Notes under the pieces: generated by a model
What the model saw: only the letters and a program-made list of their open reading frames with translations
Told to the model about the DNA's origin: nothing
Databases searched by the model: none
NCBI GenBank assembly: GCA_963665115.1
Contig: OY762007.1
Coordinates: 3,072,001-3,136,000, forward strand
Direction of reading: 5' to 3'
DNA length: 64,000 nt
From: an uncultured Rivularia sp.
Lineage (GTDB): Bacteria > Cyanobacteriota > Cyanobacteriia > Cyanobacteriales > Nostocaceae
Part shown: positions 1 to 64,000 of the stretch, piece by piece
Layout of the letters: each line of letters opens with the position of its first letter
How positions within the stretch are numbered: the stretch's first letter is position 1
Position numbers and translations under genes: made by a program

Positions 1-1742
1 TTTCCTTGAAGTGGTTCTTTTTCAGTAAAACCTTTTAATAAAGATGACCAGAAACCAGAATCGTTTTCTTCGATTTCGATCTCTGCTTTTTGGGTGTCGT
101 ACCACTGCATCGGGCCAATATTTGCCAAATTTTCGTGACTAATTTCTCCCATATCGCAAGGGCGATCGCTAGTTAATTTCACGAATTCGCGATGAACTGC
201 GGCTGCATCTGCAAAAGCAAATTTATCCTCAAAACCAAGACGACGACCGACTTCGGCGAAGATTTCCCAATCTGCTTTCGCTTCACCAGGTGGTTCTCGA
301 AACTGCGGACACAAGGTAACAACTCGTTCTGAGTTGGTCATGGTTCCTGTTTTTTCGCTCCATTGGGCTGCTGGTAATAAAAGGTGAGCGTAAGCAGAAG
401 TTTCGGTGGGATAGTAAGCGTCTTGATAAATAGTGAAGGGAGATTTGAGTAAAGCAGCTTTGGTTCGCTGCAAATCTGGCATACTTACCGCTGGATTAGT
501 GGCTGCAATCCACAGTAGTTCGACTTCACCAGTTTCCAATCCTGTAATCATACTCCATGCATCGCGACCGGGTTCGCCATCGATTTGACCTGAATTTAAA
601 CCCCAAAGTTGTTCTACTTCGGCTCGATGTTGGGCGTTTTTAACGGAACGATATCCAGGGAGAATATGAGCTAAACCTCCGGCTTCTCTACCACCCATTG
701 CGTTGGGTTGTCCGGTTAATGAAAATGGCCCGGTACCGGGTTTGCAAATATTTCCCGTCATCAAATGCAGGTTAATCAAGGTGCGTACTTTTGCAGTACC
801 CTCAGAAGATTGATTTATCCCCATCGACCACAAAGACAAAACTTTTTTAGAATCAGCCCAGTAACGCGCTGCTTGTTCGAGTTCGTCTGTACTAATACCG
901 CACTTTTGCGAAACTACTTCTGGCGGGTAATCTTGGATAACCTGAGCGTAATCAGAGAAACCTTGAGTACATTCATCGATAAACAAACTATCGAACGCAT
1001 TCCAACGCATTAATAAATGAGCGATACCGTTGAGTAAATCAATATCTGTGCCTGGATTAATTGCCAAATGTAAATCTGCAACTTCTGCTGTCTTAGTGCA
1101 TCGCGGATCTACAACAATCATTTTGACGTTGCGATTTTTTTTATGATGTTTTCGCAAACGGTTAAAAACAATCGGGTGACATTCAGCGGTATTAGTACCA
1201 ATCAAAAAAGCGCAATCTGTTAATTCTAAATCTTCATAGCAACAAGGTGGCCCGTCAGCACCGAAACTTTGCGTATAGCCCGCAACCGCTGAAGACATAC
1301 ATAAGCGTGAATTAGCATCAAAATTATTAGTTCCCAAACAGCCTTTAATTAATTTTTGGGCAATATAATAATCTTCAGTTTGAAACTGACCGGAACCATA
1401 CATACAGATCGCATCCGCACCGTGAGAGTGGCGAATACTTTGAATGCGATCGACGATTTTATCAAAAGCTTCATCCCAACTCACTTGACGAAAAGATTCT
1501 GACAGAGAATCTCGCATCATCGGGTATTTAAGGCGATTTCGATCGAGAGATTCCGCAACGGTAGCACCTTTAACGCAAACCATACCTTTAGATGAAGGAT
1601 GACTTTTATCGCCAACTACCTTCCAAATCGGATTACCTTGACTATCTCGATGAGTTGCACGTCCTGATGCTGCGGGAGGAGATACTTCTAAACCGCAGCC
1701 AACACCGCAGTAAGGGCAAAGGGTTTTAACAGAGTCAGACAT
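1..1742 (-). CDS. narB: Ferredoxin-nitrate reductase, 5' part (3' end runs off the window start)
   Basis: Manual translation from ATG at 1742: [20 protein letters not shown]...[12 protein letters not shown] (Fe4S4 motif) and later molybdopterin motifs ([10 protein letters not shown]); lies downstream of nirA-nrtP. Absent from the ORF track because there is no stop in the window. Confidence 0.95.
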
Positions 1743-1829
1743 ATTTTATTTAGGGGTTATTAAATATTAGAAAATTCACAAGGTGAAATATTTTTTTAAA
1801 ACCTTTTTTAACTAAATAAATTACTAAAA

Positions 1830-1956
1830 TACGTCTGATGTGAATTAAGCGCTCAAACCATTATCATTACGTTGATAATAAATTAAGAATTGAGATTTAA
1901 GCGAGCTTAAAAACCCTTGTAAAAAAAAGGGACATTTTTAATTCACATTAGGCGTA
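1830..1956. mobile_element. MITE-like element, 127 bp, 19-bp imperfect terminal inverted repeats that begin and end in TA
   Basis: TACGTCTGATGTGAATTAA (1830-1848) / TTAATTCACATTAGGCGTA (1938-1956). Confidence 0.55.
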
Positions 1957-2123
1957 GAATAATTCATCTTACTATAATTGTTATGTTAATAAGTGATAAA
2001 TCACTTACTACAAACTTTTCTTTTAAAGATAAAACAATTAGACTATAACCTTCTCTTAGCGCACCTCCGCGTAAACCTCAGTCAAACTTTGCGTTGAATC
2101 CTTTTCCTCTCATCAATCAAACT

Positions 2124-2169
2124 AAAAAAAAAGGAACCGATAAATAAAATGCATTGCTTATCGATTCCT
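2124..2169 (-). terminator. Stem-loop plus U-tract after nrtP
   Basis: AGGAACCGATAA / TTATCGATTCCT arms; A9 on + strand gives U9 3' of the hairpin on - strand. Confidence 0.55.
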
Positions 2170-2189
2170 CAAGTCAAATAAATTAAATT

Positions 2190-3738
2190 CTATTGACGAA
2201 TTCCTTTAGGTTCAATTACCAATTCAGAATACTCATCTTCTCCTTCATGATGTTCTGCAAAGGAGCCTTCAGGTTCTTTTAAGAAAAACCAACATAAGAA
2301 AGCAACTATCAAAGCCGCAATACCCATCATCTGGAAAAAGACTGTGTTCGACTGAGCAATAACTGCTGGAGTCTGTTCGCCACCACCGCTCAACCATTCT
2401 GGTAACAAGCTGAATATAGTCAGATAAGCAACTGCGCCAACGTTTCCATAAGCTCCAACGTTACCTGCAATTTGTCCAGTAACTCGACGTTTCACCAAAG
2501 GAACGATCGCAAATGTCGAACCTTCTCCAGCCTGTACGAAGAAAGAACAAGCCATAACCAATAAGATAGCTAAAGGTAGCCACCAACCGCTGCCTACTGT
2601 TCCGAAAATCATGTAGCCTATACCCATACCACCAGTCAAGACTGCCATAGTCACTCTGCGGCTACCCAGTTTATCGGAAATTAATCCACCGCCAGGGCGA
2701 GATACCAAGTTCATGAAGGCATAGCTAGCTGCAATCATTCCAGCCATTGCTGGGTTTAAACTAAATGTTCCTTCAAAAAACGCCGGAAGCATCGAAACCA
2801 CGGCCAATTCGGAACCAAAGTTGACTACATAGGTTAATTCCAGAATCGCGACTTGAGAGAAATTGTAACGATCTTTTGCAGGATATTTTTTCTTACCCGA
2901 AAGCAAATCTTTGTTTACAACCCAACAGTTATAAGCCTGGAATAAATATAAACCAAGCAATCCAGCCAAAACCAATAAGAGAGTACTGTCACCGTATAAA
3001 CCAACCTTTTTCAAGCGCCAAGCCAGAACCATCAAAATACCTGTTAAAGGTAAGTTCATTAGCATCAAGAACCAGAAATCGCGGACGGTGGTAACTTCCA
3101 AACCTCTAGCATTCTTAGGCTTTTGATAGACTTTTCCAGGAGGATGATCCTCTACATTGAAGAAATACAGAATTCCATACAGAGCAGCAATAACACCACT
3201 TCCAGCAATACATAATCTCCAGTTAAGAGTACCACCTGCTCCAAAAGCTAAGAATGCACCAATTGTAGGTAAAGTAAAAGCCGCAGCAGCCGAACCAAAG
3301 TTACCCCAACCGCCATAGATTCCCTCAGCTAAACCAATTTCTTTGGGAGGAAACCATTCTGCAACCATCCGGATACCAATTACAAACCCTGCACCAACAA
3401 TACTCAATGCCAAACGGCTGATTACTAATTGAGTGAAGTTTTGAGCGCTGGCAAAGGCAATACAGGGAATCGCTGCATAAATCAGCAATAACGAATAAGT
3501 AATTCTTGGGGCCGAATTTATCCAATAGCATCCCGATAATGATTCGAGCCGGAACCGTCAACGCAACGTTACAAATCGCTAAGGTTCTGATTTGGCTGAC
3601 TTCTAAACCAAAATCTGCTTTTACCTGCGTTGCTAAAGGAGCAAGGTTAAACCAAACAAAGAATGAGAGAAAGAATGCGAACCAAGTCATGTGCAGGATT
3701 TTGTACCTGCTGCGAAAAGATAACAATTCTCCGAGCAT
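2190..3738 (-). CDS. nrtP: MFS nitrate/nitrite permease NrtP (NapA); frameshift near 3506, probably a sequence error
   Basis: ORFs 3325-3738 and 2190-3488 join at KFGP|RITYS; NNP signatures (GIYGGWGNFG, GNVGAYGNVG); located between nirA and narB. Confidence 0.9.
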
Positions 3739-3855
3739 TGATTAACCCCTTAATAGTTCGTAGTAAGATTTACTTTTAGATAGATACAGCAACGGTGCAT
3801 ATTAAAGCTGAGTACAGATAATTATTCGCTTATTTTTGGAGCAAAGATTTAATTA

Positions 3856-3897
3856 ATTATGCTCGTTAATTGTGAAAATTACTGTATCAGTTTAGAC
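3856..3897 (-). promoter_or_regulatory. Possible internal NtcA-type promoter for nrtP-narB
   Basis: Minus strand: GTC-N8-TAC (3897-3884), 22 nt, then CATAAT (3861-3856); spacing of NtcA-activated promoters. Confidence 0.4.
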
Positions 3898-3951
3898 TTT
3901 ATTAAATAGTATTAATACTAATGAGATATATTTGTTTATTCATTGTATTAA

Positions 3952-5501
3952 CTAATCTTGCTTTGGCTTTGCGCCGAAAGATTCTATCAAAATACCCTTT
4001 AAGACATTATTAATCTCGTCACAGGGAATACCTTTCTGTACGCAAGTCCCTAATTGGGCATCTTTGCCTACCTTGCCTCCCATATACAAGTCCACCCCTT
4101 CAACCGTCTTGCCATCTTTACGAACCTTTGTTCCCATCAGTCCGATATCGGCTACCTGCGGTTGTCCGCAAGAGTTAGGACAGCCTGTCCAATGAATTCT
4201 TACAGATTTGGGCATCTCCAATTCTGCGTCAAGTTGTTTGGCTAATGCCAAGGCTCTATTTTTGGTTTCCACCAGCGCAAAGTTGCAAAATTGAGAACCC
4301 GTACAAGATACCAAAGCCCTTTCTAAAGGTTGGGGTTCGATCGTAAATTTTTGCAGCAAAGGTTCAGTAAGGAAAACTTGCAAATTATCGTCAATAATAT
4401 TGGGAATAATTGCGTTTTGCTCAACAGTTAAGCGCACTTCACTATTACCGTAAACTTCGGCTAGCTGTGCTAAATCAAACATATCTTGAGCATCAAGCCG
4501 TCCCCCACGGGAATGTGTAAACCAACGTAATTTAAACCAGGTTGGTTTTGCTTATAAACCCCAATGCAATCTCTTTTTTCCCAATCGATTTCGTCTTTTT
4601 CGGCTGCGGTTGCTAAGGTACGTCCAAATTCTTGTTCCACCATTGAACGGAATTTCTCGATTCCCAATTCATCAATCAGCCACATTAATCTGGATTTTTG
4701 ACGATTAGCTCTTGCTCCGTTATCCCGAAAAATAGATAAAATTGCTCGACATAAATCGACAACATCGTCGTTGTTGGGAGGAACCCAAGCATTTAGAGGT
4801 ATTGCACCTTCACAACGTTTAGCAGAGAAAAAGCCACCAACTAAAACGTTGAATCCTAAATCGCCGTTTTTATAAGCTGGAACAAAGGCAATATCGTTGA
4901 TTTCGGCATGAACTGAATTATCCCGTCCCCCTTCAATCGCAATATTAAATTTTCGAGGAAGATTAGTAAATGCATAATTACCTTTACCATTATTGGTAAT
5001 CATGTCTTGAACTTTCTGCACTAATTCACGGGTATCAATCAGTTCCGAACCATCAATCCCTGCAACTGGCGAACCAGTAATATTACGAACATTATCCATC
5101 CCCGACTGCATAGAAGTCATTCCTACTGCATCCAGACGACGAAAAATATCTGGTATATCTTCGAGACGAACTCCCCGCAACTGAATATTTTGGCGAGTTG
5201 TAATATCGGCACAACCATCAGTTCCGTATCGCTGCACAATTTCGGCAAGCACCCGTAACTGACTGCTAGATAAAATCCCGCTAGGGATTCGCATCCGCAA
5301 CATGAATTTACCTGGTGTAACGGGACGATAGAAGACTCCTACCCATTTAAGACGATGTTCCAAATCTGATTTTTCCATCGCCTCCCAACCGATTTGGGCA
5401 AATTTTTCTAGTTCGTCTTTAACGTCTAATCCATCTTTTTCCGCTTTAATTTTTTCAAATTTATTAAGAGTTGCAGGTTTATTTGATTGGGTAGTAGACA
5501 C
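3952..5501 (-). CDS. nirA: Ferredoxin-nitrite reductase; frameshift in a G-run at 4502-4506, probably a sequence error
   Basis: TTRQNIQLR, NLPRKFN, siroheme/FeS motifs CTGSQFC and GCPNSCG; two ORFs join at HIPVG|RLDA; GTG start. Confidence 0.95.
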
Positions 5502-5639
5502 GGTTGGTTTACCTTAAAAATCCAAGATTAACTGGTAGAGAAGAGTTGCGAATATTTACACTATCGTGCGATCGAATTGATTTCTTTTGCCCCAAAATTA
5601 TCAATCAAAGTGTTTCAATATTTACTTGGTTAAGTACTC

Positions 5640-5682
5640 ATTAAATAAATAAACTCGTTGTTTATTTTGTATCGCTTGTAAC
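5640..5682 (-). promoter_or_regulatory. NtcA-binding site and -10 box for the nirA operon
   Basis: Minus strand GTTACAAGCGATACA (GTT-N8-TAC, 5682-5669), then TTTAAT 23 nt downstream; nirA is an established NtcA target. Confidence 0.6.
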
Positions 5683-5863
5683 TATTTATTCTTTTTATGG
5701 TTAAAATTTTGCGTTATTTGCATGAATTTTATTTATTTTTTGCATATTATCATCAAAAAACAGCATTACATATTCTCTAAGAGAACGGTAAATACTTAAA
5801 ATTCGTGACACAGTTAAATAAGAACCACGTAAAATCAACGCTCTTACTTTGGTAATATATCAA

Positions 5864-7072
5864 ATGTTAGAAACTCTTGACATAATTGCGGATGCTGTAA
5901 CAGAAGCGAATTGGATACTGGTTAATCAGCAGTTACATCAGCTATTAGACAAGAATCGGGTAAAGGCTGTAGAAAACGGTGAATTAGAACAAGCTGTTGC
6001 AATCGCCATACAAATTTTGCGAGTAGGGGATTTTCAAACCAGGTGGGATATAGCAAAGGTTTTCCCCAAAATAGGTAAACCAGCAGTTGTTCCCTTACTC
6101 GAAATATTGTCAGACGAAAAAGCTGATTTGGAGATTCGTTGGTTTGCGCTTCGCATTTTAGGAGAATTTAACGAACCGCAAATAGTTATATCCTTAGTAA
6201 AATTACTTGAAGAAACACAAGAAGAAGAATTGGCGATCGCCTGTTCCCAAACGCTAGCAAAAATCGGACAACCTGCGATTAGTGGGTTAACTGAATTACT
6301 CCTTGACGAAAAATCTAGGTTGCTAGCAGTAAAATCTCTTGCTCAAATTCGCCGCTCGGAAGTCATCGAACCTTTACTTTCGGTTGTCGATGATTCTATA
6401 GCAGAAATGAGAGTTACAGCAATTGAAGCTCTCGGTAGTTTTCACCACAAACATTTAATTCCTGTATTTATTAAAGCTTTGCAAGATACATCTTTTTCTG
6501 TTCGCAAAGAAGCAATTATCGCTTTAAAAATGCGTGCTTATCTTAAAGAAGAATTTGATTTAGTTAATCATATACAACCTTTGCTTTACGACTTTGATTC
6601 ACAAGTGTGTCAGCAAGCAATATTAGCAATGGGATGTATGAAAGACGAGGCGGCGATTAAAGCGTTGTTTGATATTTTGAATTTTAAAAATACTCCTTTA
6701 TTTCTGAAACAAGAAGTAGTGCGTGCTTTGAATTGGAGTAGTAGTTTTACAGCTTTAGATTATTTAAAAGAAATTCTTTATTCAAACGATATTGCACTGA
6801 GTAAAGAAATTATTAATGTGTTGGGGAGACAAGAATCAGTTAAGTTAAAGTCTTATGCTGCTGAGATTTTGATTGACTTTGTTAATAGCGAATTAGAAAT
6901 AACGCATCAGTCGGGGATAAAACAGGTAGTAGCGACATCTTTGGGAGAATTGGGAGATTTACGCGCTTTGACTCATCTTGAGAAAATGGCTTTGGATGAT
7001 GATTCTAAGGTTAGATTGTATGCGAGGGCTGCGGTTAAGAAATTGAATGGTAGACTTTATCCGACACCCTAG
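5864..7072 (+). CDS. nirB: HEAT/PBS-lyase repeat protein, NirB-like
   Basis: HEAT repeats (VRKEAIIAL, VRLYARAAV); divergent from nirA as nirB is in other cyanobacteria. Confidence 0.7.
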   Translation: MLETLDIIADAVTEANWILVNQQLHQLLDKNRVKAVENGELEQAVAIAIQILRVGDFQTRWDIAKVFPKIGKPAVVPLLEILSDEKADLEIRWFALRILGEFNEPQIVISLVKLLEETQEEELAIACSQTLAKIGQPAISGLTELLLDEKSRLLAVKSLAQIRRSEVIEPLLSVVDDSIAEMRVTAIEALGSFHHKHLIPVFIKALQDTSFSVRKEAIIALKMRAYLKEEFDLVNHIQPLLYDFDSQVCQQAILAMGCMKDEAAIKALFDILNFKNTPLFLKQEVVRALNWSSSFTALDYLKEILYSNDIALSKEIINVLGRQESVKLKSYAAEILIDFVNSELEITHQSGIKQVVATSLGELGDLRALTHLEKMALDDDSKVRLYARAAVKKLNGRLYPTP

Positions 7073-7178
7073 AAGGGTGCGGCTACACAAACAAAGCCCA
7101 CCTGCGTGGGCTTGGAAACTCTCATAGCCCACGCAGGTGGGCTTTGTAGTATTAGCCCCAGGCTTATAGCCTGCGGGC
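7066..7178. repeat. Multi-hairpin dispersed repeat (REP/SDR-like), copy 1
   Basis: AAAGCCCACCTGCGTGGGCT...AGCCCACGCAGGTGGGCTTT; inverted homolog at 59707-59816. Confidence 0.8.
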
Positions 7179-7462
7179 TTTTTGCCTGGATTACTCCCTT
7201 CCCGTACAATTAACCATCTCTCCTTATCTCTTTCCTCTGCGCTCTCTGCGTCTCTGCGGTTTTTTATATTAAAGGGATTGAGGGGAAGAAGAGGTGATAT
7301 CAAATCTGTTGGTATCGGGATTATATTTTTTACAGCCTCGGAGCGCGGAGGTAAGCGCAGAGGGGCGCGGAGTTTTATTAGTGATGTATTTGGTAATTCC
7401 GATGTAAGGAGTGAAAGAAGTGAGGGGGATTGGGAATTAGGAGGTTTCCTAATTATCGGGGG

Positions 7463-10400
7463 TTAATTTTGTAATTTATGTAATTCATTCATTACATCTT
7501 TATAAACATAAGTATGACCTTGAGCTTTTGATAATTCTGCTGCTTTTTGTAATTCTTGAATAGCTTTTTGTTTATTCCCTAATTTAATTAGAGTTAATCC
7601 TCTTTGGTAGTAATAAAAATCAGCATTATTAGGATTTATTTCAATAGCTTTGCTATAATCAGCTAATGCTAAATTATATTTTTTCTGTTTTCGGTAAGAA
7701 TTTGCTCGCGATATATAATTAGAAGCAGGATAGTTACTAGAATCAAGTTCAATAATTTTACTGTAATCAGCTATAGCTAAATCCCATTTTTCTTGCTCTT
7801 TGTAAATCTGTGCCCGATAACTGTAAGCAATAAGATTTTCAGGCTCAAGTTCAATAACTTTACTCAAATCAGGTATAGCTAAATCTTTTTGTTTTTGGCT
7901 ATTATAAATAGTTGCTCTTTTAAGATAAGCTTCAGTATTGTGAGGATTCAGTTCAATAACTTTACTCCAATCAGCTAAAGCTAAGTTATATTGATACCGT
8001 TCATCATAGTATTTAGCTCTATTGTAATAAGCTTCAGAATTATCCGGATTACTTTGAATTGCTAAATCCAATTGTTTCTTTTTTTGTATATCCTTTTGTA
8101 TGGATTGGAGTAAAATATTTGCATAACTATATGAAGTAGTTTGACCTTGAGCTTTAAATAGTTGGGCTGCTTTATAGTAATCTTGAACAGCTTTATTTTT
8201 ATCCTTAAGTTTTTCATACATAAATCCTCGGTAAGCGTATGCTTCACCATTTTGAGGATTGAGTTGAATTGCTTTATTATAATCAGCTAGCGCTAATTCC
8301 GATTTATACCGTTTATTATAAATATGACCACGGTAAATATAAGCTCTAACATTCTGAGGGTCAAGTTTTAAGATTTCGTCTAAGTTAGCTTTAGCCAAAT
8401 CCATTTTTTCTTGGATTACGTAAATTAATGCTCGATTAAAATAAGCTTCAATATCTTGAGGTTCAAGTTTAATTATTTTATTGTAATAAGCTATTGCAGA
8501 ATTAAACTGTTGTTTCTCGATTTTTAATTCTCTTGAAACATATGAAAATGGATCGTAATAATCAAAACCAAACTTTATTGCTTTTTTGATATCAGCCATT
8601 GCTAAATCCCACTTTTGTTGTTCGAGATAAATAAGCCCACGGTAAGCGTAAATTTTATCTGACTTAGGATTAAGTTTAATGACTTTATTGTAATCAGCCA
8701 GTGCTAAATCCCATTTTTCCTGGCTTCGATAACTATTTGCTCGCTTAAAATAAGGTTCAAAATTTTTAGGCTTAAGTTGAATCCATTTACTATAATCGGC
8801 TATCGCTAAATCCCATTTTTGCTGCTCTACATATAAACGCCCTCGGAGCTGGTAAGCATCATCTGATTTAGGATTCAATTCAATTGCTTTATCAAAATCA
8901 GCTTTAGCTAAATCCCATTTTTTCTGTGCCATATACATAATTCCTCTCCAAGAGTAATTAATTGCACTAGGATTTAGTTTGATTGCTTCTGTCATCGTTG
9001 CTTGTGCTTCTGTATAGCGTTGTAAATAAATCAAAGTTGTCCCTTTCACAAAATATCCGCTAGGATTTTTTGGCTGAAGTAGAATTGTTTTATTTGCTGC
9101 GATTAATGCTTTATCATATTGTTCTATGTTCATGTACATAAAACTCAGTATTCGCCAAGCACCAACATAATCAGGTTTGAGTTTTACCGCTTGCTCAAAT
9201 GTTTCTACAGACTCTTTATATTTCTCTTGGCTTGAAAAGTTTAAACCTTTACCAAAATAAGCTAGGTAAGCGAAAGATGATTTACGTTTAATTACTTCAT
9301 CAAAGGCTTTATCTGCTTCTTCATATCTTCCTAAACGCAACAGTTGGTTTCCTCTTTCTAACCATTTGTCAGCTGTTGCATTTCCACCTGAAACCTCTGC
9401 TGTTAGTGCTGCTTTTTTAATAGATTCAATTTGTTGAGGATTCAGTTGAGGTGGTCTATTATTTTCTAAATTTTGCGGTTTTACACCCAATCTGGGAACC
9501 AACCCTAAAAAGGTACTTACAGGAATCCCCAAACTAAATCCTATCTGAATTTGACATTTAGAACCAGAACCCCCACAGTCTCCTGTTTTTGAATCATAGG
9601 CTTCTTCCCCTTCAGCACGTCCGTGAATACCTATTACTCGCCCTTGTGAATTTAAAACTGGACCACCACTCATTCCACCATAAGTGATGCTGGTGTAAAC
9701 TAACTCATATCCTCCAGTTAAGGAATTGATACCTTTTGAACCTAAAGAGCCTACTCCTGATCGCGAAAAGTCGGAATCTTTTACTAATAATAATCCCTCT
9801 TCTTTACTAGTAATTTGCCCGACAGTAAACCGCCAAGGAGAATCATTACCTAATTTGGGATATCCCGCAGTAAACATATAGTCATCTTCATTAGGATTGT
9901 AATTTGCAAGAGTTGCTATTTGATAATCTCCAGAACTTTTAAATTTAACTACCGCTAAATCAACCCCTTCCTCAATTTTGATGCTGCTTTTATCTACAGA
10001 ATATTTATTTCCATCTGGTGCAAGTATTTCATAATTAAATCCACCGCATGGCTTTGTTGCATCTACTCTTTCACACAACACATGAGCCGATGTTAAAACT
10101 GTGTAATTATTCCCTTCTCTAGCAATAATTATTCCCGAACCATTGGCGTTACTACTGCTATCAATTCTGACAGTAAATTGTTTAGCTTTTTGTTCTAAAT
10201 CCTTTACCCATTTTGGATAGTCTGGTTCCAGTATTGTATTTTTACCTTCTGGAAAAGGCAATTTATAAGCAGTCAAAACATCACCATCAACCCACGTTAA
10301 AACAGTTGAAATCGGAATTCCCCAACTCAACTTTCTCATTTCTCTAATTTCTGCTTGATTCGGACGTTTACCGTTTTGATAAACATAACCAGAATTTAAA

Positions 10401-11023
10401 ATAGGATAAGCACTTTTACCATTTATCCCTACAAGTTCACCCATTGAATTAAGAATTGCACCACCGCTCATTCCTTGTTCGATGTTGCTGCTGTAACCGA
10501 TTTCGTATCCTTCTTTTAAGTTAGAAGTCTTTTTAACTTCTCCTTCGCTAAATATAATATTTCCCGTGGAACCAGAAAAACCCGCAGCAACTACGGGAGT
10601 ATTAATTTCAGGAGTAGTTTTAGCAATTTCTGATAAACAATAACTTTGACTGCTTTGGAATTTTAATAAAGTTATATCTGATTTTTTAAATTTATTTTGC
10701 GGTACAATTTCTGCTGAATAGGTTTTACCGTCGGCAGTTTGCAATGTAATCGAATTAACTCCTTGGATAACGTGAGAATTGGTTAACACTAAATAATTAT
10801 TTCCTTGTTTACCGATAAGCGTTCCCGAACCACCGTTGCGATCGCCGATGATTTTTACTGTGATTTTATTGGCTAGGGTTTGTAATTGTTTTGTTGAATA
10901 AAATTCCTCTTCTCGTTCGATTCTGCAAATTGAATTTTGAGCAATGGAAGCAGGAGCGGCTTTGATGGGGATGGGGATTTGGAGCAGGAGTAGGGAGGAA
11001 AGAAAGATTAGATTGCGGTTCAT
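7463..11023 (-). CDS. Exported protein with two trypsin-like serine protease domains and a long TPR array
   Basis: Signal peptide; two catalytic sets (TNSHV..D..GMSGG and TSAHV..DLAV..GMSGG); many 34-aa TPRs (WDLAIADYSK.IEL.P). Confidence 0.9.
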   Translation of the reverse strand: MNRNLIFLSSLLLLQIPIPIKAAPASIAQNSICRIEREEEFYSTKQLQTLANKITVKIIGDRNGGSGTLIGKQGNNYLVLTNSHVIQGVNSITLQTADGKTYSAEIVPQNKFKKSDITLLKFQSSQSYCLSEIAKTTPEINTPVVAAGFSGSTGNIIFSEGEVKKTSNLKEGYEIGYSSNIEQGMSGGAILNSMGELVGINGKSAYPILNSGYVYQNGKRPNQAEIREMRKLSWGIPISTVLTWVDGDVLTAYKLPFPEGKNTILEPDYPKWVKDLEQKAKQFTVRIDSSSNANGSGIIIAREGNNYTVLTSAHVLCERVDATKPCGGFNYEILAPDGNKYSVDKSSIKIEEGVDLAVVKFKSSGDYQIATLANYNPNEDDYMFTAGYPKLGNDSPWRFTVGQITSKEEGLLLVKDSDFSRSGVGSLGSKGINSLTGGYELVYTSITYGGMSGGPVLNSQGRVIGIHGRAEGEEAYDSKTGDCGGSGSKCQIQIGFSLGIPVSTFLGLVPRLGVKPQNLENNRPPQLNPQQIESIKKAALTAEVSGGNATADKWLERGNQLLRLGRYEEADKAFDEVIKRKSSFAYLAYFGKGLNFSSQEKYKESVETFEQAVKLKPDYVGAWRILSFMYMNIEQYDKALIAANKTILLQPKNPSGYFVKGTTLIYLQRYTEAQATMTEAIKLNPSAINYSWRGIMYMAQKKWDLAKADFDKAIELNPKSDDAYQLRGRLYVEQQKWDLAIADYSKWIQLKPKNFEPYFKRANSYRSQEKWDLALADYNKVIKLNPKSDKIYAYRGLIYLEQQKWDLAMADIKKAIKFGFDYYDPFSYVSRELKIEKQQFNSAIAYYNKIIKLEPQDIEAYFNRALIYVIQEKMDLAKANLDEILKLDPQNVRAYIYRGHIYNKRYKSELALADYNKAIQLNPQNGEAYAYRGFMYEKLKDKNKAVQDYYKAAQLFKAQGQTTSYSYANILLQSIQKDIQKKKQLDLAIQSNPDNSEAYYNRAKYYDERYQYNLALADWSKVIELNPHNTEAYLKRATIYNSQKQKDLAIPDLSKVIELEPENLIAYSYRAQIYKEQEKWDLAIADYSKIIELDSSNYPASNYISRANSYRKQKKYNLALADYSKAIEINPNNADFYYYQRGLTLIKLGNKQKAIQELQKAAELSKAQGHTYVYKDVMNELHKLQN

Positions 11024-11093
11024 TTTTTTGGTGGGTGAATAGATGGCGAATGAATAATGAATAGCGGGGGATTTTTTCTTTGTTGCGGAAAAT

Positions 11094-11146
11094 GTAGAGA
11101 CGCGATATTATGCCCTATCGGGCAGGCTGCGCTAACGCGTCTCTAC
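11094..11146. repeat. GTAGAGACGCG...CGCGTCTCTAC palindrome carrying a nested ~25-nt element
   Basis: Palindrome interrupted by ATGCCCTATCGGGCAGGCTGCGCTAAC. Confidence 0.7.
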
Positions 11147-11448
11147 AAATCAATGGGTGGGTAACAAACAGTTACTAATTACGTTAAATTTAGGTAATCA
11201 AATTGACCGTACAAGATGCATTAATCTCAGTCAATACACTTAACGGCAATATTTTTGTGTAAATTCATCTTCAACCCTTGGAAATAAGCTTCTGATGGCA
11301 TTACTGTCCGAATAATGATTTTTTACGCAAATTATTGAATTTTTTGGAAGTATTTTATTCTTTTGTGGCGAATATTCGGATTGATTGTTCGTAGCTTTCA
11401 TATCATCCACTTGTTAAGCAACCATTGATGATAAAAACCGAAAGCTGA

Positions 11449-11628
11449 TATCTTTCACCATTGTCGTTAAGCTCAAATACCCGCCTCGGAATCAATTCCA
11501 AGGCTTATATACAAAGTACGTTTTAACGTACTAAAAGCCTTGTTCAGTCGGATTTATCAGACTTTGTGTATTAGCCTGAGAATTTATTCTAAGGCGGTTT
11601 AGGAAGCTAACAAAAATGGTGAAAGATA
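11449..11628. mobile_element. MITE-like nested-palindrome element, copy 1
   Basis: TIR TATCTTTCACCA / TGGTGAAAGATA; core nearly identical to 21795-21988 and, inverted, to 58473-58550. Confidence 0.7.
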
Positions 11629-11641
11629 TAACATTGCCAGA

Positions 11642-11672
11642 GTTGGGTTGCACTCCGCTTAACCCAACCTAC
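11642..11672 (-). repeat. GTAG-type REP
   Basis: Reverse complement GTAGGTTGGGTTAAGCGGAGTGCAACCCAAC. Confidence 0.7.
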
Positions 11673-11926
11673 GAATTCATTAACTACGAACAATTGACAA
11701 TAACGTGAGTCCTATTATCTATTTAACTAGTATAAAAACAACAAAAGAACCATTGTTTTACCGTTCGAGGTAGCAATATAAGTGACAATTACTACAAAAA
11801 AATATTGAAACAGTATTTCTCTTAATATTTTATAGTTCCAATTTGACAATTTTATTTATTCAAATAGTAATAAACGTACAAATAAATATTAGAATATAAA
11901 GTTCGTCCAGGCGTGTAATTCCTCCC

Positions 11927-14374
11927 ATGACCGCTACATCCCAACCTCCGTTTTCTCCAGAAGAAATAGCCAAAGAAGGCATAAAACCCCAAGAATACCA
12001 AGAAATCGTCAACAGATTAGGTCGTCATCCTAACAAAGCCGAATTAGGAATGTTTGGCGTAATGTGGTCGGAACATTGCTGTTATAAAAATTCTCGACCT
12101 TTATTAAAACAGTTTCCTACAACCGGAGAGCGCATCCTTGTAGGTCCCGGTGAAAATGCTGGTGTTGTAGACTTGGGTGATGGTTTACAACTCGCTTTTA
12201 AAATTGAATCTCACAATCATCCTTCAGCAGTGGAACCCTTTCAAGGTGCTGCAACGGGAGTTGGTGGTATTCTCAGAGATATTTTTACAATGGGTGCGCG
12301 TCCGATCGCGGTGTTGAATTCACTGCGTTTCGGTAATTTAGAAGATGCCAAAACCCAAAGATTATTTAGCGGTGTGGTATCGGGAATTGCTCATTACGGT
12401 AACTGCGTGGGCGTTCCTACGGTTGGTGGTGAAGTCTATTTTGACCCCGCTTACTCTGGCAATCCTTTAGTAAACGTTATGGCGTTGGGATTAATGGAAA
12501 CGCCAGAAATTGTCAAATCCGGTGCATCAGGTATCGGCAATCCGGTACTGTATGTCGGTTCTACTACCGGGCGCGACGGTATGGGAGGAGCAAGTTTTGC
12601 CAGTGCAGAATTAACCGACGAATCAGTTGACAATCGTCCAGCAGTGCAGGTTGGCGACCCATTTTTAGAAAAATCCTTAATTGAAGCTTGTTTAGAAGCC
12701 TTTAAAACAGGTGCGGTAGTGGCAGCACAAGATATGGGTGCGGCAGGTATTACCTGTTCCACTTCCGAAATGGCCGCAAATGGTGGTGTCGGTGTGGAAT
12801 TTGATTTAGATAAAATTCCCAACCGCGAAACCGGAATGATTCCTTACGAATATCTACTCAGCGAATCTCAAGAGAGAATGCTGTTTGTTGCCAAAAAAGG
12901 TAGAGAGCAAGAATTAATAGATATTTTTGTGCGTTGGGGATTAAATGCAGTCGTTGCCGGAAAAGTCATAGAAGAACCCATAGTAAGGATTCTTTACCAA
13001 GGAAAAGTCGCAGCAGAAATACCTGCCACAGCTTTAGCAGAAAATACCCCGATTTATAACCGAGAATTATTAAAAGAACCTCCAGAATATGCCCGCAAAG
13101 CTTGGGAATGGACACCCGATTCCTTACCAGCTTGCACTCATGAAGGTATTGAAATTAAAGGAAAATTGCAAACCTGGAACGATATTCTGCTAACTTTACT
13201 TGATACTCCCAGCATAGCTTCAAAAAGTTGGGTTTATCGTCAATACGACCATCAAGTGCAGAATAACACCGTTATGTTACCCGGTGGTGCGGATGCGGCA
13301 ATTGTGCGGTTGCGCCCAGTTGGGGAAGACAAGGAGACAAGGAGACAAGGAGACAAGGAGATGAGGAGAGAAGAAAATTCCAATGCCCAATCCCCTATGC
13401 CCCATGCCCAAAAAGGTGTTGCTGCAACGGTTGATTGCAATTCTCGTTACGTTTATCTCGATCCTTACGAAGGTGCAAAGGCTGTAGTAGCTGAAGCCGC
13501 ACGCAATCTTAGCTGTGTAGGTGCAGAACCTTTAGCGGTTACAGATAACTTGAATTTTGGCAGCCCGGAAAAACCGATTGGTTATTGGCAGTTATCAGAA
13601 GCTTGTCGGGGATTAGCGGAAGGTTGTCAAGAATTATCGACTCCGGTAACTGGAGGAAATGTCTCTCTTTATAATGAGACTTTTGATACGAACGGCAATC
13701 CAAAACCAATTTATCCGACTCCCGTTGTCGGAATGGTAGGATTAATTCCTGATTTAACAAAGATTTGCTCCCAAGCTTGGCAATCGGAAGGCGATATAAT
13801 TTATCTCCTCGGTTTACCAATTCAATCGGAAACCGAATTAGGAGGAACGGAGTATTTAGCTACCATTCACGATACTGTTGCCGGAAAACCCCCAAGGGTA
13901 GATTTTGGCTTGGAACGTCGCGTACAGCAAGCTTGCCGTAAAGGTATTCGCCAAGGTTGGGTGCGTTCCGCTCATGATTGCGCTGAAGGTGGAATTACCG
14001 TCGCTTTAGCTGAATGCTGTATTAATAGTCATCTCGGTGCTGAGATTAAATTTGAATTACCAGCTGATTTACCAGCAAGCAATCCTCAGAGATGGGATGA
14101 AATACTTTTTGGTGAAGGAGGAGCAAGAATTATTGTTTCAGTTGCGTTAGCCAAGCAACAAATTTGGGAATCATACCTACAAGAACAATTAAACGATCGC
14201 TGGCAAATAATTGGCAAGGTCGGAAATTTCCAAACTGGTTTGGGGGTCTTAACCACTGATAACAAAACTTTAATAAACGTTACGATAGAAGATGTAAGCA
14301 ATCGCTTTCATCAAGCAATTACCAGGCGTTTAGCCGTTCCCCAACAGCTAAATACTCAAATGACAATTAAATAA
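11927..14374 (+). CDS. purL: Phosphoribosylformylglycinamidine synthase subunit PurL (with a repeat-derived in-frame insert)
   Basis: [45 protein letters not shown]. Confidence 0.97.
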
Positions 14375-14513
14375 CTGGCAACTTACTATTAGTATCGCTG
14401 AGCATAAATACTGTACTGTGGTAAATAGATGGTTAAGAATTAATTAAGTTTTATCTAACTATCCAGTTTCACAATCCCAGTGGCTTGACATCATCATCAG
14501 GAGCATAGCTAGA

Positions 14514-16016
14514 ATGATTCCCCAAAATTCCAAAGCCGTCACTTCGGATAAATACGCCCAAACTAATCCCAATCCAATTAATCAAGATGAACGTCCTGAC
14601 AAGCAAGAAGAAGCTTGCGGGGTTTTTGGCGTTTACGCACCCAAAGAAGACGTTGCTAGACTAACTTATTTCGGATTGTATGCCCTCCAGCATAGAGGTC
14701 AAGAATCCGCTGGGATTGCCACTTTTGAAGACAAAAAGGTACACCTGCATAAAGATATGGGTTTAGTATCTCAAGTCTTCAACGAAACTATCCTTGATGA
14801 CTTACCAGGTAGTATTGCTGTCGGTCATACCCGTTATTCCACCACAGGTTCAAGCCATGTAGCCAATGCCCAACCTGCTATTGTCCAAACTCGACTAGGT
14901 GAAATAGCCCTTGCACACAACGGTAATTTAGTCAACACAAAGCAGTTGCGCGACGAACTGCTCGAAAAAAGCTGTAACCTAACTACCACAACCGACTCAG
15001 AAATGATTGCCTTGGCGATCGCCGAAGAATTAAACGACGGTTCCCAATTATTGGAAGCTGCGATTCGGGCTTTTCATCGTTGCCGAGGAGCCTTTAGTTT
15101 AGTAATCGGTTCCAGTGAAGGTGTAATGGGAGTGCGCGATCCAAACGGCATTCGTCCCCTGGTAATTGGAACTTTAGAGGGAAGTCCAACACGTTACGTT
15201 TTAGCATCCGAAACCTGCGCTTTGGATATTATTGGCGCTAAATACCTGCGAGATGTAGAGCCAGGTGAATTGGTTTGGATTACCGAATCAGGTTTAGCCT
15301 CTTTTCAGTGGAGTAAAAAGCAAGAAAGAAAGCTATGTATCTTTGAAATGTTTTACTTTGCTCGTCCCGATAGCATCATGAACGAGGAAAGCTTGTATAG
15401 CTACCGGATGAGATTAGGGCGACGATTAGCACAAGAATCTCTTGTAGATGCCGATATAGTTTTTGGAGTTCCAGATTCGGGAATCCCTGCTGCAATTGGT
15501 TTCTCAGAAGTTTCCGGTATACCTTACGTAGAAGGATTGATCAAAAATCGTTACGTCGGCAGAACCTTCATTCAGCCTACCCAAGCAATGCGCGAATCGG
15601 GTATAAGAATGAAACTAAATCCACTTAAAGACGTATTATCCGGGAAAAGAGTAATCATCATTGATGATTCAATTGTGCGAGGTACCACCAGTCGCAACTT
15701 AGTAAAATCCTTGTACGAAGCGGGTGCAACCGAAGTACATATGCGAATTTCTTCCCCTCCAGTTACCCATCCCTGTTTTTACGGTATTGATACCGATAGT
15801 CAAGATCAATTAATTGCTGCAACCAAATCAGTAAAAGAAATTGCCAAACACTTAGAAGTAGACAGTCTGGCATATCTAAGCTGGAAAGGAATGTTAGAAG
15901 AAACCAAACAAGATACCAATAGTTTTTGTTCCGCGTGTTTCACCGGAGATTATCCCGTACCAGTACCCGAAAGACTCAAACGTTCTAAATTAATTTTAGA
16001 AGAAGCAGTTGTTTAA
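14514..16016 (+). CDS. purF: Amidophosphoribosyltransferase
   Basis: EEACGVFG, LQHRGQE, GHTRYST, IIDDSIVRGTT. Confidence 0.97.
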   Translation: MIPQNSKAVTSDKYAQTNPNPINQDERPDKQEEACGVFGVYAPKEDVARLTYFGLYALQHRGQESAGIATFEDKKVHLHKDMGLVSQVFNETILDDLPGSIAVGHTRYSTTGSSHVANAQPAIVQTRLGEIALAHNGNLVNTKQLRDELLEKSCNLTTTTDSEMIALAIAEELNDGSQLLEAAIRAFHRCRGAFSLVIGSSEGVMGVRDPNGIRPLVIGTLEGSPTRYVLASETCALDIIGAKYLRDVEPGELVWITESGLASFQWSKKQERKLCIFEMFYFARPDSIMNEESLYSYRMRLGRRLAQESLVDADIVFGVPDSGIPAAIGFSEVSGIPYVEGLIKNRYVGRTFIQPTQAMRESGIRMKLNPLKDVLSGKRVIIIDDSIVRGTTSRNLVKSLYEAGATEVHMRISSPPVTHPCFYGIDTDSQDQLIAATKSVKEIAKHLEVDSLAYLSWKGMLEETKQDTNSFCSACFTGDYPVPVPERLKRSKLILEEAVV

Positions 16017-16067
16017 TAATTTTGCATTAAATTGGGTTTGTTTTTTCAGAACACTATAAATCACTTA

Positions 16068-16285
16068 TGTAGAGACGTAGCAGTGCTACGTCTTTTTGAT
16101 TATGTAAAGTACATTCGGACGGGCAGGGATGCCCATCCCACAAGAGTTGTAGTATAACTGGTTCCCAGCCTCCCTCTATAACTGGTTCCCAGTCTCTGGC
16201 TGGGAACCTATTGCTTGAGGCTCTGCCTCCAATAAATACGCGAGGCAGAAGCTCGAAAACTGCATTCCCAGGTGAAACCTGGAAG
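16068..16285. repeat. Cluster of small palindromic dispersed repeats
   Basis: GTAGAGACGTAGCAGTGCTACGTCT; GGGCAGGGATGCCC; GGTTCCCAGTCTCTGGCTGGGAACC; GAGGCTCTGCCTC...GAGGCAG; TATAACTGGTTCCCAG occurs twice. Confidence 0.65.
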
Positions 16286-16390
16286 TAACTCTTCACTCCT
16301 AACTAATAATTAATAAATCCTCAATTTTGATGGAATTAATATAGTCATTTATGTAATATGTAGTGAAATTGCGCTCTTTTAAAACCACTT

Positions 16391-16810
16391 ATGGAACCGA
16401 TAACCGCTGCAACTATCGCCACCCTTGCTTTTACCAAAGCCTTTGAAAAGACGATTGAAAAATTTACTGAAGCAACCTGGAGTAAAATTGAAGCGCTACG
16501 CAAGAAGATTTGGCAGAAATTAAGCGGAAATAAACAAGCGCAAAAAGTTTTAACTGCGGCTGAAACTGGTTCAAAAGAAGATTTGAAATTAGTTGCTCAA
16601 TTTTTGGAGCAAGAAATGGAATGGGATAAAAACTTTGCTCAAGAAGTACAAACTTTAGCTCGTGAGATCGATCAAGAAATTAATATCGGTCAAATACAAG
16701 GGCAAAACGTGCAAAATGTTTATGGTGGAGAAGCGCAACAAAATAATGCAAATAACACCAATGCACCAGTAATTCAAGGTGGTAGCGGACACAATATTAC
16801 ATTTAATTGA
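16391..16810 (+). CDS. Small helical (Bell/HeLL-like) domain protein with an N/Q/G-rich C-terminal motif; in frame with the downstream NB-ARC
   Basis: 139 aa; hydrophobic N-terminal helix, helical bundle, tail INIGQIQGQNVQNVYGGEAQQNNANNTNAPVIQGGSGHNITFN; family assignment is inference. Confidence 0.7.
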   Translation: MEPITAATIATLAFTKAFEKTIEKFTEATWSKIEALRKKIWQKLSGNKQAQKVLTAAETGSKEDLKLVAQFLEQEMEWDKNFAQEVQTLAREIDQEINIGQIQGQNVQNVYGGEAQQNNANNTNAPVIQGGSGHNITFN

Positions 16811-19800
16811 CTACAGTCGTCGGCAGGGGAACCGACAAAGTATCATCCCATTAAATATATACCGAAATTTGGCAGCGATAACTTTGTCGGAAGACAAGAT
16901 GAACTTGCCAAAATTCACGATAAGTTTTCAGAAACAAACAATAAAGTCGCCATTTCTTCTGTATCTGGTATGGGTGGTGTTGGAAAAACAGAGTTAGCGA
17001 CGCAGTATGCACGAAAACACGAAAATGATTATCCCGGTGGAATTTGCTGGTTAAATGTTAGAGGTACAAATTTAGCTGCGGGAATTATTCAATTTGTCCA
17101 ACAGATGGGTTTGGAAGTTCCCCAAAAAGATTTCCAAGAAAATGCGCTGACTCTAACTCAACAAGTAGCTTGGTGTTGGCAACATTGGCAACCACCCGAA
17201 GGTTTTGTGTTGATAATATTAGATGATGTGACTGATTTAGAAGATATTTCTGAGTTACTACCATCTTTTCAGCGCTTCCGGGTTTTGATGACAACCAGGT
17301 TGCGAGATATCGACACTAATGTTGAGGAAATATCCCTTGATGTGTTGTTACCAGAGGAAGCTTTAGAATTATTCAAAAATTTAATTGGTGAAAAGAAAGT
17401 AAATAAAGAATTAGAAACAGCTAACGAACTATGTAAATGGTTGGGATATTTACCTTTAGGGATAGAGTTAGTCGGAAGGTATATCAAGAAAAAACCTCCC
17501 CATTTTACTTTAAAGAAAATGTTGCAGCAGTTGCAAGAACAACGACTGTATCAAGAAGCGATGAATCCCCAGCAAAAAGGATTACGTACAGCCCAATTAG
17601 GAGTTTTAGACGCATTTGAATTAAGTTGGAAAGAACTCAATCCTACAACACAGGAGTTTGCTACATTATTAAGTCTATTTGCAGCAGATATTTTTGAGTG
17701 GCAATGGGTAGAATCGATAAGTAAATCCCTCAATTGGGATGAATCTGATGTTGAGGTAGCTATTGAGGAAGTTTACCAACGTTACTTGGTGCAGTCTTTA
17801 GAATATGAAGATGTATCTTACTATCAAATTCATCCTTTAATTCGAGAGTTTTTACAAGATAAATTAAAAGCATCTGCACAAATAAATGAGTTCAAACAAG
17901 CATTTACCAGCACTTTTATTGAAATTGCTCAAACAATTCCTGATTCAGTAACCCTGGAATTTATTAACTCAGTCAAAAACGCTATTCCCCATTTAACAGA
18001 AGTCGCAGAAAATCATCTTGATGCACTCAGCGATGAAAATTTATATTGGGCTTTTACTGGTTTAACTAATTTTTACCAGGGACAAGGTTTATATGCTTTA
18101 GCTGAACCTTGGACACAGCAATGCGTATCAGAACTAAAATCCCGTTTGGGAGAAAATCATCCCTATTTTGCTACCAGCTTGAACAATTTAGCTGAACTCT
18201 ACAGAAACATGGGAAGGTACGAAGAAGCTGAACCTATTTATATCCAAGCTTTGGAGTTAAGAAAACAGCTACTCGGAGTTAATCATCCCGATGTTGCAAT
18301 GAGCTTGAACAATTTAGCTAATCTCTACCACTTGCAAGGAAAGTACGAAGCAGCAGAACCTCTTTATATTCAAGCATTGGAGTTATATAAACAGCTACAG
18401 GGAGTTAATCATCCCGATGTTGCAACCAGCTTGAACAATTTAGCTGAACTTTACCGTTCTCAAGGAAAGTACGAAGCAGCAGAACCCCTTTATATTCAAG
18501 CTTTGGAGTTATATAAACAGCGACTCGGAGAAAATCATCCCCATGTTGCAATGAGCTTGAACAATTTAGCTTTACTCTACGATTCTCAAGGAAAGTACGA
18601 ACTAGCAGAACCCCTTTTTCTGCAAGCTTTGGAGTTATATAAACAGCTACTCGGAGAAAATCATCCCCATGTCGCAATGAGCTTGAACAATTTAGCTGAA
18701 CTTTACCGTTCTCAAGGAAAGTACGAAGCAGCAGAACCCCTTTATATCCAAGCTTTGGAGTTAAGAAAACAGCTTCTCGGAGAAAATCATCCCGACACTG
18801 CAATGAGTTTGAACAATTTATCTCTACTCTACAACTCCCAAGGAAAGTACGAAGCAGCAGAAACCTCTTTTAATTCAAGCTTTGGAGTTAACAAAACAGC
18901 TACTCGGAGAAAACCATCCCCACGTTGCTATGAGCTTCAACAATTTAGCAGGACTCTACAAATCCCAAGGAAGGTACGAGGAAGCAGAACCTCTTTATAT
19001 CCAATCTTTGGAGTTAACAAAACAGCTACTCGGAGTTAATCATCCCCACACAGCAATGAGCTTGAACAATTTAGCTCTACTCTACAACTCCCAAGGAAGG
19101 TACGAAGCAGCAGAACCTCTTTTTATTCAAGCATTGCAGTTAAGAAAACAGCTACTCGGAGTAAATCATCCCGATGTTGCTACCAGCTTGAGCAGTTTAG
19201 CTTACCTCTACTACTCCCAAGGAAGGTACGAAGCAGCAGAACCACTTTTGATTCAAGCATTGGAGTTATGTAAACAGCTACTCGGAGTTAATCATCCCGA
19301 TGTCGCAACCATTTTGAACAATTTAGCTTTACTCTACAACTCTCAAGGAAGGTATGAAGCAGCAGAACCTCTTTTGATTCAAGCTTTGGAGTTAACAAAA
19401 CAGCTACAGGGAGTTAATCATCCCTCCGTCGCAACCAGTTTGAACAATTTAGCTTTACTCTACAACTCTCAAGGAAGGTATGAAGCAGCAGAACCACTTT
19501 TGATTCAAGCATTGGAGTTAAGTAAACAGCTACAGGGAGTTAATCATCCCGATGTCGCAACCAGTTTGAACAATTTAGCTTTACTCTACAACTCTCAAGG
19601 AAAGTACGAAGCAGCAGAACCTCTTTATATTCAAGCATTGGAGTTATATAAACAGCTACAGGGAGTTAATCATCCCGATGTTGCAACCAGCTTGAACAAT
19701 TTAGCTGAACTTTACCGTTCTCAAGGAAAGTACGAAGCAGCAGAACCTCTTTATATTCAAGCATTGCAGTTAAGAAAACAGCTACTCGGAGTTAATCATC

Positions 19801-20255
19801 CCGACACAGCAGGCAGTTTGAACAATTTAGCTTTACTCTACGGTTCTCAAGGAAAGTACGAACTAGCAGAACCCCTTTTTCTGCAAGCTTTGGAGTTATA
19901 TAAACAGCTACTCGGAGAAAATCATCCCCATGTCGCAATGAGCTTGAACAATTTAGCTGCACTCTACTATTCTCAAGGAAGGTACGAAGAAGCTCAACCC
20001 CTTTATATCCAAGCTTTGGAGTTAAGAAAACAGCTTCTCGGAGAAAATCATCCCGACACTGCAATGAGTTTGAACAATTTAGCTTATCTCTACTTTTCCA
20101 TCGGAAAGTACGAAGAAGCTGAACCTCTTTATATCCAAGCTGTTGAGATTGCGGAGCGGATTTTGGGAGAAAATCACCCCAATACGGTGCTTTATCGGAA
20201 AAATTTGGAATATTTACGCGCACAGCGGGGAGAAGGTGGAAGCAGCGAAGAATAA
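16811..20255 (+). CDS. NB-ARC (STAND) ATPase with about 16 42-aa TPR repeats (NLR-like); no canonical start upstream of the FVGR motif; +1 frameshift at about 18862
   Basis: Open frame from 16811: ...NFVGRQDEL...GMGGVGKTELA (Walker A), LIILDDV (Walker B), MTTR, GYLPLGI, YQIHPLIRE, then HPDVATSLNNLAxLYxSQGxYEAAEPL repeats. Confidence 0.88.
18151..20200 (+). repeat. 126-bp intragenic TPR tandem repeats
   Basis: AATCATCCC...TTGAACAATTTAG recurs every 126 nt. Confidence 0.9.
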
Positions 20256-20291
20256 ACAGTGAGCAGTGAGCAGTGAGCAGTTTCCGTGATT

Positions 20292-20656
20292 GTCATTGCG
20301 AATGTAGCGAAGCGAAATGTTAGCGGAGCGTGTCCGGAACGGACATAGCAATCACAATAACTCGTTGGTGTTGAAGATGTTGGGATTGCTTCCTTCGTCG
20401 CAATGACGGAAACCGAGTTGTCATTGCGAGTGGAACGGAGTGGAACGAAGCAATCGCAATAACTCGTTGGTGTTGAAGATGTTGGGATTGCTTCCTTCGT
20501 CGCAATGACAGAAACCGAGTTGTCATTGCGAGTGGAACGGAGTGGAACGAAGCAATCGCAATAACTCGTTGGTGTTGAAGATGTTGGGATTGCTTCCTTC
20601 GTCGCAATGACGGTTTGAGAGTTACTCGTTGGGATTGCTTCCTTCGTCGCTATGAC
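20292..20656. repeat. Array of GTCATTGCG...CGCAATGAC palindromic elements (3 full units plus one right arm; 102-bp period)
   Basis: Units 20292-20407, 20420-20509, 20522-20611; extra arm 20631-20656. Confidence 0.9.
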
Positions 20657-20688
20657 AGCTTCAAAATAACTCGTTGGTGATGACAGTT

Positions 20689-20979
20689 TCACAATAAACC
20701 GTCATACAAATCACACCATTGTGGATTCATACTATTAACTAAATCGATTTTCTTTTGTCTGGAACCAGCTTTAATTTGTTTCTCTCTTGCTATAGCATCA
20801 TTAATATCAGCAAAAATTTCGTAATAAACCAGTTTATTAACGTTGTACTTTTTTGTAAAACCTGCAATTAATTTTTCTTTGTGTTCGTAAACTCTTCTAA
20901 TTAAATCATTCGTAACACCTGTATAAAGCACTGTATTATATTTATTTGTGATTATATAGATATAGTATTGCTGGCTCAT
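20689..20979 (-). CDS. Stand-alone GIY-YIG nuclease
   Basis: YYIYI...LYTGVTNDLIRRVYEH...AIAREKQIK...NPQW. Confidence 0.92.
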   Translation of the reverse strand: MSQQYYIYIITNKYNTVLYTGVTNDLIRRVYEHKEKLIAGFTKKYNVNKLVYYEIFADINDAIAREKQIKAGSRQKKIDLVNSMNPQWCDLYDGLL

Positions 20980-20988
20980 TGATTGTAA

Positions 20989-21255
20989 TTACGCTTTACC
21001 CTTTCTGATTGCTTGGTTTCTTTGACGTAGTTTCTCAATTACTTTTCTACCGTCAAGTCTTTCCCCACCTTCGGAAGCTTCAACCCCAACCATAATTTCC
21101 CGTTTCAATTCCTCAAATCTACCTTTGTAAATCCTTTCTCTTTCCTTGAGCAATTTAATACCCGCAATAATCACTTCCTCAGTTGAGGAATATTTACCAC
21201 TTGCAATTTGACTTTGAATAAATTCTTCTAATTCAGGAGTTAGGGAGATACTTGT
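20989..21255 (-). CDS. ParD-like ribbon-helix-helix antitoxin; start codon apparently lost (ACA at the expected ATG); no cognate toxin adjacent
   Basis: Frame extends to (T)SISLTPELEEFIQSQIASGKYSSTEEVIIAGIKLL, the typical CC2985/ParD pattern. Confidence 0.7.
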   Translation of the reverse strand, partial: TSISLTPELEEFIQSQIASGKYSSTEEVIIAGIKLLKERERIYKGRFEELKREIMVGVEASEGGERLDGRKVIEKLRQRNQAIRKGKA

Positions 21256-21330
21256 AAATATTGCTATTCAAACTGTTTTCTATATTCTGATTATTAATTG
21301 CTGCTCGTCTGCGTAAAAACGTGCCATCAA

Positions 21331-21657
21331 CTAGGCTACCTGATTACGCTCGATTGCCAATTCTATTTCATCGGGATGAGCTTTTGCATAAATCCAAGCA
21401 TTCGCTAAATCTGTAGCAGTAATAGTTGGATAGCTGATTAAAAGGTCAGAATCACTATATCCGAGACTTTGAGCTTCCACAAGCACCCAAACTGGAATAC
21501 GAGTTTTTGTAATCCGTGCTTCTCCACCACAAACTCTAGGTGTTTTCTCAATCCCTTGCCAATTGCTACCCAAACTTTGAGCAAGTAACTGTATTACTTG
21601 TACTTTTTCATTGGGATTGAGGGCAAGAAGTTGTTGCTCTAATTCTTTGAGTGTCAC
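21331..21657 (-). CDS. DUF433 domain protein (putative antitoxin)
   Basis: IEKTPRVCGGEARITKTRIPVWVLV...YPTIT. Confidence 0.85.
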   Translation of the reverse strand: MTLKELEQQLLALNPNEKVQVIQLLAQSLGSNWQGIEKTPRVCGGEARITKTRIPVWVLVEAQSLGYSDSDLLISYPTITATDLANAWIYAKAHPDEIELAIERNQVA

Positions 21658-21794
21658 AAATCAAAATACCTTACTGCGCTAGTTAAGCTGCTTTCCATAT
21701 TCTTATTATAGAAGGGAGGCATCGCATTGTAATGAAAGCTGTGTTTTTTGCTGAGTTGGTTGGAAAGTGCGATTTGTTAGGTGGGTTAATTATG

Positions 21795-21988
21795 ACATCT
21801 TGCACCATTCTTAATAAACCCTTAAATCCACCTTGTAAGCCGGAGGCTTTCTCGCAGAGAAATTTCAAGGCTCATATACAAAGTACGTTTTAAACGTACT
21901 AGAAGCCTTACCCAGTCTGATTTATCAGACTTTGTTTTTTAGCCTGGGAATTTATTCCAAGGCGGTTATCGCAACTGGTGCAAGATGT
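21795..21988. mobile_element. MITE-like nested-palindrome element, copy 2
   Basis: Perfect 13-bp TIR ACATCTTGCACCA / TGGTGCAAGATGT; core shared with 11449-11628. Confidence 0.75.
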
Positions 21989-22160
21989 AAGTTAATTTGC
22001 TCTTTAATGATGAATAGGTTGTCTTCCATCAAACTTACTTATCCAAAAACAAAATCCCATCAACACAAAATAAACTCCCTAATTCCAAAGCCTGTTGTGA
22101 AGTTATTTCTAAATCACCATTTTCAAACAATTATCAATTAACAATTACCAATTACCAAAT

Positions 22161-22445
22161 TTAACTTTGTGATAAAAAATCGATTTTAGGTAATAACGGA
22201 TCAGTTACCATACCCACACCATTAAAACTCCATCGTTGAAGTACAGTTTTTAATTGAGTACCTGAAACAGTTTCTACACCGAGACGGTTAGCTAAATCGC
22301 CAGCATGAGTATTGATATAGCTCAAAGCATCAAAATTTTCACGAAACAGCAGCACAAAAGTAGACGCATCATCTTCATTTGGACGTGCTGCCAAATAACG
22401 GCCATCAGCTTTAGAACGAATTAAATAATACGTTTCAGACAACAT
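22161..22445 (-). CDS. Small hypothetical protein
   Basis: 94-aa ORF with ATG start and globular composition, downstream of the ABC permease. Confidence 0.7.
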   Translation of the reverse strand: MLSETYYLIRSKADGRYLAARPNEDDASTFVLLFRENFDALSYINTHAGDLANRLGVETVSGTQLKTVLQRWSFNGVGMVTDPLLPKIDFLSQS

Positions 22446-22451
22446 GGGATT

Positions 22452-22676
22452 CAGGTTAAAGGTTAAAGGTCAAAGGTTAAAGGTTAAAGGTCAAAGGTTA
22501 GGAATTATGAAAATATTTGTAGTGGGAGCATCTTGCTCCCTTTATAATTTACCCTACTTATCAATGCCCAATGCCCAATCCCCAATTCACCATGCCCAAT
22601 CCCCAATTCACCATGCCCCATGCCCAATGCCCCATGCCCCATGCCCAATGCCCCATGCCCAATCTCCAATGCCCAA
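22452..22676. repeat. Heptamer STRR tracts (AAAGGTT/C and ATGCCCC/A)
   Basis: Direct reading: 22452-22500 and 22561-22676. Confidence 0.85.
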
Positions 22677-22677
22677 C

Positions 22678-23727
22678 CTAAGATTTCCCAAGAGTAATCC
22701 TTGGATCGGCAACTTTGAGTAATAAATCTGCTACTAAGTTACCAACAATTAATAAAATTGCGCTCATTATCAAGCTAGCCATTAGTACATATATATCTTG
22801 AGCGCGTACTGCTTGCAAAGTTAGTCTACCTAAACCAGGCCAGTTGAAGAAAAATTCGGCGATAAAAGCACCACTTAATAAGGCTGCTAGCTCAAAACCT
22901 AATAAGGTAATTAATGGGTTAATGGCATTACGAAGCGCGTGAACGTAAATAACGCGATTTTCCGGTAAACCTTTGGCTCTAGCTGTTTGAATGTAATCTT
23001 GACGCAATACATCCAACAATTCACCGCGAGTAATACGCTGCAATCCAGCAAAACTGGTAACACTCAAAGCAATTGTGGGCAAAATCATGTGCCAAAGAAT
23101 ATCAATAACTTTTCCCAAGGGTGAAAGTTGAGCATGAAAAATGCTTGTCATACCTCCAACAGGAAACAGAGGAGCAGTAATTTGAGCAAAAATCAATAAC
23201 AACAAAGCTGTAATAAAGCTGGGAAAACCTTGTCCGGCATAGCTAAGTACTTGCAAAATTCTGTCTGTAGCCTGGTTTTGTTTGACAGCAGCGAAAATAC
23301 CCAAAGGAATGGCGATCGCCCAAGTTAAAATCAAGGAAGCAAAAGCTAAAAGTAATGTCGCGGGTACTCTTTCCCATATTAGTGAAGCTACCGAACGCTG
23401 AAAAACAAAACTCTGACCAAAATCTCCTTGGGAAATAACTCGCCACAGCCACAAAAAATATTGAACGTGCCAAGGTTTATCCAAACCAAACTGTTGTTGC
23501 AATTCGAGAATTCTTTCTGGAGAAATTTTAGGATTTTGCCGCAGGTTATCTAAATAATCCCCTGGAGCCAGTTGAATAATAATAAAAGAAACTATCGACG
23601 CTAAAAAAATCGTCAGCAGCGCCTGTAATACTCGTTTGACAATATAAAGAAATGTTTCGCTAGTAACTATTTTGAGCAAAGAATCTCGACTCGATTCCCA
23701 AAAGCTTTTTGACGTTGTTGCAGTCAT
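22678..23727 (-). CDS. Peptide/nickel ABC transporter permease (OppB/AppB family)
   Basis: FGLDKP...QY, GDFGQS, EAA loop DYIQTARAKGL, FNWPGLG, ADPRI. Confidence 0.92.
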   Translation of the reverse strand: MTATTSKSFWESSRDSLLKIVTSETFLYIVKRVLQALLTIFLASIVSFIIIQLAPGDYLDNLRQNPKISPERILELQQQFGLDKPWHVQYFLWLWRVISQGDFGQSFVFQRSVASLIWERVPATLLLAFASLILTWAIAIPLGIFAAVKQNQATDRILQVLSYAGQGFPSFITALLLLIFAQITAPLFPVGGMTSIFHAQLSPLGKVIDILWHMILPTIALSVTSFAGLQRITRGELLDVLRQDYIQTARAKGLPENRVIYVHALRNAINPLITLLGFELAALLSGAFIAEFFFNWPGLGRLTLQAVRAQDIYVLMASLIMSAILLIVGNLVADLLLKVADPRITLGKS

Positions 23728-23818
23728 AGCACCTGAATTAGAGGTTAAAGGTTAAAGGTTAAAGGTAGAGGGGGTAAAAATTACCAATGCCCAATGCGAG
23801 GGGGCCCAATTCCCAACT

Positions 23819-24337
23819 TTAGTATTCAACAAGAGAAACAATCGGCACGTCTGGTAGTTTTTTACGACCTTGTAATTCTTGTAGCTCGATGATAAATGCA
23901 AATCCGACTAATTCACAGCCTACCTTTTGAATAAGTTCGGCTGTAGCGCAAGCTGTTCCACCTGTGGCAATTAAATCGTCGGCAATTAAAACTCGACTTC
24001 CCGGTTGCAAAGCATCCTGATGCACTTCTAAAGTATCCGTACCATACTCTAGTGCATATTCAATTGCATGAATTTTTGCCGGTAATTTACCTTTTTTACG
24101 GACGGGAATGAAACCAGCTTCTAATTTATATGCTAGAGGTGCCCCGAAAATGAATCCTCGCGACTCCATGCCTACTACAAAATCTGCTGTCATTCCAGCA
24201 TCAATACATTTTTGCGTAAATAAGTCAATCGTGTATCTTAACCCTTGGGCATCGCGCAGCAAAGTAGTGATATCTCTAAATAAAATTCCGGGTTTAGGGA
24301 AATCAGGAATGTCCCGAATTAAAGATTTAAAATCCAT
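23819..24337 (-). CDS. apt: Adenine phosphoribosyltransferase
   Basis: [35 protein letters not shown]. Confidence 0.97.
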
Positions 24338-25125
24338 AATATAGAAGAGTCTACAATTAGTACTGTTCTCAAAACCTTACCCTAAATCTTAGTGCTGGGA
24401 AACCGAAACAGTGGGATGGTTATCAATTAACTATCAGCAAGCATTTAAAACTTTTTCTATCCGATAAAATATTTTACAGATTTGAATTACCAACAGAAAA
24501 TTTAATTAGAGCCGTTTTTTAAGTTTATTTTTAACGTCTTTTTAGTATATGAGGTCTAATATATAACGTCGGGGAAATTTTAGCGATGGAGGTTCAAAAA
24601 TTAGTAGATCGGTATTATTACAAATGACTTTACGCAGCATATCGCGACAGAATAATTGAATTGACAACCGAATTGCAGCGATCGCCGGTTAATACACCGC
24701 GACAATACATAAGTACATTCATATGTATGGTTATTGCAACAAATTGTTGATGTTAGCTGTAAAGAAGAACCCGTAAAGGTTTAGGCTATAGTGGAGCTAA
24801 CTGCTTTCGGCAAAGCAAACGCTATTGAACGTGCAGCAGCTAATTTGCTCGCATTTAACAGAATATACGCCAATTATCCAAGTTGCGATAGCCCTTTATA
24901 ACAACGCGAAGGCGTATCGCACTAACCAAATTGCAAACGGATGAACTAATAATGGTTTAAAACTTAGATTTTCGGTATACGGAAAGCTTGGATATGAAAC
25001 AGTAATTAATGTATATATCAGGCAGTTGGATTACTGCCATATGCCAACATATTTATATTTGGCTACCATTGTTTAATTAATTTTACCTATTTTTCTAGGA
25101 TAGCAGCCCTACAAGGAACTGATAA

Positions 25126-25752
25126 ATGAATGTTTCCGCTCCTTCAACGCCGATGAACAGTTCGGCAGAACAAGATTTGCCAATGATTCTGGACACCCTA
25201 CCCGATCCAGCAATAGAGGGACAAGGGTGTCCTCGTAGAACTAGACAACAAATTGACCTTATTTTACTCGCAATTGAAGCTTTGGATCTTGGCGGATCTG
25301 AAGCAATTTTGGCATTTGCTCAAGAATTGGATCTTAAAGGTATTATCAAAGATAGAGTAAATTTATGGCGGATGCGTAGCACTAATCCTTTACGCAGAGC
25401 TAATATTCGCCGTCCTTTAACCATTATGGAAGCAAAAGCTTTAGTGGTTATTTCCTGCTATTTAGCTAGGCGATTGACGGTTGTGATTCGTCAATTGTTA
25501 ATGATCAATCAACAGATGGTTGAAAAGCAGATTCCCTTGGAACAGAATTTGCGTCTCTCTAATTATTTGGAACGATTTCGAGCGCATTTTAGAAGCCGCA
25601 TGAATAAAAGACGTTCTGGATTAATGGCACTTAATTCTGACGATAAATTAAATGAACTGGCTGTGAATCTATTAGCACAGTTACTTTTCTGTACGGGAAC
25701 AGCCGGAATGCAGCGCTTCTGGATTAGTCTTTTTGATGGTGAAGTGGAATGA
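25126..25752 (+). CDS. DUF3038-family cyanobacterial protein
   Basis: IDLILLAIEAL...LWRMRSTNPLRR...LLFCTGTAGMQRFWISL. Confidence 0.8.
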   Translation: MNVSAPSTPMNSSAEQDLPMILDTLPDPAIEGQGCPRRTRQQIDLILLAIEALDLGGSEAILAFAQELDLKGIIKDRVNLWRMRSTNPLRRANIRRPLTIMEAKALVVISCYLARRLTVVIRQLLMINQQMVEKQIPLEQNLRLSNYLERFRAHFRSRMNKRRSGLMALNSDDKLNELAVNLLAQLLFCTGTAGMQRFWISLFDGEVE

Positions 25753-27161
25753 ATATTCAACGTAAATACAGTTTACCTAATTGCACGCTACTTTTAGAAG
25801 GTTTAAATGACGCTTCAAAAACCACACAGTTTCAGGAAATGCGCCCGGAATTGTCTATTTTGGTAAATGCAGAATGTACTGTATCTGGCTATACTCAAAG
25901 CCTAGCGGGTGGTAGAGATTTTTTTGAAAGTTTGGTTAGAGCTGTTAGTGCCTATGCTCAAGAGTTTTTGAGTCATGTTTCTAACCCGCAAGCGCACAAC
26001 TCCGAATCGGAATTAGTGCAGCTGGAAAAAATTAATGCTAATAGCCACAAATTAAAAGTACTTTCGGACATTGCTCCGGGGGATTTAAATAATGGTGGCA
26101 ATGGCAAACACACAGTGGAAGTTAATTTAAATTCAGTACAATTGTTCGACTTGGTAGAAGCGGTCGATCAATTTTTTGCGGATACTCAGACTTTACCAGA
26201 ATTAACGCTAGAACTACAACCAGTTGCTAGACCTCATAGTGCCGTTAGTGGTGCTTTACTCCAACAAGCAGTTCCGGCAACTGTCGGACTTGGTACTTTA
26301 GCTGCTGCTGCGATCGCATTTAATTTAATGCCAGCACCAGAATTTAAAGAACCAGTTGAAGCAAAAGAAAAGACATCAACTGCACAAACCGTTGAGCCAA
26401 AAACCGAAGGTAATAAAACTCAACCAAACGCAACTCCGACTAATACAGCATCGGAAAATACACCGCAACAACAAGTAAGGGATTTAGATAAGCTACTTAA
26501 TTCTGCTCCCGAAATTACGAACGGATCGCGATTGAGAAAGCTAAACAATCAAGTATACAACCAGGTGAATCAAGCTTGGGAAAATCGTGGAGAATTGCAA
26601 TCTGACATAGTTTATCGTATAGGCACGGCTGCTGACGGTGCGATAATCGGTTACAAAGCAATAGATAAAACAGCCAATGCGGCTATCGATCAAACTCCCC
26701 TACCCAAATTACTTTATAGCCCTGCTTCAAGTGGTGCGATCGCCAACGAACCAATTGCTCAATTTAGAGTAGTTTTTAGAAGAACGGGAGTACTAGAAGT
26801 TAGTGCTTGGAGGGGAATTGGCAATAAGTCCGATAATCTAGGCACAAAAATTACTGACGAAAAAGTACTTTCTAATTTAAATCAAAAACTATCAGCATCT
26901 CTAAACCAAAATTCTGGGGGTAATACTACTTATAAGGAAGATTTAAAATATCGAGTAGCGGTTAAGCAGAATGGGGCGATCGCCGACTACGAACCCCTAA
27001 ACAAAGCAGCCTATGATAATTTTCGACAAACACCCATTCCTAAATTATTCCCAAGTGATAATACTAATAATGTAGAGACTAAAGAACCCTTAGCTCAATT
27101 TCAAGTTGAATTTAAACCAGGTGGGAAAGTCGAAGTTACACCTTGGCAGGGCTATCGGTAG
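25749..27161 (+). CDS. DUF4335-family membrane-anchored protein
   Basis: RKYSLPNCTLLLEGL...QLFDLVEAVDQF; one TM segment; duplicated C-terminal domain; coupled to DUF3038 gene. Confidence 0.75.
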   Translation: MNIQRKYSLPNCTLLLEGLNDASKTTQFQEMRPELSILVNAECTVSGYTQSLAGGRDFFESLVRAVSAYAQEFLSHVSNPQAHNSESELVQLEKINANSHKLKVLSDIAPGDLNNGGNGKHTVEVNLNSVQLFDLVEAVDQFFADTQTLPELTLELQPVARPHSAVSGALLQQAVPATVGLGTLAAAAIAFNLMPAPEFKEPVEAKEKTSTAQTVEPKTEGNKTQPNATPTNTASENTPQQQVRDLDKLLNSAPEITNGSRLRKLNNQVYNQVNQAWENRGELQSDIVYRIGTAADGAIIGYKAIDKTANAAIDQTPLPKLLYSPASSGAIANEPIAQFRVVFRRTGVLEVSAWRGIGNKSDNLGTKITDEKVLSNLNQKLSASLNQNSGGNTTYKEDLKYRVAVKQNGAIADYEPLNKAAYDNFRQTPIPKLFPSDNTNNVETKEPLAQFQVEFKPGGKVEVTPWQGYR

Positions 27162-27170
27162 TTGGGATGG

Positions 27171-27367
27171 GGAGACAAGGAGACAAGGAGACAAGGAGAC
27201 AAGGAGACAAGCAGACAAGGAGACAAGGAGACAAGGAGACAAGGAGACAAGGAGACAAGGAGACAAGGAGACAAGGAGACAAGGAGACAAGGAGACAAGG
27301 AGACAAGGAGACAAGGAGACAAGGAGACAAGGAGACAAGGAGACAAGGAGACAAGGAGACAAGGAGA
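27171..27367. repeat. Octamer tandem repeat (GGAGACAA) x about 24
   Basis: Direct reading; one variant unit GCAGACAA near 27211; followed by CACTACT/CCTAACT heptamers 27385-27440. Confidence 0.95.
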
Positions 27368-27444
27368 AATAAATTCCTTATTTGCTACTCACTACTCACT
27401 ACTCACTACTCACTACTCACTCCTAACTCCTAACTCCCAACTCT

Positions 27445-29712
27445 TCACCTGACAACTTTACCCATATAACTTCCCCATAGTTGAGCAGCTTGAGCGCTGC
27501 TACCAGAAGTGGGAGAATTGTTATCGTTTCCTAACCAAATACCCGTCGCAAGTCGCCTACCGGGGATAAAGCCAATAAACCACAAGTCAACATTTTTATC
27601 TGTGGTGCCGGTTTTTCCACCTTCTCCAAATCCAATCGCAGCACCGCGCCCCGTACCTCTAGTGACTACTTGACGCATTAAATTAGTCATGGTGTTGGCT
27701 ACGCCAGTTTTCAAAACTCGCTTGTTAGCTTCTTGATCTTGATTGAAATCATAAATTACGCGGCAGGTTGTTAAATCATTACGGTTTTTACAGTCACTGC
27801 TGTCAAGAATCCGTTTAATGGCATGGGGACGATTCCATACACCCCTGTTACTAATAGTCGCGAAGGCTCCAGTCATCTCTAATACTGTAGTTTCGCTTTG
27901 CCCTAGCACTAAACCAGGAACTGGATTAAGTTCCGAACGCACTCCCATACGTTTTGCCATTTTTACTACGTTATCTAGCCCAACATTTTGAGCAACTCGC
28001 AGAGCAATTGGGTTTTCTGAGAGAGCATATCCAGTCTCAACGGTTAAGGGAGCAGTTCCACTTCTACAAGGTTTATACCTAATACCCTGCCATCTTACAG
28101 AAGTACAGCCATAAGTTCTTCCTGTGGAAATTCCTTTTTCGATAGCGGCGGTGTATGGAAAAACTTTAAAGGTGGAGCCAGGTTGTCTTTTAGCTTGAAA
28201 AGCACGATTAAACTGGCTGGTGGCAAAATCGCTACCGCCAACCATTGCCAAAATACCGCCCGTACTTGAATCAAGAGTAACTATAGCTCCTTGAGAAAAC
28301 CCAAAACTTGCTCCGGCAGTTTTGATATGGTTTTTTAGTGCAGTTTCAGCTTCGGCTTGGATTCTTGGGTTCAACTGAGTTTCAATAATAAAATTTCCTT
28401 CAGCCGCCAAGTCTTTTCCCAAAATAGATTCAAGCTCGTTAAATACATAACTGTAAAAATAAGGAGCAATTCTTTCGGCTTGACGCTCGCAAACCTTAGA
28501 ACTGACTTCAATCGGCGAACGTCTGGCGCGATTATACTCATCTTGTTTGAGATCGCCCATCTGATTCATTCGCTCTAAGACGCGGTTGCGATAACCTATA
28601 AGATTGCGCCTGCTTCGGGTATCGCCGCAAAAATTAAAACCGTTAGGGGCGGGTAAAATTCCGACCAAAGTGGCAGACTCCGCTGCGGTTAGATCTTTAG
28701 CTGATTTATCAAAATAATACCTTGCAGCATCCTCAAAACCTGAAGTATTTACTCCTAGATAAACCCGGTTAAGGTAGCTAAGCAAAATTTCGTCTTTACT
28801 GTAAAACGTTTCTAGCTTTAACGATACAATTGCTTCGCGTACTTTACGTCCTAAAGAATCCTGTCTACCTACATAATCCCGGAATAAACTGCGGGCTACT
28901 TGCTGAGTAACCGTACTAGCACCTTGTCGAACATCACCGCTGCGGGTATTAATCAACACGGCTCGCAAAATACCGTAAGGATCGACACCGAAATGCCAAT
29001 TAAAGCGGCTATCTTCCGAAGCTACTACAGCTGAAGCTAAATAAGGTCCGAAATCGGACAGCTTTTTCAAATCTACGTGAGCGGTGGTTCGAGGCTCTTG
29101 TAAAGGTGTTGCACCATCACCAGCATAAACAACTACTGGCCCTTGAGTGGCTGCGGGTAAAGGTCGCACGGAGAATTTCAGCCACTCTACGCCAATTACC
29201 AACGTCAGTAAGGCACTGACACCAGCAACTCCTAAACCCGCCCAAGTCGCAGCTTTGACGTAAAAAGGTGGAGGATCTGAATATTGTAAACGTACCGAAG
29301 CTGCCAGTTCCGGTGGTCCTAAAGTTAGAACATCGCCGTGACGTAATTCCAAAGAATCAACCCTACGCTTACCTCGATAAATGCCATTAGTTGATTTTTC
29401 ATCCTTAATGACAAAAACTGGCTTGCGTTGAGAGGAATCTCGCGATAGCGACAAATGAATTTGGCTGACTACCGGATTTCGGACAACAATATCGCAGGAT
29501 TTAGAACTGCGACCGATCATATAGCGATCGCCAAGCAAAGGATACATTTGGGCGTTCGTTGCACCAGCTTCTTGAACCAAAAGTTCTGGCACTCTCGCAT
29601 TAGGCTTGAGCGCCAGCTTGGAAAAATCGACCTGAGCTTGAATTGTCTGTACTGCTTGAGTCAGTTGACCAAGTAAAGTTTGCGGCTTTTTAGGGGGTTG
29701 AGGGGAACTCAT
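27445..29712 (-). CDS. FHA-domain class A penicillin-binding protein (transglycosylase/transpeptidase)
   Basis: FHA (IGRS...VVSQIH...STNG), EDSRF, GASTVTQQ, STFK, KTGT. Confidence 0.92.
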   Translation of the reverse strand: MSSPQPPKKPQTLLGQLTQAVQTIQAQVDFSKLALKPNARVPELLVQEAGATNAQMYPLLGDRYMIGRSSKSCDIVVRNPVVSQIHLSLSRDSSQRKPVFVIKDEKSTNGIYRGKRRVDSLELRHGDVLTLGPPELAASVRLQYSDPPPFYVKAATWAGLGVAGVSALLTLVIGVEWLKFSVRPLPAATQGPVVVYAGDGATPLQEPRTTAHVDLKKLSDFGPYLASAVVASEDSRFNWHFGVDPYGILRAVLINTRSGDVRQGASTVTQQVARSLFRDYVGRQDSLGRKVREAIVSLKLETFYSKDEILLSYLNRVYLGVNTSGFEDAARYYFDKSAKDLTAAESATLVGILPAPNGFNFCGDTRSRRNLIGYRNRVLERMNQMGDLKQDEYNRARRSPIEVSSKVCERQAERIAPYFYSYVFNELESILGKDLAAEGNFIIETQLNPRIQAEAETALKNHIKTAGASFGFSQGAIVTLDSSTGGILAMVGGSDFATSQFNRAFQAKRQPGSTFKVFPYTAAIEKGISTGRTYGCTSVRWQGIRYKPCRSGTAPLTVETGYALSENPIALRVAQNVGLDNVVKMAKRMGVRSELNPVPGLVLGQSETTVLEMTGAFATISNRGVWNRPHAIKRILDSSDCKNRNDLTTCRVIYDFNQDQEANKRVLKTGVANTMTNLMRQVVTRGTGRGAAIGFGEGGKTGTTDKNVDLWFIGFIPGRRLATGIWLGNDNNSPTSGSSAQAAQLWGSYMGKVVR

Positions 29713-30163
29713 GGGCTATTCACACCACGGTTATTATTTAATAATCGGGCAAAATGCTGCCCTAAAATGCTGTTATTTCACCATTCTATTCACAAGAATA
29801 TATGAAGTTTGGCGATACTGAATTGTTCCAGTACACATATGATACAAAATCTACACTTAATTATCGAAAAATCGCGGTTATTTTTATTACAGCGTCTTGA
29901 TGGTAATTGATTGATTGTTGATTCCTTAATTGTTTTCAAATATTTGTTTTTTCTTGTTTTAGAGCATCATTATCTGACAAAGCAACACTATGGATACAAG
30001 TATATATATCAACTAATAGGCTGCGGAAAAGTGATGAAATATTTATATTTTTAATTATCAAGCTATATAAATTTAAAAAGACACATCCTCATTTAGACAG
30101 ATTTTATAAATCCATTTGTTTGATTTAATGGGCGTTGGTATTACTTTTGAGGAGTGAATAATT

Positions 30164-31315
30164 ATGAAGGGCAAATTTCTAACCCTTATTGGCACAGCCC
30201 TGACTCTAGCATTAAGTAGCACTGTTGCAGTTGCTCAATCGACTAAATTTCCTGAGCGAGACTTTCCAGAGCGCGAGGAACCTACAAGTATTTCAGAATC
30301 TGATGATAATCTTGTTGCTGCGGCAGAAGAAGAACTTTCGCCAGATGCAATGGAGATTTTATGTGTCCGCTTCCCACTCAATTCTCGTTGCTCCGGTGCA
30401 AATGCAGCAACCCCCTCTCCAGAAGAATCAACAACAGAAGAAAGTATGCCTGCGGAAGATAGCACTTCCCCAGATAACAGTTTTGAAGAAACTACACCAG
30501 GGGCACCTCTTCCAGGTACAACTCCTGAAGGCATAACTCCAGCACCAGGGGCACCTCTTCCAGGTACAACTCCTGAAGCAATTCCAAGCGAAGATGATGC
30601 TCCAACAAACATCACTCCAATGCCTGGTGATGTAACTCCTGAAGCAATTCCAAGCGAAGATGATGCTCCAACAAATATCACTCCAATGCCTGGTGATGTA
30701 ACTCCTGAAGCAATTCCAAGCGAAGATGATGCTCCAACAAATATCACTCCAATGCCTGGTGATGTAACTCCTGAAGCAATTCCAAGCGAAGATGATGCTC
30801 CAACAAATATCACTCCAATGCCTGGTGATGTAACTCCTGAAGCAATTCCAAGCGAAGATGATGCTCCAACAAATATCACTCCAATGCCTGGTGATGTAAC
30901 TCCTGAAGACGTAACTCCAAGCGAAGATGATGCTCCAACAAATATCACTCCAATGCCTGGTGATGTAACTCCTGAAGCAATTCCAAGCGAAGATGATGCT
31001 CCAACAAATATCACTCCAATGCCTGATGGTGTAACTCCCGAAGGAGAAGCAACCCCCAGCGAAGAAGATGATGCTCCAATGAATATCACTCCAATGCCTG
31101 ATGGTGTAACTCCTGAAGGAGAAGCAACCCCCAGCGAAGAAGATGATGCTCCAACAAACATCACTCCAATGCCTGGTAGTGTAACTCCTGATTCAGATTC
31201 CCCTAGCAACATGAATCAGCCAGGAGAAACAACTCTTCCCGATTCAGATTCCCCTAGCAGTACCGAAGAAATGACTCCTACTGAAGGTGGAGCAAAGATA
31301 TTAGCTCCTCAGTAA
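30164..31315 (+). CDS. Exported acidic Pro/Thr-rich protein with 22-aa tandem repeats
   Basis: RBS GAGGAG; signal peptide ending AVA; CVRFPLNSRC; 66-bp repeats VTPEAIPSEDDAPTNITPMPGD. Confidence 0.8.
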   Translation: MKGKFLTLIGTALTLALSSTVAVAQSTKFPERDFPEREEPTSISESDDNLVAAAEEELSPDAMEILCVRFPLNSRCSGANAATPSPEESTTEESMPAEDSTSPDNSFEETTPGAPLPGTTPEGITPAPGAPLPGTTPEAIPSEDDAPTNITPMPGDVTPEAIPSEDDAPTNITPMPGDVTPEAIPSEDDAPTNITPMPGDVTPEAIPSEDDAPTNITPMPGDVTPEAIPSEDDAPTNITPMPGDVTPEDVTPSEDDAPTNITPMPGDVTPEAIPSEDDAPTNITPMPDGVTPEGEATPSEEDDAPMNITPMPDGVTPEGEATPSEEDDAPTNITPMPGSVTPDSDSPSNMNQPGETTLPDSDSPSSTEEMTPTEGGAKILAPQ

Positions 31316-31362
31316 GAGTGAAAATTGGATACTGATTTAGTAGAAAACTAAAAAATAAGAGT

Positions 31363-31449
31363 AAAAAAATAAGTTCTGGTTTCTCGCATATTGGTAATTG
31401 GCTTTAAAGCTATACCTAATACCAATAGCGGGTGTCCAGAATTTTTTTT
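31363..31449. terminator. Long hairpin flanked by A and T tracts between convergent genes
   Basis: AAAAAAA..TTCTGG..TATTGGTA / TACCAATA..CCAGAATTTTTTTT. Confidence 0.5.
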
Positions 31450-31527
31450 GAATGCAACTAAATCTAATCCTGAATTAAGAAACCGGGTTTCTCAAAATTA
31501 AAAATTAAAAATTAAAAATGCTCATGG

Positions 31528-31998
31528 CTAAGAATGAGGATTTGGAGGTGTTTTTTGAAAAGAAGCAATTATTAAACAGGCAATACCAATATTAATAAAT
31601 ACATCTGCCAAATTAAATACTGGAAAATTGATTAATCGAAAATCCAGAAAATCTACAACATAGCTTAAGACAAACCGATCGATACCGTTGCCCATAGCGC
31701 CACTTAAAATTAAACCGTATCCCCATTGCTCCCAACTAAGTAAAACCGGAGTGAATAAAGCCAATGCTATCAATGCTATGCTCACCAATAAAGATAGCCA
31801 GCGCAACCACTCTACTTTGCCTGCAAATAGACTAAAAGCAGCCCCAGTATTTCGGACATAGGTAAAGTGAAATATTCCTTTTATTAATGGTTGTGTTTCT
31901 CCCAGACTAAAAGTTTGCATAACCCAGAATTTTGTCAATTGATCCAATACAAAACCTGTAATAGCAGTTATCCAAAAGAAGCGATTTTTTAAACGCAT
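31528..31998 (-). CDS. lspA: Lipoprotein signal peptidase II
   Basis: LDQLTK, NTGAAFS, GNGIDR, VVDF, FPVFNLAD. Confidence 0.95.
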   Translation of the reverse strand: MRLKNRFFWITAITGFVLDQLTKFWVMQTFSLGETQPLIKGIFHFTYVRNTGAAFSLFAGKVEWLRWLSLLVSIALIALALFTPVLLSWEQWGYGLILSGAMGNGIDRFVLSYVVDFLDFRLINFPVFNLADVFINIGIACLIIASFQKTPPNPHS

Positions 31999-32019
31999 TT
32001 CTGTTTTAGTTACTAACAA

Positions 32020-32608
32020 CTAATAAAACATTAAATGTCGTAGAACATATGCTATTAAAGTAACGGCACAGACTACAGCTAATTGTCCTGGTAATACAAG
32101 CAATGAATACTTTAAAATTGCTTCCAATAAGGATAAATTTTCTGTACCCTGCCAACCCAAAGCATAAGTGACGATCAAATAACAAATACCGCACAGATGA
32201 ACTGTTAACAAGCCACAAATACAACTAAATGCCAAAGTTTCTAATTTAGGGCCTCGCTTTAAAGGCAAAAAAACCACAAATCCAAGCCCCAGGAATAAAG
32301 CCTATTAGATAACCAAACTGAGAAAGCTTTACATAGCCGATACCCCCACCATCCGCAAATACGGGCAATAAAGTTAAGCCCATAACTAAATAGGCAATTT
32401 GTGAAAGCGCACCAGCACTTTTTCCTCCCAAACAACCGACTAACAGCACCCCACCAATTTGATAGGTAACACCTAAAGAAAAAGCATGAATTCCTTGGTT
32501 ACTCCAACTCCAAGGTAGGGCGGCAATATAGGCTTCTAAGAAGGTACCACCCATAGTTAGTAGTAAGCCAATCATTGACCATAATAATTGGTTGGATGCA
32601 GCTAGCAT
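32020..32608 (-). CDS. bioY: Biotin transporter BioY; +1 frameshift at about 32250
   Basis: LPVFADGGGIGY...GYLIGFI; two ORFs join at FKARP|KLE. Confidence 0.85.
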
Positions 32609-33149
32609 TTACAAGATACTCATACAAAAACCGAAAAATAATGTTTTGTTATTTGTTGACTCGTTCACAAATATACTTACATTCTTATAGAGCAAGGCTC
32701 TGTTATTTATGTCGCATCCTAGTTTAATGCGTCTAACTGCAACTGTCCAAAATCTAATTCAAAACTATCAGCAACACATGACGCTAAAGTTTTTGTAATT
32801 TTATTCATATTGCCTTTACGCTCTGTCTTGCATTCGGTAAGATATCTTCACTTAGGCTTGCCGAGTCAACTTAAAGCCCATATGCTGTTTGAATTTGCTC
32901 TACATATTCAATGTCTACGAGCCTTCGTCAGCATTAAAACCAGTTTAATCGGAGTAGGCACAACTATTATTTGTCAGCTTCATCTCTAAGATTTGAACGC
33001 AATACATATTACATCCATCTTTTTAGTGCAAATATACTGATGTGCTATTTGTTTCTTTTCTATGACTAAATAGTGTTAAGATTTTTATACTAACAAAAAA
33101 TATAATTTTCAATCTAAATGAGTACAGAGAAACAATAAAGCCAGACTTT

Positions 33150-33168
33150 GTTAACCTTCTCTTTACTG
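33150..33168 (+). promoter_or_regulatory. Pho box (SphR/PhoB site)
   Basis: GTTAACCT-N3-CTTTACTG about 50 nt upstream of pstS; resembles cyanobacterial CTTAACCT-N3 repeats. Confidence 0.65.
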
Positions 33169-33220
33169 ATTAGCAGTATATTATAAACGACACCTGCAAA
33201 ATTACCCAACTTGCACATCC

Positions 33221-34363
33221 ATGTTTTCTAATAAGATTGTAGCTAATAAGTCTCGTTTTACTTCGTTATTCTCAGTGTTAGCACTTACTGTTACCTTGGC
33301 TGCTTGTGGCGGTGAAGGAACCGATATCGCTGGTGATGGCACTCCTGGTGCTACCGATGTTGCTGCTAGCGCCCCACTGGATTTGGGTGGAGACACGACT
33401 TTGAATGGTGCAGGTGCATCTTTCCCCAGATTACTTTATGAGCGTTGGTTCAAAGATGTTAACGCTAAGTACCCCAATCTCCGAGTTAACTATCAGTCAA
33501 TTGGTAGTGGTGCTGGTGTTAAACAATTTACCGCAGGTACAGTTGACTTTGGTGCCAGCGATGTGGCGATGAAGGATGAAGAAATTGCCAAGGTAGATAG
33601 AGGCGTATTGTTACTACCTATGACTGGTGGTAGCGTTGTATTTGCTTACAACTTACCTGGAGTTGAAGGAATCAAGTTACCTCGTGCGGTTTATACCGAT
33701 ATTTTACTTAGTAAGATTACTAAGTGGAATGACCCTAAAATTGCTGCGGCTAACCCCGGAGTTAATCTTCCCGACCAGAATATTACAGTCATATATCGTT
33801 CCGACGGTAGTGGTACAACTGCTGTATTAACAAAGCACTTGAGCGCTATTAGCCCAGATTGGAAGAGCGGTCCCGGTGAAGGTAAGACTGTATCATGGCC
33901 CGGTGGAATTGGCGCTAAAGGTAATGAAGGTATTACTGCTCAAATTAAGCAAACTCCTGGTTCTATTGGTTATGTAGAGTACGGTTACGCTAAAAACCAA
34001 GGTCTGACTATGGCGACTTTGGAAAATAAAGCGGGCAAATTTGTTGAACCAAGTGACGAAGCTGCATCTAAAGCTTTGGGAGCAATCGAACTACCAGAAA
34101 ATCTTCGTGCTTTTATTGACGATCCAGAAGGAGATGAAGTTTATCCCATCGTTACCTATACCTGGCTCTTGGCTTACAAGAAGTATGACAACCCTGCAAC
34201 AGCGAAAGCAGTTGAAGCAATGGTTGAATATGGTTTAACTGAAGGTCAAAAAGCTGCTCCCGAACTCGGTTACGTTCCTTTACCTCAAAATGTAGTTGAG
34301 AAGGTTGCTGCTGCTGCTGATACAATCAGCCCCGAGTACAACATTAACGTTGCTGCCAAATAG
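33221..34363 (+). CDS. pstS: Phosphate ABC transporter substrate-binding lipoprotein
   Basis: Lipobox LAAC; GAGASFP, YQSIGSGAG, RSDGSGTT. Confidence 0.96.
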   Translation: MFSNKIVANKSRFTSLFSVLALTVTLAACGGEGTDIAGDGTPGATDVAASAPLDLGGDTTLNGAGASFPRLLYERWFKDVNAKYPNLRVNYQSIGSGAGVKQFTAGTVDFGASDVAMKDEEIAKVDRGVLLLPMTGGSVVFAYNLPGVEGIKLPRAVYTDILLSKITKWNDPKIAAANPGVNLPDQNITVIYRSDGSGTTAVLTKHLSAISPDWKSGPGEGKTVSWPGGIGAKGNEGITAQIKQTPGSIGYVEYGYAKNQGLTMATLENKAGKFVEPSDEAASKALGAIELPENLRAFIDDPEGDEVYPIVTYTWLLAYKKYDNPATAKAVEAMVEYGLTEGQKAAPELGYVPLPQNVVEKVAAAADTISPEYNINVAAK

Positions 34364-34474
34364 TAAGTCCACTTAAGTGTGATTTTTTGGACTGCATTTC
34401 ATCAATAATTGATTAGTCAAGGAATAATGTGGTTCGCTGCCACATTTTCTCTATTACATGGGTATAGTTTTTTT

Positions 34475-35437
34475 ATGAGTACATCAGCCCAAGGTAGACA
34501 AACAGACGGTAAAAATCGCTCTGAAGCAGATAGAACCCTCGATCGTAGCTTTATTTGGACGACGCGAATTTTCGCTTTCGGTATTGCCGCAGTTTTAGTA
34601 TGGATCGGATACGAGGTTGGCGTTCAGGCAATTCCAGCATTAAAGGAATTTGGTGGAGGATTTTTATTCACCAGCGATTGGAACCCACCAAGAAGTCTGT
34701 ACGGAGTACTACCACAAATCTACGGAACTTTAGCTAGTTCTTTTATCGGTTTGTTGATAGCCGTACCGATTGGCATTGGCACAGCAGTTTTGTTAAGCGA
34801 AAATATATTGCCTCTGTCATTACGAACTGCACTGGTTTTTCTAGTAGAACTCCTCGCAGCGATTCCCAGCGTCGTCTATGGTTTATGGGGAATTTTCGTT
34901 TTAATTCCTTTTTTAGGGACTTTTGGTACGTGGCTTAATCAATACTTGGGTTGGATACCACTCTTTAGTCGTCCCGAATCGGGAGCAATTGGTGGCCCGG
35001 GATTATTACCTGCTGGAATTATTCTGGCAATTATGACTTTGCCGATTATTACAGCAATTTCTCGCGATGCTTTGGCTTCCGTACCTCGTAGTTTGCGCGA
35101 AGCTGCTTATGGATTGGGATGTACCCGTTGGGAAACACTTTTAAAAGTAATTATTCCAGCGGCATTTTCCGGTATTGTCAGTGCTGTAATGCTAGCACTT
35201 GGTCGAGCAATGGGAGAAACAATGGCTGTAACCATGTTGATTGGTAACTCCAACAGAATTAGTCCTTCCCTATTTGCACCTAGCAATACAATTGCTTCTT
35301 TGTTAGCAAATCAGTTCGCAGAAGCTGGTGGTTTACAAATCAGTGCTTTGATGTACGCTGCATTTGTGCTGTTTATATTAACTTTGATTGTCAATATTAT
35401 GGCAGAGTTAATAGTATTGCGGGTTGGGCGACTGTAA
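34475..35437 (+). CDS. pstC: Phosphate ABC transporter permease
   Basis: ELLAAIPSVVYGLWG, GRAMGETMAV. Confidence 0.95.
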   Translation: MSTSAQGRQTDGKNRSEADRTLDRSFIWTTRIFAFGIAAVLVWIGYEVGVQAIPALKEFGGGFLFTSDWNPPRSLYGVLPQIYGTLASSFIGLLIAVPIGIGTAVLLSENILPLSLRTALVFLVELLAAIPSVVYGLWGIFVLIPFLGTFGTWLNQYLGWIPLFSRPESGAIGGPGLLPAGIILAIMTLPIITAISRDALASVPRSLREAAYGLGCTRWETLLKVIIPAAFSGIVSAVMLALGRAMGETMAVTMLIGNSNRISPSLFAPSNTIASLLANQFAEAGGLQISALMYAAFVLFILTLIVNIMAELIVLRVGRL

Positions 35438-35456
35438 TTTATTGGTATGTTCAATT

Positions 35457-36350
35457 ATGTCTTCTAGTTATTCAGAGCAGCCAGGGGGATTTACACGGGG
35501 TAGCTTAAATGGTTCTTCGAGTTCTCCCCGGACATTATTTAACAATGTAATGAATGGTGTCATATTTGCTTGCGGAGCTTTAGCTTTGTTGCCTTTGATG
35601 TTAGTCCTTTCTTACTTGCTGTTCAAAGGTTTCAGTAGCTTAAGCTTAGACTTGTTCACCAAATTACCTCCAGCACCTCTGGATAAAGGTGGTGGTTTTG
35701 CTAACGCCATCATCGGTACCGCGATTATGGTTGGAATTGGGACTGCAATCAGCGTACCTATCGGAGTTGCAGCAGCGGTTTATCTGACAGAATTTAGTAA
35801 AGGAAAAACAGCCCGTTGGATTCGATTCGCTACCAACGTTTTGAGCGGTGTTCCTTCGATTATCGCTGGGGTTGTTACCTACGGTATTTTAGTTGCAACC
35901 AAAATTACTGGATATTCGGCGATCGCCGGTGGCGTTGCTCTATCAATTTTGATGTTGCCGATTATCGTCAGAACTACAGACGAAGCTTTGCAATTAGTTT
36001 CCAACGATTTGAGACAAGCTGCTGTAGGAATAGGAGCTACTAACTATCAAACAGTTTTACAAGTAGTATTACCTTCAGCTTTACCTTCAATTGTAACTGG
36101 CGTAACCTTGTCTGTTGCCCGTGCTGCTGGAGAAACCGCACCTCTAATTTTTACCGCTTTGTTCTCCTCATTTTGGTTGAGAAGTTTAACCGATGAACCA
36201 GTGGCTTCTCTTGCTGTTTTGGTTTATAACTTTGCCACATCTTTTGACCAAAATCAACAATCCGTTGCTTGGGCTGCGTCTTTAGTTTTAGTACTAATGG
36301 TTTTGATTGCTAGCATTATTGCTCGCTTCACAACTCGCAGCAAATCTTAA
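35457..36350 (+). CDS. pstA: Phosphate ABC transporter permease
   Basis: LSGVPSIIAG, ARAAGETAPL. Confidence 0.95.
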   Translation: MSSSYSEQPGGFTRGSLNGSSSSPRTLFNNVMNGVIFACGALALLPLMLVLSYLLFKGFSSLSLDLFTKLPPAPLDKGGGFANAIIGTAIMVGIGTAISVPIGVAAAVYLTEFSKGKTARWIRFATNVLSGVPSIIAGVVTYGILVATKITGYSAIAGGVALSILMLPIIVRTTDEALQLVSNDLRQAAVGIGATNYQTVLQVVLPSALPSIVTGVTLSVARAAGETAPLIFTALFSSFWLRSLTDEPVASLAVLVYNFATSFDQNQQSVAWAASLVLVLMVLIASIIARFTTRSKS

Positions 36351-36510
36351 TTAATTGCATAGAAAAAGTTATATTTGGGTTAGATTGAAGGCAGTATCAT
36401 TTTTCCCAAAATAACAAACTTCCTAAAATAATTAACGGGTATTAGAAAAGGCATCGATAAGACTGAAATTAACAGCTTTGTAGCTTTCGGAGAAGAAATT
36501 AATTGCCATT

Positions 36511-37317
36511 ATGACTACACATACTTCCACCGTGCAAGACACTCAAACAGTATTACGGACAGAAGCACTAAACGTTTACTACGGTAAATTTTTAGCACTA
36601 AAAGATATCTATATGGATATCCCCAAAAATCAAGTAACAGCTTTTATTGGTCCTTCTGGATGCGGTAAAAGTACTTTACTTAGATGCTTTAACCGTCTCA
36701 ACGACATGATTGACGTATTTCGTGCAGAAGGTAAAGTTTTATACAATGGGGAGAATTTGTATGCACCCAAAATTGACCCTGTAGAAGTTCGTCGTAGAAT
36801 CGGGATGGTATTCCAAAAACCAAACCCCTTTCCTAAGTCAATCAAAGAAAATATTACTTTTGGAGCCAAAATTAACGGTTACAAAGGTGATATGGATGAA
36901 TTAGTGGAACGCTCTCTCAAAGGAGCTGCTTTATGGACTGAAGTTAAAGACAAGTTAAACCAAAGCGGTTTATCCATATCTGGGGGACAACAGCAGCGTT
37001 TGTGTATCGCTCGCGCGATCGCAGTTCAGCCTGATGTAATTTTAATGGATGAACCTTGTTCTGCTCTTGACCCCATTTCTACTTTACAAGTAGAAGATTT
37101 GATCAAGGAACTTAAAGAGCAATTTACTGTCGTTATCGTTACTCACAATATGCAGCAAGCATCGCGAGTATCGGACATGACAGGCTTTTTCAACGTCCAA
37201 ACGGGGGAAACAGGAGGTCGTACAGGTTACTTGGTAGAATACGATCGCACTGAGACAATTTTCCAAAATCCCCAGCAACAAGATACCAAAGAATATATCA
37301 GCGGTAAGTTTGGCTAA
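36511..37317 (+). CDS. pstB: Phosphate ABC transporter ATPase
   Basis: [39 protein letters not shown]. Confidence 0.97.
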
Positions 37318-37366
37318 TTGTTGGATATTTTGCTGACGGGCAGCATTGAAATATGTCGAACATAAT

Positions 37367-37402
37367 AAAATAACTCCTAGCTGATATCTGGGAGTTATTT
37401 TT
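37367..37402. terminator. Probable bidirectional terminator between pstB and the tRNA
   Basis: AAAATAACTCCTAG / CTGGGAGTTATTTTT. Confidence 0.7.
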
Positions 37403-37438
37403 GCTTTTGCTTTTATTTAATTTTGAAATAGTTTCAAA

Positions 37439-37509
37439 AGCGGGCGGCGGGAATCGAATCCGCATCATTAGCTTGGAAGGCTAAGGTTTTACCACTAAAC
37501 TACGCCCGC
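37439..37509 (-). tRNA. tRNA-Gly(TCC)
   Basis: GCGGGCGTAGTTTAGTGGTAAAACCTTAGCCTTCCAAGCTAATGATGCGGATTCGATTCCCGCCGCCCGCT; 71 nt, anticodon TCC. Confidence 0.93.
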
Positions 37510-37572
37510 ATTATTTTTTCCAACCTTAATATTATATTACAGTTGTAGAGAAAAATCAAGCTAATAAAAATT

Positions 37573-38836
37573 TTAATTTGAACTGCTTTGGATATTCACA
37601 CGTATGGGCAAATAACTTAAGTCAGGTTTGTTACCGTTATCTTCACTTGCGGGAATAAATTTCTGACCGTTGAAAATTTTCTCGGCATATTCTTGATATT
37701 GGCTTCTTTGCGCTAAAGGTATTTGTTTATCTACCTCTATAGATAATAAATTGCCTTGATTATCAATCGTCAGCCATACCAAAAAATCTCCAAGCTGCAA
37801 ATTGCCATTTTCAGGAGGAGGAAGCGGAATATCGCTATTAACTCTTTTTTGGGGTTTTGCAAGATTATCGGGTTTACCTTTAAAAAAAGTATCAGTTTCT
37901 ATATTCCAACTCGCTGTTAATATTCCACCGCTTTGATTGAGTTGAGTTTCCTGGTTATCGTTGAGTGGGATTTCCTCATCTTGATTATTTTTAACTGGTG
38001 AATCAGGGGTTTCTTGGTTTACTGAAGCTTTCTTTACAGTTCCCCCAAACTTATCTACTATTGGAGCGGTTATTTCTTCACCATCCCTAAGATTTTGCTG
38101 CTCGTCGGCTTCTCGTCGGCTCTGGGCTTCTCTTAGACGCTGCTGTTTCTGCTTCAAATTCTTCTTGTTGGGCTTCTCTTAAACGTTGCTGTTCTGCTTC
38201 TTTTCTTTGTTGGGCTTCCTGTTCAAGCTGCTGGGCTTCTAGTTGTTGCTGTTTCTGTTCTAATTTCCTTTGTTGCTCTTGTTCTCTTTGACGTAATCGA
38301 GCTTCAACTTTTTCTTGTTGAGCTTGTCTTTGACGTAATTGTTGTGCTAATTGACGCTGTTGGTTTGCTTCTAACTGACGCTGTTGTTCTGCTAATTGCT
38401 GCTGCTGTAATAATTCTTGCTGACGTTGTTGTTCGGCTAATTGCTGTTCGATTTTTTGATTATCAAAAGCAATAGCATCTTGATCGTTCGTAATTACAGG
38501 AGGTTTAACCACGTTTGGTAAAGCAGGAGGTTGTGAATTTTGAGGAAGAATCGGTTTTGATGGCTTTGGTATTACTGCTTTTGGTTTTGGTTTTGGTTTG
38601 GGTTTTGGTTGAACTGGTGATGATTTTTGTGGAGAAATTTCAATAAATTCAATCGGAACAGCAACATCGGAGCCAGATTGTGATGCAGAAAGTTTATATA
38701 GACTAATAAGCCAGAACGCCAGCAGATGCAAGATAAGTGAACCACAAACAAATGTAATCCACCCGAAAGGTGAATCTGTTTGTCGTCTCCAGGTTTTTTC
38801 TGGAATTGAAGTTTTTTCTACAACCGATTGTGTCAT
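37573..38836 (-). CDS. TonB/TolA-like membrane-anchored protein; +1 frameshift at about 38147
   Basis: N-terminal TM with SLILH, (PK)n linker, Q/E coiled coil, TonB-C-like end (VWLTIDNQGNL); ORFs join at EAE|QQRLREAQ. Confidence 0.65.
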
Positions 38837-39086
38837 ATATAGAAATCCGTTTTGATTTCTGTTAGCGCAAGCGTGGCGGAGCCATATAACTCGTGGGGGC
38901 TAGATAACAGGGAACAGGGAACAGCGAATAGAAGATATACAATATTTTTTCAAAATTAAAGTAGGAGTCCTATATCTCTAGTATCTATACTAAACATCGG
39001 AAAAATAGCGGGCGTTCTTATAAATCCTACCGCGATTAAAAAGATACATTACTTTTTTGACGTTTCTCCGAATAATAACTCGTCTT

Positions 39087-42000
39087 TTATTCTAGCGAAC
39101 GGACTACTATCTCTGGAGTCACGGCGAAAGTTAGAACTGTTTCATCTATTCCCTTCAACTCTAATGGTTTACCCTTAATAATTTCTTCTTCTTCCAAATA
39201 ATCAGCAACAGCAGCAGAAACAAGAATAGTACCAGGGTCGGCAGCACCTTGCAAACGAGAGGCAATATTTACAGAAGGACCAATAGCAGTGTAATCGGCG
39301 CGTTCGGAACTACCAAACATTCCCACAACCGCCGTACCTTGATGAATGCCGCAACGAAACTGAAGTCCACTACGTCCATCGCTATCAAAAATACCTTGCG
39401 ATCGCCAACGTTCGTTCAACTCAGAAAGACCGCGTAACATTGCTCTAGAAGTATCTACGGCTCGGCGTACCTGTTCGTTAGGCGTGAGTTCTTCTGGCGC
39501 TCCATATAAAGCCAAAATAGCATCTCCCATAAATTTATCTACGGTTCCGCCATTATCAAATACAGCCTTTGTCATAGCTTCTAGGTATTCATTTAGCAAT
39601 TCTGCAACTTTCCGCGACCTTAAAGTATTAGATAATTGAGTAAAACCAACTATATCGCTAAATAAAACTGTAATTAAACGGGGTTCCGGCCGCAAATCTA
39701 GAACCAGTTCTCCTTGCTGCGCTTTTTGCACTAAAACAGGAGGTAAAAATCGCTGAAGTACTGATTCTGTTAAATAAGTATTTAATTCCAGAACTTTGCG
39801 TTCGTTTTCTTTTAAAGCTAAGAGATTTCGTGCTTCTGCTAGAAGTTCTCTATCGTTAAATGGTTTAGCTAAATAAGCATCTGCACCACGTTCGGTTCCT
39901 TCAATACGAGTATCTTCATCAACTTTTGCAGTCAGCAGAATAATTGGTATTCCTTTGAGTGTCTCCTCGGAGCGTATCATCCGAATCATCTCTAATCCGG
40001 TGACTAGAGGCATCATTAAGTCGGTGACAATCAAATTGGGCAACAATTCTTTGGCTATATGAAAACCTTCCGAACCGTTTCGGGCTGTTTGTACTTGATA
40101 ACCGTTTGCGCGAAGAATACTAGATACATAAGCTCGCATATCGGGATTATCATCTACAACCAACACTAATTGTCCTTTTTCAGTTTTCAAATCTGAAGGA
40201 GAATTAAGACTTGCAGATAACAATTCCTGGGGAATTTCAAAATTACCAATATGACTATCTGCTGATTCTATTAATTCTAAATCGGCTAATTCCACAGCAG
40301 CACGACTGACGTTAACTTTACTCTCAGTTTCTACGACTTGGGAAGCATTTAAGTGAGCGCTTCCTGAAGGTAGAGATATGGTAAAATTAGTGCCGCTTTC
40401 ATAAATAGAATCGACAGTAACTGTACCTCCGTGAACTTCCACCAACTCTTTAACCAAAGCCAAACCTAAACCCGTTCCTTCATAAGAACGATTTTCTGAA
40501 CCTTCAGCTTGACGAAAACGTTCAAATAAGTGGGGAATTTGTTCTTTGGCAATACCAATTCCAGTATCTTCTACTTGTAAAACACAATCCGAACCAGTGT
40601 ACTGCAATCTAACAGTAATACTACCGTTTTGAGGAGTAAACTTCATGGCATTCGATAGCAGATTGTAAACCACCTTATCGAATTTTTCTATATCTAAATA
40701 AACCGCAGGACATTCATCTAATTCAGTTACCAGATTTAAATCTTTTTTCTCACAGTATGGACGGAACGACTCAACAATTTGACTGACAAATTCAACTAAA
40801 TCGCACTTGCGGAAACTAGGCTGCATTCTCCCAGCATCCAAACGCTGCAAATCCAAAAGTTGATTTACCAGTCGCAGCAATCGCCTCGAATTACGCAGAG
40901 CAATGGTACTTTGTTCGTGAGATAATCCTTCACCCGTGCTAACAGCAGACTCCAAAGGACCTTGAATTAAAGTGATTGGAGTGCGGAATTCGTGGGAAAT
41001 ATTCTGAAAAAATTCAGTTTTTTGTTTATCTAATTCCAGCAAACGTTCGGCTTGTTGGCGAGTTTTTTGATAAAGCCGAGACTGTTGAACTGCAAGGGCT
41101 GCTTGAACTGCGACAGATGCAGCTAACTCTACTTCCGGTTTTAACCAATGCCGTTCTTTTCTACTTTGTCTTAGGCTAATACTGCCAATAATTTTTCCAT
41201 CGGCAAGTAATGGAACTACCATCAACGAGCGAGTAGCCATTTTTAAAGGTAAATCAAAACCTTTTACTTGGGTAGAGTAATCCTTAAGATCGGTAATAAT
41301 TACCGGCTCCTGAGTTTGCAAGATTTTTTGCAGTATTTGATTTCCCGTCAGGGGTGCCAAAGACTGCGGTAATTGATGAGGGCTGGGTTTTACTTTTCCG
41401 TTTGAATTAGAGTTACTGCCAATCTCTACTTGAGAACTATCGTACAAACCAACACACTCAACAAATTCATCTTCGGCAGTCCATAAAGATAAAACGCAGC
41501 CATCTACCTGTAAAGCTTGTCCCAGTTGTTCGGTAATAGCAGCAAAGATTTCTTGAGGATCTAAGCTAGAACGGATGGCGCTAGTAATTGTATTAATTAA
41601 TGCTTCCCGTTGAGCAAGAGCGTGTACCTGCTCGTAAGCCCGAGCTTGAGATAAAGCTAATGCTGCCTGATTTGCTACCATCACTACTAACTGCACGTCA
41701 TCTTCCTCCCAATCACGGGATTCTTTAGACTGGTGCAATGCCAAAACTGCCATCAACTCTTGCTGACAAATTAGCGGCACTACTAAAGTAGAGCAAATTT
41801 GAGCATTTTCATAAACTTGAGCGCGATCGCTGTTTTCTGGAGTATCTCCTTGAACGCGTTCATCTGTTGTTGCATCAGAAATTACCTGAACTTCGCGGGT
41901 TTCCCATACCGTATGGGCTAACAGTTGGGCTGAGAAAGTCAGAAAATTTGATTCAACAACTTCAACAACTTCATTTTTATCCTTTACCTCGTTCGATAAT

Positions 42001-42618
42001 TCTTCTTCAAGATTTTTTTGAAAAATAAAACCTTCATTAACTAAATATCCATTTTGGAAGGGACGTAAAAGACATACATCGACTTCCAACATATGACCTA
42101 CATTATCTACAATCGCTTGGAGAATTTGCCGATAATCTAAGGCACCACGAATGGTATTAGTTAGAGAATTGAGCAGCGATTCTTGACGTAATGTACGGGT
42201 TAATTCGTAAGTACGCGCTCTAAGAACATTATGAGTATCTAAAGCTTGTCTTACTACTGCTTTAAGTTCTTCTGCTTCCCACGGCTTGGTTACATATTTG
42301 AAAACCTTGCCAGCATTTATGGCTTCCACCAAGTCTTCGACATCAGTGTAGCCAGTTAAGATAATCCGGATAATATCCGGATATTGAGTAGCTGTCAGGC
42401 TCAAGAATTCTGTACCACTCATCATTGGCATTCGCTGATCGGAGATAATTACTGATATATCTCCTTCTTTTGCCAACAATTCCAATGCTGCCGGGGCCAC
42501 TTATAGCTCGCAGCACCTTATATTCTCGATAAAAGGTACGGTATAGCAGATCGAGGTTGTCGGGTTCGTCATCAACAACCAATATTTTTGGCTTTTTTTT
42601 GTTTGCTTGGGATTTCAT
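39087..42618 (-). CDS. cyaC: Hybrid adenylate cyclase REC-GAF-GAF-HisKA-HATPase-REC-cyclase; +1 frameshift at about 42495
   Basis: ILVVDDEPDN, ISDQRMP, SHEFRTP, GTGLGL, LFSDIVGFT, DKFMGDA, VNIASRLQ; CyaC architecture. Confidence 0.9.
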
Positions 42619-44080
42619 GCACCGCTTCCATGCAGTAACGGCAGTTGGATAAACAATTTAATTGGGTAAGAATGTTTTAACATTCGATCTAATGGCACAA
42701 CATTGCAACTGCAATCGGCAATCGCGCTTGTTTAAAGCTAACTTTCTTCGTCGTGAACTCCGAAGGCGAGGCTAACAGAGGTGCCGACTACCATTAATTA
42801 GAAAGTAATACGCCCCCAATGCGTTTCATACTCACTTTTAGTTTTAAAGAATCGATATCTTATAGCCAAATTTTTCTTCACCCCCAGCGATAATTTTTGA
42901 ACTAGATGTACGGCTAACAAAGCTGATTGAATTAATCCACCCAGCATCTGTTATATTAGTTTTCCCGACTTAGCACCAACACTAACATCTGACCGCAATT
43001 TTTATTGATGACAAGCGCAATCTAATTAGTATTATTACTTAAACAATTAGAATAAAAGTATTTATATATACTAATAATTATAGCGCTTGCCTGGATATAC
43101 AATCTCAAAATAGTACCGTAGATAGATTTATGCTGTATCAATTAAATCATAAGTATATATGTCAAGAAAATCATAGTCAGCGTTTAAATTATCCTGTTTC
43201 AGTTATAAAAGAAATACTGGTGACTTATATAAACTACTTGTAAATTATGCAGTCATTGCGTATGCAGGTGCCACAGCTTACTATAGCTAGTTTGTTTATT
43301 GCCAGTCTAGCAATCCCAGCAGGCGCTTGTATTCTATTAAGCATTCAATGTAACAATTAAACTTATAGCTTCCATAGTGGATTGCACGAAAAATTTTCGC
43401 CCTTTGTAAGGGTTAAAAGCGTACTCATAACGAAGGCAGGCACGATTTATATCGATAGTTAAGAAGCGAAAGGCATAAAATATGGATTAAAATGTTTATT
43501 CGCTATGTCATGCCCCAAGAAGCTCTTGACTGAAGACCTGACATTATATGAAGTCTACCCTTGGGAGTAATTTACTTGCATTACTTGGCGTAAAAAGTGC
43601 GGCATTTGATAAAGAAATTGTTACTATCAATAGTCAGGAGGGTAAGAGAGCATCTGTCATACAAGAAGGAATTTGTCTAAAAATGTAGGAATTGCCGAAC
43701 ATAATTAACGCCTTGGAATGCACTATAGTTATCCCTATAGTAGAAAAAAGACGTTTTCCTTTATCTACAAACTAGTTTAATTATCTGTGTTGCTACTTGA
43801 AATCGATAGTTTCCCGGTGGTTTGAGCTTATAGTTGTAATCCCGAAGCGTTCCAAGACAGGTCAGAATGAAACGATTTAATGGATTTATATATCAGGCGG
43901 AGCAAGGATATTAATCTGTAAAAATTCCTGTATTTGCAGTATTTTTATCTATTTATATGATTCTTATCTTAATCTTTATGTAAAAACACACTCCATGCCA
44001 CGCTCCAATTTTTACATTTTTAAATTCGAGTTTTCATCTAAAGACGATAGTGTTTTACGATATTTAACTCACATTCATCA

Positions 44081-44722
44081 ATGAATAACTTAAACACCTT
44101 ATTAGCCTTGACTCCTTCGTTTTCTCTTCCATCTCACCAAAAGCCAGTTGCGGTAGCTACTAACCCCATTCCCTCTGGGTTACAAATTCGGCTGTGTACT
44201 GCTGCCGATTTGGCTGATGTTGCCCAAATTATTGCCGAAAGCTTTCACTCCCGTCACGGTATATGGGGATGGGCTTTTCCGTTATTGCGTTTGGGCATTT
44301 ACGAAGACTTAAGACATCGTTTGGCCCAATCAGCACCTCATCACGTGTGTTTAGTAGCTGTTGATACTAGCGATCGAGCAAATTTAAATTTAGTTGCGAC
44401 TGTAGAATTGAGCGTGCGTTTGGGCGATACTTGGACTTACACGGGAACCCAAAAAAGTTTTGCCTATTTATCTAATTTAGCCGTACATCCCCAATACCGA
44501 AGGCAAGGAGCAGCTCGTGCGCTATTAACTAGCTGTGAAAAAGTTGCCGCTGACTGGGGATTTAAAGATCTATATCTCCATGTTTTGGAAAATAACCATC
44601 AAGCACGGCAACTTTATTTTAAATTAGGATACCGCATGCACCAGATTGACTCTAATTGGAATACATTTTTCTTTAGACGCTCGCGACAAATTTTACTTTA
44701 CAAACATCTTTTAGACAGTTAA
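44081..44722 (+). CDS. GNAT acetyltransferase
   Basis: YLSNLAVHPQYRRQGAA, NHQARQLYFKLGY. Confidence 0.9.
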   Translation: MNNLNTLLALTPSFSLPSHQKPVAVATNPIPSGLQIRLCTAADLADVAQIIAESFHSRHGIWGWAFPLLRLGIYEDLRHRLAQSAPHHVCLVAVDTSDRANLNLVATVELSVRLGDTWTYTGTQKSFAYLSNLAVHPQYRRQGAARALLTSCEKVAADWGFKDLYLHVLENNHQARQLYFKLGYRMHQIDSNWNTFFFRRSRQILLYKHLLDS

Positions 44723-45565
44723 ATCATTAATATCTAACCTACAAAAAATATTTATAAAAACGTAAATTAATAACTTGACTAAGTATTCACGTGATGTTAA
44801 GCCATTTCTTTAATTAATATAGTTAGCCATATGATGTTCTATCTCAAAAACATTTCATAGTTGTTACTAACATATTTTTTACATTTCTTTATATTGTTTT
44901 TTGAATAAAAACATTTATGCTAAATAGGGCTAGTTACACTAATTCGCCTAGATGTCGTCAGATTTATTAAAAGCTATCTGCATAATTAGGTTTCTGAGCA
45001 ATTCAGGAAAATCGATCCTATTTATATAGTCTACGAACCATTTAGGAGCAATGTAAAAATATAAGGTCACAACAACTTTAGCAAATACTCTCTTTTTTTT
45101 ATCTTTTCTTTAAAATATTGCGGATGTAGTTGTAGTAAGCTAATTTTTGTAGAGATGTTTAACAGCATATAATACCAAATTAGAGACTCTGCTCATAAAA
45201 CGCTGTCATAGTTTTGTATTTGATATAAAAATTTAGATAGCGCAAGCATCTCAAATTAAGTATTATGAGCAATTCAGTAAAATTACACTTAAATTGATTA
45301 ATATTTTACATGAACTTTGTATATAAAATATCTATCTTTATAGAAACTTTAAGTAAACATTCCTGTACTGGAAGACAAATCCAGTTAAATCACATAAAAT
45401 ATGGTTACTCAATAGGTTAATCTAATTAATTTAATTTGAATTTAGTTAAACCGAACAATAAAGCTTTAGATAATAGCAAAACTAAAGCCGTATTCATTGA
45501 TTTAATTACCAATTGCCTGTAACGGTTCGCATAAGTTTCTTTCTTGTTTAAGTTTTTTAGAAAAG

Positions 45566-46120
45566 ATGGATAGCGAAAAGCACCAACGCTATCAAACTGC
45601 TATGGTATCAACTTATTATCCTGACACTTGTTTCCTTGACTATCTTGTGATGCCAGATGGAGTTGAGCAATCTTATGGCTCGGATCTACTGACAAAGCTG
45701 CATAGTGGAAAGGTTTTTATGGTCAATAGTCGTAGACGAAATGGGCTAATACTTTTTAAAGCCTATCATGCAGAGTTTGCCGGACCCGGAGCGGCTGTAG
45801 GTGGCGATTACGATCGCGATTGCCTTCACGTACTCCCGATTGGAAATATTTCGTCTATGTTACTAGCAACTAGTTCCTCTGAAGACCGCCAAAAGTCTTA
45901 TTTAATACGAAGGCAGTGGATTAGGCTAATTAAGCAAATTACTGAAAATCCAGTACCGCAGCAGCGAGTTCAAAGAATTCTCGATCAGTTTGAGCAATAT
46001 TTTCCACCAGAAGTAGTAAGTCAGTTACCTGATAGAGCATTTGCAATGTTAGTGGGAGTTTTACCACAGACTGTAGCAATAGTACGCCGTTTGGGTAATG
46101 AAGTAGATACTCTGAGTTAA
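45566..46120 (+). CDS. Hypothetical protein, possibly a degenerate CRP-like regulator
   Basis: 184 aa; EFAGPGAAVGG; C-terminal FAMLVGVLPQTV resembles a CRP helix-turn-helix. Confidence 0.6.
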   Translation: MDSEKHQRYQTAMVSTYYPDTCFLDYLVMPDGVEQSYGSDLLTKLHSGKVFMVNSRRRNGLILFKAYHAEFAGPGAAVGGDYDRDCLHVLPIGNISSMLLATSSSEDRQKSYLIRRQWIRLIKQITENPVPQQRVQRILDQFEQYFPPEVVSQLPDRAFAMLVGVLPQTVAIVRRLGNEVDTLS

Positions 46121-46147
46121 GAAAAGCTGGCTCTAGATGGTTATAAT

Positions 46148-47311
46148 TCAAGTTTTTAATTCAAGATTTTTATAAGCCTTTTCAAATCTGTCTAAAGTAC
46201 GGGCATTTTCCGAGGGGGAACCTACAGTAATTCGCAATCCCCCACCAGTCAGCCGTACCAAAGTGCCAGAATCTTTCAGTTCTTTATGAAGATTTTTTAA
46301 AGCATTAACTCTTTGTTTTTCATCTTGTGCTTTGAGGCGCAGAAAAATAAAGTTAGCAGCACTTTCAGATATTTTTAATTGTGAATATTGAGATAAATTT
46401 TCGAGTAATTTAGAACGTTCGCTTAAAGTTTGGGAAACAGACTCAAGTAAAAGCGAGCGATTTTGCACGGCTATTAATGCCGCTGCTATTGAAAAACTTG
46501 GAAGATTATATGGTAAACGGATTTTTTCTAAGATAGCAATTAGTTCCGGATGAGCAATAGAGTAACCTACGCGCATTGCAGCCAAACGAAAGCCTTTAGA
46601 GAATGTCCGTAATATCACCCAATTTGGATGTTGTGATAATTCATTTGCGACAGTCGCTTGACTAAATTCAAAATAAGCTTCATCAATTACCACTAAAATA
46701 TGTTCCGGCAAATTTCTTAACCATGTCAACTCTGCTGCTGTTAAGGAATTAGCCGTAGGAGAATTCGGGTGAACAACAAAAACTGTTCTTATAGGTTGTT
46801 CCCGATTAATTTCTATAGCTTTTGAGGCTGCTTCTAAATCAATTTCAAAATTATCTGATTTTCTGGGTACCGTTACCACAGGAATACCTAAAGCTTGCGC
46901 CAAAATTCCGTACATTGAGAAAGTGGGTTGAGCTACAAGCACCGAACCATTTCCTCCCAAACAGGTAGCGATTAAGATTGAACGAATTAGTTCATCCGAA
47001 CCATTGCCTAAAGAAATATTATTACTAACAAAAACGTTCGTTGAAAGATCGGCCGATTCGTTAACGTATTCACTAATTGATTGTCTGAGTAAAACGTGTC
47101 CTCCATCTGGATAACGATTGGTTTCGATTAACTCTTTATAAGTCCAAACCAATTTTTCCTTTAACTCAGCAGGTAAATCGTAAGGGCTTTCATTGGTATC
47201 AAGCTTATCTGACTGTGTTGGTGCCTTGGAGATTGAAGAAGCGTCATAAATACCAAGTTGCGGTTTGTAAGCTGCTAATTCTACTAAATCACTGCGGAGG
47301 AAGGGAAGCAT
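46148..47311 (-). CDS. hisC: Histidinol-phosphate aminotransferase
   Basis: [42 protein letters not shown]. Confidence 0.93.
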
Positions 47312-47501
47312 TTAATTTTAGACTTTAGATTTTAGATTTTAGATTTTAATTACAAACGTATTTTTCTTGCATTACGTCTAAAGAACCTAATACAAAGAAT
47401 CACTTAATTTACATATTTGATATGTATAATTTTAATTATTTTATCATTAAAATGTAGCTGAAATTACGGTATTTTCGCGAACTTTAACCGCAGCACTCCA
47501 G

Positions 47502-48140
47502 TTAAATTTTGGATATCTGACAAAAATCTTCAATACTTTGCCAGATTTCCATCATCACATTCCCCAAGGCATGATTGCTGTTAAGTTCCATTAACTCTAC
47601 CCAAGAACGTTTTTGAGCAAAATCTCGACTGGCTTGGATGGGAATCACTTCGTCATGTTGTCCGTGCAAAATAAGGGTAGGAATGGCACGTTGCAAAAAT
47701 CTTTCCTGATATTGATTTGAATCAGCCAGAAAATCATAACTTAGAGGAAGTTCTCGTTTTTCCCCGTAATGATGAACCATCATATATTTTTCTTGCTGCC
47801 AGCGCTGTATAACTTCCGTACCTAAATTAGACAGCCAATGAGATAAAAAACCAAAAGCTGGCGCGAGTAAAACCAAACGTTTAACCTGTAAAAATTCTTC
47901 CCCTATATGGGCTGCACTCAAGCCTCCTAAACTAGAACCAATAATAGTTACGTCTTTCTTCTGTTCTAAAAGTAAGGCAACTTGTTTAAGCTGGCGTGTA
48001 ATTGTGAGGTGATAAAAATCATCACAATTTAAATCGGGAATTTCTAATTCAATTTGCTTTTGGGCAAAACGTTCGAGTATGTACTTGGCTTTTGTCGAAT
48101 TAGGACTCGATGCAAAGCCATGAAGGTAGATGTAGTGCAA
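47502..48140 (-). CDS. YqiA/YcfP-family alpha/beta hydrolase
   Basis: YLHGFASSP, GSSLGG, HGQHDEVIP. Confidence 0.9.
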   Translation of the reverse strand: MHYIYLHGFASSPNSTKAKYILERFAQKQIELEIPDLNCDDFYHLTITRQLKQVALLLEQKKDVTIIGSSLGGLSAAHIGEEFLQVKRLVLLAPAFGFLSHWLSNLGTEVIQRWQQEKYMMVHHYGEKRELPLSYDFLADSNQYQERFLQRAIPTLILHGQHDEVIPIQASRDFAQKRSWVELMELNSNHALGNVMMEIWQSIEDFCQISKI

Positions 48141-48278
48141 TTTCTCAATTATCAGTTATCAATTATCAATGAAAGGAATTACTCGGGCTTGGAAGCATTT
48201 AAAAATTTCATTTCTTAATAACAAATCTATTTACGATCAATTATCTACTTGTATTGATAACAGATAATTGATAACTGA

Positions 48279-49659
48279 TTACCGCATGGTAACGAATTCT
48301 TCTGCTGCTGAGGGGTGAATACCAACGGTAGCGTCAAAGTCTTTCTTAGTAGCGCCCATTTTTACAGCAATCGCCACACCTTGAACTATTTCTGCTGCAT
48401 AATCTCCTACCATGTGAGCGCCTAAAACTTTGTCAGTTTCACTATGCACAATTAATTTCATCATTGTTCTTTCTTCCTGTTGCGGCAAAGTATAGAACAT
48501 GGGACGGAAACGGGTGCGATAAATTTTTATTTTGTCATCTCCAAATTTTTCTTTGGCTTCAGTTTCTGTTAAACCTACCGTGGCAGCTTCTGGCTGAGTG
48601 AATACGGCAGTAGCAACATCTTCATGGCTGAAAATACGTCTGGTGTCACCATATTCGCTATCAGCAAAAGCTCTGCCTTCACCAATTGCTACAGGCGTTA
48701 AATTGATTCTGTCAGTAACATCACCTACAGCAAAGATATGTGGATGATTAGTTTGACTGTATTCGTCAACAATAATGGCATTCATAGTACCGTAGCCAGG
48801 TCCATCCATAGAGCTTGCGACTAAATCCACTCCGGCTTTGTCCAAACCCAGCCCGTTAACATTGGGTACGCGACCTGTTGCGACTAAAAACACATCGGCA
48901 GTTAACGGTTCTTCCTGTTCTCCAGATAAGTTTAACTTTAAGCCCTCGGATACCTTTTCTACAGATGTAACTACAGTATTTTTGATTATCCGAATACCGT
49001 GACTTCCCATTCCTTCCTGAATTCCGGTACGGATATCTTCATCAAAACCTTTCAAAATCATGTCACCGCGAATAATTTGGGTGACTTCACAACCCAAACC
49101 CCGCATAATGCAGGCGAATTCCGTACCTATATAGCCAGCACCAATAATGGCAATATGCTTTGGTTGTTCTTTAAGGTGAAAAATCTCATTGGAGGTAATA
49201 GCAAACTCCATCCCAGGTATATCAGGTTTGAGTGGCGTTCCTCCAACGGCAATCAAAATTTTATCCGCAGTGACTTTGCGTCCATCAACTTCTATAGTAT
49301 GCTCGTCAACTAAGCTGGCACGACTTTGAATTAATTCAACTCCGGCTCTTTCCAAGAAGTTTATGTGCAGCGCGGATAGCCTTCGTACTTCATTATCTAT
49401 AGATGTAATGAACTTTTCCCAGTCCAACTCAGCATCACCTACTTTCCAACCATAGCCACCCGCGCTTTCAAATAACGAAGGGAAATGAGAAGCATACACC
49501 ATGAGTTTTTTGGGAACGCAGCCGCGAATAACACAGGTTCCGCCCACCAGATCGTATTCGGCGATCGCCACTTTTGCTCCATAGCTCGCGGCGCGTTTGG
49601 AAGCTGCTAAACCTCCCGAACCAGCACCAATTACAAACAGGGTCGTAGTCGTAAGTCAT
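48279..49659 (-). CDS. gor: Glutathione-disulfide reductase; +1 frameshift at about 49641
   Basis: MTYDYD|LFVIGAGSGG, GGTCVIRGCVPKK, HPSAAEEFVTMR. Confidence 0.93.
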
Positions 49660-49800
49660 AGTTTTAAGCGTGTTCTTTGCAAAAATTAAACCGCCGTTAG
49701 TATAGGCTTAAATAAGGGCGATTGTCTGATAAGATGCTCCTACATTCCACACTAAGTTACTTTTCAACATTCAACCAAGCGCGTAAATTTTCTTCTCAAT

Positions 49801-51147
49801 TTAATCCAATGTGAGAAACTCTTCTGCGGTAGTTGGATGAATAGCAATAGCATCATCTAAGTCTTGTTTAGTAATACCTTTACGAAAGGCAACACCAAGA
49901 CATTGAATTATATCGGCTGCGTGTTCGCCTAACATATGAACTCCGATAACTCGTTCGGATTCACCTTCAACTACTACTTTAATTATTGCTTGCTCGTCAC
50001 TTGAAGCCAGTTGATACATCAATGGTTGAAATTTATCGCAATAACATTTTACCGAATCGCCAAATTCAGAACGAGCTTCATTTTCAGTCATACCTATACT
50101 TGCCATTTCCGGACGAGCAAAAACAGCAGAAGGTACCTGCCCGTAATTTACTGTTTGAGATTTGTTCGCGAAAACTGTATTGATAACAGCAACAGCTTCT
50201 TTTTTCGCTACAGGTGTTAACTGCAAACGATCGGTGCAATCTCCGACGGCAAAAATATTTTGCTGCTTGGTGCGGCTGTATTCGTCTACTTTGATTGCGC
50301 CTTTTTCGGTCATTTCGACTTGGGCATTATCAAGATCGAGTTTATCGGTATTCGGAGCGCGTCCTGTAGCGACTAAAATAGTATCGGCAGCGATAGTTTT
50401 TTTGTACTTACCGTTTACAGTTAACAGCAAGCCTTCTTCATAATGCTTAATTTCCGTCGCCTTGCTGTTACTGATAAATTTAATTCCTCGTTTAGACAAA
50501 CTTTCTTGAAGACTTTTGCGAATATCGTCATCAAACCCTTCTAGAATCGTTTCACTCGTATCAACAACGGTGACGCGACAACCTAAAGCATTCATCATGC
50601 TAGCGAACTCTACGCCTATGTAACCGCCACCGATTATTGCCAAACGTTTGGGCAAATAAGGTAAATGAAACATTTCGCGGGAAGTGATTGCGTATTCGAT
50701 ACCGGGGATATCCGGGATAAAAGGACGTGCGCCTACAGCGATTAAAATCTTATCTGCTGTTACCTCGACTCCATCAACTTTAATCGTGTGAGCATCAACA
50801 AAAGTAGCGTGCCCTCTTAGTAAAGTAATGCCACTGTCTTTAAATTTGTCTTGATACGAGCTATTAATGCTATCTATTTGCTTGTGTACCGAGTGGCTAA
50901 ACTGCGTCCAATTGAAATGCGTGTTCGCTTTACTCCAGCCATAATCAACTGCAATTTTATTCTGTAGCGCGAAGTCAGCGGCGTAAACAATCAACTTTTT
51001 AGGAATGCAACCGCGATTCAAACAAGTTCCGCCAAGGGCTTCTTGTTCGGCTACAGCTACACGTAAGCCCAAAGAAGCAGCTTTTGAGGCAGCAGCCGCA
51101 CCAGCGGAACCAGCACCCATTATAAATAAATCGTAATCGTATGTCAT
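49801..51147 (-). CDS. Second glutathione reductase-family enzyme
   Basis: GGTCLNRGCIPKK, LTPVA, HPTTAEEF. Confidence 0.88.
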   Translation of the reverse strand: MTYDYDLFIMGAGSAGAAAASKAASLGLRVAVAEQEALGGTCLNRGCIPKKLIVYAADFALQNKIAVDYGWSKANTHFNWTQFSHSVHKQIDSINSSYQDKFKDSGITLLRGHATFVDAHTIKVDGVEVTADKILIAVGARPFIPDIPGIEYAITSREMFHLPYLPKRLAIIGGGYIGVEFASMMNALGCRVTVVDTSETILEGFDDDIRKSLQESLSKRGIKFISNSKATEIKHYEEGLLLTVNGKYKKTIAADTILVATGRAPNTDKLDLDNAQVEMTEKGAIKVDEYSRTKQQNIFAVGDCTDRLQLTPVAKKEAVAVINTVFANKSQTVNYGQVPSAVFARPEMASIGMTENEARSEFGDSVKCYCDKFQPLMYQLASSDEQAIIKVVVEGESERVIGVHMLGEHAADIIQCLGVAFRKGITKQDLDDAIAIHPTTAEEFLTLD

Positions 51148-51582
51148 AACTGCGGAGAATTTGAATTGCTCTTAAAATGAATGCTTTCTTTTTCTATTTT
51201 GACTCGTTTGATATTAAATCGGACAGGGGTCAGCTTAAATCTACTTCGACCTAATTATTTTGACATTATCTTTCGGCAATCTGATTAAGTTTTGATTTTT
51301 CCGCAGGCATCATATATTTTATAGGCGATGAAAGCTCTATCTAGGATTAACACCTTATTTGAGCAGATAACACAACTGTCTCTAGGATGAAATTTTTATT
51401 CTTTTCAATTATACTGATATGCCCTCGCGATCTGAATATTTTTTAATTGCCCCTTTGCAATCGCTATTTTTTATTTTTAAAAGCACCATTATTTGTAATT
51501 CAGATTACCTTTTGCGGCATATTTTCCTGAAATGTTTTTTTGCCAATAAAAATAAATTTAATACAGCTTATATGCAACTTTG

Positions 51583-51611
51583 TTGTGACGAGAATCACAA
51601 GTATTCATGAT
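51583..51611 (+). promoter_or_regulatory. Perfect CRP-type site overlapping a candidate promoter
   Basis: TTGTGA-CGAGAA-TCACAA (TGTGA-N6-TCACA); TTGTGA-17 nt-CATGAT. Confidence 0.6.
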
Positions 51612-51617
51612 TGAGAT

Positions 51618-51732
51618 CCTCTTCAAATAAGAGAGCTAGGAGCATAATTATATATAACTGAACTCTAGCCGAGTCATTAATAGGGAACACACTAATTGCC
51701 GACAGCCTTGAGCAAAGGACTGTCGGCTTTTT
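51618..51732 (+). ncRNA. Candidate small RNA (about 115 nt)
   Basis: Promoter-like element upstream and an orphan intrinsic terminator GCCGACAGCCTT/AAGGACTGTCGGC-TTTTT; neighbouring genes are on the - strand. Confidence 0.4.
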
Positions 51733-51832
51733 GTATGTATATATATTGAATTGGGGATTGGGAATTGGGGATGGGGGATTGGGGGAGATATACTTCTCAA
51801 TTCCTAACTGTTCACTGTTCACTAAAATAAGT

Positions 51833-51895
51833 TTCCCCACGACTTGTTGGTAACTTGACAGGGATTCTGCCGCAGCCACTACCAAGTGTGGGGAA
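51833..51895 (-). terminator. Long hairpin downstream of apcD
   Basis: TTCCCCAC..CTTG.TGGTA / TACCAAG.TGTGGGGAA followed by CTTATTTT on - strand. Confidence 0.5.
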
Positions 51896-52060
51896 GATGA
51901 ATTTAAGTTGGAACCTGCTATGATTCGCTGTTAAATCCGTATTGAAGTTAAAGGTTTTTCCAATATCCCATCAAAAACAATTTTTGCTTATTAATACTCC
52001 AATATTGGGATTTATTGGATATGACGGGTTAATCCGGAAAATCAAGCTACATCACAGTCG

Positions 52061-52550
52061 CTATTGAGACATGGATTGAATTATGAAATCGAAGTAAGGA
52101 GCAGCTTGCTGTGCATCTTCAGCACTTAATAGATTAATAGAAGCTTCCTTCAGTCCCTTAATAGCTTCTACCATTCCGGGTACGGGGACTCCTAAAGAGT
52201 TGTACATTTCCTTAACGCCAATCAAACCAATTTTTTCAATAGGTTCTTTGTCACCTGCGAGTATTCCGTAGGTGACTAAGCGTAAGTACCAACCATAATC
52301 GCGGATGCATAACGCACGTTCGCGCTGTCCCGTAAGCATTACCCCCTGGAGCAATAAAGTCAGGACGCTTTTGCCACAGGGTTTTGGTAGCTTGTTCAAC
52401 TATCTTTTTTTCATTTTCAGTTAGGGTACTCACGATTCGCACCCTTTGTTCGCCAGTTTGCAAATAGTCTTTGATATTTCTAAGTTCGCCGCTGCTGGGA
52501 TAACGCAGCTCGTCGTCAGATTGGAGAATAACTTGGCTTACTACAGTCAT
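52061..52550 (-). CDS. apcD: Allophycocyanin alpha-B subunit; +1 frameshift at about 52330
   Basis: [23 protein letters not shown]...[24 protein letters not shown]. Confidence 0.93.
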
Positions 52551-52698
52551 GACTTGTAAAAGAAAGTGCTTTTTTTATTATTACTGATAGTTTACCGATT
52601 CAAGTACCAAGAAGTGAAGGGGAGGGGAGATGGGAGGATAGGGGGAGGGGGAGATATTAACTGATAATTGATAATTGTTAATTGATAACTGATAAACG

Positions 52699-54072
52699 AT
52701 GACTAGAACAAGCTGGAAGCAGGGTGATTTGGTTGAGGCTGTAATTACAGACTTGAGCGATACGGGTGATGGTGTAGGGCGAATCGGTGAGTTGGTGGTG
52801 TTTGTACCGGATACCGTACCTGGCGATCGCGTTGTTGTTCGTTTGGTAAATGTGAAGCCAAAGTATGTGAAGGGCAAAGTTAAAGAATTATTACAATCGT
52901 CTCCTCATCGGATTAGAGCAGCCTGCATTGTGGCTGATAAATGTGGCGGCTGTCAGTGGCAGCATATTAGTTATGAGTACCAACTCGAAGCTAAGCGTAA
53001 AGCCGTTGTTCAAGCTTTAGAACGTATCGGTGGTTTCACACAACCGCAAGTTGATGCGGTAATAACTGCGGGGAGACCACTAGATTATCGCAATAAAGCA
53101 ACTTACCCGATGGGGATATCTTCCACGGGGGGAGTTATAGCAGGTTACTACCAAAAATCTTCTCATCAAATAGTTAATCTGAATCAATGTCCGGTGCAGG
53201 ATTCGCGGTTAAACCCGATTCTTAAAGAAATTAAACAAGATATCCAATCTTTAGGCTGGCAAATTTATAACGAAAGCAGCCATAGCGGAATCATACGCCA
53301 TCTTGGTTTACGCATTGGTCGGCGTACTGGAGAAATTTTGCTGACTTTAATAGTAAAGGACTGGAGTATACCAGGAATTAAGGAGAAAGCACAAGAGTGG
53401 TTAGACCACTATCCCCCATTAGTGGGAGTGATGTTAAACCGGAATGAATCTCGCACTAATGCGATTTTTGGTAAGGAAACTCGATTGATTGCTGGGAGAG
53501 ATTACTTAGAAGAAGAATTTGCTTCTTTAAAATTTCAAATAAGTCCGGATACATTCTTCCAAGTAAATACTGAAACAGCAGAGGCATTATTGTACGAAAT
53601 TCAATCCGAATTAAATTTACAAGGCAATGAAATACTAATTGATGCTTATTGTGGTATTGGGACTTTAACTTTGCCACTCTCATTACAAGTACATCTTGCT
53701 ATTGGTTTAGAAATACAACAATCATCTGTCGCAAGAGCAAAAATTAATGCTCAGTATAATCACATAAATAATGTTGCCTTCCATTCGGGAAAGGTAGAAG
53801 AATTACTGTCTCGGATATCTACGAAACCAGATATTGTTATACTTGACCCTCCGAGAAAAGGATGCGATCGCACTGTAATCGAAACTTTACGCAAAGCAAA
53901 ACCAGCTCGTATTGTTTACGTAAGTTGTAAACCAGCAACACTTGCTCGCGACTTACAACAACTTTGTCAAGATGGTTTATACACATTGTGGCGAGTGCAA
54001 CCTGCTGATTTTTTTCCTCAAACAGCTCATGTGGAAGTTGCAGCATTTCTTGTGCTATCAGATGCCCGTTAA
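52699..54072 (+). CDS. rlmD: 23S rRNA (uracil-5)-methyltransferase
   Basis: TRAM domain, CGGCQWQH, FFQVN, DAYCGIG, DPPRKG, YVSC, FFPQTAHVE. Confidence 0.93.
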   Translation: MTRTSWKQGDLVEAVITDLSDTGDGVGRIGELVVFVPDTVPGDRVVVRLVNVKPKYVKGKVKELLQSSPHRIRAACIVADKCGGCQWQHISYEYQLEAKRKAVVQALERIGGFTQPQVDAVITAGRPLDYRNKATYPMGISSTGGVIAGYYQKSSHQIVNLNQCPVQDSRLNPILKEIKQDIQSLGWQIYNESSHSGIIRHLGLRIGRRTGEILLTLIVKDWSIPGIKEKAQEWLDHYPPLVGVMLNRNESRTNAIFGKETRLIAGRDYLEEEFASLKFQISPDTFFQVNTETAEALLYEIQSELNLQGNEILIDAYCGIGTLTLPLSLQVHLAIGLEIQQSSVARAKINAQYNHINNVAFHSGKVEELLSRISTKPDIVILDPPRKGCDRTVIETLRKAKPARIVYVSCKPATLARDLQQLCQDGLYTLWRVQPADFFPQTAHVEVAAFLVLSDAR

Positions 54073-54501
54073 GGTACTTAGTGTAATTCTCGCGTGAAAT
54101 TTTAAAATTGTAGTCTAGCGCATAGTAAAAATGCTAAAATTGAATTAATCTAAATATAGAATACCTTTTGTATAAAGAAATTGACGTTATAGCGGACTCT
54201 AAAAAATAAAGAAGAAGTTGTTTAAATTACGAATCGGTTCAGTTATAGGAGTATTAAAATACTCATCCATACTTCAAGTAAATTTATAGTTTGTAACGAT
54301 TTGTAGTTAAAAAGAAGATCGGTCGATTTAAATTTAAGCAACTTTTATTTGGTGAAAAGAGTCAATGCTAAGTAGCATACAAAAATTAGTTGTACGAACA
54401 TAAAAATTAAGGCAACATGACCACCTCAATTCAAGTTTAGGGTGCGCGGTAGATAGCAAAAGTCATGTTTATCAGTCGCCGAAAGCTACGGGGTTTCTCT
54501 T

Positions 54502-54982
54502 GTGATTACCATTTCACTTCGTCCGGTAGGACGTAATTGGGGCACGATTAGTTTTGCCTCAACTCTATATCTCTGCCCGATTTTAGATTTGCTTTTAGCA
54601 GAAATCCCAGGAAAAATGCAGGCTGAGTTGAGACTAGGGCTTCAAGAGGCGTTAGTTAATGCAGCGAAGCACGGTAACAATCTCGATCCTGGGAAAAAAG
54701 TTGTAGTTCGTTTTTCTTTAATTGATGATAGATATTGGTGGGTAATATCAGATCAAGGTAAAGGATTTATTCCTGAATGCGATTGTGAAGAAGATCCCAC
54801 CGAATTTTTGCCACCTGATGAATCAGAAAATGGTCGCGGTTTATCGATACTGCATCTAATTTTTGACCAGGTGGAATGGAACCGTAGAGGTACGGAAACT
54901 ACGCTTATGCAAACAGTTGGAGCATAAACGCAGTCGCATACCTTTACCTTTATTACGAAATTCGTTTTTAGTTAAGAGCTAA
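54502..54982 (+). CDS. pmgA: RsbW-like anti-sigma/ATP-binding protein PmgA; +1 frameshift at about 54897
   Basis: SFASTLYLCPILDLL, LQEALVNAAKHGN, DQGKGF, ENGRGL; corrected end GTE|LRLCK; follows rlmD as in other cyanobacteria. Confidence 0.75.
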
Positions 54983-55062
54983 GAGTTAGGAATTAGGAGT
55001 TAGAAATTAGGAGTTAGGGATTATCAACTAACCACTAACAACTAACCACTAACAACTAATAT

Positions 55063-55350
55063 CTAACCGTCTTTTTTTTGTCCATGAGTCGGGCAAGGTG
55101 GCGCACTAATAGAGCGATTTAACCATCCGGTGGCTTGTTCTAATCTGGTTTGAGCTTCTTCGGGTTGCTCGGAAAGAAGAAATACGAGGGCGGCTGCTGT
55201 TTGTTCGCAAGCGCGAACTTTGCGGTTAGACTTGAGGCGATGCCAATCGTTAGGAGATATACTCAATCTCTCCAATAGAGCTTGAGCTAGTTCTACTGTA
55301 CTTATATCTTGCAATTGACTAGTTTTAGGCAGTTGGCTGGATTGAGACAT
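55063..55350 (-). CDS. Conserved small cyanobacterial protein (DUF6439-like)
   Basis: ELAQAL.ERL.I...DWHRLK...PPCPTHG. Confidence 0.75.
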   Translation of the reverse strand: MSQSSQLPKTSQLQDISTVELAQALLERLSISPNDWHRLKSNRKVRACEQTAAALVFLLSEQPEEAQTRLEQATGWLNRSISAPPCPTHGQKKDG

Positions 55351-55398
55351 AACGTGTATGGCTGATGAAACGTTCTCTTTAAATGTAATACGTTGCTC

Positions 55399-55809
55399 AT
55401 GGAGTCGCCCAAACAATCTTCCTCTTCATCAGGTGAGGAAAATTTAGAACAAGAATTGCAGCAAGAAATATTATCAGTTGAGCAAAGCCTTGATGGGTTA
55501 AAACAGCGCTACGCTCAGATGCTTGCCGATAAACAACGCCAGATTGAACTAGTGCGGCGTTTCGACGAAATTAAACACGAAATGAAAAAAACAACTTCGC
55601 CATCCTTGAAAGCGGAGTTGAAAGAAATTAAAGAAAAATTAGAAAGCTTAGATAATGCTTTAGGATTGTTTTCCGAAAGTTATTTAGTGCTGTTTGGTGG
55701 TAGCGTTATATTTACTAAAAGCGGTTTAAAAGACTTGTTTTGGCAAGTAGTCCGTTTTGGTGGATTGGGCGTTATCATAGGCTGGTTATTAAAGTCTGTT
55801 GTTGGATAG
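55399..55809 (+). CDS. Coiled-coil protein with a C-terminal membrane anchor
   Basis: Coiled coil followed by FWQVVRFGGLGVIIGWLLK. Confidence 0.75.
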   Translation: MESPKQSSSSSGEENLEQELQQEILSVEQSLDGLKQRYAQMLADKQRQIELVRRFDEIKHEMKKTTSPSLKAELKEIKEKLESLDNALGLFSESYLVLFGGSVIFTKSGLKDLFWQVVRFGGLGVIIGWLLKSVVG

Positions 55810-55900
55810 TTGTTAGTGGATAGTGGTTAGTGGTTAGTAGATTAAACAACTAACAACCAACAACTAACAGCACTTATTTTTATTCTTGGAAGCAAAATAT

Positions 55901-57292
55901 ATGATAGAAAGACGGATTGCAGAAATATTACGCAGCGCTCAACCATCGGAGACAATAAAGGTGCAAGGTTGGGTAAGAACAAAGCGCGAGTTAAAAGGGT
56001 TTGCTTTTATTGAAGTTAATGATGGTTCATCTTTGGCTAGTTTGCAAGTTGTGCTAAACCAAGATTTATCGGATTATGAGAAGATTTTAAAACAATTAAA
56101 TACAGGTGCTTCCGTGGAAGCATCAGGAATAGTAGTTGAGTCTCAAGGTAAAGGACAAAGAATTGAATTAAAAGCGGAAGCGCTAAAAGTTTATGGTGAA
56201 GCAGATCCAGAAACTTATCCGCTACAGAAGAAACGCCATTCTTTTGAGTTTCTCAGAACAATTGGACATTTACGCAGTCGCACTAATGCATTAGGTGCAG
56301 TTTTCCGCGTGCGTAATGCTTGTGCGGCAGCAATTCATGAATTTTTCCAGCAACGGGGCTTTTTGTGGGCACATACGCCAATTATTACCGCCAGCGATTG
56401 CGAAGGTGCTGGCGAGCTTTTTAGCGTTACCAACTTGGATTTAAAGAATATTCCCCAGACGGAAGATAAACAGATAGACTATAGTCAAGACTTTTTTGGT
56501 AGACCTACATACTTAACTGTTAGCGGTCAGTTAGAAGCCGAAATTATGGCAATGACGTTTGGTAACGTCTATACTTTTGGTCCTACCTTCCGTGCAGAAA
56601 ATTCCAATACTTCGCGCCACCTTGCAGAATTTTGGATGGTTGAGCCGGAAATGGCTTTTTGTCAACTCTCTGAAGACATGGATTTAGCTGAAGAGTTTCT
56701 CAGATATGTCTTCAAATATGTGATGGAAAAATGTCCCGAAGACATGGATTTTTTCAATCTGCGGGTAGATAAGACAGTATTGGAAACCGCAGAGAATATT
56801 ATTAATAATAAATTTGAGCGAATTACTTATACTGAAGCCGTTAGACTTTTAGAAAAAGCCGATGTCAAGTTTGAATATCCGGTAAGTTGGGGTTTGGATT
56901 TACAATCGGAACACGAGCGCTATCTGTGCGAACAACTTTTTAAAAAGCCAGTTATTGTTAGCGATTATCCCACAGAAATCAAAGCCTTTTATATGCGGTT
57001 GAGCGATGATGAAAAAACCGTTGCTGCAATGGATGTTTTAGCTCCAAAGATTGGCGAAATAATTGGCGGTTCCCAGCGTGAAGAAAGGTATGATGTGTTG
57101 GAACGTCGGATTAAAGCTCAAGGAATGAAACCAGAAGATTTGTGGTGGTACATGGATTTACGCCGTTACGGTACCGTACCTCATGCTGGTTTTGGATTGG
57201 GTTTTGAAAGATTGGTGCAGTTTATGACGGGAATGGCGAATATTCGCGATGTGATTCCGTTTCCGCGTACTCCGGAGAATGCGGAGTTTTAG
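55901..57292 (+). CDS. asnS: Asparagine--tRNA ligase
   Basis: [42 protein letters not shown]. Confidence 0.97.
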
Positions 57293-57339
57293 AATTCTTT
57301 ATTCGTTATTAGCGAGAGAGTTTTTGTTTGATTAATTGC

Positions 57340-57535
57340 CGTTGTGTGACGCTTTGAAGAATTTTGATTAGAAATTAAGAATTTGATTATAGCGTCACGC
57401 ACCAATTATCTAGATAAGAACGAGAAAATTTTGTTGAAAATTATTAAATATTTAATAAATCTCGAATGGTGCGTTACGGCATTTTCAAAATCGTAGTTTA
57501 TAATTCAACATATTAAAGCCGTAACAGCACCCTAC
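57340..57535. repeat. Two long-loop REP-like inverted repeats, one GTAG-tagged
   Basis: GTGTGACGCT/AGCGTCACGC; GGTGCGTTACGGC/GCCGTAACAGCACCCTAC. Confidence 0.6.
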
Positions 57536-57552
57536 AAGTTAAAAGATTAGAA

Positions 57553-58231
57553 TTATTCACTCAAATCTCCAAAACGTTCTCGATAACGAGCTAAAAGAGC
57601 TTCAGCTTCATTTGCACGATTTTCTGCTTCCTGTCTTGCTTGAGTTTCTTCCTGAAGTTTGGTTGCTAATTCGTCGGGAATTAATAATTTTTCTCCAGTA
57701 TCTTCGCGGTAAAAACCGATTAATTCATCTTCTATAGCTAAACGTAATTTTAAAGGTTCGCTGCGGCTATCTGTAATTAATTGGTAGCTTTCCCCTTGCA
57801 AACGATAGCCGCGCAATTTTTCTTCAATCCATTCACCTTTTGGATCGAAAAGCCAATATTCTTGTACTTCTAACTGTTCGTACAAGGTTTTTTTATGCTC
57901 TATATCTTGGTTTTTTGTACCCTTAGATGTAATTTCAAAAATAACTGAAGGTACTTTACCTTCTTCCCAAGTTTTATAATTATCTCTACCTCCTGGTGCA
58001 ACATCAAAAATTACCATTACGTCAGGAGCTACTCTTAATTTTGGGAAACCTTGAGCGTAATATAAAAATTGATTTGCTAAAACGGTTGCCTGTTGTCCTG
58101 TAAGGTATTGTCGCAATACTTCGAGGGCTGTTAATAAAGCGTAGAGGTGGGTATAAGTTTCAGCCACGGGTTTCACCGTCGGAACTTGGATAGAAGATTT
58201 GAGACTTTGGTTTAGAAGTGGTAATTGCCAT
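57553..58231 (-). CDS. Uma2-family (PD-(D/E)xK) endonuclease; +1 frameshift at about 58172
   Basis: YPSSDGE|PVAET, VAPDVMV, FEITS, EYWLFDP. Confidence 0.9.
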
Positions 58232-58278
58232 GTTCTCAGGTTTTGGGGTTTACGTCTATTATGACGTTGACAGAAACA

Positions 58279-58448
58279 TTAGTTAAGTTGCTCAAAAAAA
58301 CGTTTGAGTTTATCTTTATCCAGTTTGTCATTACTGCGAACTCCACTACATACATCAAGTGCGAAAGGTGCGACTTGAGTTACTGCTAAAGCGGCGTTTT
58401 CGGGTTTTAATCCTCCCGCAAGAAAGATTGGTATTTTTAGGCGATCGC
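58279..58448 (-). pseudogene. trpF: 3' fragment of phosphoribosylanthranilate isomerase (TrpF-like)
   Basis: Manual translation DRLKIPIFLAGGLKPENAALAVTQVAPFALDVCSGVRSNDKLDKDKLKRFFEQLN*; no 5' part. Confidence 0.75.
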
Positions 58449-58472
58449 TTATTATCAAGTCCGTTTTAATTC

Positions 58473-58550
58473 ACATCTGACACCAGTTGCAATAATCGCC
58501 TTGGAATAAATTCCCAGGCTAAAAAACAAAGTCTGATGAATCAGACTGGG
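58473..58550. mobile_element. MITE-like element, partial inverted copy 3
   Basis: Reverse complement of 21912-21988 with few mismatches. Confidence 0.7.
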
Positions 58551-58654
58551 CTTGTTGAGAATGATGCAAAAAGTCCGTTTTCATGGACTGGAAATCTCAT
58601 TATTTAGATATTGTAATATTTATAATTAGTTACTTAATTAAATAGGTGTAATCT

Positions 58655-59689
58655 ATGACTGGGATGAAAAAAAAGCGTCAATTTAAAACTTTCAGTAAAC
58701 CTGCTTTGATAAGGCTTGGTATTTTGCTGTTTATTTTATCAAGTGTTGTTAGCTGGCTATGGTTTACATCTTTCCAAATGCCGAGAAATAGCTACAGTGG
58801 TGAATTACTTCCTTTAACCGCACAAGAAAAGATTATTCAAGATAATTTACAACGAGATATTAATAAGTTAGCTGTTGAAATTGGAGCGCGTAATTATAAT
58901 AATTATGAAAATCTGAATGCTGCTGCGGATTTTATAGAATCTTCTTTTAAGGAAGCTGGCTATAAAGTAAATCAGCAAGAATATCAAATAAATAATAAAA
59001 CTTTTGCTAATTTAGAAGTTGAAATTAAAGGTGTTGAGAAACCCGATGAAATTGTAATTGTTGGCGGACATTATGATACGGCTTTTAATACTCCTGGCGC
59101 TAATGATAACGGTTCGGGTGTTGCTGCGGTGTTGGAATTAGCGCGGAGATTTGCAGATGAAAAGCCAAATAGAACTTTACGATTCGTGGAATTTACGAAT
59201 GAGGAACCACCTTATTTTTGGACTGAAAATATGGGTAGTTTGGTTTATGCGAAGGGTTGTAAAGAAAGGAATGAGAATGTTGTAGCAATGTTGAGTTTAG
59301 AAACTATGGGTTATTTTTCTGAGGAAGAAGAAAGTCAAAAATATCCGTTTCCACTGAATTTAATTTATCCTTCTCAAGGTAATTTTATTGCTTTTGTGGG
59401 AGATATAAATTCTAGTCAACTTGTAAAAAAGGCTATTGGTTACTTTCGCAAACAGGTAAAATTTCCATCTGAAGGTTTAGCCATTTTTAATCAACTTCCT
59501 GGTGTTGGATGGTCAGATCATTGGTCATTTTGGCAGCAAGGTTATCAAGGTATTATGGTTACTGATACCGCGCCTTTTCGCTACAAGTATTATCATACTT
59601 TGGACGATATTCCCGATCGGATTGATTATGAAAAATTAGCGCGAGTTGTATCGGGTTTGGAGAAGGTTGTTGGGGAATTTGTTAGTTGA
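58655..59689 (+). CDS. M28-family metallopeptidase with an N-terminal membrane anchor
   Basis: GGHYDT, GANDNGSG, NEEPP, LETMG, SDH, YHT..D. Confidence 0.9.
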   Translation: MTGMKKKRQFKTFSKPALIRLGILLFILSSVVSWLWFTSFQMPRNSYSGELLPLTAQEKIIQDNLQRDINKLAVEIGARNYNNYENLNAAADFIESSFKEAGYKVNQQEYQINNKTFANLEVEIKGVEKPDEIVIVGGHYDTAFNTPGANDNGSGVAAVLELARRFADEKPNRTLRFVEFTNEEPPYFWTENMGSLVYAKGCKERNENVVAMLSLETMGYFSEEEESQKYPFPLNLIYPSQGNFIAFVGDINSSQLVKKAIGYFRKQVKFPSEGLAIFNQLPGVGWSDHWSFWQQGYQGIMVTDTAPFRYKYYHTLDDIPDRIDYEKLARVVSGLEKVVGEFVS

Positions 59690-59706
59690 AGATTTGCATC
59701 CAGAGC

Positions 59707-59816
59707 GCCCGCAGGCTCGAAGCCTGGGGCTACAATTACAAAGCCCACCTTCGTGGGCTAAAGATTCCTAGCCCATGAAGGTGGGCTTCGTAAATGTAGC
59801 GATACCCTTATAGGGT
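59707..59816. repeat. Multi-hairpin dispersed repeat, copy 2 (inverted relative to 7066-7178)
   Basis: GCCCGCAGGCT..AGCCTGGGGCTA..ACAAAGCCCACCTTCGTGGGCT. Confidence 0.8.
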
Positions 59817-59827
59817 ATTGCTACTAA

Positions 59828-60412
59828 TTATGCAGAGCTTCCGCTTTCTCCTTTCATGACTGCGGCAGAAATCAAATGTGCTAATCGCAATGCTTCGGGT
59901 ACTTTTCCGCAATCGGTTAATTTTTCTAATACTTTGGCAATGATTTCTGGCTCTTCACCACATACTTGAAATACAAAGGGTAAATATTCGTAAATTGTAC
60001 CCGCACGCTTTAATAATTCTTGGCGTTTTTCTAAGTTTGGTAAACGACTCATTGCGTCGATAACTGCTTCTAAATCAGGTTGACGACGCATCACGGCGAC
60101 GCAGGGAAGTTGGAGTTTTTCGGCTAAGGTTGGTAAGTCAACAACGTTAAATCCACCAAAGCCAATTCCGTCGAGCAATACTATATGTAATTGCGGTAAA
60201 AATTTGCTGTCAAGTAATAATTTGCAAATGGTTTCTGTGGAATCAAAACCATCTTGCTGTAACTCTCCCCAAACCATTCCTTCAAATCGAGTTGCCGCAC
60301 AAATTATTCCTGCTAAATTAACTTTTTTATTAGCACCACGAATAAATGGTGCGTCGTCGAAGCCAATTACGCGAATTGTACGGTTTAGTTTGAGGAGAGA
60401 TTCGAGATTCAT
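59828..60412 (-). CDS. DUF99 family (endonuclease V-like) protein
   Basis: VIGFDDAPF, DGFDST, LDGIGFGGFNVVD, PEALRLAHLI. Confidence 0.85.
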   Translation of the reverse strand: MNLESLLKLNRTIRVIGFDDAPFIRGANKKVNLAGIICAATRFEGMVWGELQQDGFDSTETICKLLLDSKFLPQLHIVLLDGIGFGGFNVVDLPTLAEKLQLPCVAVMRRQPDLEAVIDAMSRLPNLEKRQELLKRAGTIYEYLPFVFQVCGEEPEIIAKVLEKLTDCGKVPEALRLAHLISAAVMKGESGSSA

Positions 60413-60554
60413 GGATTGAGAGAGTTAGGAATTAGGAGTGTAAAGATGTAGCAATGCTGCTTATGTAGGTGATTTAGCAGGAACGGAGTTATGATAAATT
60501 GACTTCTAGGATTAGTGTACTATCCTGCAAAAACCAGGGAAACTAAAGTTATTA

Positions 60555-60854
60555 ATGCACGTTATCAGCCGTAAAAAATTACGAGAATTTTGTCGAACAC
60601 ATGGAGACTGCGACGAAGCGCTAGATGACTGGTATAAAATTGCAAGTAAGGCTGAATGGGGAAACTTGATAGAGGTACAAACAGCTTTTCCTCAAGCAGA
60701 AGCGGTTGGAAATTTCACAGTTTTCAATATTAAAGGTAATAAATATAGATTGATTGTTAGTATTAATTATGAAAAACAGGTCATCTATGTAAAATATATC
60801 TTAACTCATGCACAATATGACAAAGATAAGTGGAAAAATGACCCTTACTATTAA
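60555..60854 (+). CDS. higB: HigB-family toxin
   Basis: MHVISRKKL...VFNIKGNKYRLI...THAQYDK. Confidence 0.9.
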   Translation: MHVISRKKLREFCRTHGDCDEALDDWYKIASKAEWGNLIEVQTAFPQAEAVGNFTVFNIKGNKYRLIVSINYEKQVIYVKYILTHAQYDKDKWKNDPYY

Positions 60855-61242
60855 TTCAGAAATTTATAGCGAATTACTGTCTAAATATCAACCTCGAATT
60901 ATTCAAACGGAAGCCGAAAATGAATATTTTTTAGAAGTTGTTGAAGAATTGCTAGCGCGGAAAGATCTTACACCGGAAGAAAATACAATTTTAGACTTAT
61001 TAGTCAAATTAATTGAAGATTTTGAAGATAAACACTATCAGTTAAATAAATCTACACCTCGTTCTCGAATGCTTCATTTAATGGAAGCCCAGGATATTGC
61101 TAAGGAAAGTTTAGTACAAGTTTTTGGTTCAGCTGAGATAGTTGATAAAGCCATCAACGGTGAATTAGAAATAACTTCACAACAGGCTTTAGATTTAGGG
61201 AATTTATTTCATGTTGATTCGATTTTATTTTTAAATGAGTAG
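60838..61242 (+). CDS. higA: HigA-family antitoxin
   Basis: PRIIQTEAEN...LVKLIEDFE...HTH; overlaps the higB 3' end. Confidence 0.85.
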   Translation: MTLTINSEIYSELLSKYQPRIIQTEAENEYFLEVVEELLARKDLTPEENTILDLLVKLIEDFEDKHYQLNKSTPRSRMLHLMEAQDIAKESLVQVFGSAEIVDKAINGELEITSQQALDLGNLFHVDSILFLNE

Positions 61243-61283
61243 GTGAGATAATAATAAAATATTCAAAAGTAGGTTTAATAATC

Positions 61284-61559
61284 ATGCAATCACTTTTCTG
61301 GACTGTCGAAGAAGTTGCTCGCAGAGCTAAAGAATTTTACGAAAATGGAATTCGCCAACAAGTTGAGCATGGCGATAATATTGGCAAGATGATTACGATT
61401 GATGCTGAAACTGGCGAGTACGGAATTGATAAAACTGGTATAGAAACTGCGATGAAGTTAAAGCAGAAAAAACCAATGGCTAGATTATTTACTATGCGGA
61501 TTGGTTACGATGTTGCTGTCAGTTTTGGTCATGCTCCGATGAACCGTACAGTTAAATGA
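61284..61559 (+). CDS. Small hypothetical protein coupled to the aspartic protease
   Basis: GKMITIDAETGEY...MRIG; ATGA overlap with the next gene. Confidence 0.75.
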   Translation: MQSLFWTVEEVARRAKEFYENGIRQQVEHGDNIGKMITIDAETGEYGIDKTGIETAMKLKQKKPMARLFTMRIGYDVAVSFGHAPMNRTVK

Positions 61560-61933
61560 TTTACGGAAGAGTTACTGAAGGTAAAGCAACAATTCCAGTA
61601 ATTTTTCGTTTACCTTCACAGCCAGATTTTTCTGTGGATTTTGTCATTGATACTGGATTCAATGACTATCTAACGCTACCAATACAAGCAGTAAATATAA
61701 TGAATCTTCCTATATATTCGAGTATTTCTGCAAGATTAGCCGATGGTAGCGAAACTGTATTATCTGTACATTCAGCAACTATTATTTGGGATGATGTAGA
61801 AAAAGTAGTTCCTGTTTTAGCTTCTGGTTATAAACCTTTATTGGGAGTTGCTTTGATGGAAGGATATCATTTAGAGATTGATTTTGAAGAAAATGGTTTG
61901 GTTTCGTTGGAAAAAATATCGTCTGTGATGTGA
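61556..61933 (+). CDS. Clan AA (retropepsin-like) aspartic protease
   Basis: VIDTGFN, LADGS, LLG motifs. Confidence 0.85.
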   Translation: MIYGRVTEGKATIPVIFRLPSQPDFSVDFVIDTGFNDYLTLPIQAVNIMNLPIYSSISARLADGSETVLSVHSATIIWDDVEKVVPVLASGYKPLLGVALMEGYHLEIDFEENGLVSLEKISSVM

Positions 61934-61946
61934 TAGATGTCAAACC

Positions 61947-62027
61947 GTCATTGCGACGAAGGAAGCAATCTCAACACCTCAACTACCAAGGAGTGCGATC
62001 GCCACCCTGTATTCGACTCGCAATGAC
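61947..62027. repeat. Solo GTCATTGCG...CGCAATGAC palindromic element
   Basis: TCAAACCGTCATTGCGACGAAGGAAGCAATC is the exact reverse complement of 20588-20618. Confidence 0.85.
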
Positions 62028-62114
62028 AGTTCCAAAAATCGGGATTCTACACTTCACAAAATATCACCCGAAAAACCACCTTTTCAATTCTCCTAACAAA
62101 GAATCATCTTGCTG

Positions 62115-64000
62115 TTATTTTCCACGTAAATATTCTAGATTTCTCCGAAAAGTCAACGTATTCGGGTGATTTTTACCCAAAACCCGTTCCGCAATCTCCA
62201 AAGCTTGGATATAAAGTGGTTCTGCTTGTTCGTAATTTCCTTGGGAACGGTAAAGTTCAGCTAAATTGTTCAAACTGGTTGCAACCAGGGGATGATTAAC
62301 TCCGAGTAGCTGTTTATATAACTCCAAAGCTTGGAGATACAGAGGTTCTGCTGCTTCGTACTTTCCTTGGGAACGGTAAAGTTCAGCTAAATTGTTCAAA
62401 CTAGTTGCAACGTCGGGATGATTTTCTCCGAGTAGCTGTTTATATAACTCCAAAGCTTTGAGATACAGAGGTTCTGCTGCTGTGTACCTTCCTTGGGAAT
62501 AGTAGAGTGCAGCTAAATTGTTCAAACTGCTTGCAATGTGAGGATGATTGACACCTAAAAGCCGTTCCGCAATCTCCAAAGCTTGGAGAAACAGAGGTTC
62601 GGCTGCTTCGTACCTTCCTTGGGAACTGTAGAGTTGAGCTAAATTGCTCAAATTGCTTGCAACGTCGGGATGATTTTCTCCGAGTAGCTGTTTTCTTAAC
62701 TCCAAAGCTTGGAGATAAAGAGCTTCTGCTGCTTCGTACCTTCCTTGAGAATAGTAGAGTAGTGCTAAATTGCTCAAACTCATTGCAACGTGAGGATGAT
62801 TTTCTCCGAATAGCTGTTTATATAACCCTAACGCTTGAAGAAACAGAGGTTCTGCTGCTTCGTACCTTCCTTGGGAATAGTAGAGTAGTGCTAAATTGCT
62901 CAAACTCGTTGCAACTTGAGGATGATTAACTCCGAGTAGCTGTTTACATAAATGCAAAGCTTGGAGGTAAAGAGGTTCTGCTGCTTCGTACCTTCCTTGA
63001 GAATAGTAGAGTAGTGCTAAATTGCTCAAACTCATTGCAACGTGAGGATGATTTTCTCCGAATAGCTGTTTGTATAACTTCAATGCTTGGAGGTACAGAG
63101 GTTCTGCTGCTTCGTAACTTCCTTGGGAATAGTAGAATTGAGCTAAATTGTTCAAACTGGTTGCAACTTCGGGATGATTTTCTCCGAGTAGCTTTTTTCC
63201 TAATTCCAAAGCTTGGAGGTAGAGAGGTTCGGCTGCTTCGTACCTTCCTTGGGAACTGTAGAGTAGTGCTAAATTGTTCAAACTAGTTGTAACACCGGGA
63301 TGATTCTCTCCGAGTAGCTGTTTGTATAACTCCAATGATTGGAGAAACAGAGGTTTCTGCTGCTTCGTACCTCCCTTGGGAATAATAGAGTTGAGCTAAA
63401 TTGTTTAAACTCATTGCAACGTCGGGATGATTTTCTCCGAGTAGCTGTTTGTATAATTCCAATGCTTGGAGAAACAGAGGTTCGGCTGCTTCGTACCTTC
63501 CTTGAGAATAGTAGAGTTGAGCTAAATTGTTCAAACTCAATGCAACGCGGGGATGATTTTCTCCGAATAGCTGTTTGTATAGCTCCAATGCTTGGAGGTA
63601 CAGAGGTTCGGCTGCTTCGTACCTTCCTTGGGAATAGTAGAGTTGAGCTAAATTGTTTAAACTCATTGCAACGCGGGGATGATTAACTCCGAGTGGCTGT
63701 TTGTATAACTCTAATGCTTGGAGGTACAGAGGTTCGGCTGCTTCGTACCTTCCTTGGGAATAGTAGAGTTGAGCTAAATTGTTCAAACTGGTTGCAACGT
63801 CGGGATGATTTTCTCCAAGTAGCTGTTTTCTTAATTCCAAAGCTTGGAGATGCAGAGGTTCGGCTGCTTCATACCTTCCTTGGGAATTGTAGAGATAAGC
63901 TAAATTGTTCAAACTGGTTGCAACGTCGGGATGATTTTCTCCTAAGCGAGATATGACTGCTGAAACACATTGCTGACACCAGGGTTCTGCTAATGCATAT
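62115..64000 (-). CDS. Second NLR-like TPR protein, 3' part only (about 14 repeats of 42 aa); +1 frameshift at about 63355
   Basis: YALAEPWCQQCVSAVISRLGENHP matches the post-NB-ARC junction of 16811-20255; same repeats and C-terminus (NHPNT...RRNLEYLR). Confidence 0.88.

Follow-up and report, generated by a model that had tools for sequence, protein, structure and literature searches.

The closest described systems are the Bell/BASS-NLR pairs (10.1101/2020.01.06.895854) and Bab/Agp (10.1101/2024.11.07.622273). As far as the accessible text of these papers describes them, they have a helical, MEP-type effector of 120-160 amino acids with a tail that is rich in Q, N, G, V, and I. In the Bell/BASS-NLR pairs of multicellular bacteria, cyanobacteria among them, the effector gene is followed immediately by one for an NB-ARC or NACHT-TPR protein. 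The locus that we discuss here is alike in all of these respects, but its receptor has neither a start codon nor a signalling motif of its own, and both are obtainable solely through the stop codon that ends the effector. The words "readthrough" and "stop codon" are absent from the accessible text of both papers.

The locus comes from an uncultured Rivularia sp. (contig OY762007.1, positions 3,072,001 to 3,136,000), and by the window we mean this whole stretch of 64,000 nucleotides. In window coordinates, its features are:

16391..16810, + strand: short effector ORF of 139 aa, ending ITFN-TGA; by resemblance, a Bell-like helical domain with an N-terminal MEPIT motif
16682..16807, + strand: Q/N/G/V/I-rich tail, a predicted BASS-like amyloid signalling motif (from the sequence; unstructured, at low confidence, in the structural model)
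16808..16810, + strand: conserved in-frame TGA, next base C (contigs and homologous loci)
16811..16818, + strand: 8-nt spacer CTACAGTC, with C at position 8 and A at position 5 near-invariant
16819..16836, + strand: predicted pseudoknot stem 1, GTCGG (16819-16823) with CCGAC (16832-16836) around an 8-nt loop (minimum-energy hairpin, pairing)
16827..16849, + strand: predicted pseudoknot stem 2, GGGA (16827-16830) with TCCC (16846-16849), by way of the A-rich loop AAAG (16837-16840) (partner shuffles)
16811..16969, + strand: coding stretch of 53 codons without a start, FVGR motif at 16883-16894 (ORF reading, Pfam, dN/dS)
16895..17569, + strand: NB-ARC domain, Walker A at 16967-16990 (PF00931, E 1.2e-22; dN/dS 0.26)
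18155..20141, + strand: TPR array of about 16 units of 126 nt, the predicted sensor (Pfam, repeat count)
18861..18863, + strand: A-run with one extra base, by which TPR unit 6 goes out of frame (repeat lengths)
20253..20255, + strand: terminal TAA of the TPR frame (ORF reading)

A sequence-only reading of this DNA had proposed that leakage through the TGA lets one gene yield both a free effector and an effector-receptor fusion. The layout it gave is correct: the 139-aa ORF ends in ITFN-TGA, the same frame continues as LQSSAGEPTK...FVGR...GMGGVGKT and stays open to 19039, and there is no in-frame ATG, GTG, or TTG between the TGA and Met 16970. Because the Pfam NB-ARC domain begins at residue 29 after the stop (the TPRs follow it), the domain starts upstream of this methionine. 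The predicted length of 1287 aa, which assumes that the extra base is removed, was also right; without the correction, the readthrough product would have 882 aa. TPR unit 6 of 16 has 127 nt, while the remaining units have 126 nt, so the extra base near 18862 is either an assembly error or a real frameshift, and the source strain's long product may be truncated there.

The TGA agrees with the sequencing data. In three of the four sequencing runs that we compared, one contig covers 16431-18266 with 0 differences. The fourth run represents a diverged strain, and its contig over 16699-16861 has 1 difference, with none listed at the stop. The contigs carry TGA, not a sense codon; none of the contig pieces listed reaches across 18862. 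Because all four runs are from a single study, possibly including the source sample, they exclude an assembly error at the TGA but are not proof of independent spread. Separately, RNA sequencing runs contained 0.05-0.08 of the words.

Searching 27 genomes of the genus at the protein level, we found a TGA at the identical junction in 9 loci from 8 genomes, including the source, with Bell proteins that are 65-91% identical. A tenth locus, whose Bell is just 36% identical, has the same bases downstream in a shifted frame, so we suspected an RNA signal. We searched 185,579 species for an exact pattern (stop, spacer, hairpin, and AAAG), so that outside of the cyanobacteria the coverage is of exact copies. 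All 31 matches are cyanobacterial. Each is followed in frame by an ORF of 224 aa or more, and in 30 of the 31 the stop terminates an ORF that is 106 codons or longer. Viral contigs had 0 matches to the exact pattern. If the stop is omitted from the pattern, then there are 128 matches in metagenomes and a sample of the phylum, of which 19 continue in frame into a P-loop; a stop is present in every one of these 19 (18 TGA and 1 TAG). Most of the other 109 are unrelated DNA, and 2 are truncated copies. A blind pattern was at the level of noise across 401 genomes of the phylum, with 8 matches of which 2 were real, and its reversed control matched more often.

We also built an RNA model, which was trained with stem 1 only; stem 2 was never modelled. 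It gave 81 matches across 240 genome searches. Of the 79 that were parsed, we discarded 5 as chance (L252-254, L256, and L257, at 24 bits or less and without flanking ORFs), and we left out one further weak match. At E of 0.05 or below, the model matched 34 genomes out of 90 in one family and 29 out of 150 in the source's order, a few of these by chance, so the element is common where it is present. The source genome has a single element (one match to the model). Pooling all of the searches gave 134 loci, which reduce to 110 distinct elements across the cyanobacteria. In Rfam, 16000-21000 had just 3 matches, at E of 5-7 and all far under the gathering threshold. Because the pattern and the model favour copies that resemble the seed, the spacer length, the C after the stop, the stop, and the pairing of stem 1 are partly built into these counts. 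Stem 2 and the copies that were found from their proteins (L034, L311, L315, L361, and L373) are independent of this bias. The element is real and widespread in cyanobacteria.

Among the 110 copies, the stop is TGA in 105, TAG in 5, and TAA in 0. The next base is C in 104, and 99 have TGAC, which is the rarest stop context in the source genome (1.8% of 3710 long ORFs). The sequence-only reading had emphasized TGA-CTA as a leaky context. UGA followed by C stands, while CUA as a codon does not: the first codon past the stop is CTG in 61 copies, CTA in 36, and something else in 13. Position 8 of the spacer is C in 110 of 110 and position 5 is A in 109 of 110, although these were partly fixed by the search patterns.

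Both stems are more paired than expected. For stem 1, 539 of 550 cells are paired, as compared to a mean of 458 and a maximum of 481 in shuffles, but because the copies are related by descent, shuffles overstate the significance of pairing. Stem 1, which is the minimum-energy hairpin at the source locus, has compensatory pair types at pair 2 (T-A in 78, C-G in 23, and G-C in 2) and pair 4 (G-C in 80, C-G in 20, T-A in 2, A-T in 2, and T-G in 6). It also has many G-U pairs, which imply that the structure is on the mRNA strand. The loop varies from 7 to 12 nt. A stem 2 of 3-6 bp is present in 106 copies, and 0 of 3000 partner shuffles scored as high; the other 4 copies have merely 2 bp. When only the first 44 copies were counted, the excess of stem 2 over shuffles was slight (32 of 2000). 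It has compensatory swaps, such as CGGCA/UGCCG versus CGGUA/UACCG, and its register differs between lineages. A fixed-column count of pairs in a MAFFT alignment gives little covariation, with the stem 2 columns out of register in many rows. Finally, synonymous divergence is 0.10 within the element versus 0.39-0.52 around it. The stop, the 8-nt spacer, and an H-type pseudoknot that is predicted from covariation form a conserved RNA signal.

In 106 of the 110 copies, the frame past the stop stays open for 100 aa or more, or until the data end, as compared to 2 and 1 for the other two frames, even though the loop differs in length. Walker A is in frame past the stop in 99. In 69 of 85 copies with NB-ARC, there is no ATG, GTG, or TTG ahead of FxGR, and the other 16 have one in frame. 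Four of the 110 copies are broken shortly past the stop, and in 12 the ORF ahead of it is short. In comparisons of the source gene with 7-8 relatives, dN/dS is 0.26 for the Bell, 0.40 for the stretch from the pseudoknot to Walker A, and 0.26 for NB-ARC. Across 28 disjoint pairs, dN/dS is 0.23 for the part after the pseudoknot, which is biased low because the pairs were picked at 60-97% identity. There is purifying selection on both sides of the stop. So the checks that the sequence-only reading had set, namely a stop that homologs share at this junction, a receptor without its own start, and selection maintaining both parts, came out in its favour.

We also surveyed loci starting from their proteins. 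In the genus, we examined 30 of 35 matches to the Bell profile: 12 have the element and then a STAND ORF that is in frame and has no start, and most of the rest are two-gene pairs or lone ORFs, along with one fusion. In a second family, we examined 50 of 80 matches, with 20 of the 50 picked from those that did not match the RNA model: 13 have the element and an open frame, and 3 more have the element in broken loci. Six loci in this family have a long ORF in the same frame and no element, and each of these has an ATG within 4 codons. The surveys divide cleanly between loci with the element, which lack their own start, and these six loci without it, which have an ATG. Two fusions lack the stop but retain a remnant of the element, in which the spacer has been replaced: L314 (a Bell, with the motif deleted and stem 1 broken) and L021 (a TIR, with stem 1 intact). 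So the stop is not universal within the lineage. No simple change from the stop to a sense codon was seen among the loci that we examined.

As for the effector, its predicted structure (AlphaFold) has six helices over residues 6-107, with a mean pLDDT of 69.6, and residues 102-139 are unstructured at low confidence. The ORF does not belong to any family in Pfam, NCBIfam, or PADLOC, and a profile search of PDB sequences gave generic helical matches alone. The MEPIT start and the helical bundle are as described for Bell proteins (about 100 aa, a hydrophobic N-terminal helix, and an acidic residue at position 2-3), and by this resemblance it is a putative Bell protein. Its tail is predicted to form amyloid. 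Across the element loci, Q, N, G, V, and I make up 52% of the 30 residues that precede the stop but 23% after it, which implies that the receptor lacks a signalling motif unless there is readthrough. The upstream ORF is Bell-like in 99 of the 110 copies and is a TIR in three (Pfam). Two more appear to be hydrolases: they have GHSxG-type motifs of alpha/beta hydrolases, and Pfam gives DUF7379 alone, under its cut-off. The remaining upstream ORFs are broken or cut. Among 544 longer candidates, none is an intact fusion of the source Bell, which is weak evidence; one matches weakly, over the first 30 residues only.

The downstream proteins have NB-ARC or NACHT domains plus repeats and are STAND/NLR-like. 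The stop does not recur in the two paralogs in the source genome, which lack the element and are ordinary two-gene pairs: a small ORF is followed by an NLR that has an ATG itself and begins with a matching N/G/Q-rich stretch. On a tree of NB-ARC domains with 74 element loci and 20 others (one of which, L021, has the remnant), 14 changes of label are required, so the element loci are not a single clade. The closest NB-ARC relatives of the source gene are of two-gene types. Given this scatter, the block of effector, stop, and pseudoknot is likely swapped as a cassette onto differing NB-ARC and NACHT genes.

Overall, we think that programmed readthrough, similar to that of MLV gag-pol, is the likely function of the element, with abundant effector and a rare effector-receptor fusion as the products. 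Our reasons are the conserved stop and spacer, the covarying stems, the single open frame, the selection on both sides, and the receptor's lack of its own start and motif. This supports the sequence-only reading, with the corrections that the signal would be the stop, the C, the 8-nt spacer, and the pseudoknot together, and that the effectors are not only Bells. UGA and then C is a leaky stop context, at least in the accessible part of PMC7026636, and the available text of PMC11126739 has E. coli inserting mostly Trp at UGA. The MoMLV signal is an 8-nt spacer and an H-type pseudoknot (PMC13517186, as far as its accessible text goes). In the cyanobacteria, the pseudoknot would sit at the mRNA entrance of the ribosome while the stop is decoded, and a near-cognate tRNA (likely Trp at UGA) would beat the release factor. 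A minority of ribosomes would pass the stop, so that both plentiful free effector and a rarer fusion would come from one mRNA. By analogy with work on Bell/BASS and fungal NLRs, ligand bound by the TPRs would cause the fusion to oligomerise, its amyloid motifs would nucleate and convert the identical motifs on the pool of free Bell, and the released N-terminal helices of the Bell would kill the infected cell. In the TIR copies, the fusion would instead seed TIR-TIR assembly.

We considered other ways to express the downstream frame. Ribosomes might terminate at the TGA and re-initiate at CUG or CUA or at an overlapping NTG, with the structure tuning the coupling and two separate proteins as the result. 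The first codon is indeed CTG in 61 of 110 copies and GTG in 2, a T, C, or A precedes the stop and creates the overlapping NTG, such overlaps are common in known Bell/NLR pairs, and RefSeq assigns an ATT start in one copy. But intact loci have AAG, CCA, CCG, CTC, or GAG as the first codon. Also, the overlapping NTG would set the wrong frame (just 2 of 110 copies are open there for 100 aa or more), in no copy is it GTG, and the 5 TAG copies lack it, and a receptor made in this way would lack the signalling motif. So we give re-initiation only a small chance. Another idea is that the ribosome hops or slides over three bases without decoding the stop, which would give two products identical to those of readthrough. 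This would preserve frame 0, and the third base of the codon ahead of the stop is never G (it is T in 90, C in 15, and A in 5), which hints at a role for the P-site tRNA. In known bypassing, however, matched take-off and landing codons are the rule, and here the take-off codons (TTT, GAT, AAT, and 17 others) differ from the landing codon, which is mostly CTR. Bypassing seems very improbable.

The mRNA might also be altered before it is translated: if the structure guided A-to-I editing, then UGA or UAG would become a Trp codon. TGA and TAG are each one A-to-G change from TGG, and TAA is found in 0 of 110, but the absence of TAA is predicted by readthrough too. The target A would be at a different position in TGA than in TAG, and the stop lies outside of the paired region, at a fixed and ribosome-sized distance from it. 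The target motif of E. coli TadA is UACG, which is not present at the stop. We consider editing to be quite far-fetched. As for a nonsense mutation, gene decay, or a base-call error, which was the alternative in the sequence-only reading, the source copy does have a second break at 18862, and some copies elsewhere are broken. But the contigs agree on the TGA, and the stop is retained across many families while its flanks diverge, with dN/dS of 0.23-0.40, so for the element family this explanation is already refuted. Selenocysteine insertion fares no better: the source genome, which is 99.9% complete, has neither SelA nor tRNA-Sec, and the TAG copies exclude it. We see next to no chance that any explanation of this last group is correct. 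Genome-wide reassignment of UGA was rejected as well, as 899 of 3710 long ORFs in the source genome end in TGA.

If readthrough does occur, then these loci would be a third layout for NLRs, beside the two-gene and all-in-one layouts, in which a single sequence both keeps the motifs of receptor and effector matched and sets the ratio of the two proteins. Readthrough would also mean that a retrovirus-style readthrough pseudoknot functions on bacterial ribosomes and in cellular genes. We found no report of such an element in NLRs, or of pseudoknot-stimulated readthrough on bacterial ribosomes, in the open-access literature (subscription journals were sparsely covered). Annotation tends to hide these loci: in the copy on plasmid pMIC7113.04 of PCC 7113, RefSeq splits the gene and gives the receptor an ATT start, so screens for pairs of matching motifs would miss such systems. 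At 40 nt, the element is small enough for testing and reuse. It is conceivable, but we think unlikely, that the pseudoknot is a switch, so that infection or translational stress raises readthrough and the ribosome itself arms the receptor. The triggers might be phage tRNAs, a shortage of release factor, or a protein or ligand that binds the invariant bases of the spacer and AAAG. If so, bacterial cellular genes would have their first family of stop-codon recoding that is programmed by structure and independent of selenium, and the cassette would be portable, able to make any STAND gene a self-contained sensor-effector pair.

How do these loci compare with known systems beyond the two-gene pairs? 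As in all-in-one NLRs, the putative long product has the order effector, NOD, and repeats, and L314 and L021 are fused without a stop through the same linker. Unlike in all-in-one NLRs, the stop is conserved (110 of 110 copies), and the free effector would be the main product. As in bacterial SECIS elements, there is a structure immediately 3' of an in-frame UGA, but the source genome has no SelA or tRNA-Sec, some copies have TAG, and the stop is in a linker rather than an active site. The leaky UGA of phage Q-beta and the UGA-CUA of alphaviruses, so far as the sources that we could access describe them, resemble our loci in having UGA, often with CUA next, and two products that share an N-terminus. 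However, alphavirus signals operate in eukaryotic hosts through long stem-loops (more than 100 nt), and no pseudoknot is described for Q-beta in the literature covered. The gammaretroviral gag-pol signal of MoMLV, in the accessible text of PMC13517186, has an in-frame stop, an 8-nt spacer with conserved bases, an H-type pseudoknot that is within protein-coding sequence, and a short structural product along with a long enzyme fusion; in the cyanobacteria the two products are proposed and the pseudoknot is predicted by covariation. The cyanobacterial signal differs from it in being in bacterial chromosomal or plasmid genes, with bacterial release factors and mostly UGA, in its size (about 31 nt versus 50 nt), and in its spacer, which begins with CU while the MoMLV spacer is G-rich. 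We saw no sign that the two signals share common descent. Because the locus lacks a defining feature of each known family that we tested, we regard the recoding layer as a new kind of signal, added to protein parts that are already known.

Across the 110 distinct cyanobacterial loci that carry the stop element, the last base of the codon before the stop is T at 90, C at 15, and A at 5. It is never G, and this absence was not imposed by any search. Most of these codons encode Phe, Asp, Asn, Ile, or Pro. Among the five copies whose stop is TAG (L236, L239, L290, L274, and L177), CAT precedes the stop in four, and three have an effector other than Bell (TIR or hydrolase-like). At three loci without the element (L337, L341, and L333), TAA lies within the Bell ORF or motif and the frame beyond it stays open; these are probably plain nonsense mutations.

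Comparing contigs to the window identified two Bell variants in one sequencing run (X4), at 16547-16861. A contig from this run links window position 16733 to 16807, with differing letters in between; this is likely another Bell whose tail differs but which carries the same stop element. Elsewhere in the source genome, an orphan fragment of the Bell gene (G000:C1:2899814-2899951; 70% over 44 amino acids versus the window's Bell) has neither the tail nor an NLR, and another genome (G005) holds a similar fragment. Repeats lie on both sides of the window's locus:

16040-16300, in the intergenic stretch from purF to the Bell gene: repeats of very high copy number
20347-20677 and 20689-20979: partly palindromic tandem repeats of 102 nt and 45 nt

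Depth over the intergenic repeats is about 100-fold above background. The tandem repeats adjoin an ORF for a GIY-YIG nuclease, and at another locus (L010), related repeats sit between the genes of a two-gene NLR pair.

In the source genome, ARAGORN gives the label Pyl to a tRNA whose anticodon is CTA (G000:C1:203200-203273, minus strand); this tRNA immediately adjoins a tRNA-Met and has G at position 33. It may be an amber suppressor, or else a tRNA that has degenerated. The genome also has an array of 11 tRNA genes (G000:C1:2710034-2711354) that includes a second, divergent tRNA-Trp(CCA), which, if it is stress-induced, is a candidate source of UGA decoding.
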